Shown piece after piece: positions 1 through 64,000 of a stretch of 64,000 nt of DNA. The DNA lies in assembly GCA_963705505.1 (NCBI GenBank), contig CAVPJU010000003.1, positions 160,001 through 224,000 of the forward strand. The letters run 5' to 3'. Both the position numbers and the translations under genes were made by a program. The stretch comes from an uncultured bacterium. Lineage in GTDB: Bacteria; Desulfobacterota_D; UBA1144; Nemesobacterales; UBA2774. Under the pieces are notes generated by a model. That model was not told the origin of the DNA and did not search any database. It was given only the letters and a program-made list of their open reading frames with translations. How positions within the stretch are numbered: position 1 is the first letter of the stretch; every line of letters begins with the position of its first letter.

Positions 1-469
1 CGACAGGGGTGTCGCCGATCATCTGTACGACCTCCTTCTCCATCCAGGCGTCCCTCGATACCGGCACGGAGCCGGGCGCGTCGACGGCATGGACCGAGAG
101 GCACTTTCCGGCTTTGATCTGCCCGCTGAAATCGGTCAGCATCTGCCTGTAAGCGTCGCTCTCCACTATGTCGTTGATCTGAATTTGAGAAACGGGGACC
201 TCTCCCTTCATGGCGCTGTCGAGAACCGACTGCTGGTCTGAGGAAATCTCGAGCCCCACTTTAAGACACCCTCCCCCGTTCAGATATTCGGTTACTGTCT
301 TCGAAAAAAACTTCTCCGATTCGGGCTGCCCGTAGGATTCCCCGATGACGAGCACCTGCTTGCTGCCGAGCAGGAACGGGAGCGAGGTCTTATCCTGCTG
401 CGCAGACGAAGCGCCCGTGAATCCGACGTACAATAATCCCGCAAATAACAAACCATAAAACACACGCAT
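1..469 (-). CDS. Exported protein, possible EreA/ChaN-like fold (3' end runs off the window)
   Basis: Hand-translated, not in ORF track: ATG at 469, MRVFYGLLFAGLLYVGFTGASSAQQ (signal-peptide-like), then VLVIGESY, VGLEI, RDAWM; open to position 1. Confidence 0.6.
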   Translation of the reverse strand, partial: MRVFYGLLFAGLLYVGFTGASSAQQDKTSLPFLLGSKQVLVIGESYGQPESEKFFSKTVTEYLNGGGCLKVGLEISSDQQSVLDSAMKGEVPVSQIQINDIVESDAYRQMLTDFSGQIKAGKCLSVHAVDAPGSVPVSRDAWMEKEVVQMIGDTPV

Positions 470-728
470 AATGTCACCCGCTTTTACGTTTTTCATCGAT
501 CATAACAAGTTTTTCGCTGCCGATAAAGTGCCAATATCGCTAAGTATATAACCAAAAGAGACCGAAACATAAAAGGATACGGTGCCGCCCCTCCATTCTC
601 CTTTTATCGACAGTTCCGAATTCCCCGCCTGAATGTAAGCCGCCCGGAAGATAGAAATCAGGGTTTAAACAGACCGGAAATTTTAGTGATGGTACCGGAT
701 ACATGTTAAGAAATTATTAAGAGAAAAC

Positions 729-1526
729 CTACACGCCCCGCCACACAGGGTCTCGCTTTTCTAAAAACGCGTCTATCCCCTCTTCCGCGTCCCGCGCCAT
801 CATATTTTCGACCATCACGCGGCTGCAGTACTCGTAAGCGCTGCGAAGGTCCTTATCCGCCTGCTCGTAGAACGCCTTTTTGCCGATCTTAAGCGTAAGG
901 GGGGATTTCGATGAAATTCTCTCCGCCAGCCCGTCAGCAGCGCTGTCGAGCTCGGGAGAAGGCACGACCCGGTTTATGAGCCCGATTTCGTATGCCCGGC
1001 GCGCGGAAATGAAATCCCCGGTTAGCAGCATTTCCATCGCGTGCTTTCTCGAGACATTACGCGAGAGAGCCACCATGGGAGTCGAGCAGAAAAGGCCTAT
1101 ATTTACTCCGGGAGTCGAGAACCTCGCGTTCTCGTCGGCGACCGCGAGATCGCACGTCGCGACGAGCTGACACCCGGCGGCGCTGGCCGCACCGTGGACT
1201 TTCGCGATCACGGGCTTTGGACAGTTAACTATAGAGAGCATCATACGCGAGCATGCCTCAAAGGTCTTCTCGTAAAAATCCCTTCCGGGGTTTCTCCTCA
1301 TCTCTTTAAGGTCGTGCCCCGCACAAAACCCCTTGCCCGCGCCCGACAAAATTACGACCCTGACATTTTCATCGAGGGCTATGGACTCGAACTCCGAGGT
1401 CAGCGCCTCCATACATGCAAGCGAGAGGGAGTTATAAGAGCCGGGCCTGTTCAGGACCAGCCCCGAAACAGCTCCGTTATCGTTTCTGATTACGAGTTCT
1501 TCCGAGCTTTTCTCTGCCAAAGGCAT
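729..1526 (-). CDS. Enoyl-CoA hydratase/isomerase (crotonase) family protein
   Basis: Motifs FCAGHDL, AAGCQLVATCD, TPGVNIGLF; likely start MPLAEK at 1526 with GGAG SD. Confidence 0.9.
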   Translation of the reverse strand: MPLAEKSSEELVIRNDNGAVSGLVLNRPGSYNSLSLACMEALTSEFESIALDENVRVVILSGAGKGFCAGHDLKEMRRNPGRDFYEKTFEACSRMMLSIVNCPKPVIAKVHGAASAAGCQLVATCDLAVADENARFSTPGVNIGLFCSTPMVALSRNVSRKHAMEMLLTGDFISARRAYEIGLINRVVPSPELDSAADGLAERISSKSPLTLKIGKKAFYEQADKDLRSAYEYCSRVMVENMMARDAEEGIDAFLEKRDPVWRGV

Positions 1527-1645
1527 ATAGTGCTTTCTCCGGTGGGGGTCGATCTTTATTTTAGTATATATGGAAAAAACGGGTGAGTTCAAATAGCAAG
1601 GTAATAATGTGAAGTTGATTTCAGGAAAGATTCTGCTTATACCGG

Positions 1646-1903
1646 TCAGTCGAGTCTTACCCGGTCGGTCAGTACGGTTACCTTATCGTCCCTTACCTCG
1701 GCGATCCCGCCTTCGACGATCATCTTTTTCTCATGAGAGCCTTTCTTATACCTGAGCTCCCCTTCGGCAAGGATCGTAATAAAGGGCACGTGCCCGGGCA
1801 GAACTCCGAATTCACCGACCTCGCCGGGTGCAACCACCTCGTCCACTCTTTCGTCCACGACGAGCTTCATCGGTGTTATTACTTGCAGAAGAATGTCCGC
1901 CAA
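1646..1903 (-). CDS. atpC: F1 ATP synthase epsilon subunit (short form)
   Basis: PGEVGEFGVLPGHVP motif; last gene after atpD; 85 aa. Confidence 0.93.
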   Translation of the reverse strand: MADILLQVITPMKLVVDERVDEVVAPGEVGEFGVLPGHVPFITILAEGELRYKKGSHEKKMIVEGGIAEVRDDKVTVLTDRVRLD

Positions 1904-1999
1904 TTTTATATCTCCTCGAAATCCGCTACTCTTTAAAAAACACCTTTACCGTGATTACACGGAGGCGAGCCTGCCCGCCCCCGGTTCCGGATTCTATTT

Positions 2000-4310
<2,311 letters not shown>

Positions 4311-4344
4311 TTTATTTGGTCTCGATTGTCAGGTTATTGGAAAT

Positions 4345-5883
<1,539 letters not shown>

Positions 5884-5893
5884 TTAGGGGGTT

Positions 5894-6436
5894 TCAGGAC
5901 CGCGTGAGGACGTTTCTCACTCTCTCAAGCTGGGTCTTTATACTACCATCGAACACTTTATCTTCAACCTTTGTAATTATTCCGCCGATTATTCCCGGAT
6001 CGACCTTTGACGTAACCTCGATGTCCTGTCCGATCGCCTTGGTCAATGCGCTTTTTATCCTCGCGAGATCGGATTCCGAAGGCTCCGTCGCCATAATGAC
6101 TTCCGCCCTCAGTCTGCCCGAGGCTTTCCTCAGCTTCTGAACGACCGTCTGCTCGGATTTTACGAGCGATTTAACCTTATCGAGCTCGATCGCGAGCGTC
6201 AGGAAATTGACGGTCAGCTTATCGTAGCCCTTCCTCGCCCCGATATCGTCCACGATCCCCTTCCTTTCCTGAAAATCGAAAGTCGAGCTCCAGAGTATGT
6301 TCCTCACCTCTTCCGTACCGGAGAGTAATTTAAAAAAATCCTCGAGGTCCGAAGTCACACGGTCGAGCTTTCCTTCTTCCCTCGCGCTCTCTATGAGCGC
6401 CTCCGTAAGGTCTCTCAGTGTTGCGATTGATGCCAT
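5894..6436 (-). CDS. atpH: ATP synthase delta subunit
   Basis: C-terminal VDPGIIGG...VFDGSIKTQL; immediately upstream of atpA. Confidence 0.93.
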   Translation of the reverse strand: MASIATLRDLTEALIESAREEGKLDRVTSDLEDFFKLLSGTEEVRNILWSSTFDFQERKGIVDDIGARKGYDKLTVNFLTLAIELDKVKSLVKSEQTVVQKLRKASGRLRAEVIMATEPSESDLARIKSALTKAIGQDIEVTSKVDPGIIGGIITKVEDKVFDGSIKTQLERVRNVLTRS

Positions 6437-6969
6437 TTTTCTTCCTCTATATTTTTGGTGAATTCCTCGACGAACCTTTCCTTATCGGAATCGCCCAGGC
6501 TCCGCCTGATTATCGTTTCCGCGTTCCCGAGCGCCAGGTTTACGACTTCAGACTGAATCTCGCGCTTGGCGCGTTCCGTCTGGAGCGCTATCGTCTCCCT
6601 CGCCTCCTTTCTTATAATCTCGGAAGCCGATTCGGCCTGCTTCAAGAGCTCGCTCCTCTCGGACTCTCCCTGCTTACGGAGCGTATCTTTCAGGGAATTA
6701 ATCTCCGTCTCGATCGCCTGAAGCTTCCTGGCAAATTCCTCGTACTTGGACTTCGCCTCCCCGATCGTCTTCTGAGCCACATCGATCTCGTGCCCGATCG
6801 TGCCGCGTCTTTCCACGAGGAAATTCTTTATCGGGGTCTTAAGGAAATACACGAGCACGCCTAGGAGAATTATCAGGTTGACGGTGTGCTCCATTACGAA
6901 CCGCCAGTTAAACGCCTCGGGCTCCGAGGCGGCTGTGAGGAGAAGATTGATTATTCCGTATTCCGTCAT
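6415..6969 (-). CDS. atpF: Fo ATP synthase subunit b
   Basis: One N-terminal TM segment followed by a long charged coiled coil; operon position. Confidence 0.88.
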   Translation of the reverse strand: MTEYGIINLLLTAASEPEAFNWRFVMEHTVNLIILLGVLVYFLKTPIKNFLVERRGTIGHEIDVAQKTIGEAKSKYEEFARKLQAIETEINSLKDTLRKQGESERSELLKQAESASEIIRKEARETIALQTERAKREIQSEVVNLALGNAETIIRRSLGDSDKERFVEEFTKNIEEEKWHQSQH

Positions 6970-7478
6970 ACACCGGCCTCCCTGCCCAAGATCCTGGACG
7001 CAATTTCCTTCGACAGCATCTGAACGTCGCCCTTAAGCTTCTCTTTTATCACTTCCGACTCCGACTCCAGCTTCTTTTTCGCTTCGTCCAGGAGTCCCGC
7101 TGTCTCCTCCCTGGTTTTCGAAATAATTCCGCTTGCGGCGGCCTCGGCCTCGCGGACTATTTTATTCCGCTCCTCCTGGGCCTGAGCCCTGGCGTCATTA
7201 AGCTTCGCTTCGTATTCGAGAATTATCTCCTTAACCTTCTCTTCGAGCTCTTTGGCTTCCCCGATCGCCCCTTTCGTGAGCTTCTCGCGCCTGTCGATAA
7301 GCTCCATGAAGGGTTTGAAAACGAGCGTGTTCAGAATGAATATTGCGGCGATAAATATTACTATCTGGATGATTACGGTTTTGTTAACGCTCAGCAGGTC
7401 TTCGGCTGCGAAGGCTTGAGACGCGGATATGAGCAGTAACATCAAAGAGACCGCAGAGACAAATTTCTTTTGTTTCAT
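6966..7478 (-). CDS. atpF: Fo ATP synthase subunit b'
   Basis: IIQIVIF...LNTLVFKP...R then coiled coil; second b-type gene, as in two-b-subunit operons. Confidence 0.85.
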   Translation of the reverse strand: MKQKKFVSAVSLMLLLISASQAFAAEDLLSVNKTVIIQIVIFIAAIFILNTLVFKPFMELIDRREKLTKGAIGEAKELEEKVKEIILEYEAKLNDARAQAQEERNKIVREAEAAASGIISKTREETAGLLDEAKKKLESESEVIKEKLKGDVQMLSKEIASRILGREAGV

Positions 7479-7514
7479 GATTCCGATATCTCCTTTACGT
7501 GTGTGTGGCGCAGG

Positions 7515-7922
7515 CTACACCGTCTTCGTATCTCCCGCAAAAGCGATTTTGAGGAGAGGGGGAGCAATAAAAGCAGTCAGCATTACCATAACCGTTCCAG
7601 CAGAAAAAAGCTCCGAATTGAATACGCAGCGACCAAGACCTGTTTGCGAGGAAATATGCCCTGCTTTTCCCCGGGGAATCGCCCCGGACCCGCCGGCGGC
7701 TTTATTTACGCCATACTGAACTGAAACCCCGCCGTTAACAAATTTACCCACTGCAGCGGCAATGAAAAGTACCCCTGAAGCTATCAGTACGGGGATAATT
7801 TTAATGACAACGGGATTTAACACGCCTGAATCCGCCGCCCTACCCATAATCGAGAGTATGTATATGAGTGCGAATGCAAAAAAGAACTTTTCTATGGTGT
7901 TATGGTTTCCTTCTAAACTCAT
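7515..7922 (-). pseudogene. Remnant of a CPA2-family cation/H+ antiporter (internally deleted, degenerate)
   Basis: Only 135 aa; AAAVGKFV and AIPRGKAG...ELFSAGTVMVMLTAFIAPPLLK resemble the last helices of CPA2 antiporters (GK motif, PRGE here PRGK). Confidence 0.6.
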
Positions 7923-7967
7923 TTATGGGCTTAATTCCTTAAGGGCAGAAAATTAAAAAAACGAAAG

Positions 7968-7996
7968 TATTTAACATGAAATCATAGGAGTGTCAA
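7968..7996 (-). promoter_or_regulatory. Candidate sigma70 promoter upstream of the antiporter remnant and atp operon
   Basis: Minus strand TTGACA-N17-TAAATA with TG upstream of an imperfect -10. Confidence 0.4.
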
Positions 7997-8132
7997 ACAA
8001 TTTAACCGCACATACACAATCCGGCAGAGAATCAGCTCTCACTTTACCGTTGTCCGAAACTTATTAATATCCCCGCAGGGGACAATGAGGATGAGAAAAC
8101 GCGGACCGTACGAAAAGTCCGTGCCCCCCGGC

Positions 8133-9092
8133 TTAAGCTATACCCTTTTCCTTATTAAATTTATCGAGCTCTATATCGTACTCGGTATAAATCCCGAGGG
8201 AATGGAGGAATTCATTTGCCTCTTCCAGGCTCTTTGCCTTGGATACGGAGCGTGAAAGGCCCGACAGCTTTTCATAGAGCACGCCGGCAGAGAAGTAATA
8301 TGTGACAGTGGATGACATGGAGAGGCTCACCTGTCTCCTCCCGCTCCTTATGCTCGTATCGGAGAACTCCCCCTTTGCATAGAGCGTCGGCATACGGCTT
8401 GCCTCGGTAGGAACTACGGAGATCAGTTTTTCGAGGAGTCCTAGCGCCTCTTTCGTAATCCCCCAGCTGCCGAGGAGCGCCCCTTCCCTCGCAAGTATGG
8501 CCATCGACCTCTCGAGCTCCTCATGAGTGAGCTCCCCGTCGCTCCCGAACCCGAAGAGTCCCATCACGGTCGGAATCCTCTTTTCAATAATTGCGAACGC
8601 AGCGGTCATTATGGAGTCGGCGAGGGGGCTCATAAGGCCGGGCTCGTTCCCGAGCGCGAGCAAATCCCCTCCGACGTCTATGCCGACTATCAAATCCGCG
8701 CCCAGTTCATGCGCAGCATGGAGTATCCCTTCCGCGACGGCCTCGGGGCCCGGGTGTATGTCCACCAAAAGCGTTTCGACCCCCAGAACCTCGGCGACGC
8801 CCGATTCGGCGAACCTTACTCCGGTGCTTGTGACGGTGTCCTTATTGGCGAACCAGACGACTTCGTTCAGCTTACGGGCGTTTCTTACCTCGTCGAACTT
8901 CCGGGGGCCGGGCATGGGGTCGATGACGGACCTCTCCCAGGAGAGACCGCCGAAAACGCATTCGACGCCGAACATTCCCAGCAGGTCGGCAGTGGGTATA
9001 GTACCTACGATGTCCCCGCCGCCGCCGATGCCGATGAGTATGGCTTTATTCGATTTCGAGATTATATGTTTAAGTGACAGGTTCCCTGACAA
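8133..9092 (-). CDS. DUF1152-family protein
   Basis: GIGGGGDI, IDVGGD, SPLAD and GSDGEL motifs. Confidence 0.75.
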   Translation of the reverse strand: MSGNLSLKHIISKSNKAILIGIGGGGDIVGTIPTADLLGMFGVECVFGGLSWERSVIDPMPGPRKFDEVRNARKLNEVVWFANKDTVTSTGVRFAESGVAEVLGVETLLVDIHPGPEAVAEGILHAAHELGADLIVGIDVGGDLLALGNEPGLMSPLADSIMTAAFAIIEKRIPTVMGLFGFGSDGELTHEELERSMAILAREGALLGSWGITKEALGLLEKLISVVPTEASRMPTLYAKGEFSDTSIRSGRRQVSLSMSSTVTYYFSAGVLYEKLSGLSRSVSKAKSLEEANEFLHSLGIYTEYDIELDKFNKEKGIA

Positions 9093-9198
9093 GCTCCCGC
9101 TCCAATTTCATTTATATCGGAATCCGCGCAATATAATCTACTGAAAGATGGGCAACTTTCAATCAATTTGTGTTGTAAGGGAATCAGACCGCGGGTGC

Positions 9199-9348
9199 CT
9201 ATGAGGGATTTACGACCCGGGCTCTTCGAGAAGTATAAAAAGGACGTTGTCGCTGAAAGCGGGGGATTTGGTCAGCCCCAGGTTCGGCCTTCGCACAGGC
9301 CATTAATACCGCAAAAGATGTAAATAGGACCGAAAACAGCTTTTTCAT
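9199..9348 (-). CDS. Small putative lipoprotein (49 aa) or lipoprotein gene remnant
   Basis: Hand-translated MKKLFSVLFTSFAVLMAC-AKAEPG...; lipobox-like LMAC; GGGGGAGG just upstream of ATG. Confidence 0.4.
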   Translation of the reverse strand: MKKLFSVLFTSFAVLMACAKAEPGADQIPRFQRQRPFYTSRRARVVNPS

Positions 9349-9610
9349 GGCCTCCCCCACCTTGATCCCGCTTAATTTCTGATACGCCTGTTAGCTTCAG
9401 ACGAAATATGAATGAAATTGGATTTATATATTTGGCCGGATATAGCAGAGCCTTCCGACTCTGCTCGTTGGCTCTCGGATTATGTATTCAGGCTGATAGA
9501 TTCATGTTTCGATAAACTTGGGATTGGATCGAGGCCGGAAACTGAAATTATTTTAGACAGAGCTCCGCCCTCTAAAAAGATTTCGTTCAACTTCCGTTGC
9601 TATGATATTT

Positions 9611-9877
9611 TTATTCGGCGAACCGGATACCGAGCCTGACCTGCGTTATCGCCTGGTTGACAAGCTCTAAAGCCTGAACCCTGTGCCCGCCCTTATCGGG
9701 GGACGATACTTCCAGGTTGATCCGAGCCGCATGCAGATTACCGAGCGCCTGCTCCATGTTCGGCTGATAACCGGGCTGGGCATTCGCTTCCCTGAACATA
9801 TTGAATGTCCCCATAAGGACCGCGGCAAAGAGAACGCCCGCTAAAAACGGCAGTGAAACTTTTATTATCCTCGACAT
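9611..9877 (-). CDS. Small secreted helical protein of unknown function
   Basis: Signal peptide ending ANA-Q; QPNMEQAL...DKGGHRVQALELV; AGGAG SD. Confidence 0.75.
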   Translation of the reverse strand: MSRIIKVSLPFLAGVLFAAVLMGTFNMFREANAQPGYQPNMEQALGNLHAARINLEVSSPDKGGHRVQALELVNQAITQVRLGIRFAE

Positions 9878-9972
9878 GACGACTCTCCTTATTGAAATGG
9901 AATTTATAGAAATAATAAAGCAGTTGATTAATTACCGCAAGTCGAATTCACTGACCGGAGACTGCACAAACA

Positions 9973-11691
9973 TTACCGCTTGACCTTGTACCCCGCCTTC
10001 TCTCTGTCCCAGGTATCTTTGGTGATCCCCATCTCACGCAGCTTATTCTTCTGAACCCTTTCCGTCCCCGTTTTGGGCAGTGTAGCTTCAAACCTCACGA
10101 ATCTCGGGAGCATGAAGTGAGGCATCCTGGGCTCGAGATATTCCATGAGACCGTGCGGCTCGACTTTCTTGCCCTTCTTGAGGACAACGAAGATCATGAC
10201 CTCGTCCTCGGCGTACCTCCCGCCCTCCGCCTTAATGCCTATTACACCGCACTCCTCGACTTCGGGGTGGGAGCTCACTATCTTCTCGACCTCGAACGAG
10301 CTTATATTCTCGCCCCTCCTCCTGATATAGTCCTTCACCCTGTCCACGAAATATATATACCCTTCCTTGTCCATCATTCCCGCGTCCCCCGTATGGAACC
10401 AGAAGTTCCTGAAATCCTGAACGGTTTTCTCGGGCATCTTGTTGTAGAAGTGGAGCATTATATTGGGTGTTCTAGGGCGGACTATAATCTCGCCCACGTG
10501 ACCCCTCGGGACCTCCTCGTCCGTCTCCGGGTCAGAGATCTTGATCTCATACCCGGGCGCTTCCTTGCCGCACGAGCCCACCCTGAAAGGCTCGCCGGGC
10601 CTCATCCACGTGCACTGCCCGATCTCCGTAAGCCCGTACCCTTCCATGAACCTGATATTAAAGCGCTCCATGAATTTCTCTATTATGTCGTGAGGCGCCG
10701 GGGAGCCCAGAACGAGCTTTGCCCTGTGCTCCTTCTCCTCGGGCACCGGGGGGGTATTCCACATGAAATAGGCCATAGTACCGACTATGTTGAATTTGGT
10801 CACTCCGTGGTCCTTGATCCATTTCCAGAACTGGCTCGCCGAGTACTTCTCCTCGACGACCACCTTCGCCCCCTTTATGAGCGCGGGGTATACCGACATC
10901 ACCATCGCGTTCGAATGATATAGCGGCAGACAGGTAAAGCAGACGTCTTTGGGTCCCACATCCATGATCTCGGCGTAGTTCCTAGCGCTCGAGTAATCGG
11001 CAGCGCAGGGCCTCACCACCCCTTTTGACCTGCCGGTCGTCCCCGATGTGTACATGAGACGGGCGTAATCCATGAAGGTAACTTCGACACCGGGGTCCGT
11101 GCTCTTCCGGGAAGTTATGAACCCGGCATATGAGATCATGCTCTTAAAATTGAACCCGTGTTTCTCGAATTTATCGCTGCCGCTCCTCGTCCATACTATC
11201 ACATGCTCGAGCTGGGGCAGGTACTTCGCGATGGGAGGCATTCTGTCGAGATATTCCTCCGCTATGAACAGGACCTTTGAATCGGAGCTGTCCAGTATGT
11301 ACTGGAGGAAGTCCATTTTATACGCTGTATTTATGGGGACCATGACGGCGCCGATGGTCAATATGCCGAACCACGTGATTACGTAGTCATCCGAATTAGG
11401 CATATAGACCGCAACTTTCTCACCTTTCTCTATGCCGAGATTGAGGAGCCCGTTTCCGATCTTGTTTGCATACCGGCTTGTTTTAAAAAAGCTCCAGGGC
11501 TTCCTGTAACCGAACTGGAGAAAGGGTTTTTTACCCAGCTTCTTTGCCTGCGCTTTGAGAATCTTGGGAAGCACCCAGTTGCTTTTATCCTGACCCACAT
11601 ACCACTCCACATCGAACTTCCCGTTCTCCCTCTTGTACGTAATCGTGTGCATCAGGTCGCGGCCTTTTTTCCGCTTGAGTTTTGCTGCCAT
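9973..11691 (-). CDS. Acyl-CoA synthetase (CaiC-like AMP-binding enzyme)
   Basis: YTSGTTGRSKG, GYGLTE, WFHTGD, RRRGENISSFEVE; likely start MAAKLK. Confidence 0.9.
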   Translation of the reverse strand: MAAKLKRKKGRDLMHTITYKRENGKFDVEWYVGQDKSNWVLPKILKAQAKKLGKKPFLQFGYRKPWSFFKTSRYANKIGNGLLNLGIEKGEKVAVYMPNSDDYVITWFGILTIGAVMVPINTAYKMDFLQYILDSSDSKVLFIAEEYLDRMPPIAKYLPQLEHVIVWTRSGSDKFEKHGFNFKSMISYAGFITSRKSTDPGVEVTFMDYARLMYTSGTTGRSKGVVRPCAADYSSARNYAEIMDVGPKDVCFTCLPLYHSNAMVMSVYPALIKGAKVVVEEKYSASQFWKWIKDHGVTKFNIVGTMAYFMWNTPPVPEEKEHRAKLVLGSPAPHDIIEKFMERFNIRFMEGYGLTEIGQCTWMRPGEPFRVGSCGKEAPGYEIKISDPETDEEVPRGHVGEIIVRPRTPNIMLHFYNKMPEKTVQDFRNFWFHTGDAGMMDKEGYIYFVDRVKDYIRRRGENISSFEVEKIVSSHPEVEECGVIGIKAEGGRYAEDEVMIFVVLKKGKKVEPHGLMEYLEPRMPHFMLPRFVRFEATLPKTGTERVQKNKLREMGITKDTWDREKAGYKVKR

Positions 11692-11899
11692 TTTTATGTC
11701 CCCTCTCGAGTGCTCTCGAATAATTGATCGCACAAAATTTTAACAGAAACCGATATAAAAAGCCCGCTTATCGATTTCATTTTCTACTTTATTTTTTTAT
11801 GGGGAAAAGTCAAGCTTGTGGAGGCCCTCGCTCGATAACAGTCGACGCCTGAGAAATAATCCGGCGTCGCCGGGCAATCCAGGGTGTTCTCAGAATTCT

Positions 11900-12670
11900 C
11901 TATGAATCCGCACTGTCGGATCCGGACTCCGTCTCTTCGCCTGCGGGCTTCTTTTTCCCGAACATCCACGCCACCAGGATACCGAGCTCATAAAATACCA
12001 GTATGGGGATGAACATCATCATCATCGACAGGGCGTCGGTCGTCGGGGTCAGGACCGCGGCTGCGACGGCGCTCACCAGGATCGCGTACTTCCTTTGTTT
12101 TCTCAGCCATGCGCTGGTCACGATACCGATCTTGGCTAATACAAAGATCACGAGCGGGAACTCGAATATAAGACCGAAGCCCAGAATCAGAGCCATAAAG
12201 AATGAAAGGGCTTCACTGATAGACGGGAACGCCTTTACGTACTCGGACGAATATTCTTTGAGAAGAAATTCGAAAGCCGGAGGGGCCGCGACGTAATAGC
12301 AGAACGATGCGCCGAAGATGAAGAACAATGTCCCGAAGAAAATGAACGGAATGGCTATCTGCTTTTCATGCTTGTAAAGTCCCGGGGCAACGAATTTCCA
12401 GGCCTGATACAGGATAAACGGCACGGCGGCAAACAGCGCCGCAAAAAAAGAAACTTTAAGATAAGTCATGAACCCCTCTGCGGGCATCGTAAATATAAGG
12501 GAACTGCCCTTGGGGAGGTTCGTTATTATAGGGCGCATCAGGAATTCAAAAAGCCGACCGGAAAAGGCGTAAGCCGGTATAAAGCAGACGAGAACGGCAA
12601 GGAGCGACCAGAGTATCCTGCGCCTCAATTCCCCCAGGTGCTCGAGGAACGGCATTTTGGATTCATTCAT
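11900..12670 (-). CDS. tatC: Twin-arginine translocase subunit TatC
   Basis: EHLGELRRR, FVAPGLY, FEFP and LTPTTD motifs; multi-TM. Confidence 0.97.
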   Translation of the reverse strand: MNESKMPFLEHLGELRRRILWSLLAVLVCFIPAYAFSGRLFEFLMRPIITNLPKGSSLIFTMPAEGFMTYLKVSFFAALFAAVPFILYQAWKFVAPGLYKHEKQIAIPFIFFGTLFFIFGASFCYYVAAPPAFEFLLKEYSSEYVKAFPSISEALSFFMALILGFGLIFEFPLVIFVLAKIGIVTSAWLRKQRKYAILVSAVAAAVLTPTTDALSMMMMFIPILVFYELGILVAWMFGKKKPAGEETESGSDSADS

Positions 12671-12811
12671 AGATGGGGCAAAAGCTTAACTCAATAGCGT
12701 ATGGTTCTCAAACAAGAGCGTTTGAATAATATGCCAATGCGGTCTTAAGTTGCCGGAATAATAAAGCCGGGCGCGAGGGTTTGGAGGCGGGATTGTGAAG
12801 AGTCCGTGAAA

Positions 12812-12840
12812 TTGACAACAAATCATAGCTCGCATATATT
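12812..12840 (+). promoter_or_regulatory. sigma70-type promoter for serA-hisZ-purA
   Basis: TTGACA-N17-TATATT. Confidence 0.7.
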
Positions 12841-12885
12841 GTTATCCCGTTAAATTTTATCCCTTTTCAGCTCTTGGAGGACAAA

Positions 12886-14472
12886 TTGAAAGTATTGGTT
12901 ACAGACGGTATGTCCAAGGAAGGACTCACTATCCTGGAATCCGCGGAAGGACTCGACCTGGACATCAGGAAGAGCACACCTAAGGAAGAATTGGCAGGAA
13001 TCATTGGCGGTTACGATGCGATAATAATAAGAAGCGCAACTAAGCTCACGGCAGACCTCATTGAGGCCGGAAAAAACCTGAGGGTTATAGGCAGAGCGGG
13101 CATAGGCGTCGACAACGTGGACGTGGAGGCCGCGACGAAGAAAGGCATAGTCGTGATGAACACCCCCGAGGCAAACGCCATCACGACCGCCGAGCACACT
13201 ATCACACTGATGCTTTCTCTTGCTAGGCAGATACCACAGGCGCATGCGTCCATCAAGACCGGGAAATGGGAAAGGAGCAAATTCAAGGGGATCGAAATCT
13301 ACGGCAAAACGCTCGGATGCATAGGGCTCGGCAACATAGGCAAGCTCGTCGCCGAGAGGGCGCTTGGGCTAAAGATGAACGTGATTGCCTATGACCCGTT
13401 CCTCTCGAAGGAAGCGGCCGAGAAGATAGGCGTCGAGCTCGTCTCCCTCGATGAGCTGCTCAAAAGCTCGGACATCATAACGATACACACCCCTCTCACA
13501 CCCGAAACCAAAGACCTGATAAACAAAGACACGCTGGAAAAGACAAAAAAAAGATTGGTCCTTATAAACTGCGCGCGCGGGGGAGTGATAAACGAAAAAG
13601 ACATCGCCGAGGCTATAAAATCCGGCAGGGTTGCGGGCGCTGCGTTCGACGTATTTGTAAACGAGCCGCCCGAAGAGGGGAATCCGCTGCTCGATCTCGA
13701 TGAAAACGTCGTGTTCACCCCTCACTTGGGCGCTTCAACAGAAGAGGCCCAGACAAAAGTTGGGGTCGCTATCGCCGAGCAAATAGTCGATTTCCTCAAA
13801 AACGGAGTCGTTAAAAACGCGGTAAACATGCCTTCCGTAAGCCTGGATGTGCTCAAAACGATGAAGCCCTACCTTAACCTCGCGGAAAAGCTGGGGAGCC
13901 TCCAGGGACAGATATGCAAAGGCGGGGTAAAGGAACTGCACATGGAGTATGACGGCGAGGTGTCAGAGCTCGATACCGCCCCCATAACGGTTGCGGCGCT
14001 TAAGGGGTTCCTCACGCCCATGATGGACGTGGTTGTGAGCTACGTAAACGCCCCGGTAATCGCCCAGGAAAGGGGTATAAAGGTCATAGAATCGAAATCC
14101 TCGCAAGCCAAAGACTACAGGAGCCTGATATCCATCAAGGTTAAGACGGAAGAAGGCGAGAGTCATGTGTCGGGAACGATATTCGGAAAAGAAGAGCCTA
14201 GATTCGTAAGGATAAACGGTGTTACAATAGACGTAGTGCCGAAGGGCTATCTCCTCGTGAGCGAGAACAACGACAGACCGGGCTTTATAGGGGCTATGTG
14301 CTCCATACTCGGGGATAACGGCGTCAATATCGGCCTCCTCCACCTGGGAAGGGAAGCGATAGGCGGGAGGGCGATAGTTTTTACCAACGTCGACTCGCCG
14401 GTCCCGGCTAAGGTGATCGAAAAAATATCGAGTCTTCCGGATATCATTTCCGTGACGCAGGTTAAGCTTTAG
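12886..14472 (+). CDS. serA: D-3-phosphoglycerate dehydrogenase (long form with ACT domain)
   Basis: RAGIGVDNVD, GLGNIG, TPHLGAST; TTG start at 12886 after GGAGG gives MKVLVTD. Confidence 0.97.
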   Translation: MKVLVTDGMSKEGLTILESAEGLDLDIRKSTPKEELAGIIGGYDAIIIRSATKLTADLIEAGKNLRVIGRAGIGVDNVDVEAATKKGIVVMNTPEANAITTAEHTITLMLSLARQIPQAHASIKTGKWERSKFKGIEIYGKTLGCIGLGNIGKLVAERALGLKMNVIAYDPFLSKEAAEKIGVELVSLDELLKSSDIITIHTPLTPETKDLINKDTLEKTKKRLVLINCARGGVINEKDIAEAIKSGRVAGAAFDVFVNEPPEEGNPLLDLDENVVFTPHLGASTEEAQTKVGVAIAEQIVDFLKNGVVKNAVNMPSVSLDVLKTMKPYLNLAEKLGSLQGQICKGGVKELHMEYDGEVSELDTAPITVAALKGFLTPMMDVVVSYVNAPVIAQERGIKVIESKSSQAKDYRSLISIKVKTEEGESHVSGTIFGKEEPRFVRINGVTIDVVPKGYLLVSENNDRPGFIGAMCSILGDNGVNIGLLHLGREAIGGRAIVFTNVDSPVPAKVIEKISSLPDIISVTQVKL

Positions 14473-17479
<3,007 letters not shown>

Positions 17480-17531
17480 ATAGAATGCCTCCGGTCAGAT
17501 TGCCGATCAGTTAAGAATTATAACACAATCC

Positions 17532-18503
17532 TCACGAATGTTTCTCGTACGCTTCGATAATTTTCCTTACCAGCGGGTGCCTTACGACATCGTTTTTAGA
17601 GAAGTACACGAAGGAAATCCCCTCTATCTTTTTCATCAGCAACTCGGCCTCGAGAAGGCCCGATCTCTCGCTTGCCGCAAGGTCCACCTGAGTGGTATCA
17701 CCGGTAATAACCGCCTTTGAGCTGTAGCCGAGCCTCGTTAGGAACATCTTCATCTGCATAGACGTGGTGTTCTGAGCCTCGTCCAGTATTATGAAAGCGT
17801 CATTCAGGGTCCTCCCCCTCATGAACGCGAGAGGGGCTACCTCTATCGCACCCTTCTCCAGGAGACGCGAGGCCTTTTCATAATCCATCATATCGTAAAG
17901 CGCATCCAGGAGCGGCCTCAAATAAGGATCGACCTTTTGTGACAGGTCGCCCGGAAGGAATCCGAGTTTCTCCCCTGCTTCGACCGCAGGCCTCGTGAGC
18001 ACTATCCTGTTGACTTCTTTATTCACGAAGGCGGATACGGCCATTGCCATCGCAAGATAAGTTTTTCCGGTTCCGGCAGGGCCGATACCGAATACGATAT
18101 CGTGTCTCCTTATCGCCTCTATATATACCTTTTGCGCAATGCTCTTGGGCGCGATAATCCTTTTCCTGGTCGACACGCACACTGTGTCCAGGAACACGTC
18201 CTCAAGCCGTATTTTCCCCTCATCCACAATCCTTGTCGCAAGCTCGATATCGGCAGGATCGAGCGTATAACCTTTTTCCAGGAGACCGTATATCTCCTTC
18301 AAAAACCTGTGCGCCGTCTCGACTCCGGCCGTCTCCCCTTCGAGGTTCAGCTTGCCGCCTCTGGAATGGATCTTTATCCCGTAATGGTTTTCAATTTCCT
18401 TCAGGTTGTCGTTATTTTCCCCGTAAAGCTCCTTGACGAGGTTATTGTCGCCGAATTCCAGTTCCCTTATATTCCCGTTCTCGATCCTTATAGTTTCCTG
18501 CAT
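17532..18503 (-). CDS. phoH: PhoH-family ATPase
   Basis: [23 protein letters not shown]. Confidence 0.96.
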
Positions 18504-18802
18504 AGTTATATAGCCATCCTCCTCCCGGATGTCCGCCGGGATTTATAGATACTAAATTTTAGCTTTACCGAGTAAATTTTATAGCCGGGGAAAAATGACA
18601 TATAGAATTCATCGTCCGGACAAACAACCGGACAGAGATGGTATATCGAGCGTAACCGTGTGGGTTCCTTTATATATTTTTCCCAACTTTTGAATGCGTT
18701 ATTACCGGGAATCTTATAATTTTTTATAGATAATTAGTATAACAGAACACGAGTCAAATCCAAACCCGAAGGTTTATTAAATCGCGCCGCAGTCTTAGTG
18801 GT

Positions 18803-19621
18803 TTATACATCATCGATATGTGAGGGATCGGGATACTTGAATTCATATTGGAGGAGCCTTTTCAGCTTATCGCTCCTAACCAACTTATAACCCGTTCTGC
18901 CGCCCTCATTGAACAGAGGGGGCTCCAACCCAAGCTTTTCCGCCTGAGCTGTATAGTATTCTTTTCTAACCGGGTGCTCGTCGGCGCATGCATTTAGTGT
19001 CTCCCCCCATACGTCGAGCTCGATGATTCTATGTATAATCCGTATGCAGTCGTCCCTGTGTATCAGGTTTACAGGCGCTCCCCCTCCGGTAATACCCCTT
19101 TTCCCGGCCAGGAACCTGCCCGGCATACGGTCATAGCCTATGAGTCCCCCGAATCTGATTACCGTGGTTTCGAATTCGGTGCAATCCCGGAGCTTTTTCT
19201 CCACAGCCAAAAGCGCCGCACCCGACGGTTTTTCCGGCAGAGCCTGTTCGTCCTCAAACACATCACGGTCAAGATCGGGATAAACGGACGTCGAGCTTAC
19301 GAAGAGGACTCGTTTAATGCGGGAGAGTTTGATTCGGGCAATCAGCGAGCCGATCTGAGCCTGATGATATTCGACGATGTCCTCTCTCCTCTCCGGGGGG
19401 AAGTCGATAACGAGGATATCGCATTTAAAAAAATCCTCGACGTTTTCACCGCTGAGGTGAGGACCGAGGACTAAATAGAAGGGCTTTATACCGTGGGACT
19501 CGATGACCCCAAGCTCGCCCGGCGTCCTCGTCGACCCCTTTAACTCATACCCTCTCCCTCTGAGGTAATCTGCCAGAGGGAGCCCGAGCCATCCGCACCC
19601 CAATACGCTTATCGTCTTCAT
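18803..19621 (-). CDS. Atypical SDR / NAD(P)-dependent epimerase-like oxidoreductase
   Basis: GCGWLG, SSTSVY, VNLIHRDD; start MKTISV. Confidence 0.88.
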   Translation of the reverse strand: MKTISVLGCGWLGLPLADYLRGRGYELKGSTRTPGELGVIESHGIKPFYLVLGPHLSGENVEDFFKCDILVIDFPPERREDIVEYHQAQIGSLIARIKLSRIKRVLFVSSTSVYPDLDRDVFEDEQALPEKPSGAALLAVEKKLRDCTEFETTVIRFGGLIGYDRMPGRFLAGKRGITGGGAPVNLIHRDDCIRIIHRIIELDVWGETLNACADEHPVRKEYYTAQAEKLGLEPPLFNEGGRTGYKLVRSDKLKRLLQYEFKYPDPSHIDDV

Positions 19622-19687
19622 ATAGTCTCGAGGACAGACCGGATCAAGTCTCCGATAAAGTCTCCGGTCCAATGAACTCGGTCGAGT

Positions 19688-20581
19688 TTAATTCGTAAGC
19701 CTATCCAGGGCTTCATGGTACTTTTCGGACGATTTTTTGACCACGTCCGGAGGAAGCGACGGAGCCGGGGGGTTCTTATCCCAATCGAGCGACTCCAGAT
19801 AATCCCTCACGAACTGCTTATCGAAACTCTTCTGCGAGCCGCCGGGTTTATATTCGTCCCTGGGCCAGAACCTGGATGAATCGGGAGTGAGGGCCTCGTC
19901 TATGAGGACGAGCTCGCCCGTTTCTTCATCGATCCCGAACTCGAACTTCGTGTCGGCGATTATTATCCCTTTTTTCTCCGCAATGTCCCTCGCTCTCGAA
20001 TAGAGCGCTATGCTCACGTCCCTTACCCTCTCCGCGAGAACCCGGCCGACCAGCTCGGACGCTCGCTCGAACGTGATATTCTCGTCGTGAGCGCCTTCTT
20101 CGGCCTTTGTCGACGGGGTGAAAATCGGGGTTTCGAGCTTCGAGGATTCTACAAGCCCCGCGGGGAGCGGTATGCCGCACACGGACTTACTCTTCTGATA
20201 TTCTTTCCAGCCTGAGCCCGTTATATACCCCCTCACGATGCATTCGACCGGAAGTGGCCTGGTTTTCTTGACAAGCATGCTCCTCCCCTCGAGCACATTG
20301 CGGTACTTCCGGAACTCCTCCGGGTAATCGTCCACATCGGTAGAGATGAGGTGGTTCGGCACTATATCCTTTGTCCGGTCGAACCAGTATCTCGATATCA
20401 GGTTGAGCACCTTCCCCTTGCCCGGTATCCCCTCCGGAAGGACAACGTCGAATGCCGAAATGCGGTCTGAAGCCACAATCAGCAATTTATCGCCGAGATC
20501 GTAAATGTCCCTCACCTTCCCTCTTCTCGGAGGCTTTACTCCCTCGAAATTAGTCTGCATTACGATACCGTCTTTTGTCAT
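19688..20581 (-). CDS. purC: SAICAR synthetase
   Basis: [38 protein letters not shown]. Confidence 0.98.
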
Positions 20582-20625
20582 CGCAGGCTCCCCCTATTAG
20601 ATGGATGGCAATTCAGCAAAGGAGA

Positions 20626-20654
20626 ATTCTAGTAAAGAAAAAAAGAGATGTCAA
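20626..20654 (-). promoter_or_regulatory. sigma70-type promoter for purC
   Basis: Minus strand TTGACA-N17-TAGAAT. Confidence 0.7.
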
Positions 20655-20710
20655 AGCGGTAGTATCGTCATCGGAGCGGGCAGAACCGTATTCGCTTTTA
20701 AGCCGCGGTT

Positions 20711-21001
20711 TTAGCCCCCGCGGGATATGAGTGAGCCCGTGATTTCATTCCGCAGCAGCTCCTTTATGCGCCGCTCCACCCCGGGGAACCTGCCCTTGAG
20801 CTCTCCCTCGATCATGAGTACGGCGTCAAGCTCCGTGCCTGTAAGAGTCTCGTCGAGGACCCTGAACGCGCGAGCCCGAACGTCCGGATAACCGGGTGCA
20901 TTCCCGCCCTCCCAGAGGGTTTCCGATAGCTCCTTAAGGAAATCGGCATAAAAACCGAGTATCGAGTTTATTTTCTTCCGTCTTTCGAAAACGCTTTCCA
21001 T
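20711..21001 (-). CDS. Hypothetical protein
   Basis: 96-aa ORF closely following the upstream minus-strand ORF. Confidence 0.55.
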   Translation of the reverse strand: MESVFERRKKINSILGFYADFLKELSETLWEGGNAPGYPDVRARAFRVLDETLTGTELDAVLMIEGELKGRFPGVERRIKELLRNEITGSLISRGG

Positions 21002-21007
21002 GACCGG

Positions 21008-21304
21008 TCATTTAGCCCCGCCAGCCGCCTTCCCCCTTTCTCTCGAAGCGTCGAGAATGTCTTTGAGAAACCACATAATGAGAAGGGGAAGATAATAAAA
21101 AAGCATTATGTATAAAGCGGTCACGGGATTGCGGTACAACACCCATACACCTGCGAAATCGAGAAGAGAGACTAGAAGCAGCACAACGTATGCCCTCTTA
21201 TAGGGGTCCGAAACCAGCCTTCTCAGAATGAGCTGTGCGCCCCTTGAAAGGAGCGTCACATTTATAAATGCCCCTGCCAGACGCCAGATCATCGGTGTAT
21301 GCAT
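21008..21304 (-). CDS. Small membrane protein, unknown function
   Basis: 98 aa with about three hydrophobic segments; AAGGAG upstream. Confidence 0.6.
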   Translation of the reverse strand: MHTPMIWRLAGAFINVTLLSRGAQLILRRLVSDPYKRAYVVLLLVSLLDFAGVWVLYRNPVTALYIMLFYYLPLLIMWFLKDILDASRERGKAAGGAK

Positions 21305-21476
21305 GCTTCCGGGGATATCTCCTTAAAGTGCGCTGTCTAACATTAAACTTGAAATTCCGACCCGAATCATTATTTTCATTATATCACCCCTCTGGAGAGG
21401 CGTGGAGTTTTGAACCCCTCTCCGGAGGAGCGGATTTAACGGAAATTTAACGGTTTTTTTATCGGGAGACAAGAAA

Positions 21477-22349
21477 ATGAACACACTTAAAAGCCTGATA
21501 CTGCTCGTCGCGCTTTCCGCAATTCTGATGTGGATAGGCGGAGCTATAGGAGGGAAGCAGGGTCTGATAATCGCTTTCGGATTCGCGATGGTAATGAACT
21601 TCGCCAGCTACTGGTGGAGCGACAAGATCGTCCTTTCCCTTTACGGGGCCAAAGAGGTTAAATACGAGGACGCTCCCCAGCTTTACGGCGATATTCAGGA
21701 GCTCGCGCAGAGAGCGGGGCTCCCCATGCCGAGGGTATATATCACGCCCCAGGAGCAGCCGAACGCCTTCGCGACCGGCAGGAACCCCGAACACGCCGCT
21801 GTGGCGGTTACGCAGGGCATTTTGAGGCTCCTCAGCCGCGAAGAATTGAAGGGAGTGCTTGCCCACGAGCTCACGCACGTTAAGCGCAGGGACATACTGA
21901 TCGGGTCGATTGCCGCGACCATAGCGACAGCCATCACGTACCTCGCATACATGGCACAGTTCGCAGCCATCTTCGGGGGCGGCGGAGGCGGGGGGGACAG
22001 GGACAGGGGCGGAAACCCAATCGGGTTGCTGGTCATGGCCATAGTGGCCCCTTTAGCGGCCACCATAATCAGGCTCGCGATCTCCAGGACGAGGGAATAC
22101 GGCGCGGATGAGGGCGGAGCCGAGATTTGCGGGAACCCGATATACCTTGCCAACGCTTTGAGAAAGCTCGGAGCGGCTTCCGACAGGATACCTCTCAGGG
22201 TGAGCGAGCAGGTCGCCGACAGCACTTCCCATATGCTTATCGCGAGCCCTCTTTCGGGCGGGGGACTGTCTTCTCTATTCAGCACCCATCCGCCTATGGA
22301 AGAGAGGATAAGAAGGCTCGAGGCTATGGCTGCAGGAATTTCCGTATAA
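21477..22349 (+). CDS. htpX: Membrane zinc metalloprotease HtpX (M48)
   Basis: PNAFATG, HELTH, SRTREY, STHPP. Confidence 0.96.
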
Positions 22350-22405
22350 CGGAGTTTTCCGGACCGCGGTTACGATCCGGGATGTCTGTGTATATCAGTG
22401 AAGTT

Positions 22406-24457
22406 TCATTCCATCCCGTTATTCTCGAGATGCGCGGAAACGTTCTCCCACCTGTCGTATAATTTCTTTAATTCCTCGTTCAGCCGGCTGAATTCCGCAG
22501 ATGCCTCGGCAGAGCGCTTGTTGTCCCTGAAATTATCAGGGTCTGCGAGGAAGGCCTCCACCTCGGACATCTTCTCTTCGGTATGACGTATTCTTTGCTC
22601 TAACTCCGAAAGTGCGGATTGAAGCTGCCTGCCCGTAAGCTCGTCCCAGTTCTCCATGTTCTCAATGCCGCGATCTCTCAACTCCCTGTAAAGACGGTTA
22701 CGCTTCTCGGCTTCGAGCCTTTTGGCTTCATTAATTTCAGCAGTTTTATTTTCGGTCTCATTAATTTTGCCGGGTTTTCCGTTATTACCCGCTGTGACGC
22801 TCCCGGGCGTATCAGTCACGGACGTCTCTCTCAGACCCTGATGGTATCTGAACTCCGAATACGTGCCCGGGTAAGTAACGATCCCGCCCCTTTCCGCATA
22901 CCAGATCTTATTCGCCACGCGGTCGAGAAAATGCCTGTCGTGGCTCACTACCAGAAAAGTCCCCTTATATTGCCTGAGCGCTTCGATAAGCACATTTCGA
23001 GACTGTATATCGAGGTGGTTCGTGGGCTCGTCGAGAACGAGGAAGTTCCTGGGAGCGAGCAGCGTTTTGGCGAGCGCAACGCGGCTCTTCTCGCCCCCTG
23101 ACAATACGGCCACTTTTTTATAGACGTCCCCTTCTGAAAACAGGAATGCGCCTAAAAGAGACCTTATCTCCGTTTCATGACTCCCGCCCGATGACGACTC
23201 GAGCTCCTCGATTATCGTCTTTGAAGGGTCGAGAGATTCCGCGAGGTGCTGCGCAAAGAACGTGACGGAGACGTTATATCCTTCCTTCCTCTCCCCATCG
23301 AAAGGCTCCATGCCGATTATCATCCTTGCGAGGGTGCTCTTCCCGGCCCCGTTTTTTCCGATGAGCGCGATCTTATCCCCCCTCGACACCGTGAGCGGAC
23401 CCGCGTCCCTGAATACCGAAATCTCCCCACCGTCCTCGTCTCCGTACGATTTGGAGAACCGGGAGAGCTCGAGCACAGATTTTCCCGAGCGGCCGGGCTC
23501 CGGGAACTTAAAATGCATGACGGCGTCGTCCGAGGGGGGAGCCGGAATCCTCTCGAGCTTCTCAAGCGCCTTTATACGGCTCTGAACCTGCTTTGCCTTC
23601 GTGTTCTTATACCTGAACCTCTCTATGAAGCGCTCGGTTTCCCTTATTTTCCTCTGCTGGTTCTCGTATGCCGATCTATGCGTGTCGAGGCGGGACTTTC
23701 TCTCTATTAAATAAGAGGAATAATTGCCGGAATACTCCGTTATACGCCCCATGTGCAGCTCAGCTATCGTATCGGCCATCCGGTCGAGGAAATACTGGTC
23801 GTGGGATACGAGTATGACCGTCCCCTTGAATTCCTGAAGGTAATTCTCGAGCCAGTCTATGCTTTCTATATCGAGATGGTTGGTGGGCTCATCGAGAAGG
23901 AGCACGTCGGGCTTCACCAATAGAAGCTTCGCGAGCGCTACCCTCATCCTCCATCCCCCCGAGAATGTGCCGAGCGGCTTATTCAGGTCTCCCGGCTCAA
24001 ACCCGAGCCCCAAAAGAAGCTTCTCCGTTTCATACCGGACAGTATGGAAGCCCCTGGCATTGAGTTCGTTCTGAATCGCGTCAAGCCTGAGGAGGAGCCT
24101 CTTGCTCCCGTCCGGGACCCGGTCGCTCGTGCGGCCGAGCTCCTCTCTGACAGATTCCATCTCACGCTCGAGCGCCTGAATCTCGGCGAATGCGGTGAGA
24201 CCTTCCTCGACGACCGTCCTCTCCGGGACCGAGTCGCCGACCTCCTGCGGAAGGTAGCCCACTACCGTATCCGGAGGGAATATCACCGTTCCCGAATCCG
24301 CTTCGGTGAGACCGGCGATAACGTTAAGCAGGGTCGTTTTCCCCACGCCGTTGGGCCCGAAGAGGCCAATCCTCTTGCCGTCCTTTATATTCCAGCTGAG
24401 GTTTTTGAATATCTCTCTTGACCCATACGAGAGGGAAATATCGTCGAGCTGTATCAT
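22406..24457 (-). CDS. ABC-F family ATPase
   Basis: Two ABC cassettes (GPNGVGKT, GKNGAGKS; DEPTNHLD twice); no TM segments; C-terminal coiled coil. Confidence 0.95.
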   Translation of the reverse strand: MIQLDDISLSYGSREIFKNLSWNIKDGKRIGLFGPNGVGKTTLLNVIAGLTEADSGTVIFPPDTVVGYLPQEVGDSVPERTVVEEGLTAFAEIQALEREMESVREELGRTSDRVPDGSKRLLLRLDAIQNELNARGFHTVRYETEKLLLGLGFEPGDLNKPLGTFSGGWRMRVALAKLLLVKPDVLLLDEPTNHLDIESIDWLENYLQEFKGTVILVSHDQYFLDRMADTIAELHMGRITEYSGNYSSYLIERKSRLDTHRSAYENQQRKIRETERFIERFRYKNTKAKQVQSRIKALEKLERIPAPPSDDAVMHFKFPEPGRSGKSVLELSRFSKSYGDEDGGEISVFRDAGPLTVSRGDKIALIGKNGAGKSTLARMIIGMEPFDGERKEGYNVSVTFFAQHLAESLDPSKTIIEELESSSGGSHETEIRSLLGAFLFSEGDVYKKVAVLSGGEKSRVALAKTLLAPRNFLVLDEPTNHLDIQSRNVLIEALRQYKGTFLVVSHDRHFLDRVANKIWYAERGGIVTYPGTYSEFRYHQGLRETSVTDTPGSVTAGNNGKPGKINETENKTAEINEAKRLEAEKRNRLYRELRDRGIENMENWDELTGRQLQSALSELEQRIRHTEEKMSEVEAFLADPDNFRDNKRSAEASAEFSRLNEELKKLYDRWENVSAHLENNGME

Positions 24458-24497
24458 AATGATTTAATTCGGGGAATTGTGAGAAGCCTTTGATTAT

Positions 24498-24848
24498 TTA
24501 TTTTTTTGTAAATTCGAGTTTGGTCTTGATATAATCGAAATCGGTCTCGGGGACCAGAGTAAGCTTTCTCCTGTCGTCGCTGAATTCGTAGGAGAAAGTC
24601 ACTTCGCTCCCGCTGTCGAATTTTAAAACGAGTGTATGATCGTCGTAGCTGTATTCTCCTTTGAGGTTGACCGAAATCGTGCTGCCCGCGACGAATTTGA
24701 ACGAGCGGTCGCTTTCGAACTCGAGCTCGAACATCCCCGCCTTCCACTTGCCCTGAAAGGGATTGAAGAGACCCTTCATTACATCGCACCCCGTAAGCGT
24801 GAGTGCGAGCAGAGAAAATAAAGCTACGAATCTTAGAAGCCCCCGCAT
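24498..24848 (-). CDS. Small beta-rich lipoprotein
   Basis: Lipobox LTGC; GKW motif of lipocalin-like barrels. Confidence 0.7.
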   Translation of the reverse strand: MRGLLRFVALFSLLALTLTGCDVMKGLFNPFQGKWKAGMFELEFESDRSFKFVAGSTISVNLKGEYSYDDHTLVLKFDSGSEVTFSYEFSDDRRKLTLVPETDFDYIKTKLEFTKK

Positions 24849-24885
24849 TTTCCTGTATTCTCCAGCTGCTCTACAAGCTATCAGT

Positions 24886-25389
24886 TTAACTGACCGGCAG
24901 CAACCCTAACATAAACAACGTCATATAAGATATACCAAGGGATATCAGCACTGCAAATGTAAATACATATTTATTGAGAAGGGACAAGTAATTACCGTTT
25001 CGCCAGAGGAAAACGACACCCGACAGACTCACTGCGCCGAGCGATATGCCTGCGTAGAAAAGAATGAGAAGATGGAACATCGCCATCTGGACCGGATAGA
25101 GGCCTACCATGGCGCTTGCGGGGAATACAGCCGACAATATAAGCGCGGACACGAGTATGAAAATAGTTTTCCTGACCCTGAAAGGCATACTCTCTCTCAT
25201 TTTCCTCGATCCGCCTCGGAGAGACACCGTATAGACAATAAGACTGAGAATAATTTGAGACCCGAGGAAGACCGGAAAAAGCGTCAGATTGAAGAAGGGG
25301 TGCTCGTACTTGAATAAGGCTCCGAAGAAAATATAAAATAAGCATGCGGTAAGCGTGGAAATCAATATGAAATATAAGCCCTTCAGCAT
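24886..25389 (-). CDS. Integral membrane protein, unknown function
   Basis: About five TM segments; start uncertain (MLKGL at 25389). Confidence 0.6.
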   Translation of the reverse strand: MLKGLYFILISTLTACLFYIFFGALFKYEHPFFNLTLFPVFLGSQIILSLIVYTVSLRGGSRKMRESMPFRVRKTIFILVSALILSAVFPASAMVGLYPVQMAMFHLLILFYAGISLGAVSLSGVVFLWRNGNYLSLLNKYVFTFAVLISLGISYMTLFMLGLLPVS

Positions 25390-25539
25390 AGTCGAGCCGG
25401 CCCCGGATAATAGGGATAAGAATAATGCGGAAATACGTTTCTCAAAGAAATATTTTTGATGACTTTCAGAGCAAGCTTGCTTTTTCCGCAGGGGCAAATA
25501 TCTTTAGCTTAACCAAGGCTCGGGCTTAATTCCGAATGT

Positions 25540-26244
25540 ATGAACCGTAAAAGACCCCTGATCGGCATAACAACAGACATCAAGGACGGGAATTTCGTTA
25601 TCGAGGATACGTACGCGCGCGCCGTAGCGAAAGCAGGGGGAATCCCCGTGCTCATACCGTCTATACCAGCGGACCCGGAGCTGTTGCAAGAAACCGCAGC
25701 CCGGATAGACGGTCTTCTGCTCCCGGGCTCGAGGGACATGGACCCCAAATTTTACCACGAGGAGCCCCATCCGAAACTGCGTCCTATGAGCATCGAGAGG
25801 ACCAAGACAGAGCTCTCGGTACTCAAAGAAGCCGAAGAGAGAGAAATCCCCGTTCTCGGTATATGCGGCGGAATGCAGCTCCTGAACGTGTTCTTCGGCG
25901 GGTCACTCTACCAGGACATCTCCTCACTCCTCCCCGGCGCATTGGCGCATGAAAAAGGAGCCGTTCACGATGTAGTGCTTGAGGATGAAACGCTCCTGCG
26001 CGCGATTCTCGGGACGAGGGAATTTCCCGTAAAAAGCTATCACCATCAATCGGTGAAGGATATCGGGATTGGGCTAAAGGTATCGGCGCTGGCGCCCGAC
26101 GGGGTCGTGGAGGGGATAGAGCCCGAAGGCGCGCGATACTTATTGGGCATACAGTGGCACCCGGAGCGCGAGGACACGGAGTTTTCCGACCGTATATTCA
26201 GATCGTTTATCGAAGAATGCGGCCTGAGAAAAGCGGGCAGATAA
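25540..26244 (+). CDS. Peptidase C26 / gamma-glutamyl-gamma-aminobutyrate hydrolase-like glutamine amidotransferase
   Basis: GICGGMQ nucleophile elbow, HHQ, QWHPE. Confidence 0.92.
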   Translation: MNRKRPLIGITTDIKDGNFVIEDTYARAVAKAGGIPVLIPSIPADPELLQETAARIDGLLLPGSRDMDPKFYHEEPHPKLRPMSIERTKTELSVLKEAEEREIPVLGICGGMQLLNVFFGGSLYQDISSLLPGALAHEKGAVHDVVLEDETLLRAILGTREFPVKSYHHQSVKDIGIGLKVSALAPDGVVEGIEPEGARYLLGIQWHPEREDTEFSDRIFRSFIEECGLRKAGR

Positions 26245-26262
26245 GTAGAAAATTGATAATAG

Positions 26263-26733
26263 CTATTTCGGCCCGCTCTGCTTAAGGAGCGTCAGGAACT
26301 CGGCAAGAGTCCCGGGAGCGTCCGCAGAAGAGCCTACGATGAACCCGGCTATCGCGGCCGTGAGGCCCGACTCGAGCGGATACCTGTTAATGAAGTCCAA
26401 CGGGTCGGATGCGATGCCCGTCTGCCTGGGCTCGGGTTTGAATTTCACTCCTCCGCCACCCTTGATATAGCCCGTAACGAGCCCGGCAATCAACACAAGC
26501 ATGAAAGCAACTGTTATTGCGGCGGCCCCGCTTATGAGCGCAGCCATGTAAGGGTTAAAAAAAGTGCTCAGATAGAGGTATAGGGACCACACGATGAAAC
26601 CTAATCCTAAAACGGCTATCACGGACGCTATGCAGAAGACGATGAATAAAACCAGTATCCTGAGGAGCATCGACCGCACCGCGCCATAGTCGGGTTTGAA
26701 CGAGCTTAAAAGCAGATTTATTATGTCCTTCAA
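26263..26733 (-). CDS. Membrane protein (YqjE-like partner of the DUF883 gene)
   Basis: Several TM segments; directly downstream of the ElaB/YqjD-like gene. Confidence 0.6.
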   Translation of the reverse strand: MKDIINLLLSSFKPDYGAVRSMLLRILVLFIVFCIASVIAVLGLGFIVWSLYLYLSTFFNPYMAALISGAAAITVAFMLVLIAGLVTGYIKGGGGVKFKPEPRQTGIASDPLDFINRYPLESGLTAAIAGFIVGSSADAPGTLAEFLTLLKQSGPK

Positions 26734-26744
26734 TTCGCCCGGAC

Positions 26745-27047
26745 CTACCTGTGGTCAAAAAGTTTTCCAAGAACAAGACCGATCAAAAAGGCGATAAGGA
26801 GACTCATAAAGGGCTTTTCCTGAATCTTGTGCTCCACGGTATCGACCGTTTCCCTGCCTTTATCGCGTGCCGACTGAAGATCGAACTTTAGCTCCTCGAT
26901 CACTCTTTCCTTAGCCGTGTCCGTCTCGTTCTTCCCTCTTTCGAGTAGCGACTTCGCAATCTGTGACAGATCGGCTCTCAGCCTCGTGACGTCTTCCCGT
27001 AACGTTTCCAAATCTTCCCCCAATTTTTCCTGACCCATGACAATCAC
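26745..27047 (-). CDS. DUF883 / ElaB-YqjD family protein
   Basis: Coiled coil then EKPFMSLLIAFLIGLVLG C-terminal anchor. Confidence 0.85.
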   Translation of the reverse strand: MIVMGQEKLGEDLETLREDVTRLRADLSQIAKSLLERGKNETDTAKERVIEELKFDLQSARDKGRETVDTVEHKIQEKPFMSLLIAFLIGLVLGKLFDHR

Positions 27048-27175
27048 CTTCCACGTTTTGATTTATTAATAATATTAACATCTTTCAGCGCAAAATTAAA
27101 CTAATTTTTTCGCACGGGCGGGTTTTTTTAAGAGGGAGCAATACGGAATTTTGAAACTATTGCAAGCAGTTAAAC

Positions 27176-28030
27176 CTAAGGTGCGCCGTCATATCCTGAG
27201 AGCCGGGCGATCTGTTCGAGGGGCATTGTACCCTCATAATACTTTCCGTTAATCTCCCACGTCGGATAATTCTCTATCCCTTTGGCGAAACAAAGCGAAG
27301 GATTCGCGTTTGGCCCCTTGGGATGGCATTCGACATAAGTTACGTATTTAAAAGCATCTCCGAAGAGTTTTTTCTGTAAACTACAGTGCGGGCATTTGAA
27401 CGAGCCGTACATCACGGCACCGTGCTCACTCAAATACCTTGCAAGACCCAGCTGATACTGATTTGCAGGTTCCGAACTGCCGGACAGGAGGTCTCGCGTT
27501 TCGCCGAACTTTTCAGCCTGCACCATTGCGGCGCCCAGGACGACAGCCGCGGCAACGGCCAGGCTCAGCATCAAAGTAATAGCCGGGGACAATTTCGGGT
27601 TATACTCGGATTTGGCCGCAAGAAGAGCTATAAAAATTATGGTCATCAATACGGCGGAGAAGATGCAGTACATGCACATAGCTTTTATAACGAACAATTC
27701 GAGGTATGTGAGGTATGCCGAGAATATGAATCCGGCCAGGGCAAATATATATAGCAATAGCCACTTCGTGCGTTTCGCGACGGATATTACGGTCAGAATG
27801 AAGATAACCGAGTAGCCGACAACGCCGATTGCGGCAACGGGAATGCCCAGGACCGTGGAGAAAGCGCTCTGCCTGACAGTATCGCAATCGGAGCCCGACG
27901 CACAAAATGCAGCCTGTGTCTGTGTAAAATATAGAAAGGCAAGGTACAGGGAAAGAAGGACACCTATCGCCGAGAGCGTCAAAACTACTGGTTTTAAGTA
28001 ATTGCCTTTTGTTTTTTTACCCGAACTCAT
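27176..28030 (-). CDS. VKOR-thioredoxin fusion disulfide-bond formation protein
   Basis: VKOR cysteines (FCASGSDC; CMYC) plus C-terminal Trx-like CPHC and YPTW. Confidence 0.92.
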   Translation of the reverse strand: MSSGKKTKGNYLKPVVLTLSAIGVLLSLYLAFLYFTQTQAAFCASGSDCDTVRQSAFSTVLGIPVAAIGVVGYSVIFILTVISVAKRTKWLLLYIFALAGFIFSAYLTYLELFVIKAMCMYCIFSAVLMTIIFIALLAAKSEYNPKLSPAITLMLSLAVAAAVVLGAAMVQAEKFGETRDLLSGSSEPANQYQLGLARYLSEHGAVMYGSFKCPHCSLQKKLFGDAFKYVTYVECHPKGPNANPSLCFAKGIENYPTWEINGKYYEGTMPLEQIARLSGYDGAP

Positions 28031-28129
28031 AATAAAACCGGAAATTCCTCCTAAATTATAACCAGCGGGCCGAAATTTTCACCCTAAAAAAACCGGACGA
28101 CCGAGCGATCTAAAATGATACCCCGAGGG

Positions 28130-30286
28130 TCAGTTCTCGTAAAATTTATTTCCGCCGACCGCAACGTTTTTAAGAACCGGAGGAGGCGTATAACGTGTGC
28201 CGTACCTCACGCTCAGGTTATGAAGCTTCTTTAATACTTCACCGGCGCCGATCGAATCCACATACCTGAACGGACCCCCTTTGTGTGTCGGAAAGCCGAG
28301 ACCGAGAAGCGCGCCCACATCCCCTTCCTTCGCGCTCCCTATGACCTCGTCCTGAAGGCAGAGCATCGCTTCATTCACCATCGCGAGTACGAGCCGGTCC
28401 TGAATGTATTCCTGTGAGACGCTTTCAGAATCCTCTTCTTCGAGCGCCAGCAACTTGCCGAGCGACCTGTCCAATCTTTTTTCATCTCTCCCGTATCTGT
28501 AAAACCCCCGGCCGCTCCTCAACCCTGTCCTCCCGTCCTCTATCATACGGTCGAGTATGGAGAGCGGCTTCATCCTCTCCGCCGACTGCTTGTATGTGAC
28601 CTGAGAGCCCTTCTGAACAAGATCAATCCCTATTTCGTCCATCGCGCCGAGCGGCCCTTCGGGGAATCCGAACTGCATCATCGCGTCCTCAATACCCTGA
28701 GCGCCGATCCCCTCGCTCAGAAGATGAAGGGCCTCGTTAAAATAAGCGAGCTGTATGCGGGTCGTATAAAACCCCGCTTTATTTTTGACTACGAGCGGGA
28801 TCTTCCCGATGCTCTTCCCGAACTCGACCACTTCGGCGACCGTTTCCTGAGAGGTGCTCTCGGCGACGGCGATCTCGATGAGCTCAGTCTCGTGAACGGG
28901 ACCGGGGATACGCATCCCCACAACCCTTTCCGGCCGCTTGGAGCCGCCCGCAATGAGCGCAACGGGGAGGGCGAACGAATTTGAGACGTATATGAAATCA
29001 CCCCCCGGAAGCGACTCGACCTCTTTAAGTATCCTGCGCTTGGCGTCGAGGTCCTCCCCGGAGGTCTCTATAATAATTGCCGCCCTTCTGAAGCCTGAAT
29101 AATCGGAGGCGGCGCTAATGAGGTCGAGCTTCTTTTCGGCCCCGAGCTCGTCCGTCTCGCGGCTTCCGAGCTTTTCCATAAAGAAATCAAAACACGCTTT
29201 CAGGTTTTTCGCCGCGCCGTTAACGTCAGTCCCCTTTATCCTCACGCGGATGCCGTTCTCGGCCGCGAGGCACGCGATCCCCGCGCCGTGATCCTCCTCA
29301 CCCACTACGGCTATTTTCTCGGCCTTCTTTCTGCCTTTATGACCCGGCTTCGTATACCTGACGTCGTTCTTCACCTCGTCTATGGCGATGCCCGATCTGA
29401 TTAACTGCCTGGAATATCCCGTCACCGCGAGCTCGCCGAAATAAACCGATTCCACGTGGAGTCCCCTGTTGAAGCTTGCCACACCTATCTCCAGCGCCTC
29501 AATCGCCATTCTCGAAGCCGTAACGTAAAGCTCGCGGCTCTCCCTTATCTCCTTTTTCGCTTTGTCGAAAAACATTTTCCTCGATACGGGATTTTCTTTG
29601 ATTAAGGCATTGGCCATCCCGCCGAAACTAAGACGCCTGCGCTTGAATTCCTTGTTGGATAATTCGAGAGCGCGCTTCTTCGCTATTTCAAGGAGGAACT
29701 CCTCGGGGACGACCTCATCGAGGAGCCCTATTTGCATTGAATAATCGGGGCCGAGCGTTTCGCCCGCGAGTATCATATCCAGGGTCTGTTTCGTGCCTAT
29801 GACCCTCGCAAGCCGGAGCATCCCTCCGGCGCACGGGATGAGGCCGAAATCTATCTGGTTGAGGCCGAGCACAGTATGCCGGCTACTGGAGGCGACCCTG
29901 TACTTGCAGGCAATGGCGAACTCCAGTCCTATTCCGAGGCACGCTCCCCCTACCGCGGCCACAAAAGGCGCCCTCGAATTCTCTATCTTTTCCGATATTT
30001 CCTGCGCCTTGAGGCTATAAGACCTGCCTTCGTCAGCGAGTGTGAAATTAAGGAACTCCCCCGCGTCCGCTCCGCTGATGAAGCTCCCCTCTTTTGCACT
30101 CGCGATGACGACCGCCTTTATCTCGTCACTGCTCTCCAGCATGTCGAGTTCCCTGTCAACCTTGTTGAGAAACTCCTCAAGGGATAAGAAGCTCTCCTGA
30201 GTGAGCCTGTTCTCCGCGCTGCCGGGAGTATTTATACTCAGCACCGCGACGCCCGTGTCATCAATTGTGTATGAAATGCCGCTCAT
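28130..30286 (-). CDS. fadJ: FadJ/TFE-alpha-like protein (crotonase + 3-hydroxyacyl-CoA dehydrogenase folds), catalytically degenerate
   Basis: Colinear with FadJ over 718 aa (SAKEGSFISGAD, KAGFY, GGPFRYVD) but key motifs are altered; see findings. Confidence 0.85.
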   Translation of the reverse strand: MSGISYTIDDTGVAVLSINTPGSAENRLTQESFLSLEEFLNKVDRELDMLESSDEIKAVVIASAKEGSFISGADAGEFLNFTLADEGRSYSLKAQEISEKIENSRAPFVAAVGGACLGIGLEFAIACKYRVASSSRHTVLGLNQIDFGLIPCAGGMLRLARVIGTKQTLDMILAGETLGPDYSMQIGLLDEVVPEEFLLEIAKKRALELSNKEFKRRRLSFGGMANALIKENPVSRKMFFDKAKKEIRESRELYVTASRMAIEALEIGVASFNRGLHVESVYFGELAVTGYSRQLIRSGIAIDEVKNDVRYTKPGHKGRKKAEKIAVVGEEDHGAGIACLAAENGIRVRIKGTDVNGAAKNLKACFDFFMEKLGSRETDELGAEKKLDLISAASDYSGFRRAAIIIETSGEDLDAKRRILKEVESLPGGDFIYVSNSFALPVALIAGGSKRPERVVGMRIPGPVHETELIEIAVAESTSQETVAEVVEFGKSIGKIPLVVKNKAGFYTTRIQLAYFNEALHLLSEGIGAQGIEDAMMQFGFPEGPLGAMDEIGIDLVQKGSQVTYKQSAERMKPLSILDRMIEDGRTGLRSGRGFYRYGRDEKRLDRSLGKLLALEEEDSESVSQEYIQDRLVLAMVNEAMLCLQDEVIGSAKEGDVGALLGLGFPTHKGGPFRYVDSIGAGEVLKKLHNLSVRYGTRYTPPPVLKNVAVGGNKFYEN

Positions 30287-30307
30287 ATGTTTTTTAAGGT
30301 TCAGATA

Positions 30308-31606
30308 CTATTCCTTCTCGAGTATTATCGAAGCTCCGAGACCCCCCGCGGAAGGAAGGCTCACGAGTCCGAAGTTCCCCCTCCTCTTAGACATCCTGTA
30401 GGCGAGAGTCATAATAATCCTTGCTCCTGTGGCGCCTAACGGATGCCCGATTGCGATCGAGCCCCCGGAGACGTTGAGCTTATCCATGTCTACCTCGCCC
30501 ACCGCCTGGCTCCTGCCGAGCTTCTCCTTGGCAAAGCCCTTGGAACCGAGCGCCCTGACGTTGGATATTACCTGAGAGGAAAAAGCCTCGTGTATCTCTA
30601 TGAGGTCAATTTCGCTCAAGGGTATGCCGGCGCGGTCGAGAACGATCGGCGTCGAATACGCGGGGCCCATCAGAAGCTCCTCCGAAGGGTCTATCGCCGC
30701 ATAGGCGTACGCCCTGACGTATGCGATGGGCTTATAGCCCAGCGCTCTGGCTTTATCTTCGGACATAAGCAGTATTACCGAAGCCCCGTCCGAAAGGGGC
30801 GCCGAGTTCCCCTCCGTCACAGTACCGAACTCCTTGTCGAAAACCGGGGGGAGCTCGGTGAGTGCTTCGATGCTTACGTCATACCTCACGCCGTTATCGC
30901 CGGAAACGATATCGGTAAAATCGGGCGGTACGAAAGTATGAATTATTTCATCCTCGAATATTCCCTCAGCCTGAGCTCTCGAGGCAAGCGTGTGGCTCCT
31001 TAACGCAAAGGAGTCCTGCTCATCCCTGCTGATTTTATTTTTGCGGGCGAGCTTCTCCGCCGACTCGCCCAGTGTACGCCCCGCGGAACGCTCCGGCAGA
31101 TGCGCCAGCGAGAAAGACATTTCGACAGCGCCCATTTTTAAAAGGGGCCTGGCCCTCTCGATTAAATTCATACCCTTCGAGGATTCAAAGAGCTTTGACC
31201 TCCCGCCGCTGCCGAAGAGATAGGACAAATCGTGTATCGATTCTACTCCGCCTGTTAAAACGACGCCGGAATCTCCCGCCAATATGCTGTCTACCGCAGT
31301 CGTGAAAGCCTGGGTCGCGGATGCGCATGCGCTCGTCACGGTGAAAGCCGGCACAGCGGGAGGGACGCCCGAGCCGAGCGCTATTTCCCTTGCCAGGTTC
31401 GGGGTTCTCACGGACGGTGTCACGCTGCCGAAAATCACCCGCTCTATTTCCTTGGGCGCGATCTCGGTCCTGTTGAGCAGCTCGACTGTCGCCATCTTCC
31501 CCAGGTCGAGGGAAGTGAGATTTTTAAAAAGTGTCCCGCATTTTGCAAAAGGGGTCCTGAGACCGTGGACTACCGCGACTCGTCTTCCGTTACTGATTTG
31601 ACTCAC
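30308..31606 (-). CDS. fadI: FadI/TFE-beta-like thiolase lacking the C-terminal catalytic Cys
   Basis: GLRTPF, NLARE, SACAS, HEAF, GHPLGATG; the CxxGG position reads LPSAGG. Confidence 0.88.
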   Translation of the reverse strand: MSQISNGRRVAVVHGLRTPFAKCGTLFKNLTSLDLGKMATVELLNRTEIAPKEIERVIFGSVTPSVRTPNLAREIALGSGVPPAVPAFTVTSACASATQAFTTAVDSILAGDSGVVLTGGVESIHDLSYLFGSGGRSKLFESSKGMNLIERARPLLKMGAVEMSFSLAHLPERSAGRTLGESAEKLARKNKISRDEQDSFALRSHTLASRAQAEGIFEDEIIHTFVPPDFTDIVSGDNGVRYDVSIEALTELPPVFDKEFGTVTEGNSAPLSDGASVILLMSEDKARALGYKPIAYVRAYAYAAIDPSEELLMGPAYSTPIVLDRAGIPLSEIDLIEIHEAFSSQVISNVRALGSKGFAKEKLGRSQAVGEVDMDKLNVSGGSIAIGHPLGATGARIIMTLAYRMSKRRGNFGLVSLPSAGGLGASIILEKE

Positions 31607-31780
31607 TGCCGGCTCCGAAAGAATAATTCATATCTATTTTATCCGTGACTTCCCGGTTAAGGAAGCAAATTAAGACGTGCGAACCTAAATACGGGGAATC
31701 CGGTATCACCCGGCGACCCCTTTATAAAAAGATCTGAAATCCGCCGGCGGACCGTTAATCAATCTCACCCGTGAATCCGA

Positions 31781-32239
31781 TTATGAACCATGGACTTCAT
31801 TTTTAACCTTCATTTTGAGCTCGATGAATTTTGAATGGTCGATATTGAGCATCCTGTAAAGTTTTTGGGCTACGTAGTTTTCGAATTCACCCAGGGTCCC
31901 GTCCGAGTATATGACCTCCCAGACAGATTCCATTAACTCGTACTTTTCTTCGTTAGACAGGTTTTGATTTATGAGATTAGTAAAATACCACATGTCGGCC
32001 TCATTCTGCCTCGCCCTCTTCGATTCGTCGATAAGCTCTTTTACGGCTTCGTCCGTCATCCCGAACCTCGATTTCAATATTTCGATGACCTTTTTTTGCT
32101 CCGTGTCCGAAAACGTATCGTCGGCGGTAGCGGCTTCGAGCAAAATAACGCACGTAGCCGTCCTCAATCTGGCCTCACTGTCCTGCCCTCTCTTGTCTTT
32201 ATCAGAGCCTTCAAAAAACCTTTTAAATATACTAAGCAT
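31781..32239 (-). CDS. TerB-family protein
   Basis: LLEAATADD...E and VWEVIYSDG...FE patterns. Confidence 0.8.
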   Translation of the reverse strand: MLSIFKRFFEGSDKDKRGQDSEARLRTATCVILLEAATADDTFSDTEQKKVIEILKSRFGMTDEAVKELIDESKRARQNEADMWYFTNLINQNLSNEEKYELMESVWEVIYSDGTLGEFENYVAQKLYRMLNIDHSKFIELKMKVKNEVHGS

Positions 32240-32493
32240 GGTCTATACCTTCTTCGCTCCCGCAAGAATTACGAGCTCTTGAAATCAGCCCTTTAATTTA
32301 ACCTAGCTGCGCCGAATTTCCACCTTTTAAAATTCGAAGTCCTCCGCCGAGCAGGGGCAATGTCCCCATTCGAGGCGCGCTGCGCCGTCAAAGAAATCGA
32401 ATGCCGAAAGGAGAATACCCCCGGAGACAGATTTATCTTGCGAAGAGGTTCAAACCATGTAACATTATCGGAGCGAATTTGGAGCAAGAAGAT

Positions 32494-32967
32494 ATGCCGT
32501 TTCCAGAATCCCTTAAAGAAAGAATCAATGCTATCGTCTCCGGGGCCGAAACAAAACAATCCGCGCTCATACCGGTACTCAGGGAAGTTCAGAACGAATT
32601 CGGATACCTCTCGAACGAATCGATGGAAGAGGCGGCGGAGATACTGGGGATCCCCCCTTCCAGCGTCCAGAACGTGGCCACGTTCTATACGATGTTCTTC
32701 AGAAAACCCGTGGGAGAGCATGTGATCTGGCTATGCCGCACACTCTCGTGCGCTCTCAGGGGAGCGGAGCATGTCGAGCATTATATGTGCGATCGTCTCG
32801 GGGTAAAGACCGGGGAGACGACGCCCGACGGAAAAATCACTTTAATGGAGGCCGAATGTCTCGCTTCATGCGGCACGGCGCCGGTGATGCTGATCGATGA
32901 GAAACTCGAAGAGAACCTGACCAAGGAGAAAGTTGACAGGCTGATAGAGGAGCTGAGAAAAGGCTGA
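32494..32967 (+). CDS. nuoE: NADH-quinone oxidoreductase subunit E-like 2Fe-2S protein
   Basis: VATFYTMF, CRTLSC, ECLASCGTAP; start MPFPES. Confidence 0.92.
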   Translation: MPFPESLKERINAIVSGAETKQSALIPVLREVQNEFGYLSNESMEEAAEILGIPPSSVQNVATFYTMFFRKPVGEHVIWLCRTLSCALRGAEHVEHYMCDRLGVKTGETTPDGKITLMEAECLASCGTAPVMLIDEKLEENLTKEKVDRLIEELRKG

Positions 32968-33021
32968 ATTCGATTAAGAGGCGCCGGATCAGGAAAATCT
33001 GCATTCCCGGAATTAAATAAT

Positions 33022-34356
33022 ATGGATTTCAAGAAAGCGCGGGAAAATGCCCTTAAGATATTCCGGGAAGCGGTAGACGCCGCCAACCCCAAAAAATGCG
33101 TGCTCGACCACATGAGCCGGAAAGGCGATGTCCTTACCGTCGACGGCAGGAAATATAACCTTAAAGATTTCGGAGCTGTTTACGCCGTAGCATTCGGAAA
33201 AGCCGCAACGTCGATGGCCGACGCCGTCGAGGAAGTTCTGGGGGAAAGGCTCACGGGGGGTATCGTCGTATCCAACTCCCGGCCGCAGAACCCCTACAAA
33301 AGGCTCGGGTTCTATCTGTCGAGCCATCCCGTACCGGATGACAGGAGCCTTACCGCCGCCAAAGAAGTCGTCTCCATACTGGAGAAGGCGGGGGAAAAGG
33401 ACCTTGTGATATTCCTCATATCCGGCGGCGGAAGCGCCCTACTGGCATTGCCTTCGCCCGGGATATCGCTCGATGACAAGAGAAAGGCTACGGAAACGCT
33501 TCTACGGTCGGGTGTGGACAAATACGGGCTCAACGCCGTAAGAAAGCACATCTCCCAGATAAAAGGAGGGGGACTGCTGAAAAAAGCGCTTCCGGCAAGG
33601 GTTATCACACTCATTCTCTCAAATGTCGTGAGCGATAAGCTCGACGCTATCGCATCGGGCCCGACTGTGCCCGACCCCACCACGTTCGAGGATGCCTGGC
33701 GCGTGATAGAGGCCCTCGACCTGGAGCATAAACTCCCCCCTCAGGTCGTGGTTCATCTCGAGGAGGGGAGGAGCGGGAACTCTCCCGAAACACTCAAGGA
33801 AGGCGAATACGACCCGAAAAACGTTCAGACCCTGATCGTCGGGAACAACTTCAAATCCCTCATAGCAGCCGAGAAAAAGGCGGAGGAGCTCGGATACAAC
33901 ACGCTCATGCTCTCCTCACAGATAAGCGGCGAGGCGAGGGAAGTCGCAAAAGTGGTATCCGCGATAGCGTTCGATGTGGAGAGATTCGATATACCGGTGA
34001 AAAAACCGTCCTGCATAATCTTCGGAGGGGAGACCACGGTCACGCTCCAGAGCACCCTCGGGGCAGGGAAAGGGGGAAGGAGCACGGAAACCGCGCTTTC
34101 TTTCTGCATGGAGATCATCGGACACGACATCGTGGGCCTCTTCTGCGATACGGACGGCATAGACGGGCCTATCGACGCTGCCGGAGCGGTCTGCGACGGC
34201 CAGAGCAGGCTTCAGGCAAGGACCATAAACGTGAGCGCGAGGGAGCATCTGGCACAGAACAACTCCTACGATTTCTTCGACAAGCTGGGCGACCTCATCA
34301 TAACAGGACCAACCGGCACGAACGTAATGGACATAGGTATCGTCCTCATCGAATAG
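33022..34356 (+). CDS. Glycerate 2-kinase (MOFRL/TtuD family)
   Basis: GKAA, HPVPD, ISGGGSAL, IASGPT, GGETTV, TDGIDG, TGTNVMD. Confidence 0.93.
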   Translation: MDFKKARENALKIFREAVDAANPKKCVLDHMSRKGDVLTVDGRKYNLKDFGAVYAVAFGKAATSMADAVEEVLGERLTGGIVVSNSRPQNPYKRLGFYLSSHPVPDDRSLTAAKEVVSILEKAGEKDLVIFLISGGGSALLALPSPGISLDDKRKATETLLRSGVDKYGLNAVRKHISQIKGGGLLKKALPARVITLILSNVVSDKLDAIASGPTVPDPTTFEDAWRVIEALDLEHKLPPQVVVHLEEGRSGNSPETLKEGEYDPKNVQTLIVGNNFKSLIAAEKKAEELGYNTLMLSSQISGEAREVAKVVSAIAFDVERFDIPVKKPSCIIFGGETTVTLQSTLGAGKGGRSTETALSFCMEIIGHDIVGLFCDTDGIDGPIDAAGAVCDGQSRLQARTINVSAREHLAQNNSYDFFDKLGDLIITGPTGTNVMDIGIVLIE

Positions 34357-34379
34357 CCTGTCCCGATACAGGTGAATTA

Positions 34380-35099
34380 TTGAAATACGCGATAATCTCT
34401 GACATCCACGCAAACCTCGAGGCTTTCCTCTCGGTCCTCACCGCAATAGACGCCGCTGATACGGACAGGATTATTTGTTTGGGCGATATAGTAGGGTACG
34501 GGGCGGACCCGAACGAGTGCGTCGAGATTATAAGGACCCGCGGCATCACTTCACTGATAGGCAACCACGATGCGGCCGCATGCGGGCTTTACGAGCCTTT
34601 CGATTTTAACCCGGCCGCAAGCGAAGCCGTTTTGTGGACGAGGGAAAAACTGACTCGGGAGAACCGGGAATTCCTCACGGGCCTGCCGGAGAAGGAGATT
34701 ATAGACGGTTTTATGATAGTCCACGGCGCGGTCTCGGACCCTGATAAATACATACTGTCCTCCTACGACGCGGCCCCCGAATTCGAACTCCTCGAAAATA
34801 AGCGCCTTTGCTTTTTCGGCCACACTCATCTAAGCGTATCCTATTCCCTCGATAGAGGCCGGATAACCGAATCGAGAGCGGAGGGGTTTCAATTGCGCGA
34901 GGGCGCGAAGTACCTCGTTAACCCGGGCAGCGTCGGGCAGCCGCGCGACAGGGACCCGAGGGCGTCTTTCCTGATATACGACGATCGAGGGAAGGCCGAG
35001 TTCAGGAGAGTAGAGTACTTCATAGAAGGCGCGCAAAAAAAGATATTGAAGAGCGGGCTCAATAAATTCCTCGCCGAGAGACTGTCTTTCGGATATTAA
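34380..35099 (+). CDS. Calcineurin-like metallophosphoesterase
   Basis: DIHAN, GDIVGYG, GNHD, GHTH, NPGSVGQPRD. Confidence 0.93.
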   Translation: MKYAIISDIHANLEAFLSVLTAIDAADTDRIICLGDIVGYGADPNECVEIIRTRGITSLIGNHDAAACGLYEPFDFNPAASEAVLWTREKLTRENREFLTGLPEKEIIDGFMIVHGAVSDPDKYILSSYDAAPEFELLENKRLCFFGHTHLSVSYSLDRGRITESRAEGFQLREGAKYLVNPGSVGQPRDRDPRASFLIYDDRGKAEFRRVEYFIEGAQKKILKSGLNKFLAERLSFGY

Positions 35100-35184
35100 A
35101 ATTAATCCGTAAGCCGCCCTTATGATTTCTTTTTGAACCCTCCGTGTTGAAAACACCGGAACAAGTGATTTAATATAGATAGTC

Positions 35185-36543
35185 ATGGAGATGCTCACCC
35201 GTACACTTCCGCAGAATTTAGAAGCGGAGCAGGCAGTGCTTGGCGCCATTCTCATAGAAAGCTCGGTCATAAATCAGGTCATGGAAATACTGATAGCCGA
35301 AGACTTCTACAAAGAGGCGCACAGGAAGATTTATAACGCGATGATCGATCTCGACCGGGATAACAAGCCCATAGACCTGCTTACGCTCTTCGATTACCTC
35401 AAGGGAAGCGGGAACCTGCTTGAGGAGGTAGGCGAGAGCAGCTACCTCACGTACCTCACCGAAATAGTGCCCGCGACTGAGAACGTCAGCTATTACGCGA
35501 AACTGGTCAAGGAAAAATCGATAATAAGAAACCTCGTGATGGCCGCGAGCGACATCGCTCACAGGGGTAATGAAGGGGTGTCGGATATCGACGAGTTCAT
35601 AGACAGGGCCGAGCACGCGATCCTCGACATAGCGCAGAATAAAATCAAGCCCAGCTTTTACGACTCGAGGGACCTCGCCGCCAAAGCCCTCGATATCATC
35701 GAGACGCTCCACGCAAGGAAGGAGCTTGTGACCGGAATACCGACGGGGTTTGAAAAGCTCGACTACATGACCTCGGGGCTCCAGCAGGCAGACCTCGTCA
35801 TTGTAGCCGCAAGACCGGGTCTGGGGAAGACCTCCCTCTGCCTGAACATTGCCGCACACGCGGCGATCGATTGCAACATGGCGGTAGGCATATTCTCCCT
35901 CGAAATGACTAAAGAGCAGCTCATGCTCAGGATGCTTTCGATGAAAGCCCTCGTCAGCTATTCGAATATAAGGAGCGGCTACATCAAGGACGAAGACCTC
36001 GAAAAGCTCGTAAGGGCGGCAGAGGAATACAGCCGGGCCAAAGTTTATATAGACGATACGCCCGCTATAAGCGTGCTCGAGATACGCGCCAAAGCCAGGA
36101 GGCAGAAGAGGGAAAAGGGTCTCGACTTAATCATCGTCGACTACCTCCAGCTCATGCGCGGTACGAGGAGGACCGAGACGAGGGAGCGTGAGATAGCCGA
36201 GATATCGGGCTCTCTCAAGGCACTCGCAAAAGAGCTGAGCTTGCCTGTAATAGCGGTATCCCAGCTTAGCAGACAGACGGAGGCGAGATCCGACAGGCGG
36301 CCCCAGCTAGCCGACCTCAGGGAGAGCGGCGCGATAGAGCAGGACGCCGACCTCGTGCTGTTCATACACAGGGCTGACGCCTACAGGAAAACCCCCGAGG
36401 AGAAGGACGGGATCGCGGAGCTGATTATAGGCAAGCAGAGAAACGGTCCCACGGGAACAGTAAAGCTCACGTTCCTCGACAGCTCGAGGGGCGTCCCCAC
36501 ATTTAAAGACCTTTCAGACGAATATGTAGACGATTTCGAATGA
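35185..36543 (+). CDS. dnaB: Replicative DNA helicase
   Basis: AARPGLGKT, VDYLQL, SQLSR, DLRESGAIEQDAD, KQRNGP. Confidence 0.99.
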   Translation: MEMLTRTLPQNLEAEQAVLGAILIESSVINQVMEILIAEDFYKEAHRKIYNAMIDLDRDNKPIDLLTLFDYLKGSGNLLEEVGESSYLTYLTEIVPATENVSYYAKLVKEKSIIRNLVMAASDIAHRGNEGVSDIDEFIDRAEHAILDIAQNKIKPSFYDSRDLAAKALDIIETLHARKELVTGIPTGFEKLDYMTSGLQQADLVIVAARPGLGKTSLCLNIAAHAAIDCNMAVGIFSLEMTKEQLMLRMLSMKALVSYSNIRSGYIKDEDLEKLVRAAEEYSRAKVYIDDTPAISVLEIRAKARRQKREKGLDLIIVDYLQLMRGTRRTETREREIAEISGSLKALAKELSLPVIAVSQLSRQTEARSDRRPQLADLRESGAIEQDADLVLFIHRADAYRKTPEEKDGIAELIIGKQRNGPTGTVKLTFLDSSRGVPTFKDLSDEYVDDFE

Positions 36544-36603
36544 TTGATAATAGGGATACCGCGGGATAAAAAGAGACTCGCGGGAACCTTTCTGATGAAT
36601 CCC

Positions 36604-37263
36604 TCAGACCATCATCGGGATTACCACGGCCTTGGATTTTACTTCCTTATGAAACAGCTCCTCGTCTTCCTGCCATGCGCGGAACCTGTCGAATATCTCT
36701 TTGAGCCTGTCACTGACGGAGGTCCAGTAGAAGTCCCAGGCGTAGTCCTTCTTCCTGCCCCTGAAAAACATGTTGAAGAATATCTCCCTCTCGACCGGCA
36801 AACCCTTCTCGGCGACCCATCCGGTGCGGACGCTGCCGTACCCAGCCCCGAACCCCATGGCAAAAGTGCCGTGAAGTCCCAGCCTCTCCGAAGCCTTCGT
36901 CGCGAGCTCGATGAATACATAGAGCGCCTCGGACGTAGAGTATCCGCGCTCTTCCAATTTTTCTTCCATGGTAAGCAGGTTGTCTATAAAGTACATCGGA
37001 TAAAACGTCGGGGCGTAAACGGAAACCGACTTGGTGGGACTTACGAGAGGCGCCCTGATTATGACGTCCTCTTTAATTACCCCGATCATGAAGTCCTTCT
37101 TGTCGAACCCCCCTATATCCCCGCATCCTCCGAGCGATTGCCTGACCTTTTCCCATTCCCTCTCCGCGATCACGAGCGCCCTCTCGAGCCTCTTCTCGCC
37201 TTCTTCGTATTCCCTGTCTTTCAGCAGCTCTTCCAAATCCATATTGTCCTCTCTTATGCCCAT
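36604..37263 (-). CDS. Hypothetical protein (about 219 aa)
   Basis: 3' part of the 490-aa track ORF; the 5' part is antisense to the SDR gene, so the start is placed at MGIREDN. Confidence 0.65.
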   Translation of the reverse strand: MGIREDNMDLEELLKDREYEEGEKRLERALVIAEREWEKVRQSLGGCGDIGGFDKKDFMIGVIKEDVIIRAPLVSPTKSVSVYAPTFYPMYFIDNLLTMEEKLEERGYSTSEALYVFIELATKASERLGLHGTFAMGFGAGYGSVRTGWVAEKGLPVEREIFFNMFFRGRKKDYAWDFYWTSVSDRLKEIFDRFRAWQEDEELFHKEVKSKAVVIPMMV

Positions 37264-37440
37264 GCTCACACGAACAGCCCGGTCGTAAAAATATACCCCG
37301 ATTAAAACGGTTCTCAATGTTTTGATACCCGAATTATAGATATCCGCCTCAAAAGACCGTATCGGAGCGCGTAAGTCCATTGTTTTTAGGCGGCGTGTGT
37401 TGTAATATGAGTTTCTCTGATGGCGCAAGGAGGCTCTCAA

Positions 37441-38424
37441 ATGGCTACACTGGTTACAGGGGCTACGGGTTTCTTGGGCTCCCACATCGCAAGGAAGCTC
37501 GCCGAGAGGGGAGACAAGGTAAGGATACTCCTCAGAAAAACCAGCAACACTATAAATATAGACAACATAAACGCCGAGAGGGTTTACGGCGATGTAACCG
37601 ATATAGACTCCATCAGGAAAGCCCTCGAGGGCTGCGACACACTCTACCATACGGCGGGGGTCGTATCGTTCAAGCAGGCCGATTATAAAAAGATGGATGA
37701 TATAAACGTAAAAGGCACCAATAACGTATTTACGGCCGCGATGGAAGCCGGTGTGAAAAAAGCCGTATATACGAGCAGCGTGGCGGCGATCGGGCTTAAA
37801 CCGGGGAGGGAGCCGGCTGACGAAGAGACACCGTTTGACCCCGCAAGCACGGATATCCGGTACATAAAATCCAAATACTACGCCGAGCAGGAAGCTCTTA
37901 AATTTTTCGAGAAGGGCCTTCCGCTGGTGATCGTTAACCCGTCGATCGTGATAGGGGCGGGAGATGTTTACGTCTCGACCTCGGGGATAATTCTCTGGTA
38001 CTGCAAGAGGAGGCTCCCCGGCTACACGGACGGAGGCATAAACCTTGTGGACGCCGAGGACGTGGCCCGGGGACACCTGTTGGCGGCCGAGAAAGGGAGA
38101 CTGGGGGAGCGCTACATACTGAGCAACCGGAATATAACCATAAAAGAGCTGTTCGAAGTGCTCGAGAAGGTCACGGGGATTCCGAGGCCTAAAATGAAGA
38201 TACCCTACACTCTCGCTTACATAGGCGCGTTTATCGCTGAGCGCATATTCGGCATATCCGCGCCCAACTATGTGGCAATGGACATAGACTCAATAAAGGG
38301 GTCAAAGCACTACTGGTATTTCGATAATTCAAAGGCGGTCAGGGAACTCGGCTTCTCTCCGAGGCCGCTTGAAGAAACGATAGAAAGCACAGTAAAGTGG
38401 TTCAAGGAAAACGGCTACCTCTGA
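37441..38424 (+). CDS. Extended SDR, NAD-dependent epimerase / dihydroflavonol-reductase-like (HpnA-like)
   Basis: TGATGFLG, YTSS, YIKSK (YxxxK), GERYIL; AGGAGG SD before ATG 37441. Confidence 0.9.
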   Translation: MATLVTGATGFLGSHIARKLAERGDKVRILLRKTSNTINIDNINAERVYGDVTDIDSIRKALEGCDTLYHTAGVVSFKQADYKKMDDINVKGTNNVFTAAMEAGVKKAVYTSSVAAIGLKPGREPADEETPFDPASTDIRYIKSKYYAEQEALKFFEKGLPLVIVNPSIVIGAGDVYVSTSGIILWYCKRRLPGYTDGGINLVDAEDVARGHLLAAEKGRLGERYILSNRNITIKELFEVLEKVTGIPRPKMKIPYTLAYIGAFIAERIFGISAPNYVAMDIDSIKGSKHYWYFDNSKAVRELGFSPRPLEETIESTVKWFKENGYL

Positions 38425-38444
38425 TTTTGGACGCACGCCTTTAT

Positions 38445-38473
38445 TTGAAACGACTTTCCCGTTAATATAGAAT
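38445..38473 (+). promoter_or_regulatory. sigma70-type promoter directly abutting the aroC start codon
   Basis: TTGAAA-N17-TAGAAT, ending 6 nt before ATG. Confidence 0.55.
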
Positions 38474-38479
38474 CTTCCT

Positions 38480-39550
38480 ATGCCCGGAAACTCATTCGGA
38501 AATCTCTTTCGTATAACGACCTGGGGGGAATCCCACGGCCTGGCTCTCGGCGTCGTCATAGACGGGTGCCCCGCGGGGCTCGATATATCGCGTGACGATA
38601 TACAGTCGGAGCTCGACCGCAGGCGTCCCGGACAGAGCAAGATAACCACGCAGAGGAAAGAGTCGGACAGCGTCGAGATCCTATCGGGAATATTCGAGGG
38701 GAAGACTCTGGGGACTCCCATATCGCTCGTTGTCAGGAACGAGGACGTAATATCCAAATCGTACGAGGACATAAAAGACACGTACCGTCCGGGGCACGCC
38801 GATTACACCTACGACGCAAAATTCGGCATAAGGGATTACAGGGGCGGAGGCAGGTCCTCCGCAAGGGAAACCGTCGGAAGGGTGGCTGCGGGAGCGATCG
38901 CAAAGAAGATTCTGAATATGCAGGGCATTAAAACATACGGGTTTGTGAGACAGGTAGGGAAGATCGTCGCCCGGAAAATAGACCTCGACGAGATAGAGAA
39001 GAACATCGTAAGATGCCCCGACGCCGAGAAGGCGATTGAGATGATAGAGCTCATAGAAAAGGTGAGGCGTGAAGGAGATTCGGTAGGAGGCACGGTCGAA
39101 GTCGTATCGAAGGGTCTTCCGCCGGGACTCGGAAGCCCCGTATTCAATAAGCTCGACGCGGACCTCGCTTCGGCGCTCATGAGCCTGGGGGGCATCAGGG
39201 GGTTCGAGGTAGGCATGGGTTTCGAAGCGTCTAAAAGGAAAGGGTCTCAGGTCAATGACGTAATGTATAAGGACAAATCCGGAAAGCTCAGATACAAAAC
39301 CAATAACGCGGGCGGCCTCTTGGGCGGGATCACGAACGGCGAGGACCTCGTCGTGAGGATAGCCATCAAGCCGACGTCTTCGATCTCCAAGACTCAGCAC
39401 ACGGTCGATAAATACGGGAACCCGAAAGAGCTCAAGGTCAAGGGGAGGCACGATCCGTGTCTCTGCCCGAGAGCGGTGCCCATCGCCGAAGCGATGGTCA
39501 ACCTCGTTCTCGCGGACCACCTGCTAATGTCGAGAGTCGCGCGAATTTAA
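38480..39550 (+). CDS. aroC: Chorismate synthase
   Basis: GESHG, RPGHAD, RSSARET, GRHDPC. Confidence 0.99.
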   Translation: MPGNSFGNLFRITTWGESHGLALGVVIDGCPAGLDISRDDIQSELDRRRPGQSKITTQRKESDSVEILSGIFEGKTLGTPISLVVRNEDVISKSYEDIKDTYRPGHADYTYDAKFGIRDYRGGGRSSARETVGRVAAGAIAKKILNMQGIKTYGFVRQVGKIVARKIDLDEIEKNIVRCPDAEKAIEMIELIEKVRREGDSVGGTVEVVSKGLPPGLGSPVFNKLDADLASALMSLGGIRGFEVGMGFEASKRKGSQVNDVMYKDKSGKLRYKTNNAGGLLGGITNGEDLVVRIAIKPTSSISKTQHTVDKYGNPKELKVKGRHDPCLCPRAVPIAEAMVNLVLADHLLMSRVARI

Positions 39551-39902
39551 ACCCGCTCGCAACAGCCCGTCAGTTAAAATATATTCATATACAACTATCC
39601 AGTCCGCTCATCCGCGTGTAACACTTCTTAATAATCGTCGATATGCCCGGCCTGAAGTAAAGTCTTCTTTTTCCACGACTTGTAATATTCGGGTAAAATA
39701 TTTGCGGGGTTATTAACTGATTTAATTAGATATAATCAGCACCGGATAACTGGTTACGGCACGTACTTAATAAAGTACGATTGAGGTGAGCAGGATTATA
39801 TCTCATTATAGTTAATTATATTTTTCAATATTCTTCCCCCGGTTTTATATAACCTATTGAAACAAAAAACAAATTGCACTAAAATTGCAAAAAGGGGTAG
39901 TA

Positions 39903-40000
39903 TCCTTCCGAAATGGCAAACTATCCGAAAGGGTAGGACGCAAAGCCTCAAGCCTAAGGACTTGCCAAGTGCTGTCTATGGCGGTTGGGTTGCCGAAGAT
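39903..40000 (+). promoter_or_regulatory. Cyclic di-GMP-I (GEMM) riboswitch aptamer
   Basis: GGCAAAC-TATCC-GAAA-GGGTA-GGACGCAAAG (P2 with GAAA tetraloop); P3 carries a canonical 11-nt receptor (CCTAAG 39953-39958, TATGG 39977-39981); ends GGGTTGCCGAA. Confidence 0.93.
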
Positions 40001-40114
40001 GAGTTACTTGCAATAATTCTAATATTCGAGGATAATTATAAATGAGCTGTAAACGATAACCTTAGCTATATTAAAGTATATTGCTAAAATTTGCTTTCAG
40101 GGAGGGGAACGATA

Positions 40115-42874
40115 ATGGGGATAATAATCAGGGAGAAGAAAGACCGGAGAGGACACGAAAGAATCCCCGTAAATTTTATCGTTTATTCCAGAAACACGGG
40201 AAAGGTGATGGGACAGGCAAGGGACCTTTCATCGAGAGGACTCTTTATACAAACGGAAGATGAATACGAACCGGGGACTAAACTCCTCCTCGAGTGCGAT
40301 CTCTCGGGCGCGCATCCGGTTAAAGCTTACTGCGAGGTCAGGAGATTCGAATCGAACGGAACCGGAGCGCACGGAATCGGGGTCGAATTCATAAACCTCT
40401 ACGAATCCGACAGGACCAAGCTGCTGAACTATATAGAGAGCAGTAAGAACAAACTCAATTCCGACGACTATTATTTATCCGATTTTAATGACATACCCGA
40501 CGATGACCTGTTTAAAAAGGCCGAGGTCTTCTGGCAATACAAACTGGACATGGAATCGAAGGGATACATAAGGTACAGAAGACCCCTTGCGTCGCCCTCC
40601 GCGCATAAAGTGATCATCGACGACGATTTCACGGGAAAGAAAAAAGAGATGATCATGATGGGGAGCAACAACTACCTTGGCCTCACTTCCCATCCGAAGG
40701 TAATCAAAATTGCAAAAGAAAAAATCGACAAATACGGCGCCGGAGCAGGGTCCGTCCCGCTCCTTGCCGGGACTTTCGACATACACAGACAGCTCGAGAT
40801 AAAACTCGCTGAGCTAAAAGGGTGTGAGGACGCGATCATATTCCCGAGCGGCTACGTAACTAATCTCGGATGCATACAGGCCCTCGTTAAGAACGAGGAC
40901 CTGGCCGTTATAGACAGGCTCGCCCACGCCAGCATCATCGACGGCTGTATGCTGTCCTCGGGGACGTTCAGGACGTTCAAGCATTCAGACGTCGACAGTC
41001 TCGAAAACGTGCTGAAGAGGAACCGTGACAACTTTAAAGGCAAGCTTGTAATCATAGACGGCGTCTATAGTATGGACGGGGACATAGCTCCCCTTCGTCA
41101 GATCACGGAGACCGCTCACAGGTACGGCGCCAAGATAATGGTCGATGAGGCTCACGCCACCGGTGTCATAGGGGATAAGGGAAGAGGAACGCCGAGCCAC
41201 TTCAAAATGAAGCCGGGCGAGGTAGATATAGTCATGGGGACACTGAGCAAATCCCTGGGCGGCATTGGCGGATTCATAGCCTCGACGAAAGAGGTCGTAA
41301 ACTATCTCAGGTACTATACGAGATCCTTCTTCTTTTCATCCAATTTCCCCCCTTCTGTCGCGGCCTCCGTGCTCGCCGCAATCGAGGTGATGGAGACGGA
41401 CAACTCGCTTCAGAAAAGCCTCTGGAGCAATATCAAATATATGAAGGAAAACCTGAAATCGATGGGATTTAAAACGGAACAGACAGAGTCCGCGATAATT
41501 CCCGTCATTATAGGGGACGAGCTCACTCAGAAAAAGATGAGCAGGAGATTCCACGAAGCCGGCATATATGTAAACGCGATCCCCCACCCCGCAGTGCCCA
41601 AAGGGCAGGAAAGGTTCAGGTTCAGCCTGATGGCTACTCACACGCGCGAGGACCTGGACAGGACGCTCGAAGTAGTCGAAAGCCTGGGAAGGGAATTCGG
41701 AATTATAGACAAGCCGGTTTCATTAAGCGTCCCCGAGGGTCAAAAATACACCGTGAAAGAGGTCTCCTCGAAGGAAGACATCGAAAATTCAGTCAGGTTC
41801 TCATGGAAAGTGTACAAGGACTATCCGGCATGGGTGCCCTATTTCCTGATAAAGGACCACGTAAAACTGATTTCGAACGATTACTTTTACTTCAGAAAGG
41901 TTTACGGAAAGAGGATCGTCGTCGAGGAGAACGGGGAGATAATCGGCACGGTAAGCGCATTCATAGATAATTATTACAACCGCTACCACGACACGAAAGT
42001 CGGATTCCTCGGGTTTTTCGAAGCCCTCCCGGACAAAGAAGAAGCAATAAGCCTTCTGCTGGATAGAGCCGAGGAATTTCTCGTAAGAGAGGGATGTACG
42101 GAACTGCAAGGGCCCGTGAACGGAATTTTCGGAATCTTCGGGGGCGGCCTGCTTTCGAGCAACTACGGCAAAATACCGTCATTCCTGCAGGTGTACACCC
42201 AGCCCTACTACCATGACTACTTCACGAATGCGGGATTCAGTCCGGTCAAAAAACTGCTCCATTACACCATAGACCTCAAATCACCCGACAACGTGAACGC
42301 GATAATGAAATACTCGCGGGAATCGTTGCCGCCGGATATAAAAATCAGGCAGATCAACAAATCCGATTGGGACAGAGAGGTACGGAGCGTCGTCAGAATT
42401 TTCAATGATTCCCTCGCTCATCTCTGGGGCAATGTTCCCTTCGATGCAGACGAATTCATAGAGTTCGCGGATGAGTTCAAGAGTCTGATCGTTCCCGACT
42501 ACTGGCTTATTGCAGAATCCGGCGGCGAAGCGATAGGCTTCATAGGGGGATTCCCGCAATACGCTTCCGTATTCAGGGGTTTAAACGGAGAGATCAAGCC
42601 ACACAAGCTGGTAACGCTGCCCCTCCAGTTGAGAGGCATCAAGGAAGGCGTTTTAATGATCATGGGTCTGCTGGACGAATATAAGGGAATGAGAATCGGC
42701 ACTATTCTCCTCAGCAAAGTCTGTGAGGCGATGATCGGGAACGGGTATGAAAAGGTGGCCGGCACATGGGTTCTGGAAGACAACTTAGGCTCGCGGCGTA
42801 TCGTGGAGAACCTGGGCGGAAAGGTCGACCTGCACTGGGAGATGTATTCAAAAATTCCGGCAATGAGTGAATAA
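40115..42874 (+). CDS. PilZ / PLP alpha-oxoamine synthase (SPT/AONS-like) / tandem-GNAT (bCerS-like) fusion protein
   Basis: PilZ RGHER and DLSSRG; AOS motifs SNNYLGL, HASIIDG, YSMDGD, DEAH, GTLSKS; GNAT part W.P, GFLGFFE, GPVN, PYY, IFND..WG.VP, WVLEDN; GGAGG SD before ATG 40115. Confidence 0.88.
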   Translation: MGIIIREKKDRRGHERIPVNFIVYSRNTGKVMGQARDLSSRGLFIQTEDEYEPGTKLLLECDLSGAHPVKAYCEVRRFESNGTGAHGIGVEFINLYESDRTKLLNYIESSKNKLNSDDYYLSDFNDIPDDDLFKKAEVFWQYKLDMESKGYIRYRRPLASPSAHKVIIDDDFTGKKKEMIMMGSNNYLGLTSHPKVIKIAKEKIDKYGAGAGSVPLLAGTFDIHRQLEIKLAELKGCEDAIIFPSGYVTNLGCIQALVKNEDLAVIDRLAHASIIDGCMLSSGTFRTFKHSDVDSLENVLKRNRDNFKGKLVIIDGVYSMDGDIAPLRQITETAHRYGAKIMVDEAHATGVIGDKGRGTPSHFKMKPGEVDIVMGTLSKSLGGIGGFIASTKEVVNYLRYYTRSFFFSSNFPPSVAASVLAAIEVMETDNSLQKSLWSNIKYMKENLKSMGFKTEQTESAIIPVIIGDELTQKKMSRRFHEAGIYVNAIPHPAVPKGQERFRFSLMATHTREDLDRTLEVVESLGREFGIIDKPVSLSVPEGQKYTVKEVSSKEDIENSVRFSWKVYKDYPAWVPYFLIKDHVKLISNDYFYFRKVYGKRIVVEENGEIIGTVSAFIDNYYNRYHDTKVGFLGFFEALPDKEEAISLLLDRAEEFLVREGCTELQGPVNGIFGIFGGGLLSSNYGKIPSFLQVYTQPYYHDYFTNAGFSPVKKLLHYTIDLKSPDNVNAIMKYSRESLPPDIKIRQINKSDWDREVRSVVRIFNDSLAHLWGNVPFDADEFIEFADEFKSLIVPDYWLIAESGGEAIGFIGGFPQYASVFRGLNGEIKPHKLVTLPLQLRGIKEGVLMIMGLLDEYKGMRIGTILLSKVCEAMIGNGYEKVAGTWVLEDNLGSRRIVENLGGKVDLHWEMYSKIPAMSE

Positions 42875-42878
42875 ACAA

Positions 42879-45452
42879 ATGATTGACAGACAATTGTCCA
42901 TGTCGGAAGGGAACGGAACGAACATCCAGAAATCGATATTCAGTATTGTTGCGTTCGTTCTGCTCCTCTTCTGCATAGGGAATTTCCTATTAGGTCTCAA
43001 CAGGGTGAACAAACCCTACCCCGGATTTTTCTTCTATAAAAACCTCGTCATAACAGATATATCGCCGAAAACAGTCAACGGCGAGATGCTGAAAAGGTTT
43101 AAGGATAAATTAAAGGCAGTAAACGGTATACCTGTCAGAATCCCCGATGACGTATTTGAAATAATCGACAAAATCCCCGTGGGATCCCAAGTGGAATACA
43201 CGATACAGAGAAACAGTGATACATTCAGCGTTACCATCCCGATAGAGAAATTAGCACTAAAAGAGATGCTTCTCCTATTCGGAATCATATATGTGATAGG
43301 CATCGTGTTCCTTATCATCGGCGTGATGGTTCTTCAAAAGAAGCCTTACCTGAAGGCCAGTAAGGCGTTTTTCCTCTTCTGTGCTTCGATATGCGTATGG
43401 TTTGTCGGATCGTTCGACGCACAGGCTGTCTATTTATTCGACCAGCTGAGCTTCTTTTCCTGGATCTTCTGCCCGCTATTCGGAATATATCTGATGTTTA
43501 TTTTCCCGTCCGATACCAAACTGAAGGGAATGACGCACAATTTGGTGTCGATATTGTTTTTATTTATTTCAGCTATGCTTTTCGTTCTTCAGTTCATTTT
43601 CTTCTACAACTATGAAATATGGAAATACGTTAATACCGTAAGCTGGATTTACGTAGTCCTTAGCACCGTGATTTTCCCCATCTCTTCGCTCATGACCTAC
43701 ATGAATCCGTCGTCGGCGCTTGAAAAACAACGCGCGCAGATAATATTACTCGGCTGCATTTTCGGCTTGCTTGCCCCGGCTTCGGTGGTAGGCTGCATCA
43801 CGGTCTTTAAAATAAGCATGCCGTATAACCTGATGGCTCTCCCCGTGATAATTTTTCCCGTGTCCATCGCATACGCCATAGTAAAGCATAAGCTCTTCGA
43901 CATAGACGTAATCATAGAAAAGGCACTCACGTACGGACTCCTCACCGGAGCCGTGGGAGGCATCTTCGCACTCACGGTCCTGGGCTTCAACGTCGCCTTC
44001 GCCAAATACGGCGGATGGAAGAACCCGGCTTTCTTCGTTATCCTTAGCGGATTCCTAGTCATCGCCCTCAACCCCCTCAAGAACCGGATACAGGACCTAG
44101 TCGACCTGACATTTTTCAGAAAGAAGTACGATTACAGGGGGACGGTGGAGGAAGTGAGCTACGCCATGACGTCGCTCTTAAGCCTCGACAAGATAGTCGA
44201 TAAGATCATCGACATAGTCGAGAGCACCATGTTTTCAACTCCTGTCTCCGTATCCATATACAATCAGGACCTCGGAGCCTATGAGCAGTATTTGAAAGAA
44301 GGGGATATCCAAAGCCCGCCCGATATGACCGTCACTGAGGACAACATTCTGGTACAGCACCTTAATTATCACGGAAAGGAAATCTTCAGGGAAGACCTGA
44401 TTGCCGATGAGAGGTATATCCGCAACTCTCAGAAGCTTATGAGCGAGTTCGAGAGGTTCAATGCATCGCTTTTCATACCGCTCTTTTTCAAGAAGCAGCT
44501 GATAGGGTTCATCGCGCTCGGAGAAAAAAAGTCCGGGCTCTCCTACACGTCGCGCGACGTGATGCTGCTTAAGCTTCTTGCGAACCAGAGCGCGATAGCG
44601 ATCGAAAACGCCCTCGCATTCAAACTCGTCGAAGATTATGCGAAGAAGCTCGAAAAAACCAATAAGGAGCTCAAAGACGCGCAGACACAGCTCGTGCACG
44701 CGGAAAAGATGTCAGCGATCGGGCAGCTTGCCGCGGGCGTGGCCCACGAGATAAGGAACCCCTTAAACATAATCGAGGGGGCAAGGTACTACATATCCAC
44801 TTATATGATGGATAAAGAAAACACGGAGGTCGTCGGGGAATACCTCGATTATATAAAACACGAGGTGGACAGGACAAACAGGCTGATAGACAGCCTGCTC
44901 AAGTTCTCAAAAGCCGAACCGCCCTATTTCGAGAGTGTCAATATCAACAACGTACTCGAGAACGTCGTAATACTCGTACGGAAGCAGCTATCGGACAACA
45001 ATATAAATCTTGCTGTGAGGTTCGACGAAAACATCCCTCAGATCATGGCGGACCCGAACCAGCTCTGGCAGGTATTCATCAATATTATATTAAACGCCAT
45101 ACAGGCGATGCCAAAGGGCGGGGACATGACCATAGAGACTTCGACCAGGTGGGACGAATTCGCGAGCAGTGATAACCACCACATATACATACATTTCAAG
45201 GACACAGGCGTGGGAATAGACAAAAAAGATATCACGAAGATCTTCGATCCGTTTTTTACGAAAAAGGATATGGGAACCGGACTCGGACTCTCAATCGCCT
45301 ATAAGATTATAGAAAAACACCAAGGCAGAATAATAGTGGAGAGTGAGAAAGGGGCCGGGACAATATTTACGATTGAACTTCCATCAAATAACTATAATAT
45401 TACTGCGGGAGAGGAAGATGCCGAACACAAGGAAACGGGTGCTGGTTGTTGA
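42879..45452 (+). CDS. Membrane sensor histidine kinase (PDZ-like, multi-TM, GAF, HisKA, HATPase)
   Basis: DKLKAVNGIPV...GSQVEYTIQR (PDZ-like); many TM segments ending YAIVKHKLFD; GAF (LANQSAIAIEN); AHEIRNPL; N/G1/F/G2 boxes. Confidence 0.9.
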   Translation: MIDRQLSMSEGNGTNIQKSIFSIVAFVLLLFCIGNFLLGLNRVNKPYPGFFFYKNLVITDISPKTVNGEMLKRFKDKLKAVNGIPVRIPDDVFEIIDKIPVGSQVEYTIQRNSDTFSVTIPIEKLALKEMLLLFGIIYVIGIVFLIIGVMVLQKKPYLKASKAFFLFCASICVWFVGSFDAQAVYLFDQLSFFSWIFCPLFGIYLMFIFPSDTKLKGMTHNLVSILFLFISAMLFVLQFIFFYNYEIWKYVNTVSWIYVVLSTVIFPISSLMTYMNPSSALEKQRAQIILLGCIFGLLAPASVVGCITVFKISMPYNLMALPVIIFPVSIAYAIVKHKLFDIDVIIEKALTYGLLTGAVGGIFALTVLGFNVAFAKYGGWKNPAFFVILSGFLVIALNPLKNRIQDLVDLTFFRKKYDYRGTVEEVSYAMTSLLSLDKIVDKIIDIVESTMFSTPVSVSIYNQDLGAYEQYLKEGDIQSPPDMTVTEDNILVQHLNYHGKEIFREDLIADERYIRNSQKLMSEFERFNASLFIPLFFKKQLIGFIALGEKKSGLSYTSRDVMLLKLLANQSAIAIENALAFKLVEDYAKKLEKTNKELKDAQTQLVHAEKMSAIGQLAAGVAHEIRNPLNIIEGARYYISTYMMDKENTEVVGEYLDYIKHEVDRTNRLIDSLLKFSKAEPPYFESVNINNVLENVVILVRKQLSDNNINLAVRFDENIPQIMADPNQLWQVFINIILNAIQAMPKGGDMTIETSTRWDEFASSDNHHIYIHFKDTGVGIDKKDITKIFDPFFTKKDMGTGLGLSIAYKIIEKHQGRIIVESEKGAGTIFTIELPSNNYNITAGEEDAEHKETGAGC

Positions 45453-47334
45453 CGACGAACAGCTCATACTCAAAATCATATCCGATATACTGACCAAGGA
45501 AGGATATGAGGTCATAGTCGCCAATAACTGCGAGAAGGCCGCAGAATACCTGAGGTCGTCTAATTTTAACGTGGTACTCTCGGATATAAAGATGCCCGTA
45601 AAAAGCGGCATAGACCTTCTTGAAGAAATCAAGAAGAAGGACCCAAATATCCCTGTCATCCTTATGACGGGTTTCGCCTCCCTCGAAACCGCCGTCGAGG
45701 CCGTCCAGAACGGAGCGTTCGATTATCTTATTAAACCGCTCGATTACGGCAAGCTCAAAAGCGTTATCGAACATGCCGCCGACAGGTACGAGCTCTACAG
45801 GGAGAACACGCGCCTGCTCAGCGATCTCAAAGAGCTGAACACCAACCTCGAGTTAAAGGTCAAAGAAAGGAACAGGCAGCTTGAGAACACCCTCAACAGC
45901 ACCATAGAAAGCATAATCACGACGGACAGGGACCTGACAATAGAGACTGCAAACCCGAAGTCTTCCGAAATATTCGGCAGGAACTGCGTAGGGGAGAAAC
46001 TGAGCCTTTTATTTCAAGGGATCAACTTCGATACAATAATTCCCAAAATCCTGAGTGATCCGTCGTATTCGACGAAACACGAAGTAAGGCACGACAATAA
46101 GTTCCTCGAAGTGACCCTTTCTCCTCTGATCGACTTCGAGACGAAAGAGATATTCGGAGTGATAGCCGCGACAGAAGATATAACGGAGAAGAAGAAACTC
46201 GAAGCTCAGCTCATACACTCCGCAAAGATGTCGGGCGTAGGCCAGCTGGCTGCGGGAGTCGCGCACGAATTCAACAACATTCTGTCGGGCATTATAGGCT
46301 ATACCAGCCTCGCGCTCACGAGACAGGACTTGGACAGCGCCAGGAAAGACCTGAAAGTCATCGAGAAGGCCTCGGACAGGGCGGTCGAAATAGTAAACAA
46401 GCTCCTTTCCTTCTCGAGGCAGAAAGGGGAGAAATTCCAGGTAGCGCAGATCGAGAGCGTCATAGACGACGCGCTCGGCCTGGTCGAACACACTTTCGAG
46501 ACCGAGGGCATAAGGATACTCAGGAGCTACGAGAAGGTCCCCGCTATAAGAATGAACCTGGGAGAGTTGCAGCAGGTTTTCCTCAATCTGGCGATAAATT
46601 CGAAACACGCCATGCCCCAGGGCGGCGCCATAGCCATCAGCACGAAGCTCGCCGGGAATTATGTAAGAATCGACTTCTCCGATACTGGAGTGGGCATCCC
46701 CCCTGAAAACCTGTCGAGGATATTCGAGCCGTTTTTTACGACAAAACTGAGCGAAGGCACAAAATCCGGCACGGGCCTCGGGCTATCGGTTATCTATGCG
46801 ATCATTGAAAGGCACGGCGGCCGCATCGATGTCTCAAGCGAGGTCAATAGAGGCACGACGTTCACGATCCTCCTCCCCAATATTCAGGCGGTTTCGAAGA
46901 CCCCGGAAGCGGAGCCGGCACAGAAAAGCCAGAACGGTAAAGTAATCGAGCTAAGGCGCAAAGGGAACGTCCTGATCGTCGACGACGAGGAATTCATCAG
47001 AGACATAGTGAGCGAATGCCTGTCGAGCACGGGGCACAATGTGATGACTGCAGGAAGCAGCGACCAGGCGATCGAGCTCATAAAAAAGAATCATTTCGAC
47101 ATCACGTTCCTTGATTTTTCCATGCCCAATAAAAGCGGCCTCGAGCTCCTCAGGGAAATAAAGGTCATAGACCCCAACTCCACAGTGGTCATTATCAGCT
47201 CAAGGCCCGAGGAGCAGCTCCCGGACGAGCTTTCGGACGAGGGTTCTTACAATATCATTAAGAAACCGTTCTCGGTGGACCAGATACAAAACGCGGTCTC
47301 CAGGGTTCTGGGGGCGGAGGCGATGAGCAGATAA
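45418..47334 (+). CDS. Cytoplasmic hybrid kinase REC-PAS-HisKA-HATPase-REC
   Basis: VDDE/SDIKMP/KP; PAS-like segment ending EDITEKK; AHEFNNIL; GTGLGL; C-terminal VDDE/LDFSMP/KP; overlaps the upstream kinase gene. Confidence 0.9.
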   Translation: MPNTRKRVLVVDDEQLILKIISDILTKEGYEVIVANNCEKAAEYLRSSNFNVVLSDIKMPVKSGIDLLEEIKKKDPNIPVILMTGFASLETAVEAVQNGAFDYLIKPLDYGKLKSVIEHAADRYELYRENTRLLSDLKELNTNLELKVKERNRQLENTLNSTIESIITTDRDLTIETANPKSSEIFGRNCVGEKLSLLFQGINFDTIIPKILSDPSYSTKHEVRHDNKFLEVTLSPLIDFETKEIFGVIAATEDITEKKKLEAQLIHSAKMSGVGQLAAGVAHEFNNILSGIIGYTSLALTRQDLDSARKDLKVIEKASDRAVEIVNKLLSFSRQKGEKFQVAQIESVIDDALGLVEHTFETEGIRILRSYEKVPAIRMNLGELQQVFLNLAINSKHAMPQGGAIAISTKLAGNYVRIDFSDTGVGIPPENLSRIFEPFFTTKLSEGTKSGTGLGLSVIYAIIERHGGRIDVSSEVNRGTTFTILLPNIQAVSKTPEAEPAQKSQNGKVIELRRKGNVLIVDDEEFIRDIVSECLSSTGHNVMTAGSSDQAIELIKKNHFDITFLDFSMPNKSGLELLREIKVIDPNSTVVIISSRPEEQLPDELSDEGSYNIIKKPFSVDQIQNAVSRVLGAEAMSR

Positions 47335-47350
47335 ATTACCGCAGCCGGAC

Positions 47351-47713
47351 ATGGAAGAGTTTTCCCGTTTTTACTGTAAAATATTCGTGAATGAAAACGA
47401 GATATATTCCGGTGACCTCGGAGAGGTCCCCGAAAGGCTCAGGAAGGGAATGATCCGCGACTTAAGCGAATGGGCGGGCTCTCTCGGCAAGAGGGGCCTG
47501 AATGAACTAATTTATTCACACCTCGCCTGGTATGAGGAGAAAGGGACGTATTGCGAGACTTGCGGGGCATGGGCAAAGGACGATGACGGCGGGGAATGCG
47601 GGGAGTGCGGGCAAAAGTTCGGGGAGCGTTATATCCACGAGCGGAACAAGAGGCTCGATATGATTATTACATGCGTGGGAATGATTTCGAGCGTGCGAAT
47701 TTCGGAAATCTGA
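47351..47713 (+). CDS. Hypothetical protein with CxxC...CxxC zinc-ribbon
   Basis: CETC...CGEC; 120 aa; starts 16 nt after the hybrid kinase. Confidence 0.65.
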   Translation: MEEFSRFYCKIFVNENEIYSGDLGEVPERLRKGMIRDLSEWAGSLGKRGLNELIYSHLAWYEEKGTYCETCGAWAKDDDGGECGECGQKFGERYIHERNKRLDMIITCVGMISSVRISEI

Positions 47714-47786
47714 ATAATAGAGACACCGGCTTCAGCCCGATAACGGCTGGGACGGAATGTCCGAATATCGAGGTAAGAGGTAAAAG

Positions 47787-48092
47787 ATGAAGCTGATTGT
47801 CAGAGGACAGATATTCCCGAAGGTATGGGAGATCGCAGAGGGCGTCAGGAAATTAAGAGAGGACAGAAAACCCGTTAACATAGGAGCGGGGACAGTCGGC
47901 TTCCCAGTCTATGAAGTCGAGCTTCCGGACGATACCAGAAAAGAGGGTTTATACTTTATTACTCCTCAGGGCATAAGACTCTATTTCTATCCCGGCGATC
48001 AGTATCAGATCGGATATCTGATCTCCGAGATCGACCGCGATCACTTGACCGAAAAACATTTTAAAGATACGGTCCATAACACGCCCTCCTGA
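47787..48092 (+). CDS. Hypothetical protein
   Basis: 101-aa ORF with GAGGT SD. Confidence 0.6.
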   Translation: MKLIVRGQIFPKVWEIAEGVRKLREDRKPVNIGAGTVGFPVYEVELPDDTRKEGLYFITPQGIRLYFYPGDQYQIGYLISEIDRDHLTEKHFKDTVHNTPS

Positions 48093-48154
48093 GAATTCCG
48101 ACCCCGGCAAGCGGCTTTTGACTCCCAACCGGGGTGTATGTATTTTTATTTCAG

Positions 48155-49084
48155 ATGGAAAATCACGAACACGCTCACGAAATAAAAAACACGAAAGAAA
48201 AGAAAGCCCTGACGATAGTCCTGATACTCACCGCGTGCTTCATGATAGTGGAAGCGGTATCCGGATTCTACACCGGCAGTCTCGCCCTCCTCTCGGACGC
48301 GGCTCATATGCTGACGGACGTATTCGCGCTGTCCCTGGCTTATTTGGCTCTCTGGTTCTCCGTTAAACCGCCGACCCTCAGCAAAACCTTCGGGTTCTAC
48401 AGGGCGGAGATACTCGCCGCATTCATCAACGGAATCCTCCTCTTCGTAATCTCAGGAGGCATTATCGTAGAAGCGTACGAAAGGTTCAAGGTCCCTCAAG
48501 AGGTAAAAAGCCTCGAGATGACGGTTGTCGCAATCGTGGGGTTGATACTCAACATAGGCTCAGCCTATATACTGTCCGGGTATAAAAGCGGAAATCTAAA
48601 CATCAAGAGTGCGCTCTATCACGTCATAAGCGACGCCTTCGGCTCTGCGGGAGCCGTAGCCGCTGGCGTGGTGATGCTGATGACGGGCTGGTATTATGCG
48701 GACAGCATCATAAGCGTGCTCGTCTCGGTTCTTATATTGAGGAGCGCATGGGTTATTTTAAAGGAGTCGGTGCACATACTTCTCGAGGGTACACCGCGGG
48801 GAATAGACCTCAAAGCAGTTCAGAACACAATATGCGCCCACGAGGGAGTGCTTAGCGTGCACGACCTTCACGCATGGACGCTCACTCAGGGATTCGAAGC
48901 GCTGAGCGCTCACCTGGTCGTGGACGACATGCATAAAAGCGAAGCGCTAATAAGCGATATCAAAGACCAGCTGTCGGGGAAATTTCACATAACCCACGTA
49001 ACGCTTCAGCTGGAAACAAAAGAGTGCGGGTCCGCGAACAGCACCTGCTACGAAGACGCCTCGGAAGGAAAAGGAGCGGGATAG
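48155..49084 (+). CDS. Cation diffusion facilitator (CzcD/ZitB-like zinc exporter)
   Basis: SLALLSDAAHMLTD, YRAE, HVISD, HDLHAW, HVTLQ. Confidence 0.93.
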   Translation: MENHEHAHEIKNTKEKKALTIVLILTACFMIVEAVSGFYTGSLALLSDAAHMLTDVFALSLAYLALWFSVKPPTLSKTFGFYRAEILAAFINGILLFVISGGIIVEAYERFKVPQEVKSLEMTVVAIVGLILNIGSAYILSGYKSGNLNIKSALYHVISDAFGSAGAVAAGVVMLMTGWYYADSIISVLVSVLILRSAWVILKESVHILLEGTPRGIDLKAVQNTICAHEGVLSVHDLHAWTLTQGFEALSAHLVVDDMHKSEALISDIKDQLSGKFHITHVTLQLETKECGSANSTCYEDASEGKGAG

Positions 49085-50320
49085 TCATTCATCCTCCCGG
49101 ATCAGCTTCTCGGCGTAGGATTTCATCTCGTCGCCTATCTTTTTAAGCTCGGGCCTGGATTGTACGTATTTCTCGAGCGCTTCAAGCACGTTCATAGTCT
49201 TTGAGAGCTCGGTCTGCCTCATCGTTTTCCTGGGTTTAGAGAATATTCTCTCGATCTTGAGAGTCTGAGCACCCGCGAATGCCGACCTTATCGCCTTTTC
49301 GTCGACTTCCTCCCCAGGACTCCCGACCTCGTACCTGACCCTGACTACGGCACCCTCCGTGTCACCGCGAAAAAACCGGCCGAGATCCGGATCTCTCCCT
49401 TGATCCGAGCCGATTTCACCGAGATCGATAGTGATAAATTTCCTCGCCGGGGTCTCCATGAATCGGTAGCTGCAGCTCCATCCCCCTTCCGCCTCTAAGA
49501 TTTCACCAAGTACGAAACCCTTTTTCTCCTTCTCCTCGGTGAAATCGATCCTCTCGATACTGCCCGAATAAACTACCGGTGGGGTGTCCGCTTCATTCAG
49601 GTCCTGAAACCTGTGTATGTGCCCGAGCGCTACATAATCAAACGCAGGGTCCGCAAGCACTGACACCGGGACGGACGGGTCAGAAGTCGTAAGAGTGTCC
49701 GTTTCCGTACCGGATAATTTAGCCCCTCGTGCCGACACATGTCCGAGTAATACCGCCGGGTGTTTCTTGTCGGTCTTCTCAGCGAGGCCATGGATTATCG
49801 TGATCAGCCTTCTTTCGATCTCCGTCTGTATCTCCGGGGAGGAAAGCGACTTGTATTCGTCCCTTGCGAGGAGGGCGCTTCTTCCCGCCCACGGAAGACA
49901 GGCCACCTGAACTATTCCGCTCTTCGTGTCCACGCTGACGACTCCGGGTTTTCTCGCTATGGTCACTCCCTCTATATCGAGGGCCGGGAAAATTTCGACT
50001 GCTGAGGCACCTAAGCCGGAAGACGAGTAGTCATGGTTTCCCAATACGATAACGACTCGGGCGCCGTTACTGCCGGCGACTTTCCCTATTCTGCGGGCAA
50101 ATTCTATTTCTTCCGCAGGAAGCGGGTTCTCCCTGTGGAACACATCGCCCGCGATGAGTATGAGGTCTACGGATTCCCTCGATGCCGCCTCTAATACGTG
50201 GTCGAGGCATTTCAGGATGTCTTCGAGTCTGGTGTTATATCCCGTTGACGGATTGAGCTTCCCGTGCGTCAGTAAGCCGATATGAATATCGGAAAGGTGG
50301 ATAAACCTTATCTTTCTCAA
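49085..50320 (-). CDS. sbcD: SbcD/Mre11-family nuclease
   Basis: HLSDIHIG, AGDVFH, GNHD, YVALGHIH, YSGS. Confidence 0.9.
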   Translation of the reverse strand: MRKIRFIHLSDIHIGLLTHGKLNPSTGYNTRLEDILKCLDHVLEAASRESVDLILIAGDVFHRENPLPAEEIEFARRIGKVAGSNGARVVIVLGNHDYSSSGLGASAVEIFPALDIEGVTIARKPGVVSVDTKSGIVQVACLPWAGRSALLARDEYKSLSSPEIQTEIERRLITIIHGLAEKTDKKHPAVLLGHVSARGAKLSGTETDTLTTSDPSVPVSVLADPAFDYVALGHIHRFQDLNEADTPPVVYSGSIERIDFTEEKEKKGFVLGEILEAEGGWSCSYRFMETPARKFITIDLGEIGSDQGRDPDLGRFFRGDTEGAVVRVRYEVGSPGEEVDEKAIRSAFAGAQTLKIERIFSKPRKTMRQTELSKTMNVLEALEKYVQSRPELKKIGDEMKSYAEKLIREDE

Positions 50321-50372
50321 CTGCAGCCGGGCGTTACGGAGACTTGGCAGTCTCCATGAACGCCCCCTTTAT

Positions 50373-51512
50373 TTATTCTCCGAATAAAATTTCAGACGCC
50401 TTTTTCGTGCCGGCTCCGTAATTGAATTTGTAACCGAGCTTATGGAGCACGCTTTCTATCGCCGATATGAAGAATAATGTATCGGTCTTGTCTAGATCCC
50501 CGATGTGGGACACGCGGAATATTACTCCCTTGGCCTGATCCTGTCCGTCGGCAACCGTTATTCCGAATTCGCTGCTGAGGGCCTTGATAACCTTGCTCGA
50601 GCCTATCTCGGGCGGAGCTACAACCGTCGTGAGCGCCGGGCTCGGGACGTCCTTGACATATATATCCAAGCCTATCGCCTTCATCCCTTCCCTCATCGCG
50701 AGAGAGAGCTTGGCATGGCGCTTGTACATGTTCTCCCTGCCCTCTTCCTTAAACCTTCTGAGCACGGCTGCGAGACCGATAATCAGCGTGACGGCCGGGG
50801 TATAGGGGGTCGTGTTTTTCTCCGCATTCTTCAAAGCGGCTTTGAAATCGAAATAATATTTCGGCAGGTCCGAAGTCTTATTGAATTTCCATGCCTTCTC
50901 GCTCATAGCGGCAAACGACAGGCCGGGAGGCAGCATGAACGCCTTCTGCGAGCCGCCGACCATCACGTCTATGCCGATTTCGTCGAAAGGAAGCGGGAAC
51001 ACGCCCACACCGGTGATACCGTCCACTATCAGAATAACGTCGTCTCTGTGTCTGGTAATGTCAGCGATTTCCTTTGTCGGATGCATAACGCCCGTCGATG
51101 TTTCGCTCGCCTGTACCAGAACGGCGCGTATGGACGGGTCTTTCTCCAGCGCCTTTTCTATATCCGCCGGATTTACGGAATACCCCCATTCGACCATGAG
51201 CTCCTGCGTGTCGAGGCCGAAAGCCTTGCAAATCTTTCCCCACCTCTCGCCGAATTTACCGCCGTTGACGACAAGGACCTTGTCCCCCCGGGAAAGCGTA
51301 TTCACTACGGCAGCCTCCATTGCTCCCGTTCCGGAAGCCGCGAGAACAAAGACTTCCTGCTTCGTATCGTATATGTATTTAAGCCCCTCTCTCACCTCGG
51401 CGAATATAGCTTCGAATTCCTTCGTCCTGTGGTGCATGATGGGCTTTGCCATCTCTATGAGAATTTCGCTTGGGACTGCTACCGGCCCCGGAGTAAATAT
51501 GTAATTTTTCAC
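50373..51512 (-). CDS. Class V PLP aminotransferase (serine-pyruvate / alanine-glyoxylate type)
   Basis: TPGP, SGTGAME, ETSTG, GSQKAFMLPPG, TPYTP. Confidence 0.93.
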   Translation of the reverse strand: MKNYIFTPGPVAVPSEILIEMAKPIMHHRTKEFEAIFAEVREGLKYIYDTKQEVFVLAASGTGAMEAAVVNTLSRGDKVLVVNGGKFGERWGKICKAFGLDTQELMVEWGYSVNPADIEKALEKDPSIRAVLVQASETSTGVMHPTKEIADITRHRDDVILIVDGITGVGVFPLPFDEIGIDVMVGGSQKAFMLPPGLSFAAMSEKAWKFNKTSDLPKYYFDFKAALKNAEKNTTPYTPAVTLIIGLAAVLRRFKEEGRENMYKRHAKLSLAMREGMKAIGLDIYVKDVPSPALTTVVAPPEIGSSKVIKALSSEFGITVADGQDQAKGVIFRVSHIGDLDKTDTLFFISAIESVLHKLGYKFNYGAGTKKASEILFGE

Positions 51513-51770
51513 TTTTTGAGTCTCCTCTGCATTGATGTTCTTTCGGTATCTGATAAAGCTGACTGTGAAATCTTTCTATGCCCCCGCAAACACCCTTAGC
51601 TCACCGGTCCCGCCGGACTAAAATTCGCTAATTTATCCCGTAACAAACTCTTGTGATACAAACAGGTTTAAAACCATAAGAATTTACCCAAAGCTGCGGA
51701 TAATTCAACTGTCCTTGCTTTTGAACCCTCAAACCTTATATTATTTGCATATCTATAACGGGAGTACGAC

Positions 51771-52881
51771 ATGTTCGGAGAAAATAAAGAGCAGATACAG
51801 GAGCTTAAGAAGAGACTGGTAGTACTCGGAGACTTTCTTTGACCTCCCCGGGAAAAAATCACGTCTTAAGGAACTCGAAGAGCTGACAGGCAAGCAGGGG
51901 TTCTGGGATAATGCCGACCGGGCGCAGGAAATCTTAAAGGAGCAGGCACGGATCAAAAGCGCTATCGACGGCTGGCAGAGGCTCTCCCGAGAGCTCGAGG
52001 ACGCGGAAGTCCTGGAGGAGCTGTCCCTCGAAGAAGAAAATGAGGAAGCCGCCCTGGAAGCCAGGGAAAAGCTGTCAGAAATACAGAACCAGGTCGAGAA
52101 CCTCGAATTCAAAAGGATTCTGGGGGAGCCCGATGACGAGAGAAACGCAATCGTATCGATAAACGCAGGCGCGGGCGGCACCGAGGCGCAGGACTGGGCG
52201 GAGATGCTCCTAAGGATGTATCTGAGGTACGCCGAGCTTAACGATTATACGACCGAGATGATCGAGTACTCGGAAGGGGACGAAGCCGGCATGAAGAGCG
52301 CAACGTTCCTCGTAAAAGGGGATTACGCGTTCGGCTATCTCAAGGGCGAGAGCGGAGTACACAGGCTGGTCAGGATTTCCCCGTTCGACGCCAATAAGAG
52401 AAGGCACACGTCGTTCGCATCCGTTTTCGTTTCTCCGGAAATCGACGAGAGCATAGAGGTCGATATTGAGGAAAAAGATTTGAGGGTGGATACCTACCGG
52501 GCGAGCGGGGCCGGCGGGCAGCACGTAAACAAGACCGATTCCGCGATAAGGATAACCCACTTCCCGACGGGGATAGTCGTAAGCTGTCAGAACGAACGCT
52601 CCCAGCATCAGAACCGGGCTACGGCGATGAAGGTACTGAAGGCAAGGCTCTACGAGCTCGAAAAGGAAAAACAGCAGGAAAAAATAGACGAGCTGCACTC
52701 GACGAAAAAGGAGATCGGATGGGGGAGCCAGATCCGTTCCTACGTGCTCCATCCGTACAGAATGATCAAGGACCACAGGACAGGGTACGAGACCGGAAAT
52801 GTCGAGCCCGTTTTGGACGGAGACCTGAGCGAATTCATAAAGAGCTATCTTCTTATGCACTCGGGTGAAAAAAAGGTATGA
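51771..52881 (+). CDS. prfB: Peptide chain release factor 2 (programmed +1 frameshift)
   Basis: 23-codon leader ORF ends CTT-TGA-C (51837-51843); +1 frame continues DLPGKK...FWDN...GGTEAQDW...SPF...GGQ. Confidence 0.98.
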
Positions 52882-52998
52882 CGACCCGGCCGGATCATGC
52901 CCTATAATCCTTTGATTCCATACCCGGGGTGTTATATTTATCCATCGACAGCCTAGGAATTCAGTGAAGTCCGCGTCCCTCTCTGGAGGAAAGGAATT

Positions 52999-53868
52999 TT
53001 GAGAATCGGAATAATCGGGAAGACGGATATAGACAAGACATACGAGATCGCGAAAGACCTCTGCAAATGGTTTAAAAAAAGAGGGGTCGCGGTCATTCTT
53101 GAAAAAGAGCTCGCGAATAAAATCCGTCACAAAAATTCTGCCCGCGCTCCCGAAATCCCCAAGCTCGTCGATATAATACTCGTCTTCGGCGGGGACGGCT
53201 CATTCCTGGGCGTCGCCCGGGTTGCGTGCAGATACGGCACGCCGATCCTGGGAATAAACCTGGGAGGACTCGGGTTTCTTACTGAAATAACCGTTGACGA
53301 GATATACCCGATGATGGAGAGGATACTGAGCGGCGATTATGAAATAGAGGACCGCCGGATGCTCCGGACAACACTGCGGAGAGGCAAGACCAGGGCAAAG
53401 AACTACGATGTCCTGAACGACGTGGTAATTAACAAAGAGGCCGTCGCGAGGATAATCGATCTCGAAATCTACATTGAAGGCTCGCACGTTACGACGTATA
53501 AAGCAGACGGGATCATCCTTTCGACGCCCACGGGTTCGACCGCCTATTCCCTTTCCGCAGGAGGACCGATAGTCCAACCCACACTCCCCGTCACTATAAT
53601 CACGCCGATTTGTCCTCACACCCTCACGAACAGACCGCTCGTCGTGTCTAACGAGATGAAGGTCGAAATAAAGATAACCACCCAGGAGCCCGACACATAC
53701 CTTACGCTCGACGGGCAGATCGGAATCAGGCTCAAGACCGGAGACGTCGTAGAAGTCAGAAAATCCGATACTACCGTAAAACTGATAAAATCCCCTTTCA
53801 GAGATTACTTCACCATTCTCAAGACCAAACTTATGTGGGGAGAAAGATATGGCAAGATCAACGGATGA
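52999..53868 (+). CDS. nadK: NAD kinase
   Basis: GGDGS, GLGFL, LND, TPTGSTAYSLSAGG, DGQ. Confidence 0.97.
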   Translation: MRIGIIGKTDIDKTYEIAKDLCKWFKKRGVAVILEKELANKIRHKNSARAPEIPKLVDIILVFGGDGSFLGVARVACRYGTPILGINLGGLGFLTEITVDEIYPMMERILSGDYEIEDRRMLRTTLRRGKTRAKNYDVLNDVVINKEAVARIIDLEIYIEGSHVTTYKADGIILSTPTGSTAYSLSAGGPIVQPTLPVTIITPICPHTLTNRPLVVSNEMKVEIKITTQEPDTYLTLDGQIGIRLKTGDVVEVRKSDTTVKLIKSPFRDYFTILKTKLMWGERYGKING

Positions 53869-54217
53869 ACAGTTTCTGCATGACTGGGTCATAAGGAAAA
53901 TACGTGAGAAATATTCGAGGCTCTACAGCGAGGTGCGCATAAATCCCGGTGAAGAGATAAATTTCGATTACAAAGGGAAACACCCGGACATAATCATAGT
54001 CAATTACGGGCAGGTCGTGCAGATAGTGGAGGTCGAGACACGGGAGACAATAAATAACGAAAGGGTCCCGAAATGGAAAGACCTCTCCGAGCTCGGTGTA
54101 AAATTAACCCTCATGGTGCCGAAGGAATTGCAGGGACCCGCAAGGGACATTTGCTGGAAGAACGGTCTCGCAGCCAAAGTGAACATCGGAAGCTTCGATG
54201 TCCTCCTGAACATTTAA
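53849..54217 (+). CDS. Small protein with PD-(D/E)xK-like motif
   Basis: H...PDII...IVEVET pattern; overlaps the nadK end by 20 nt. Confidence 0.6.
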   Translation: MARSTDEQFLHDWVIRKIREKYSRLYSEVRINPGEEINFDYKGKHPDIIIVNYGQVVQIVEVETRETINNERVPKWKDLSELGVKLTLMVPKELQGPARDICWKNGLAAKVNIGSFDVLLNI

Positions 54218-54242
54218 CCCATGCCCGACAGGGACCGGGTCT

Positions 54243-56273
54243 TTATGTCCTGGTGCCGGATATGGGGAAAACAATATAGAATCCCGCCCCGCTTTGATTC
54301 CGAAGCTCTATGGTCCCGCTTAACTGGTCGGTCAGCGCGCAGACAAGCTGAAGCCCGAGTGTGGCCGTATTCCTGAAATCAATATTCTCGGGAAAGCCGG
54401 CCCCGTTATCTTTCACCGAAAGAACGAGACTGCCGTCGCTGTCCGAGTATAGTTCAACCAATATCTTGGCCTTCGACTTGCCGGTTCTTTCACCGCCGTT
54501 TTTATTTAAAAAAGCGTGCTTGACACAGTTGGAAAAGAGCTCGTTTATGATGAGCCCGCAGGGGATAGCGATGTCTACGTTGACGGAGATATCATACGCA
54601 TTGATCTGGACATCGATAGGACTCCCTGCTGTATCGTACATTCTGAGGAGGTTCCTCGTCAGGTCTGTAATGTAGTCGAGCATTTTTATTTCGGCTAAAT
54701 TTTTTGACTGATACAGCTTCTCATGAATCAGAGCTATGGTGGATATCCTGTTCTGACTTTCATAAAAAAGGCTCAGTGACTCCTTGTCCTTTGTGTAATC
54801 GGACTGAAGACTGAGAAGGCTCGATATGACTTGAAGGTTATTTTTCACCCTGTGGTGTATCTCTCTCAGGAGCGATTCCTTCTCTTTAAGCGACTTCTGA
54901 ATCTGCTCCTCGGTCTTTTTGCGCTCGGTAATTTCACGGGTATCGATTATCGCCCGTATCTCGCCCGTGGATGTCCTGAACGGCTTCCCGGTGCTCTCGA
55001 ACCACCGCCATTCACCGTTCTTATGCCTGTACCTGTGAACGACCCTTGCCGTAGACTCGGTTTTTAAACCCTGAATAAATTGCGACAGCATGGCAGCGCG
55101 GTCGTCCGGATGTACGAATTCGAATACATTCCTGCCTAAAAGCTCTTCAGGCTCGTATCCCATGATCTCTTTATGGTTGGAGCTCGCATACATAAACCGG
55201 CCGTCATAGGATATCTCCAGTATGAGGTCGTGCGCGTTTTCAACGAGCGTGCGATAGAGCTCTTCTTTTTCTTTGAGCAGGTCCTCGGCTTTCTTGCGCT
55301 CTATCATTGTGCTGATCCAACGCCCCATAAGCCTTATAAAATCCTTGTCCGCCGTTGTGAAAGGCTCCTTCCTGGGACCCTGGCTTGCAAAATTAAGTGT
55401 CCCGAAAACTATGCCGTTAATTCGTAAAGGAACAGCTATATAGGACTCGAAACCGAAGCTCCTGTAGGACTCATCATTTCTATACTCGGACTCACCCACA
55501 TGTTCCAGGGCGACAACTTCATCGTTGGCAAGCGTAATTTTGCAGTATGTCTTTGAAAGTTCGAATTCGAACCCCTGCTTAAACCTTCCCAGCTCGTCAT
55601 GGCAGTACAACACGGTACAATTCTGACCGGAAACCTCGCCGATGCCGGCAATTTCCATGCAGAGCATCCGGGCGCCTGTCTTTAGAGTCTCGGCAAGCTG
55701 TGTATCGATTCCCACTCCCGGCTCGGCCGAAATCTCATAAAGGGACCTGATCCGTCTCTCCTGAAGGGCATGCACCTCCTCGGAGTGCTTGCTGTATGTG
55801 TTATCCCTGAGAGAGCCGATGATGCTTAGAACCTTTCCGTTCCTCAACCTGAACGCCACGGATATTTCGGCGCTTATAGAACCGCCTCCGCTTAAAAGAA
55901 CCTTAGATTCGAATACCTTTTTCGGCTGTCCGTTCTCAAACTTTAAGAGATTGCCCGCAGTATCCGTTCCCGGGTCGGTATCGAGCAAGTCGAAGAACGG
56001 TCTGCCTATCCAATTCTCACGCGCCCATCCCGTAAGCACGCTGAATGCAGGGTTTAAGTAGGTCAGAATCCCTTCCGGTGTAAGGCTGAAAATAACCTCC
56101 GGGGCATCCTCGAGGATGCCGGAGTAAAATTCAGCGCCGCTTTCCCCATCGCCGCTATAAGGAGCTTCTGAGATCTCGTCGGAACGAAAAGACGTGACGG
56201 CTTCCATGAGATCGAGCGTTCCGGGCTCGATCCCGTCTTCCGGTCCGATTTCATGCTTCAATTTATCATTCAT
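54243..56273 (-). CDS. Cytoplasmic PAS-GAF-PAS histidine kinase (HisKA_2 type)
   Basis: EIHHRVKNNLQVISSLL; DNGAG; PAS (HPDD, WRW) and GAF (ESYIAVPL) segments. Confidence 0.93.
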   Translation of the reverse strand: MNDKLKHEIGPEDGIEPGTLDLMEAVTSFRSDEISEAPYSGDGESGAEFYSGILEDAPEVIFSLTPEGILTYLNPAFSVLTGWARENWIGRPFFDLLDTDPGTDTAGNLLKFENGQPKKVFESKVLLSGGGSISAEISVAFRLRNGKVLSIIGSLRDNTYSKHSEEVHALQERRIRSLYEISAEPGVGIDTQLAETLKTGARMLCMEIAGIGEVSGQNCTVLYCHDELGRFKQGFEFELSKTYCKITLANDEVVALEHVGESEYRNDESYRSFGFESYIAVPLRINGIVFGTLNFASQGPRKEPFTTADKDFIRLMGRWISTMIERKKAEDLLKEKEELYRTLVENAHDLILEISYDGRFMYASSNHKEIMGYEPEELLGRNVFEFVHPDDRAAMLSQFIQGLKTESTARVVHRYRHKNGEWRWFESTGKPFRTSTGEIRAIIDTREITERKKTEEQIQKSLKEKESLLREIHHRVKNNLQVISSLLSLQSDYTKDKESLSLFYESQNRISTIALIHEKLYQSKNLAEIKMLDYITDLTRNLLRMYDTAGSPIDVQINAYDISVNVDIAIPCGLIINELFSNCVKHAFLNKNGGERTGKSKAKILVELYSDSDGSLVLSVKDNGAGFPENIDFRNTATLGLQLVCALTDQLSGTIELRNQSGAGFYIVFPISGTRT

Positions 56274-56600
56274 GCAAAAAGAACCCGTCGGCCGAATCTG
56301 TTGTAAGTAAGTTTTACGGACTCCCCCCGAGTCCGGCCGCTATATGTATATATTTTCCCGAACTTGCCCCAGGCCGCATCTAATTTTAATAAAATCTGTA
56401 GATACATGCAATGCGGGGAGGACCGAACAGGAGCAGACAATAATTTTATTATGTTGTTACAGCACGTTACCCAATCCGCAGGACTTAAATCATGAACGCA
56501 GCGGACTTCGCGCCGACATATACTCCGTACATCCCCTCCGTGCTTGCCAACTCATTTAATCTTGGATAGGCTTTTCTTGAATGGAGGGGGTATGCATCAG

Positions 56601-57848
56601 ATGTCCAAGCTCGAAATAGTTGATCCGGAAATTTACCGCGCTATCAGGTCCGAAGTCGAACGGCAGGAATACAAGCTCGAACTCATCGCTTCTGAAAATT
56701 ATGTAAGCGAAGCGGTGCTCGAGGCGTTGGGCTCGGTGCTGACAAATAAGTACGCAGAGGGCCTTCCGGGAAAGAGGTACTACGGAGGGTGCGAATTCGT
56801 GGATATTGCGGAAAATCTGGCCCGGGACAGGGCTAAGATGCTCTTTGGCTGCGATGCGGTCAACGTACAGCCCCACTCGGGCGCACAGGCTAACATGTCG
56901 GTTTATTTCTCCTGTCTTGAGCCCGGGGATACCATACTCGGAATGAACCTCGCCCACGGCGGACACCTGACACACGGAAGCCCCGTCAATTTCTCGGGCA
57001 AGCTATATAATATAGTGCCGTACGGAGTCACGGAGGACACGAACCTCATCGACTACACGGAGGTCAGAAGGCTCGCGCTCGAGCACAAGCCCAAGCTCAT
57101 CGTCGCGGGCTGGAGCGCATACCCGAGGGATATCGACTTTGCGAAGTTCAGGGAAATTGCGGACGAAGCCGGCGCGCTCCTCATGGCGGATATCGCGCAC
57201 CCCGCGGGACTCGTAGTCGCGGGACTCTATTCCAATCCGATACCGCACTGCGATTTCGTGACGACGACCACTCATAAAACGCTCCGGGGGCCGAGGGGCG
57301 GAATGGTTATGATGAAACAAAGCCAGGAAAAGCAGGTCAACAGCAGGGTATTCCCCGGCACGCAGGGAGGGCCGCTTATGCACGTGATCGCCGCAAAGGC
57401 GGTTGCGTTCAAGGAAGCTCTCGATCCTTCTTTCAAAGACTACCAGAGGCAGATCGTGAAGAACTCCAAAAAGCTCGGTGAATGTCTGATCAAGATGGGG
57501 CTTAAACTCGTCTCGGGCGGGACTGACACACACCTGGTGCTCGTCGACCTCAGGGAGACAGAGCTCACGGGAAAGATAGCGGAGGAGACACTCGAGCAGG
57601 CAGGCATAACGGTAAACAAAAATGCCATACCCTTTGACCCGCGTCCGCCGGCAGTAACGAGCGGGATAAGGATAGGGACCCCCGCAGTCACCACGAGAGG
57701 AATGAAAGAAAAAGAAATCGAAATAATCGCGGATTTTATAAAAGAGGCTTTAAATAACCCGGGCAACGAGAAAGTGCTTTCAACGATAAAGGACGATGTC
57801 CGGGGGCTTTGCAGCCAATTCCCCGTATACAGACACAGACTAATTTAG
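56601..57848 (+). CDS. glyA: Serine hydroxymethyltransferase
   Basis: [32 protein letters not shown] favours start MSKLE. Confidence 0.99.
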
Positions 57849-58382
57849 ATGAAATGTCCATTCTGTTCCAGTCTAGAAAGTAAGGTAATAGACTCGCGCC
57901 TCGCGAAGGAAGATACGTCGATCAGGAGGCGGAGGGAATGCCTCAGCTGCAAGAGCCGCTTCACAACCTATGAAAGGGTGGAGGAAGTCGAGCTCCTCGT
58001 TATCAAGAAGGGCGGCGTCAGGGAACCGTTTGACCGCAGCAAAATAATCGCAGGCATGATTAAGGCGTGCGAGAAAAGGCCCATAAGCATGGAGGTCATC
58101 GAAAACTTCGTCTCCGATCTGGAAAGGGAGTTCCAGGAGAGGGGAGACAGGGAAGTGGAAAGCAGTGAGATAGGCGAGAGGGTGATAAATAAACTTTACG
58201 AGATAGATGAGGTCGCATATGTCAGGTTCGCATCTGTCTATCGGTCGTTTAAGGACGTTAATCAGTTTTTGAGCGAGCTGACGGATCTGCTCAAGGAGAA
58301 GGGCGGACAGATGAAATTAAGCGGAAAGAAAGATTCTCCGATTCACGCTTTATCGCTCATAAAGGATAAGACCAAGAAGTAA
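57849..58382 (+). CDS. nrdR: Transcriptional repressor NrdR
   Basis: MKCPFC, RRRREC..C..RFTTYE, ATP cone, AYVRFASVY. Confidence 0.98.
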
Positions 58383-59144
58383 TGCTCATCGACACTCATG
58401 CGCACCTCGATTCGCTAGATGACGTCCCCGGCTCTATTGCGAGGGCTCAGGAGAACGGAATAGAGAAAATAATAGCCATATCCTCGGACCTGATATCCTC
58501 CCGGAACACAATCTCGATTTCAGAAAAATATCGGAAACGTATTCGCTGCGGTGGGCGTTCACCCGCATGCGGCAAGGACCGCGGACGATACCGCCCTCGG
58601 GGAAATTGAGCGGCTTGCGGGAACGGATAAGGTCGTCGCGATCGGAGAGACGGGGCTCGACTATCACTACCTGAATTCCGAAAAGGACGCACAGATACAA
58701 TCACTCAAAGAGCATATCGGTATTGCGTGTCGTGTCCGGCTGCCGATTGTCATCCATGTCAGGGACGCCGACCCGGATCTCATACAGATCCTCAAGACAG
58801 AGAAGGTCTCGGACAGGACGGGCGTGATTCACTGTTTTACGGGGAATTTCGAGACTGCGAAAAATTATCTCGACCTCGGGTTCTACATTTCATTCTCCGG
58901 CATAGTGACATTCAAGAAGTCCGAAGAGGTCCGCGATGCGGCAAAAAGAATCCCCGGAGACAGGATTTTGATCGAAACCGATTCGCCTTACCTCGCACCC
59001 GTGCCGCTGAGAGGTAAAACAAACGAGCCAGCCTACGTGAAATACGTAGCGGAGACGATTGCCGAGACCAGGGGCGTTTCTCTCGATGAGATAGCCGACC
59101 TGACGACCGGGAATGCGGAGAGGCTGTTTAAGCTCGGGCAATGA
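58382..59144 (+). pseudogene. tatD: TatD-family DNase split by a net one-base frameshift (pseudogene or sequencing error)
   Basis: MLIDTHAHL in one frame; NVFAAVGVHPH, IGETGLD, HCF, ETDSPY in another; break near 58524-58535. Confidence 0.85.
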
Positions 59145-59204
59145 TTACACGGCCCATGTAAAATAATATCTATAAAAAGTTTTTTTATTTAAAATCATCC
59201 TGCC

Positions 59205-60179
59205 ATGAGCAAAAAACCTAAAATCGGCATATCCATGGGCGACCCGAACGGCATAAGCCCGGAGATAATAGTAAAAGCCGTCAACTCACCCGAGGTGAGC
59301 GGAGCCTGTACGCCGGTAATATTCGGAAGCGGTGAGATTCTGGAATCCGCGGCGAAGCTCACGGGCCTGAAAATAAACTGCGGGATATTCGACCCCTCCG
59401 ATTTCAAAACAGCCGACCTCAAGCCCTGCAGAGTCGACAAAAAGGCGGGAGAGGCCAGCCTGTCATACATACGCCAGGCAGTGAAAGCCGCGATGTCGGG
59501 CGAGATCGACGCAATCGTCACGGCGCCCATCAGTAAAGAATCCACTCACCTCGCGGGATCGAAGTTCCCGGGGCATACGGAGATGCTCAAGGAACTCACG
59601 GGCGCAAAAGAGGCAGTGATGATGTTCGAAGGCGGAAAGTTCCGCGTGGTGCTCGTCACGATTCACAATGCGTTAAGAGAAGTCCCGAAACTCGTCACGA
59701 AAGAAAGGGTGCTTTCAGTAATAAATATCACACACCGCGCACTTATAAGTCAATTCAAGATCCCCGAACCCAAGATCGTCGTCTGCGGCTTGAACCCGCA
59801 CGCCGGGGAGTCGGGGGCTTTCGGCGACGAGGAGATTAAATATATAGCCCCCGCCGTAGCGGAAGCGAGAAGAATGGGGATCACCGTTACCGGTCCTCTC
59901 CCGGCAGACACTCTCTTCTACTATGCCAACGAGGGGAAATGGGACGCGGTCGTCGCGATGTACCACGACCAGGGTCTGATACCGTTTAAAATGCTCAACT
60001 TCAACGTGGGAGTGAACCTTACCCTCGGCCTTCCTATAATCAGAACCTCTCCCGACCACGGAACGGCTTTCAATATCGCGTGGAAGGGGGTCGCCGACCC
60101 GTCCAGCATGATCGCAGCCGTCAGCGTCGCGGCCAGGCTCGCGGCGCGCCCGGAACCAGCCGCCGGACGAAAGCGGTAA
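59205..60179 (+). CDS. pdxA: 4-hydroxythreonine-4-phosphate dehydrogenase
   Basis: GDPNGISPE, GHTE, LNPHAGE, MYHDQG, RTSPDHGTA. Confidence 0.97.
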   Translation: MSKKPKIGISMGDPNGISPEIIVKAVNSPEVSGACTPVIFGSGEILESAAKLTGLKINCGIFDPSDFKTADLKPCRVDKKAGEASLSYIRQAVKAAMSGEIDAIVTAPISKESTHLAGSKFPGHTEMLKELTGAKEAVMMFEGGKFRVVLVTIHNALREVPKLVTKERVLSVINITHRALISQFKIPEPKIVVCGLNPHAGESGAFGDEEIKYIAPAVAEARRMGITVTGPLPADTLFYYANEGKWDAVVAMYHDQGLIPFKMLNFNVGVNLTLGLPIIRTSPDHGTAFNIAWKGVADPSSMIAAVSVAARLAARPEPAAGRKR

Positions 60180-60184
60180 TAACC

Positions 60185-60937
60185 TCAACTGTAGACTTTA
60201 TGGGAGGTATAGAGGAGTGGAAGCACCTCACCCGATTTGCCGAGTATCGTCAGGTCGAAGAGCCCCGAGTTAGGCGTATATTCAAGATTTACCTCGATCA
60301 CTGTCTTACCCGCCTGCTTCGCGACAAGTCCCATGGAGGCTGCGGGTTCGACGATTCCTGAAGTGCCCACTATAAGCATGACCTCGCATTCTTCAATCGC
60401 CTTCAGGGAGATGTCTATGACCTGCATCGGAATTATCTCGCCGAACCACACCACGTTGGGCCTCCCGATCTCATTACAAAGACCGCATCTGGGCGGTATC
60501 TCTTCGAGAGGGACCTTGTGGTTAGGTTGCATGTCTCCGCATTTTGTGCACCTGACCTGCCATATATTTCCGTGCATCTCTATTATGTTCCTGCTGCCCG
60601 CCATCTGATGGAGCCCGTCTATGTTCTGAGTAATGAGCGTGAATTTTTTCTTCTGGCTTTCAAGCTCCGCAAGAGCGAAGTGTCCCGGGTTCGGCCTCGC
60701 GTCCTTTATGGCGTTTCTTCTCCAGTCATACCATTCCCAAACGAGCTTCGGGTTATCCCAGAACGCTTCGGGTGTTGCCAGGTCCTCGGACCTGAAGTTC
60801 CGCCAGAGCCCTTCTTTTCCCCTGAACGTCGGCACCCCGCTCTCGGCTGAAATACCCGCGCCCGTCAGCACGGTGAGCGAGGAACAGTTCTCTATAATGT
60901 CCTTCGCCGCATTTATCTTTTCGTACATCTCGTTCAT
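60185..60937 (-). CDS. cobB: NAD-dependent protein deacylase (sirtuin)
   Basis: GAGISAESG.PTFR, TQNIDGLH, HG, two CxxC, GTS. Confidence 0.96.
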   Translation of the reverse strand: MNEMYEKINAAKDIIENCSSLTVLTGAGISAESGVPTFRGKEGLWRNFRSEDLATPEAFWDNPKLVWEWYDWRRNAIKDARPNPGHFALAELESQKKKFTLITQNIDGLHQMAGSRNIIEMHGNIWQVRCTKCGDMQPNHKVPLEEIPPRCGLCNEIGRPNVVWFGEIIPMQVIDISLKAIEECEVMLIVGTSGIVEPAASMGLVAKQAGKTVIEVNLEYTPNSGLFDLTILGKSGEVLPLLYTSHKVYS

Positions 60938-61081
60938 CAGATAAGTGTACAGCACATAATCACAATGCTGTCTCTTTTTTTCATCCGGATGCTCCCGGAA
61001 ACCGCTCAGCTAATGTTAACGTTGTGTAAAAGTAATAATTCTATATTTTCAAAATCGATGCAATCATTTTTCGAGAGATTC

Positions 61082-62215
61082 TCAATAGGCGTGCCTCATC
61101 GGATAGAGAACTCGGGCCTCCGAATAGTGCTCGGGGTGGACAATCACCTTCTTCCCGTTTTGCCATTGTACGACGACCATTTCATGCCCTGTCTGAGATC
61201 CCTTGCGGTCTACACTGAAGCGCCCGTAAAAGGTCTTGAACTCCGCATCCTTAGCTCGCTCCCTTAACGCTGTGTCATCGAGGGTCCCAGTCTCTTCGAT
61301 GCATTTGTGTACGATCAATCCGATATTGTAACCCTGGGCAGCTACGTAATCGGGCTCGACTCCGTATGCCGATTTAAATCTCGCAAGAAACTCCGGAGGC
61401 TTCGGCCCGAAGTCGGGCGTTATCTTTATTCCGCACTCCCATTGACTGCCGGAGATAAAACCTTCAGCGCTCTGCCGGAACGTATCCTTAAAAAGCTTTA
61501 TAGAGGCTACGACGAGGGCTATCGCTTTCGCTCTGACCCTCCTTTCCATAATTTGCCGTGCGAGGGCGAGATCGTCATGGGCGCGCCCCATGCCCAGAAT
61601 CAGATCGGGGGAAAAATCCGCAGCTTCCTCTAAAAGTCGAGAAAAGTCTTCGTTCCCGGTTGCGAATTTAAATTCCCTTACCAAAAACCCGCTCTCCTCC
61701 CCGTAAAGCCTCGCGCCGCGGGCGACATTCCTCGAAAAACCGCTGTTCTCGGCGCTGAATGCCGCGATCTTTCCCGCATCAGGATCCTGTGCCCTGAGTA
61801 GTTTTATTATGCCCTCGGCATATCTGCTCGCGGGCGTAATTGCGCTCACGAGACAGGTAAACCCCTTTTCCTCAATCTCGTCCGTAGACCCCCCGTGGTT
61901 CCAGAGTGTTACGCCGCGCTCCTCCGCTACCTCTGCCGAAGCAAGCGAAAGTGAGCTCGAATAGGGGCCGAGAAGTATATCGACTTTTTCCCCGGAAATT
62001 AGCCTCTCTGTGTTAGCCCGGCAAATGTCAGGAGAGCTTGCGTCGTCGAAGTAAATAAGCTCGACGGGAATTTTCTTCCCGCATTCACGTACGAATATAC
62101 CGCCTTCTTTATTTACATCCGCGACCCAGAGGCTCACACCCTGGAGACTCTCTTTGCCCTGGACCGAATAGATTCCCGTAAGCGAAACGGATAAGCCGAT
62201 TTTTATTTTTCCCAT
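61082..62215 (-). CDS. LivJ/AmiC-type periplasmic-binding-protein fold without a signal peptide
   Basis: KIKIGLSVSLTG...VNKEGG...DDAS...LLGPYSS; starts at the mature-domain boundary. Confidence 0.85.
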   Translation of the reverse strand: MGKIKIGLSVSLTGIYSVQGKESLQGVSLWVADVNKEGGIFVRECGKKIPVELIYFDDASSPDICRANTERLISGEKVDILLGPYSSSLSLASAEVAEERGVTLWNHGGSTDEIEEKGFTCLVSAITPASRYAEGIIKLLRAQDPDAGKIAAFSAENSGFSRNVARGARLYGEESGFLVREFKFATGNEDFSRLLEEAADFSPDLILGMGRAHDDLALARQIMERRVRAKAIALVVASIKLFKDTFRQSAEGFISGSQWECGIKITPDFGPKPPEFLARFKSAYGVEPDYVAAQGYNIGLIVHKCIEETGTLDDTALRERAKDAEFKTFYGRFSVDRKGSQTGHEMVVVQWQNGKKVIVHPEHYSEARVLYPMRHAY

Positions 62216-62329
62216 GATAAGCCGCTGCTTTTGAAGAGCCCTCGAACGGAGCGGCTCCGCTGCATATATAATATGCTTTTTTTACAGCCGAATATACCGG
62301 AAAAATTCGGGAGGGGCGAGACAGTTCCG

Positions 62330-63523
62330 TCAGCTCAGTTTCTTGACCGCTTCCTCTATCCTGTCCATTCCCTTGACTATATTTTCCATAGATGTGGCGA
62401 AAGAAATCCTTACGTGGTCGTCCGACCCGAAGGAATCCCCCGGAACGACCGCGACCTTCGCTTCATCGAGCAGGAATTCGGTAAAACTCATCGAGCTTTT
62501 GATCTCTTTGCCGTTATACCGTTTACCGAAGAAGGACGAAATGTTGGGGAACGCATAGAAAGCGCCTTGCGGGCTGAAGCATTTTATACCGGGGATCGAA
62601 TTCAGCCTTTCGACGATATAATTCTTCCGCCTTTCGAACTCCCGCGTCCTCTCTTCAATTATTTCGTGAGGGCCCCTGTACGCCTCGAGTGCCGCCCATT
62701 GCGAAATAGAGGTAGGGTTCGATGTGGATTGTCCCTGGAGCTTACCCATGGCGTTTATCACTTCCTTATCCCCGGCTGCGTAGCCGATTCTCCAGCCTGT
62801 CATCGCATACGTCTTTGAGACGCCGTTTACGAGTATGGTCGATTTCTTTATGTCCTCGCCGAGAGTAGCCACAGGCGTGTGCTTGATACCGTCGTATATA
62901 ATCTTGTCGTATATCTCGTCGGAGATGATTATGAGCCCCGCGTCCATCGCCACGTCCACTATCCGCCTGAGCTCTTCTTCGTTATAGGTGGCTCCCGTCG
63001 GGTTTGAAGGGTAATTGAGAATGAGCGCCCTCGTCCTCGGAGTGATGAGCTTTCTCAGCTCATACGGGTCTATCTTGAAACCCTCATCCTCCCTCGTATT
63101 GAGAATAACAGGGGTCGCTCCGGCGAGCGTTATCTGCTCGGGATAGGACACCCAGTAGGGAGCCGGTATTATCACCTCGTCTCCTTCTTCGAAGAGAGCC
63201 TGGGTCAGGTTGTAAAGAGTATGTTTCGCGCCGTTCGATACTATGATCTCGGACTTCTGATATTCGAGCCCGTAGTCCTGCTTCATTCTATTGATTATGG
63301 CCTCTTTGAGCTCATCCATTCCGCCAACCGCAGTATATTTTGTAAACCCGGCCTTGATCGCCTTTATGGCTTCTTCCTTTATATTGTCCGGACTGTCGAA
63401 ATCAGGTTCTCCCGCTCCGAACCCTATTACGTCCACGCCTTGAGATTTGAGGGCCTTCTCCTTTGCTGTAATAGCGAGAGTCGCCGAAGGCTGCAGCTTT
63501 TTCGCGCGAGCAGAGAGTTTCAT
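62330..63523 (-). CDS. Class I PLP aminotransferase (aspartate aminotransferase type)
   Basis: GEPDF, PSNPTG, SDEIY, SKTYAMTGWRIG. Confidence 0.95.
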   Translation of the reverse strand: MKLSARAKKLQPSATLAITAKEKALKSQGVDVIGFGAGEPDFDSPDNIKEEAIKAIKAGFTKYTAVGGMDELKEAIINRMKQDYGLEYQKSEIIVSNGAKHTLYNLTQALFEEGDEVIIPAPYWVSYPEQITLAGATPVILNTREDEGFKIDPYELRKLITPRTRALILNYPSNPTGATYNEEELRRIVDVAMDAGLIIISDEIYDKIIYDGIKHTPVATLGEDIKKSTILVNGVSKTYAMTGWRIGYAAGDKEVINAMGKLQGQSTSNPTSISQWAALEAYRGPHEIIEERTREFERRKNYIVERLNSIPGIKCFSPQGAFYAFPNISSFFGKRYNGKEIKSSMSFTEFLLDEAKVAVVPGDSFGSDDHVRISFATSMENIVKGMDRIEEAVKKLS

Positions 63524-63528
63524 TTAAT

Positions 63529-64000
63529 CTACTTCCTCCTACCTTTTTTTGAAAGTTTGTCCTTTAGCTTCATTTCAACGATTTGGGGAACCATGTGAGT
63601 GGCCGACCCGCCCAGGGATACCACTTCCCGTATCACGGACGAACTGATATGCGAAAACTCGCTGTCGGTGACCATAAACACCGTCTCGAGCTCCGGGCTG
63701 AGCGTCTTATTCGCGAGAGCCATCTGAAGCTCGTACTCGAAATCGGAGACGGTCCTCATTCCCCTCAACACAATATTCGTACCCATTTTCTTCGCATAAT
63801 CCACAAGGAGTCCCTCGAAATAATCCACCCTCACGTCTTTACGTCCGCGGAATATTTTATTCAATAACCGGACTCTCTCATCCAGTGTAAATATCGTTTT
63901 CTTTGAAGTATTATGCGCGACCGCCACGACGACCTGACCGAACACCCTGACACCGCGCTCGATTATGTTCTGATGGCCTTTCGTAAAAGGATCGAATGAA
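63529..64000 (-). CDS. coaD: Phosphopantetheine adenylyltransferase (5' end outside the window)
   Basis: Frame extends to the window edge: SFDPFTKGH...RGMR..SDFEYE...ISSS. Confidence 0.96.
   Translation of the reverse strand, partial: SFDPFTKGHQNIIERGVRVFGQVVVAVAHNTSKKTIFTLDERVRLLNKIFRGRKDVRVDYFEGLLVDYAKKMGTNIVLRGMRTVSDFEYELQMALANKTLSPELETVFMVTDSEFSHISSSVIREVVSLGGSATHMVPQIVEMKLKDKLSKKGRRK

Follow-up and report, generated by a model that had tools for sequence, protein, structure and literature searches.

A c-di-GMP-linked oxoamine synthase and its adjoining sensor kinases: a putative small-molecule signalling module in an uncultivated bacterial phylum

Introduction

In the alpha-hydroxyketone quorum-sensing systems of Vibrio (CqsA/CqsS) and Legionella (LqsA/LqsS), the gene for a synthase of the alpha-oxoamine synthase (AOS) family lies beside that for a polytopic sensor kinase, the product of CqsA or LqsA is a lipid-like amino-ketone derivative, and signalling proceeds through a phosphorelay with receivers. 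In the Gram-positive agrBDC and comQXP systems, whose signals are peptides, a hypervariable block covers the gene(s) for signal production together with the input part of the receptor kinase, the kinase core and the downstream genes are conserved, and differing types are found among close relatives. The second messenger c-di-GMP gates polysaccharide synthases, motility and adhesins; in BcsA and Alg44, a biosynthetic enzyme carries or partners with a PilZ domain (motifs RxxxR and D/NxSxxG), and c-di-GMP licenses product formation. In the Caulobacter ceramide pathway (Spt, bCerS and CerR), the keto intermediate is N-acylated directly after AOS condensation (PMC11087976, PMC11324152).

Here, we have analyzed a locus from an uncultivated, delta-proteobacteria-like phylum, contained in a window of 64,000 nucleotides (the whole stretch of DNA that was analyzed, to which all positions refer). 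As in CqsA/CqsS, an AOS-family gene adjoins the gene of a polytopic membrane sensor kinase, an arrangement found in 34 of 35 AOS-carrying genomes. However, the AOS is Kbl/Spt-like and not a CqsA/LqsA ortholog (201.9 versus 428 bits; E-values of 5e-34 versus 2.8e-87), it is flanked by PilZ at the N-terminus and by a tandem GNAT domain at the C-terminus, the sensor differs from CqsS by a PDZ-like domain, about eight transmembrane (TM) helices and a GAF domain, and the locus adds a hybrid kinase, a c-di-GMP riboswitch and cassette exchange of synthase and input domain. The same two steps as in Spt and bCerS are joined here by gene fusion, whereas the Spt cut-offs are not reached, the operon has no reductase, the GNAT domain is dispensable in 10 genomes, and there is linkage to kinases and c-di-GMP inputs. 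Similar to BcsA and Alg44, a PilZ domain with both motifs sits on a biosynthetic enzyme, but this enzyme is soluble, depends on PLP and forms C-C bonds, instead of being a membrane glycosyltransferase, and the leader adds an RNA sensor for the same messenger. A variable block of synthase and kinase input next to a conserved kinase core is reminiscent of agrBDC and comQXP; in contrast with their peptides, a small amino-ketone or lipid would serve as signal here, and the specificity types are read from sequence only. Like GEMM-I riboswitches such as Vc2, the 5' leader has a full aptamer with G at the G20-equivalent position; it differs from the Vc2 type (PMC6140456) in that the downstream gene encodes a cytoplasmic enzyme which itself has a c-di-GMP receptor domain and that the expression platform has no recognizable terminator. 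Among the papers listed by our literature searches, none described a PilZ-AOS fusion or a c-di-GMP-controlled oxoamine synthase.

Organization and occurrence of the locus

The locus is a tightly packed gene row on the forward strand, consisting of the riboswitch, a PilZ-AOS-tandem GNAT fusion gene, genes for a membrane sensor histidine kinase (memHK) and a hybrid kinase (hybHK), and two small ORFs. The fusion gene (40115..42874) would encode 919 amino acids; its ORF spans 40091-42874, and the likely start is the ATG at 40115, which is preceded by a Shine-Dalgarno (SD) sequence, GGGAGGGG. The ATG of memHK (42879..45452) lies at 42879, 4 nt past the stop of the fusion (42874; from the alternative start, GTG 42867, memHK would overlap the fusion by 8 nt), and hybHK (45418..47334; REC-PAS-HisKA-HATPase-REC), with its likely ATG at 45418, overlaps memHK by 35 nt. 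The gene coordinates and spacings of the initial annotation hold, as does its placement of a GEMM-I aptamer about 115 nt upstream of the fusion (117 nt from aptamer end to ATG). The same annotation considered the operon to be an insertion after aroC; since the aroC-then-cassette order is conserved across several families, there was no insertion. Domain scans of the operon revealed no DNA-binding regulator, and the window's operon contains no reductase. An epimerase gene at 37420-38424 was considered as CerR, but its product is HpnA-like instead (346 bits versus a cut-off of 367.65); it lies two genes upstream, with aroC between it and the operon, and was dropped from the system.

We surveyed 120 genomes of the phylum, 35 of which contained a (PilZ-)AOS gene. 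In all but one of these 35, memHK was located 3' of the AOS gene, on the same strand and within 3.4 kb. Likewise, memHK was linked to AOS on 27 of 46 metagenome contigs; 11 others were too short to judge and eight had no AOS, which gives 27 out of 35 informative contigs. The layout recurs well beyond chance, and its core, (PilZ-)AOS, memHK and hybHK, is kept across six families. It should be noted that the first scan of genome contigs returned mostly generic AOS, with the full fusion in one of 80 loci. Among the loci of 20 relatives, 17 had a riboswitch ortholog ahead of the fusion, and the remaining three were truncated by contig ends. Homologous fusions are therefore linked to both the kinases and the riboswitch, an association on which the original proposal had been made to depend.

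Two putative inputs for c-di-GMP

The aptamer (39905-39997, forward strand) matched the c-di-GMP-I (GEMM-I) model RF01051 with 78.8 bits (gathering score 35; E-value 8.1e-14) over model positions 1-87 of 87, and was the sole Rfam match within the window. Base 39915, immediately 5' of the GC-AAAC element, is a G at what we take, from the Vc2 numbering, to be the G20-equivalent position; the corresponding base is G in all 15 aligned orthologous leaders. G20 (Vc2 numbering) contacts the ligand, and G versus A at this position separates c-di-GMP aptamers from cGAMP aptamers, the latter having A (PMC6140456). The aptamer position ahead of the operon was kept from 95% to 48% protein identity. In some relatives, the riboswitch occurred 3' of PilZ-AOS and 5' of tailoring or kinase genes.

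A promoter-like site, TTGAAA-17-TAAAAT (39857..39885, forward strand; 10 of 12 consensus matches), is located about 20 nt 5' of the aptamer, and its hexamers are conserved in orthologous leaders; the scan that detected it is weak alone (15 sites in the region versus 9.5 +/- 3.2 in shuffles). A second such site, TTGCAA-17-GATAAT (40008-40036, forward strand), lies between aptamer and start codon and is also conserved in these leaders. The leader or expression platform (39998..40114, forward strand) is AT-rich and strongly conserved in sequence. No intrinsic terminator could be found in it, and no conserved switching helix either, RNAalifold on 15 leaders recovering the aptamer helices only. In three of eight leaders, single-sequence folds paired the SD sequence with a CU-rich tract on the 5' side of the aptamer, and in 6 of 15 leaders this tract came first among SD partners by duplex energy; in leaders of one genus (g4) it did not, and 37-75 of about 180 windows were equally good. 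Anti-SD pairing is a weak idea for the expression platform, and the polarity of the riboswitch is possibly ON, via a freed ribosome-binding site.

The PilZ domain (40142..40438, forward strand) was detected by Pfam in the fusion protein (PF07238; 53.5 bits versus a cut-off of 22.5) and, at identical coordinates, in a genome-wide profile search (58.2 bits). The signature residues, R12 and R16 of RxxxR and S39 and G42 of D/NxSxxG, are invariant in all 22 aligned fusions. Among 17 other PilZ-AOS proteins, both motifs were present in 13 and degenerate in four. Of the 35 AOS-carrying genomes, 34 have retained at least one of the two elements, PilZ domain or riboswitch; in one genome (G052) PilZ is lost and the riboswitch is present, and the locus of another (G067) is truncated by a contig end. 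The window's own genome encodes five GGDEF proteins versus only two PilZ proteins.

The synthase and its tandem GNAT domain

The PLP-dependent AOS domain (40646..41674, forward strand; Aminotran_1_2, 195.4 bits in Pfam) has its PLP lysine, K379, within TLSKSLGG, and both K379 and D344/H347 are invariant in the aligned fusions. Relatives likewise keep the PLP lysine and the DEAHATG motif, with the exception of one genome (G063) in which His replaces the lysine. Sequence matches in PDB reached an E-value of 2.8e-87 at the top, 4.9e-85 for an Spt structure (3a2b) and 5e-34 for CqsA structures. The domain fits no curated equivalog, scoring 402.5 bits for Kbl (cut-off 460), 396.8 for BioF (426.45), 385.2 for Spt (640), 287.7 for ALAS (338.55) and 201.9 for the CqsA-type NF005526 (428). 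As none of these cut-offs was reached, we left substrates and chain length unassigned.

The C-terminal domain (41750..42871, forward strand; 374 amino acids) is predicted with confidence to be two GNAT folds in one chain: Pfam detected Acetyltransf_1 in its C-terminal half (49.8 bits), the AF2 model had a mean pLDDT of 89.9 and a pTM of 0.87, and Foldseek matched this model to the tandem GNATs 5kf1 (E-value 1.9e-17, TM 0.62/0.72), 7q3a, 2wpw and 1ozp. For this domain, no sequence-level PDB match was found, no NCBIfam model matched, and the protein atlas gave generic GNAT clusters only. The fusion of PilZ, oxoamine synthase and GNAT proposed at the outset is thus real, but the GNAT part is a tandem, not a single domain. 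It is absent from 10 of the 35 AOS genomes, in which a methyltransferase, a reductase or nothing is found instead, and is an accessory, not a core part. Tailoring genes vary among relatives (methyltransferase, reductase, ADH or none), and the in-locus reductases of two genomes (G036 and G064) had their best match in OleD, a long-chain 3-oxo reductase.

In other phyla, AOS and tandem-GNAT gene pairs are located in lipid-type clusters together with genes for sulfotransferase, fatty-acid hydroxylase, SDR, PAP2_3, accC, cytidylyltransferase and HpnA-like reductase. In the AOS tree, the window's AOS falls outside the clade of these GNAT-adjacent enzymes, and the three enzymes closest to the kinase-linked clade (L009, L021 and L070) gave no Pfam match to PilZ and occur in mixed contexts. 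The fusion enzyme probably makes an N-acylated amino-ketone that is lipid-like, and this product may be oxo-ceramide-like.

Kinases and cassette exchange

memHK consists of TM1, a periplasmic PDZ-like domain, about eight TM helices, GAF, HisKA and HATPase. According to Foldseek, the periplasmic domain resembles the PDZ domains of DegS/HtrA, and the input fold gave, besides PDZ, weak 7TM-receptor matches (TM 0.25-0.48) and no specific sensor family. The PDZ-like domain may read envelope peptides instead of the product.

Comparison with a genus-mate (G006) revealed flanks that were 83-96% identical in nucleotides and a block, 40300-43900, that was only 49-61% identical and corresponds to the fusion and the memHK input. 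Within memHK, the variable input module (42879..43900, forward strand) showed 49-56% identity, versus 81-96% downstream of it. The exchanged block extends over the synthase and its tailoring gene into memHK, of which it takes in the first 290-340 residues, and exchange was observed twice, each time within one genus; the second, independent case (genus g18) has an identical right-hand boundary. A divergent synthase and receptor-input block between conserved flanks, the mark of pherotype-like variation, was thus found in two genera. Monophyly of the window's family was rejected for AOS (dlnL 185, p-AU 5e-6) and for the memHK sensor (dlnL 139, p-AU 1e-55), the groups being defined by taxonomy, yet tested after the tree was viewed; its support was 100 for both the memHK core and hybHK, which follow the species phylogeny. 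In addition, methyltransferase-adjacent sensors cluster across families (support 91-93). These patterns suggest an exchangeable cassette for specificity that unites the synthase, the tailoring enzyme and the input domain of the receptor. The joint exchange of synthase and kinase input domain lends support to the proposal of a phosphorelay that responds to the product. On the other hand, joint exchange of adjacent DNA can be explained by hitch-hiking, and chimeric contigs are conceivable in principle in metagenome-assembled genomes.

Four relatives (G044, G064, G065 and G068) have a gene for a REC-HD-GYP phosphodiesterase immediately upstream of the locus, the last of them with a GGDEF gene there as well, and the window's own genome encodes a 56% identical REC-HD-GYP protein 80 kb away, at contig positions 119844-120911. 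The position of these genes next to the locus suggests feedback on c-di-GMP. memHK was also found without any AOS, on eight metagenome contigs and in one genome (G048). Considering these loci and the replaced lysine in G063, memHK does not always depend on a local working synthase.

Proposed function and alternative explanations

We propose, with about an even chance of being right, that the locus acts as a small-molecule signalling module licensed by c-di-GMP, in which a signal synthase and its receptor are paired as in CqsA/CqsS and come in pherotype-like cassettes. c-di-GMP would act twice, on the mRNA via the GEMM-I aptamer and on the protein via the N-terminal PilZ domain. Condensation of an amino acid and an acyl thioester by the AOS would yield an alpha-amino ketone, which the fused tandem GNAT would N-acylate at once to an N-acyl amino-ketone, probably lipid-like (oxo-ceramide-like). 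This product or a derivative would be read by the PDZ and multi-TM input module of memHK, which would signal together with hybHK. A more specific version, which we put forward tentatively, is quorum sensing or kin recognition licensed by c-di-GMP, in which an oxo-ceramide-like N-acyl amino-ketone signal would be made only at high c-di-GMP, the PDZ/multi-TM kinase would be its receptor, cassettes would be interchangeable 'pherotypes', loci lacking AOS or having the PLP lysine replaced would be receiver-only eavesdroppers, and the phosphorelay would feed back on c-di-GMP through REC-HD-GYP.

A different explanation, which we regard as rather improbable though worth weighing, is that the product is structural. 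The fusion would then be a hard-wired pair of Spt and a ceramide-synthase-like enzyme, making an oxo-ceramide-type membrane lipid at high c-di-GMP (the sessile or biofilm state), and the kinases would monitor the envelope through PDZ, not the product, being co-expressed only through a shared c-di-GMP regulon. That the fusion unites exactly the condensation and N-acylation steps agrees well with such a role, and so do the Spt structure among the best AOS matches, the sphingolipid-type genes around the AOS and tandem-GNAT pairs of other phyla and the resemblance of the memHK domain to DegS/HtrA PDZ. However, a bulk two-chain lipid would not tolerate loss of the N-acyltransferase, and its absence from 10 of the 35 genomes that keep AOS and kinases counts against it. 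The variable tailoring genes, the distance from the Spt equivalog (385 versus 640 bits), the position of the window's AOS outside the GNAT-adjacent clade, the operon without a reductase (the epimerase two genes upstream being HpnA-like) and the co-variation of the sensor input domain with the synthase also argue against a structural lipid.

The kinases might instead act upstream of the enzyme, sensing an external or envelope cue and setting c-di-GMP (for example, via REC-HD-GYP), which then gates the enzyme, with no feedback from the product. This possibility draws on the REC-HD-GYP and GGDEF genes adjoining the locus in relatives and the related protein 80 kb away, on the operon without a DNA-binding regulator and on the contigs that carry memHK without AOS. 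We consider it unlikely, as it leaves unexplained why, in two independent cases, the input domain was swapped with synthase and tailoring gene while the transmitter stayed, and why sensor clades track the type of tailoring enzyme. Finally, the riboswitch might not control the operon, with transcription starting at the promoter-like site 40008-40036, or might sense cGAMP as GEMM-Ib does. The conserved site between aptamer and start codon and the leader without terminator or conserved switching helix would fit the former, but the aptamer kept its place ahead of the operon down to 48% protein identity and is present in G052, where PilZ is absent; for the latter, G occupies the G20-equivalent position in 15 of 15 leaders, in contrast with the A of cGAMP aptamers (PMC6140456). 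Both variants appear very improbable.

A PLP-dependent amino-ketone enzyme with its own PilZ domain behind a c-di-GMP riboswitch would tie the messenger of the sessile state to lipid-like small-molecule synthesis. If the paired kinase reads the product, the locus would also join the intracellular second-messenger state with cell-cell signalling, and small-molecule systems could, like peptide pheromones, diversify into specificity types. Two natural cassette types, A in the window and B in the genus-mate, supply a built-in specificity control. By coupling condensation straight to N-acylation, the fusion also bears on the step order of bacterial ceramide synthesis, which is disputed.

Downstream of hybHK, a terminator-like hairpin past the last small ORF (48121..48135, forward strand) was detected by pattern scan only, in which such sites were not enriched (14 found versus 10.6 +/- 3.3 in shuffles). 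The two small ORFs, of 120 amino acids with two CxxC pairs (47351-47713) and of 101 amino acids (47787-48092), begin 16 and 73 nt after the preceding gene on the forward strand. Neither matched a family; both are conserved and co-located with the operon in most relatives.

Organization of the operon

The initial annotation described a c-di-GMP riboswitch followed by a PilZ–oxoamine synthase–GNAT fusion gene and two coupled sensor kinases in an apparent operon, and all of its sequence-level statements were borne out. A c-di-GMP-I aptamer (RF01051), located at 39905–39997 on the forward strand, was the sole Rfam match in a scan of the whole window and covered all 87 model positions (78.8 bits; gathering score 35). 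It lies upstream of the fusion ORF (40091–42874), whose likely start is the ATG at 40115, preceded by GGGAGGGG. The fusion product contains PilZ (53.5 bits) and alpha-oxoamine synthase (AOS; Aminotran_1_2, 195.4 bits) domains and a GNAT match in its C-terminal region (49.8 bits). The membrane sensor kinase (memHK) starts with ATG 42879, 4 nt past the fusion stop, and the hybrid kinase (hybHK) with ATG 45418, overlapping memHK by 35 nt; both show phospho-acceptor His and Asp contexts. Two small conserved ORFs after hybHK (47351–47713 and 47787–48092) had no match in family searches.

In the AOS domain, the DEAHATG motif and K379, the PLP lysine, were invariant across 22 aligned fusions. The nearest solved structures were Thermus AOS/Kbl (7poa, E 2.8e-87), Sphingobacterium Spt (3a2b, 4.9e-85) and Escherichia coli Kbl (1fc4, 1.8e-82), with BioF (~1e-63) and CqsA (5e-34) more distant. 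Because the domain fell below every NCBI curated equivalog cut-off, we consider it a separate AOS subfamily. The C-terminal 374 residues had no PDB match at the sequence level; in an AlphaFold model (pLDDT 89.9) they form a tandem GNAT, the structural matches of which included glucosamine N-acetyltransferase (5kf1, E 1.9e-17), MAB_4324, the clavulanate tandem GNAT and MshD. The memHK input (residues 1–436, model pLDDT 75) is predicted to comprise one transmembrane (TM) helix, a periplasmic beta domain and approximately eight more TM helices, and is followed by GAF, HisKA and HATPase domains. In the predicted structure, the beta domain matched DegS/HtrA PDZ domains and the TM bundle weakly matched 7TM receptors. 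The domain order of hybHK is REC-PAS-HisKA-HATPase-REC.

Two other genes in the window were noted. An HpnA-like epimerase/reductase (37420–38424, forward strand; 346 bits, cut-off 367.65), kept beside aroC across the order, probably has no connection with the operon. The gene for release factor 2 (51770–52881, forward strand) has an ordinary programmed +1 frameshift: frame 0 ends with LGDFL-stop and the +1 frame resumes with DLPGKK.

Riboswitch and leader

A promoter-like TTGAAA-17-TAAAAT element ends at 39885, upstream of the aptamer. The aptamer position that we take to be G20, by presumed equivalence with Vc2 numbering, is a G, and the same G was present in 15 of 15 aligned orthologous leaders. 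In cGAMP-sensing GEMM-Ib aptamers, an A occupies this position (PMC6140456). Neither a terminator nor a conserved switching helix was detected in the aligned leaders; a conserved promoter-like site was found downstream of the aptamer, and, with partial support, a CU-rich tract adjoining the aptamer could mask the ribosome-binding site.

The same genome has 10 GEMM-I aptamers, five GGDEF proteins and only two PilZ proteins. The weakest of these aptamers (42.5 bits; own-genome contig C1:152752–152838, outside the window) precedes a pilM-like gene and has ACACAAAC in place of the GGCAAAC of the other copies, so that its ligand-contact position may differ. In addition, the aptamer in the leader of another, related fusion (L159:3020–3115) scored higher with RF03167 (c-di-GMP-I-GGC, 66.6 bits) than with RF01051, and its binding-site motifs look canonical by eye.

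Distribution and variation of the locus

Among the 120 clusters listed from the protein collection, 37 were PilZ-AOS(-GNAT) forms of 882–954 aa and more than 40 were PilZ-AOS forms of about 530–575 aa; the matches listed also included REC-AOS fusions and one PilZ-AOS-FemAB-like fusion. The REC-AOS fusions come from Eremiobacterota- and Armatimonadota-labelled MAGs, and the FemAB-like part is PF04339 (proteins P0085, P0093, P0096 and P0072). Of 20 loci scanned in 60 relatives' genomes, 17 had the riboswitch immediately before the fusion, and contig ends cut the other three. In 120 genomes of the phylum, the memHK input domain was found in 42 and PilZ-AOS in 35; in 34 of the 35, memHK lay no more than 3.4 kb downstream of PilZ-AOS and in the same orientation, and the exception (G021) was split by contig ends. 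AOS, sensor and GNAT were each found in 0 of 10 genomes of g2, another genus of the window's family. Of 46 metagenome contigs encoding a relative of the sensor (identity 33% or more), 27 had AOS upstream; 11 were too short to tell and eight lacked AOS, with aroC directly upstream of the sensor and no hybHK. This reduced variant (L173, L183, L184, L186, L187, L188, L193 and L194) has the order aroC–memHK homolog–orf120–DUF192, with inputs 40–44% identical; no riboswitch was found in the seven scanned.

The tandem GNAT family occurred in 28 of 120 genomes, always at this locus except for one weak fragment in G042, which is on a different contig from the sensor fragment of that genome. It was not found in 10 genomes containing AOS, memHK and hybHK. 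In GNAT-less genomes, the interval from AOS to memHK was occupied by a SAM methyltransferase (G054, G063), an OleD-like 3-beta-HSD/epimerase-type reductase (G036, G064), a Zn-dependent alcohol dehydrogenase (G065) or no gene (G046, G059, G070, G044). A REC-HD-GYP gene was located upstream in G044, G064, G065 and G068, with an additional GGDEF gene in G068. Outside the window's family, a conserved protein of ~600–680 aa directly precedes PilZ-AOS. Members of this family (for example, L136:10415–12460, L138:6464–8323 and L135:7689–9488) are 47–64% identical to each other and gave only weak matches (TIGR04551, 82.9 bits against a cut-off of 300; Alginate_exp); the window's genome has distant paralogs only, elsewhere (C6:443158–444752 and C3:19878–21128).

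The c-di-GMP input was retained among relatives and its form shifts: riboswitch plus PilZ in the window's family, G056 and G066; riboswitch alone before an AOS without PilZ in G052; PilZ-AOS followed by a riboswitch ahead of tailoring or kinase genes in G059, G063, G065 and contigs L167, L168 and L177; and PilZ only in eight genomes. Both PilZ motifs were present in 13 of 17 further PilZ-AOS proteins and degenerate in four. In the PilZ-AOS of G063 (L145:6900–8552), His replaces the PLP lysine (GTLSHALGG), and G048 has a riboswitch–methyltransferase–memHK arrangement with no AOS (L148:7729–10184); by sequence, both resemble receivers that lack a functional synthase nearby.

Exchange of the synthase together with the sensor input

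Comparison of the window with G006, a genome of the same genus, revealed nucleotide identities of 83–87% at 37600–39400, 49–61% at 40300–43900 and 81–96% from 43900 on; two other genus-mates were 70–91% identical to the window throughout. All of the genomes compared are MAGs. The divergent block comprises the fusion gene and approximately the first 340 residues of memHK, and stops just ahead of a conserved FP(L/V)SIAYAIVKHKLFDID helix. Trees of the sensor (residues 21–345), AOS and GNAT agreed with one another, and those of the memHK core (441–850) and hybHK tracked taxonomy; in both of these, the window's family (six rows) formed a clade with support of 100. Holding these six rows together was rejected by the AU test for the sensor (dlnL 139, p-AU 1e-55) and AOS (dlnL 185, p-AU 5e-6), the groups being taxonomic but tested after a tree had been seen. 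A second exchange was observed in genus g18, where G046 and G054 shared 82% identity across aroC and, starting at residue ~287 of memHK, through hybHK; between these flanks just 570 nt of AOS could be aligned (66%), with a methyltransferase in one genome and an unknown 619-aa gene in the other. Methyltransferase-type sensors of two families clustered together (support 91–93).

In the AOS tree (92 rows; ten with stops inside the match were removed, and seven near-identical ones from the window's family were thinned), the kinase-linked AOS formed one clade (SH-aLRT 94), in which the sequences of G006 and G011, the latter also of the window's family, grouped with fused forms of another family. 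The AOS adjoining tandem GNATs in other phyla fell into a separate clade in 11 of 12 cases (support 99), beside a BioF-like group including the bioF paralog of the window's genome; the remaining one (L052) stood apart on a long branch.

Proposed function and alternatives

Because the core is conserved, the tailoring step variable and the synthase exchanged together with the receptor input, the locus fits best a signal synthase paired with its receptor, although neighbouring DNA can be exchanged jointly without a functional tie. In the simplest chemistry, AOS would form an alpha-amino ketone, to be N-acylated at once by the tandem GNAT fused to it, and condensation followed by N-acylation is the step order proposed for bacterial ceramide synthesis (PMC11087976). 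A putative product of lipid-like chain length is suggested by the OleD-like in-locus reductases and by the neighbours of AOS plus tandem-GNAT genes in other phyla (sulfotransferase, fatty-acid hydroxylase, SDR, PAP2_3, accC and cytidylyltransferase genes). The alternative of a structural ceramide-like lipid is weakened by the dispensability of the GNAT and by the co-variation of the sensor. Kinases acting upstream of c-di-GMP would leave the exchange cassette unexplained. A riboswitch that is irrelevant or specific for cGAMP is made less likely by the conserved aptamer, by its presence in G052 without PilZ and by the G at the specificity position.

For a signal synthase and its receptor, the nearest known logic would be that of CqsA/CqsS and LqsA/LqsS, and the nearest known population pattern that of the agr and com loci. 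Full-text literature searches, covering main texts, turned up no account of PilZ-AOS enzymes or of an oxoamine synthase under c-di-GMP control. We regard the locus as a candidate new form of a known pairing, that of an autoinducer synthase of the AOS type and its cognate membrane kinase. Predicted to be new are the gating by c-di-GMP at two levels, the fusion to a tandem GNAT and the specificity cassette that can be exchanged. The REC-HD-GYP neighbours suggest phosphorelay feedback on c-di-GMP; the ortholog in the window's genome is 80 kb away. Finally, AOS and tandem GNAT are separate genes in two Elusimicrobia loci (L026:11381–12990 and L027:7166–8779), and after them come an HD_5 (HD-GYP-like) protein and a stand-alone receiver, a hint that this enzyme pair may be connected with c-di-GMP in another phylum.

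What the first reader, a model, noticed from the sequence alone, without database searches (positions are those of the whole stretch)
40115..42874. Single-chain PilZ + SPT-like + bacterial ceramide synthase-like enzyme
Seen: PilZ (about 40115-40440) with intact RGHER and DLSSRG. An alpha-oxoamine synthase (about 40500-41700) has its PLP residues intact (HAS, DEAH, GTLSKS lysine). A tandem-GNAT region (about 41740-42870) follows. Established: bacterial ceramide synthesis uses Spt, then GNAT-fold bCerS to N-acylate 3-ketosphinganine, then the reductase CerR, normally as separate proteins. Inference from remembered motifs: W.P, GFLGFFE, GP.N, PYY, IFND..WG.VP and WVLEDN match the bCerS-like family, so two consecutive steps may be fused under an allosteric c-di-GMP sensor. 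The loop GSVPLLAGT differs from typical SPT (GSR.LNGT), so the amino acid substrate may not be serine.
Basis: partly seen in the sequence, partly recalled or inferred. Interest (0 to 1): 0.85.

Follow-up and report, generated by a model that had tools for sequence, protein, structure and literature searches.

The report
c-di-GMP-gated signal synthase with paired receptor
An uncultured bacterial group fuses a c-di-GMP sensor to two enzymes related to ceramide synthesis, and this gene is swapped between relatives together with the sensing half of the neighbouring membrane kinase, which suggests an undescribed chemical signal and its receptor with several dialects, not a bulk membrane-lipid pathway.

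Summary
The fusion is real. Window 40115-42874 encodes one 919-aa protein, PilZ + alpha-oxoamine synthase (AOS) + a full-length bCerS homologue (25% to Caulobacter bCerS, E 1e-28), conserved in Dadabacteria. 'SPT' is not supported: the AOS falls outside the Spt clade and has Val-Pro where Spt has Ser-Arg. The conserved core is PilZ-AOS plus a membrane kinase (37 of 37 genomes with the AOS, among 120). The GNAT fills a variable slot, which a methyltransferase, a reductase or nothing fills in other genomes. Synthase and sensor behave as exchangeable alleles. A same-genus genome is 48-61% identical in DNA from mid-PilZ to the end of the sensor (~40230-43850), and 76-96% over the flanking genes, like the agr hypervariable block. 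Best reading (~0.6): a c-di-GMP-gated synthase of an N-acylated amino-ketone signal read by the adjacent kinase. No product, ligand binding or expression is shown. The scan found this locus before on another genome (e1-4459891/2, read as ceramide synthesis). The non-Spt placement and allele swap are not in the summaries of those notes that I saw.

The parts
39857..39885 (+). sigma-70-like promoter match (10 of 12) about 20 nt upstream of the aptamer
   Evidence: consensus match only (14 sites found against 9.4 +/- 2.7 in shuffles)
39905..39997 (+). c-di-GMP-I (GEMM-I) riboswitch aptamer, G20-type (c-di-GMP rather than cGAMP)
   Evidence: Rfam RF01051 78.8 bits, E 8e-14. Found upstream in 8 of 12 loci scanned. 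G20/A20 rule from PMC6140456 passages; mapping of G20 to the first G of GGCAAAC is recalled
40008..40036 (+). second promoter-like site (TTGCAA-17-GATAAT), conserved, between aptamer and start codon; no intrinsic terminator found in this leader
   Evidence: TTGCAA invariant in 7 of 7 aligned leaders
40115..42874 (+). 919-aa PilZ-AOS-tandem GNAT fusion (putative signal synthase)
40142..40438 (+). PilZ domain with RxxxR (R12, R16) and D37-x-S39-x-x-G42
   Evidence: PF07238. R12, R16, G42 invariant in 27 of 27 aligned rows. Crude motif scan: RxxxR in 74 of 79, D/NxSxxG in 69 of 79 homologues
40475..41707 (+). alpha-oxoamine synthase domain with intact PLP residues (H271, D344, H347, K379); V214-P215 where Spt has Ser-Arg; clade sister to, not within, Spt
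41747..42853 (+). tandem-GNAT domain, divergent bCerS homologue; its C-terminal lobe varies by allele
42879..45452 (+). HK1: membrane kinase (TM, PDZ-like, about 7 TM, 2 further TM, GAF, HisKA with His at 623, HATPase); putative receptor
   Evidence: Pfam, Atlas PDZ/7TM look-alikes, hydropathy scan with 10 segments
45418..47334 (+). HK2: REC-PAS-HisKA-HATPase-REC hybrid kinase; putative phosphorelay partner
   Evidence: Pfam. Follows HK1 in 18 of 20 fetched loci
40230..43850 (+). exchangeable allele block: from about codon 39 of the synthase to about codon 324 of HK1 (end of the sensor helices)
   Evidence: sliding identity against G074; discordant trees

Best explanation
The operon is a signal synthase with its receptor, under c-di-GMP control. 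c-di-GMP acts on the mRNA through the riboswitch (aptamer shown; direction of switching unknown) and probably on the enzyme through PilZ (motifs shown; binding inferred). The AOS domain condenses an acyl-CoA or acyl-ACP with a small amino acid, probably Gly or Ala rather than Ser (inferred from V214), to an alpha-amino ketone. The bCerS-type GNAT then N-acylates the amine, giving a small ceramide-like N-acyl amino ketone (inferred from homology). In other genomes the amino ketone is left as it is, methylated or reduced. The membrane sensor of HK1 reads the product and passes phosphate through HK2 to an unknown output (inferred). Synthase and sensor exist as matched alleles that move between lineages as one block, giving signal 'dialects' (the exchange is shown; matched specificity is inferred).
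For: (1) Co-occurrence: all 37 of 120 class genomes with this PilZ-AOS clade also have the HK1 sensor. HK1 follows the AOS in 19 of 20 fetched loci. (2) Variable slot between AOS and HK1 in those loci: fused GNAT 8, separate GNAT 1, SAM methyltransferase 2, NAD-dependent reductase 2, Zn dehydrogenase 1, no enzyme 5. (3) Block exchange: G074, same genus, has aroC 93% and HK2 94% identical, but AOS 54%, GNAT 42% and sensor 28-43%. DNA identity is 48-61% from ~40230 to ~43850 and 76-96% over the flanking genes, while a control locus stays at 76-91% over the synthase and kinase genes. HK1 jumps from 27-42% to 87-97% near codon 321. P0028 is a second case: 95% and 80% identical to the query over aa 1-40, then about 50%. 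(4) In 23 loci the AOS and sensor trees, and the GNAT tree of 15 of them, group G074, G078, G008, G010 and G011 across two families (FastTree 0.997, 1.0, 1.0), whereas HK1's cytoplasmic part and HK2 place G074 with the query. Partial rank correlation: sensor~AOS given HK2 0.71, sensor~HK2 given AOS 0.28. (5) Finer alleles: G075, G095 and G097 (three genera) share 8 private residues in the GNAT C-lobe and 5 in the sensor, and 0 in AOS, GNAT N-lobe or linker/GAF. Of 25 cross-genus pairs only one shares 12 and 7 private residues; the others share at most 2. (6) The substrate loop around V214 varies among alleles, at the position shown to set amino-acid choice in ThAOS (PMC11906848). (7) Precedent for AOS signal synthases beside their receptors: CqsA/CqsS and Lgs/TetR. 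Precedent for a synthase-plus-sensor hypervariable block: agr. (8) c-di-GMP context: 7 GEMM-like motifs and 3 GGDEF domains with the canonical Asp in the genome. A GGDEF and an HD-GYP gene lie upstream at one locus tested by Pfam.
Against: No product, binding or activity was measured. Synthase and sensor are neighbours, so one recombination tract between two conserved anchors would carry both without any selection for matching. The genomes are kin, so the correlation is not a valid statistical test. The fine-allele result rests on three genomes, and the shared residues could be ancestral. The sensor family is not generally tied to AOS: 0 of 27 distant sensor loci have an AOS or bCerS gene in the fetched flanks. 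HK1 also occurs without the AOS at three loci (G015, G030, second locus of G031), and G023 has a distant PilZ-AOS without a sensor match. The operon has no DNA-binding regulator, so the output and any feedback loop are unknown. The fused GNAT lacks several family residues and the deep allele lacks the WxLExN motif. The riboswitch has no evident expression platform, and a conserved promoter-like site lies downstream of it.
Confidence: 0.6

Rival explanations
1. One reading: a fused Spt-bCerS makes membrane ceramide (or 1-deoxy/desoxymethyl-ceramide) on a c-di-GMP cue. The kinases monitor the envelope or that lipid.
For: Full-length bCerS homology. It is the only bCerS homologue found in each of 26 of 120 genomes. 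The AOS clade is sister to Spt (96/94), and the top fold hit is S. multivorum Spt (Z 39.7, rmsd 2.9, 358 aligned; tied with Kbl and HemA). Reductases fill the slot in some loci. An OleD-like reductase exists elsewhere in the genome.
Against: Outside the Spt clade. G-S-R is present in 15 of 15 Spt-clade rows and in none of the Dadabacteria rows. Ten genomes run the AOS with no bCerS homologue found. No linked CerR; best Caulobacter CerR hit E 6e-14. A structural lipid gives no reason for allele exchange with a receptor domain.
Confidence: 0.2
2. PilZ-AOS makes the active molecule. The GNAT domain is a degenerate or purely regulatory or ligand-binding appendage.
For: Family-conserved R77, N233, N278, N280, R311, E351, R378 (Caulobacter numbering) are replaced in all or nearly all of 25 fused domains. 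The AOS stands without a GNAT in 10 genomes.
Against: The domain is kept full length in 27 genomes, fused or free. The putative CoA-binding loop (DEYKGMRIG; motif assignment recalled) is retained. The C-lobe co-varies with sensor residues.
Confidence: 0.08
3. The kinases are unrelated passengers. The block is exchanged by ordinary recombination between conserved anchors, and the product is a defensive or other secondary metabolite.
For: Adjacency alone explains co-transfer. The sequence just after the sensor is highly conserved (95-99% within the genus) and is a natural crossover point. Distant sensors sit in unrelated contexts.
Against: 37 of 37 co-occurrence across six families, with preserved gene order despite turnover of the gene between them. 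The divergent block stops at the sensor boundary in G074 and G078.
Confidence: 0.09
4. The AOS is a housekeeping BioF or Kbl that happens to be fused.
For: Best NCBIfam scores are to the BioF/Kbl-related models. Val at the ThAOS-V79 position is typical of Kbl.
Against: Below all cut-offs. The genome has a true BioF over its cut-off, next to bioB/bioA-like frames that I judged from their N-termini only. The tree separates the domain from Kbl, BioF and HemA.
Confidence: 0.03

Closest known systems
Bacterial ceramide pathway Spt / bCerS / CerR of Caulobacter (CCNA_01220 / 01212 / 01222; PMC11087976, part 1 of 4 of the text and the supplement seen)
   Same: AOS followed by a bCerS-type tandem GNAT, both cytoplasmic and consecutive in chemistry; full-length homology to bCerS.
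   Different: Single chain with PilZ; AOS outside the Spt clade and without Ser-Arg; GNAT lacks family polar residues; no linked CerR; riboswitch and kinases attached; GNAT dispensable in relatives.
CqsA/CqsS (Vibrio) and LqsA/LqsS (Legionella) alpha-hydroxyketone signalling (PMC3376566, PMC3285556; passages seen)
   Same: An AOS makes an amino-ketone-derived molecule that a multi-helix membrane histidine kinase reads; single transmembrane residues set specificity and match the synthase's acyl preference.
   Different: The AOS is not a CqsA orthologue (NF005526 202 bits against cut-off 428; 23% identity). The receptor has another architecture (PDZ-like, about 7 TM, GAF). There are tailoring enzymes, and c-di-GMP gates synthesis at RNA and protein level.
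Lgs/TetR of Bacteroides (bioRxiv 10.1101/2025.08.20.671311; passages seen)
   Same: An AOS gene next to its presumed receptor makes a released small molecule. An AOS-TetR pair from a Phocaeicola plasmid (L067) falls in the same broad 46-row clade as the query; its identity with Lgs was not tested.
   Different: Cytoplasmic TetR receptor, no PilZ, no GNAT, no kinase.
Staphylococcal agr allelic groups (PMC10482373; passages seen)
   Same: A hypervariable block spanning the synthesis genes and part of the receptor-kinase gene defines specificity groups.
   Different: Peptide signal and unrelated proteins; the likeness is in the pattern of variation only.
Mycobacterial BioF2 (GNAT-AOS fusion; recalled, no call)
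   Same: AOS fused to a GNAT-fold domain.
   Different: Reverse order and a different GNAT family; no PilZ. A PilZ-AOS-FemAB-like fusion (P0071) was seen here.

Membership tests
Serine palmitoyltransferase (bacterial) | Score above an NCBIfam Spt model cut-off (NF047599, NF047600, NF047603) | tested here: not met
   344.6/500, 385.2/640, 298.8/670. Controls pass: Caulobacter 680.9/500, Parabacteroides 683.8/640. The bCerS-linked Ignavibacteriales gene also fails (478.7/640), so the cut-offs are strict
Serine palmitoyltransferase (bacterial) | Placement inside the Spt clade (including Spt-like genes of spt-bcerS clusters) | tested here: not met
   Spt clade 100/99 excludes the query; query clade 96/93 is its sister; AU p=0.0197 (34 rows, LG+G4). 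Same split in the quick tree of 80 rows
Serine palmitoyltransferase (bacterial) | Ser (then Arg) in the substrate loop | tested here: not met
   V214-P215; G-S-R in 15 of 15 Spt-clade rows; Ser in Spt per PMC11906848
Serine palmitoyltransferase (bacterial) | Condenses L-serine with palmitoyl-CoA/ACP | not testable with these tools
   needs an assay
Alpha-oxoamine synthase family | Fold type I with PLP His, Asp, His and Lys | tested here: met
   H271, D344, H347, K379 invariant in 27 of 27 rows; Z 39.7, rmsd 2.9, 358 aligned to 8guh
bCerS (bacterial ceramide synthase) family | Full-length homology to Caulobacter bCerS | tested here: met
   25% over 375 aa, E 1e-28. This is close to, not clearly past, the E<=1e-30 filter used in PMC11334938 (other database size)
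bCerS (bacterial ceramide synthase) family | Family-conserved polar residues | tested here: not met
   R77, N233, N/D278, N280, R311, E351, R378 replaced in all or nearly all of 25 fused domains against 132 free-standing relatives. Which of them are catalytic is not known to me
bCerS (bacterial ceramide synthase) family | Clustering with spt and cerR | tested here: not met
   No Spt-clade gene and no clear CerR in the genome (93.6% complete). Clustering is not obligatory per PMC11334938
bCerS (bacterial ceramide synthase) family | N-acylates a long-chain base | not testable with these tools
   needs an assay
CqsA/LqsA autoinducer synthases | Score above NF005526 cut-off | tested here: not met
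   201.9-204.3 against 428
CqsA/LqsA autoinducer synthases | Paired with a membrane sensor kinase whose specificity tracks the synthase | tested here: inconclusive
   pairing and co-variation shown; ligand response untested
c-di-GMP-binding PilZ | RxxxR and D/NxSxxG motifs | tested here: met
   (motif definitions recalled)
c-di-GMP-binding PilZ | Binds c-di-GMP | not testable with these tools
   needs a binding assay
c-di-GMP-I riboswitch (RF01051) | Covariance-model score above gathering; G at the specificity position | tested here: met
   78.8 against 35 bits; GGCAAAC invariant in 7 of 7 leaders
BioF / Kbl | Score above TIGR00858, NF005394 or TIGR01822 cut-off; grouping with E. coli BioF or Kbl | tested here: not met
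   396.8/426, 402.5/460, 342.2/493; tree

The most novel reading that the evidence does not exclude
A new class of bacterial cell-to-cell signalling with ceramide-like chemistry. A c-di-GMP-activated single-chain synthase makes an N-acyl amino-ketone that a dedicated PDZ/7TM kinase reads. Synthase-sensor alleles ('dialects') are older than the genera that carry them and are swapped as a cassette, and receptor-only 'listener' loci occur in some genomes.
Probability: 0.4. Interest if true: 0.9.

Novelty: new variant of a known kind. Interest (0 to 1): 0.78.

Why it matters
If right, this adds a signal family to the short list of amino-ketone signals and gives a bCerS-type enzyme a job outside membrane building. 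It also puts signal production directly under c-di-GMP at both RNA and enzyme level. The natural allele pairs give a ready test: they name the synthase lobe and the five sensor residues likely to set specificity. It is also a caution for surveys that score sphingolipid producers from Spt and bCerS hits. If the ceramide reading holds instead, it would still link c-di-GMP to sphingolipid-type synthesis; searches listed no paper that describes such a link (judged from titles and abstract starts).

Tried and rejected
PDB sequence search with the GNAT region found nothing meaningful. NCBIfam gave no family for it or for Caulobacter bCerS. The single-sequence fold of the GNAT region was poor (pLDDT 39.7) and was not searched. 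Fold searches of the whole model (pLDDT 72.8) were filled by the AOS domain, so the GNAT fold was not tested structurally. The Atlas gave only generic GNAT clusters.

Folding the leader gave no significant structure (z -0.3), and no terminator was found, so ON or OFF switching is unresolved. cGAMP as ligand was considered and set aside: G-type aptamer, and Asp at the Hypr position in 3 of 3 GGDEF domains read; a fourth GGDEF-like hit on C2 was not read.

The search for neighbourhoods of the Spirochaete PilZ-AOS returned no true orthologue locus. The search with a PilZ-bCerS fusion returned 80 loci of bCerS relatives, of which 15 held an AOS; 13 of these were used as tree references. A general link between this sensor family and AOS genes was tested and not found (0 of 27 distant loci; 30 of the 71 loci were read).

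No RNA holder was listed. Contigs of two runs stop near 42483-42504, and one contig matches only from 43800 on for 414 of its 920 letters. This fits allele boundaries but proves nothing. The first tree fell back to the quick method; the careful tree used 34 of the 80 rows. No CqsA or Lgs sequence was in the trees. No complex prediction was run. Stankeviciute 2022 (Nat Chem Biol) was seen only as a reference. Its supplement and the Spt tree data of PMC11334938 were not read and may already list these proteins.
Full report
OBSERVATION. The window holds one uninterrupted frame from 40115 to 42874 (919 aa). It has a PilZ domain (aa 10-108), an alpha-oxoamine synthase (AOS) domain and two GNAT stretches. 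About 40 of the 120 clusters listed are full-length homologues, and the named relatives are mostly Dadabacteria / 'Thermodesulfobacteriota' MAGs. A contig of an independent run bridges both domain junctions. It recurs upstream in 8 of 12 loci scanned; one of the other four lacks upstream DNA, one has none, and two PilZ-AOS-only loci carry a weaker aptamer after the AOS gene. Two kinase genes follow with almost no gap: HK1 (membrane sensor, GAF, HisKA, HATPase) and HK2 (REC-PAS-kinase-REC).

THE GNAT DOMAIN. I fetched the Caulobacter vibrioides spt, cerR and bcerS genes through primers in the supplement of PMC11087976. It is a divergent member. Against 132 free-standing relatives, 25 fused domains keep most structural Gly, Pro and aromatic positions but replace R77, N233, N/D278, N280, R311, E351 and R378 (Caulobacter numbering). 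It is the only bCerS homologue found in 26 of 120 class genomes.

THE AOS DOMAIN. PLP residues are invariant in 27 of 27 rows. The domain is below the cut-off of every Spt, Kbl, BioF, HemA and CqsA model. The genome's other AOS is a true BioF. In a careful tree of 34 rows, known Spt and bCerS-linked Spt-like genes form a clade (100/99) that excludes the query. The query lies in a sister clade (96/93) of PilZ-, REC- and carrier-fused AOS proteins, and an AU test rejects joining the Dadabacteria proteins to Spt alone (p=0.02). The quick tree of 80 rows shows the same split. All 15 Spt-clade rows have G-S-R in the substrate loop; the query has S-V214-P215, and the loop varies among relatives. V214 aligns with ThAOS V79, which sets amino-acid choice and is Ser in Spt and Val in Kbl (PMC11906848 passages). 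Wild-type ThAOS still accepts Ser, so serine is disfavoured, not excluded.

WHAT IS CONSERVED. By my count, 37 of 120 class genomes hold this PilZ-AOS clade: 27 with the GNAT (one split, one frameshifted, some cut by contig ends) and 10 without. All 37 have the HK1 sensor. Of 42 genomes with a sensor match, three more have orthologue-level or partial hits and two have only a distant paralogue. In 20 fetched loci HK1 follows the AOS in 19 and HK2 in 18. The slot between them holds a fused GNAT (8), a separate GNAT (1), a methyltransferase (2), an NAD-dependent reductase (2), a Zn dehydrogenase (1) or no enzyme (5). Against a universal link: 0 of 27 distant sensor loci have an AOS or bCerS gene nearby, three loci have HK1 without the AOS, and G023 has a distant PilZ-AOS without a sensor match.

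ALLELE EXCHANGE. G074 belongs to the same genus (aroC 93%, HK2 94%), yet its AOS, GNAT and sensor are only 54%, 42% and 28-43% identical. DNA identity falls to 48-61% between about 40230 and 43850 and is 76-96% over the flanking genes, while a control locus stays at 76-91% over the synthase and kinase genes. The block starts inside PilZ and ends at the end of the sensor helices of HK1. P0028 shows the same left edge in another assembly. In 23 loci the AOS and sensor trees, and the GNAT tree of 15 of them, unite G074, G078, G008, G010 and G011 across two families, whereas the cytoplasmic part of HK1 and HK2 follow taxonomy. On a finer scale, G075, G095 and G097 share private residues only in the GNAT C-lobe (8) and the sensor (5: D180N, A181G, W195L, L200F, T255I). 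Only 1 of 25 cross-genus pairs shows this. Most sensor sites still follow the genus (31 genus-diagnostic against 5 allele-diagnostic), which fits site-specific matching better than one long hitch-hiking tract, but rests on three genomes. Adjacent genes co-transfer anyway and kin are not independent, so this is strong circumstantial evidence, not proof.

HOW IT MOST LIKELY WORKS. Shown: domains, aptamer, gene order, co-occurrence and block exchange. Inferred: c-di-GMP controls the mRNA and the enzyme; the AOS makes an alpha-amino ketone from an acyl thioester and a small amino acid; the GNAT N-acylates it; HK1 reads the product and relays through HK2. c-di-GMP rather than cGAMP is favoured by the G-type aptamer (PMC6140456 passages; position mapping recalled) and by Asp at the Hypr position in 3 of 3 GGDEF domains read. 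The direction of the switch is open: no terminator was found and a conserved promoter-like site lies downstream of the aptamer. I give the synthase-receptor reading 0.6, membrane ceramide 0.2, unrelated kinases 0.09, inactive GNAT 0.08 and BioF/Kbl 0.03. The first two can overlap if the signal is a ceramide-like lipid sensed within the membrane.

COMPARISON. It works like CqsA/CqsS (AOS product read by a membrane kinase, specificity set by single transmembrane residues; PMC3376566 and PMC3285556 passages) and Lgs/TetR (preprint passages). It varies like agr (PMC10482373 passages) and borrows its second enzyme from the bCerS family (PMC11087976, part 1 of 4 and supplement; PMC11334938 passages). 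It is a member of neither Spt nor CqsA by the tests run. Five literature searches listed no paper on a PilZ-AOS fusion, on c-di-GMP control of bacterial sphingolipid-type synthesis, or on such a system in Dadabacteria. I judged this from listings, and most subscription journals are outside the library. Earlier AI notes of this scan describe the same locus in another genome (e1-4459891, e1-4459892), with the riboswitch and kinases, mainly as ceramide synthesis. I had seen the riboswitch and kinases before reading them.

VERDICT. Observation confirmed, interpretation partly supported. A new variant of AOS-based chemical signalling, with unusual double c-di-GMP gating and natural synthase-sensor alleles that make it directly testable. 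Interest 0.78.

Noticed in passing
P0135, P0163, P0190, P0219, P0071, P0084/P0092/P0095, P0086-P0118: Other regulated forms exist: PilZ-bCerS fusions, an AOS-bCerS fusion, PilZ-AOS-FemAB-like GNAT, REC-AOS, and PilZ-AOS in other lineages (one labelled Spirochaetes). Several share the LADF...DLF.K linker.
   Followed up: partly
L034:9845-11509 and L035:7689-9488; similar-sized ORFs in L036, L038-L043: A secreted-looking 550-680 aa protein sits next to the AOS in non-fused loci. Two were tested and hit TIGR04551 below cut-off; seven were judged only by size and N-terminus. It could be an outer-membrane channel for the product. Homologues lie elsewhere in the own genome.
   Followed up: partly
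L054 (G015):5972-12612: aroC is followed by a SAM-methyltransferase-fold gene, a small opposite-strand gene, HK1 and HK2, with no AOS: possibly a different synthase in the same slot.
   Followed up: partly
L055 (G031:C40) and L056 (G030:C118): aroC is followed directly by HK1 with no synthase: candidate receptor-only loci.
   Followed up: no
L048:9288-11785; similar ORFs in L038, L039, part in L036: A CZB-GGDEF cyclase and a REC-HD-GYP phosphodiesterase lie upstream of the synthase (Pfam on L048).
   Followed up: partly
L191, L196, L198, L203, L212: Distant homologues of the HK1 sensor sit beside an apolipoprotein N-acyltransferase-like gene, some also beside a B12 radical-SAM gene (Pfam on L191 only).
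   Followed up: no
G000 C3, C6, C8, C10: Six further GEMM-like motifs by pattern match. Several precede secreted-looking proteins, one resembling a lytic transglycosylase.
   Followed up: no
window 37420-38424: HpnA-like NAD-dependent epimerase/reductase two genes upstream (346 bits, cut-off 368). It is syntenic but stays with aroC outside the exchanged block and is a weak CerR match (E 6e-8).
   Followed up: partly
L037 and L044 (AOS domains), L052: Some alleles show altered PLP motifs: GTLSHAL (His for the Lys) in G004 and GSMSNVF in G023, suggesting inactive copies.
   Followed up: no
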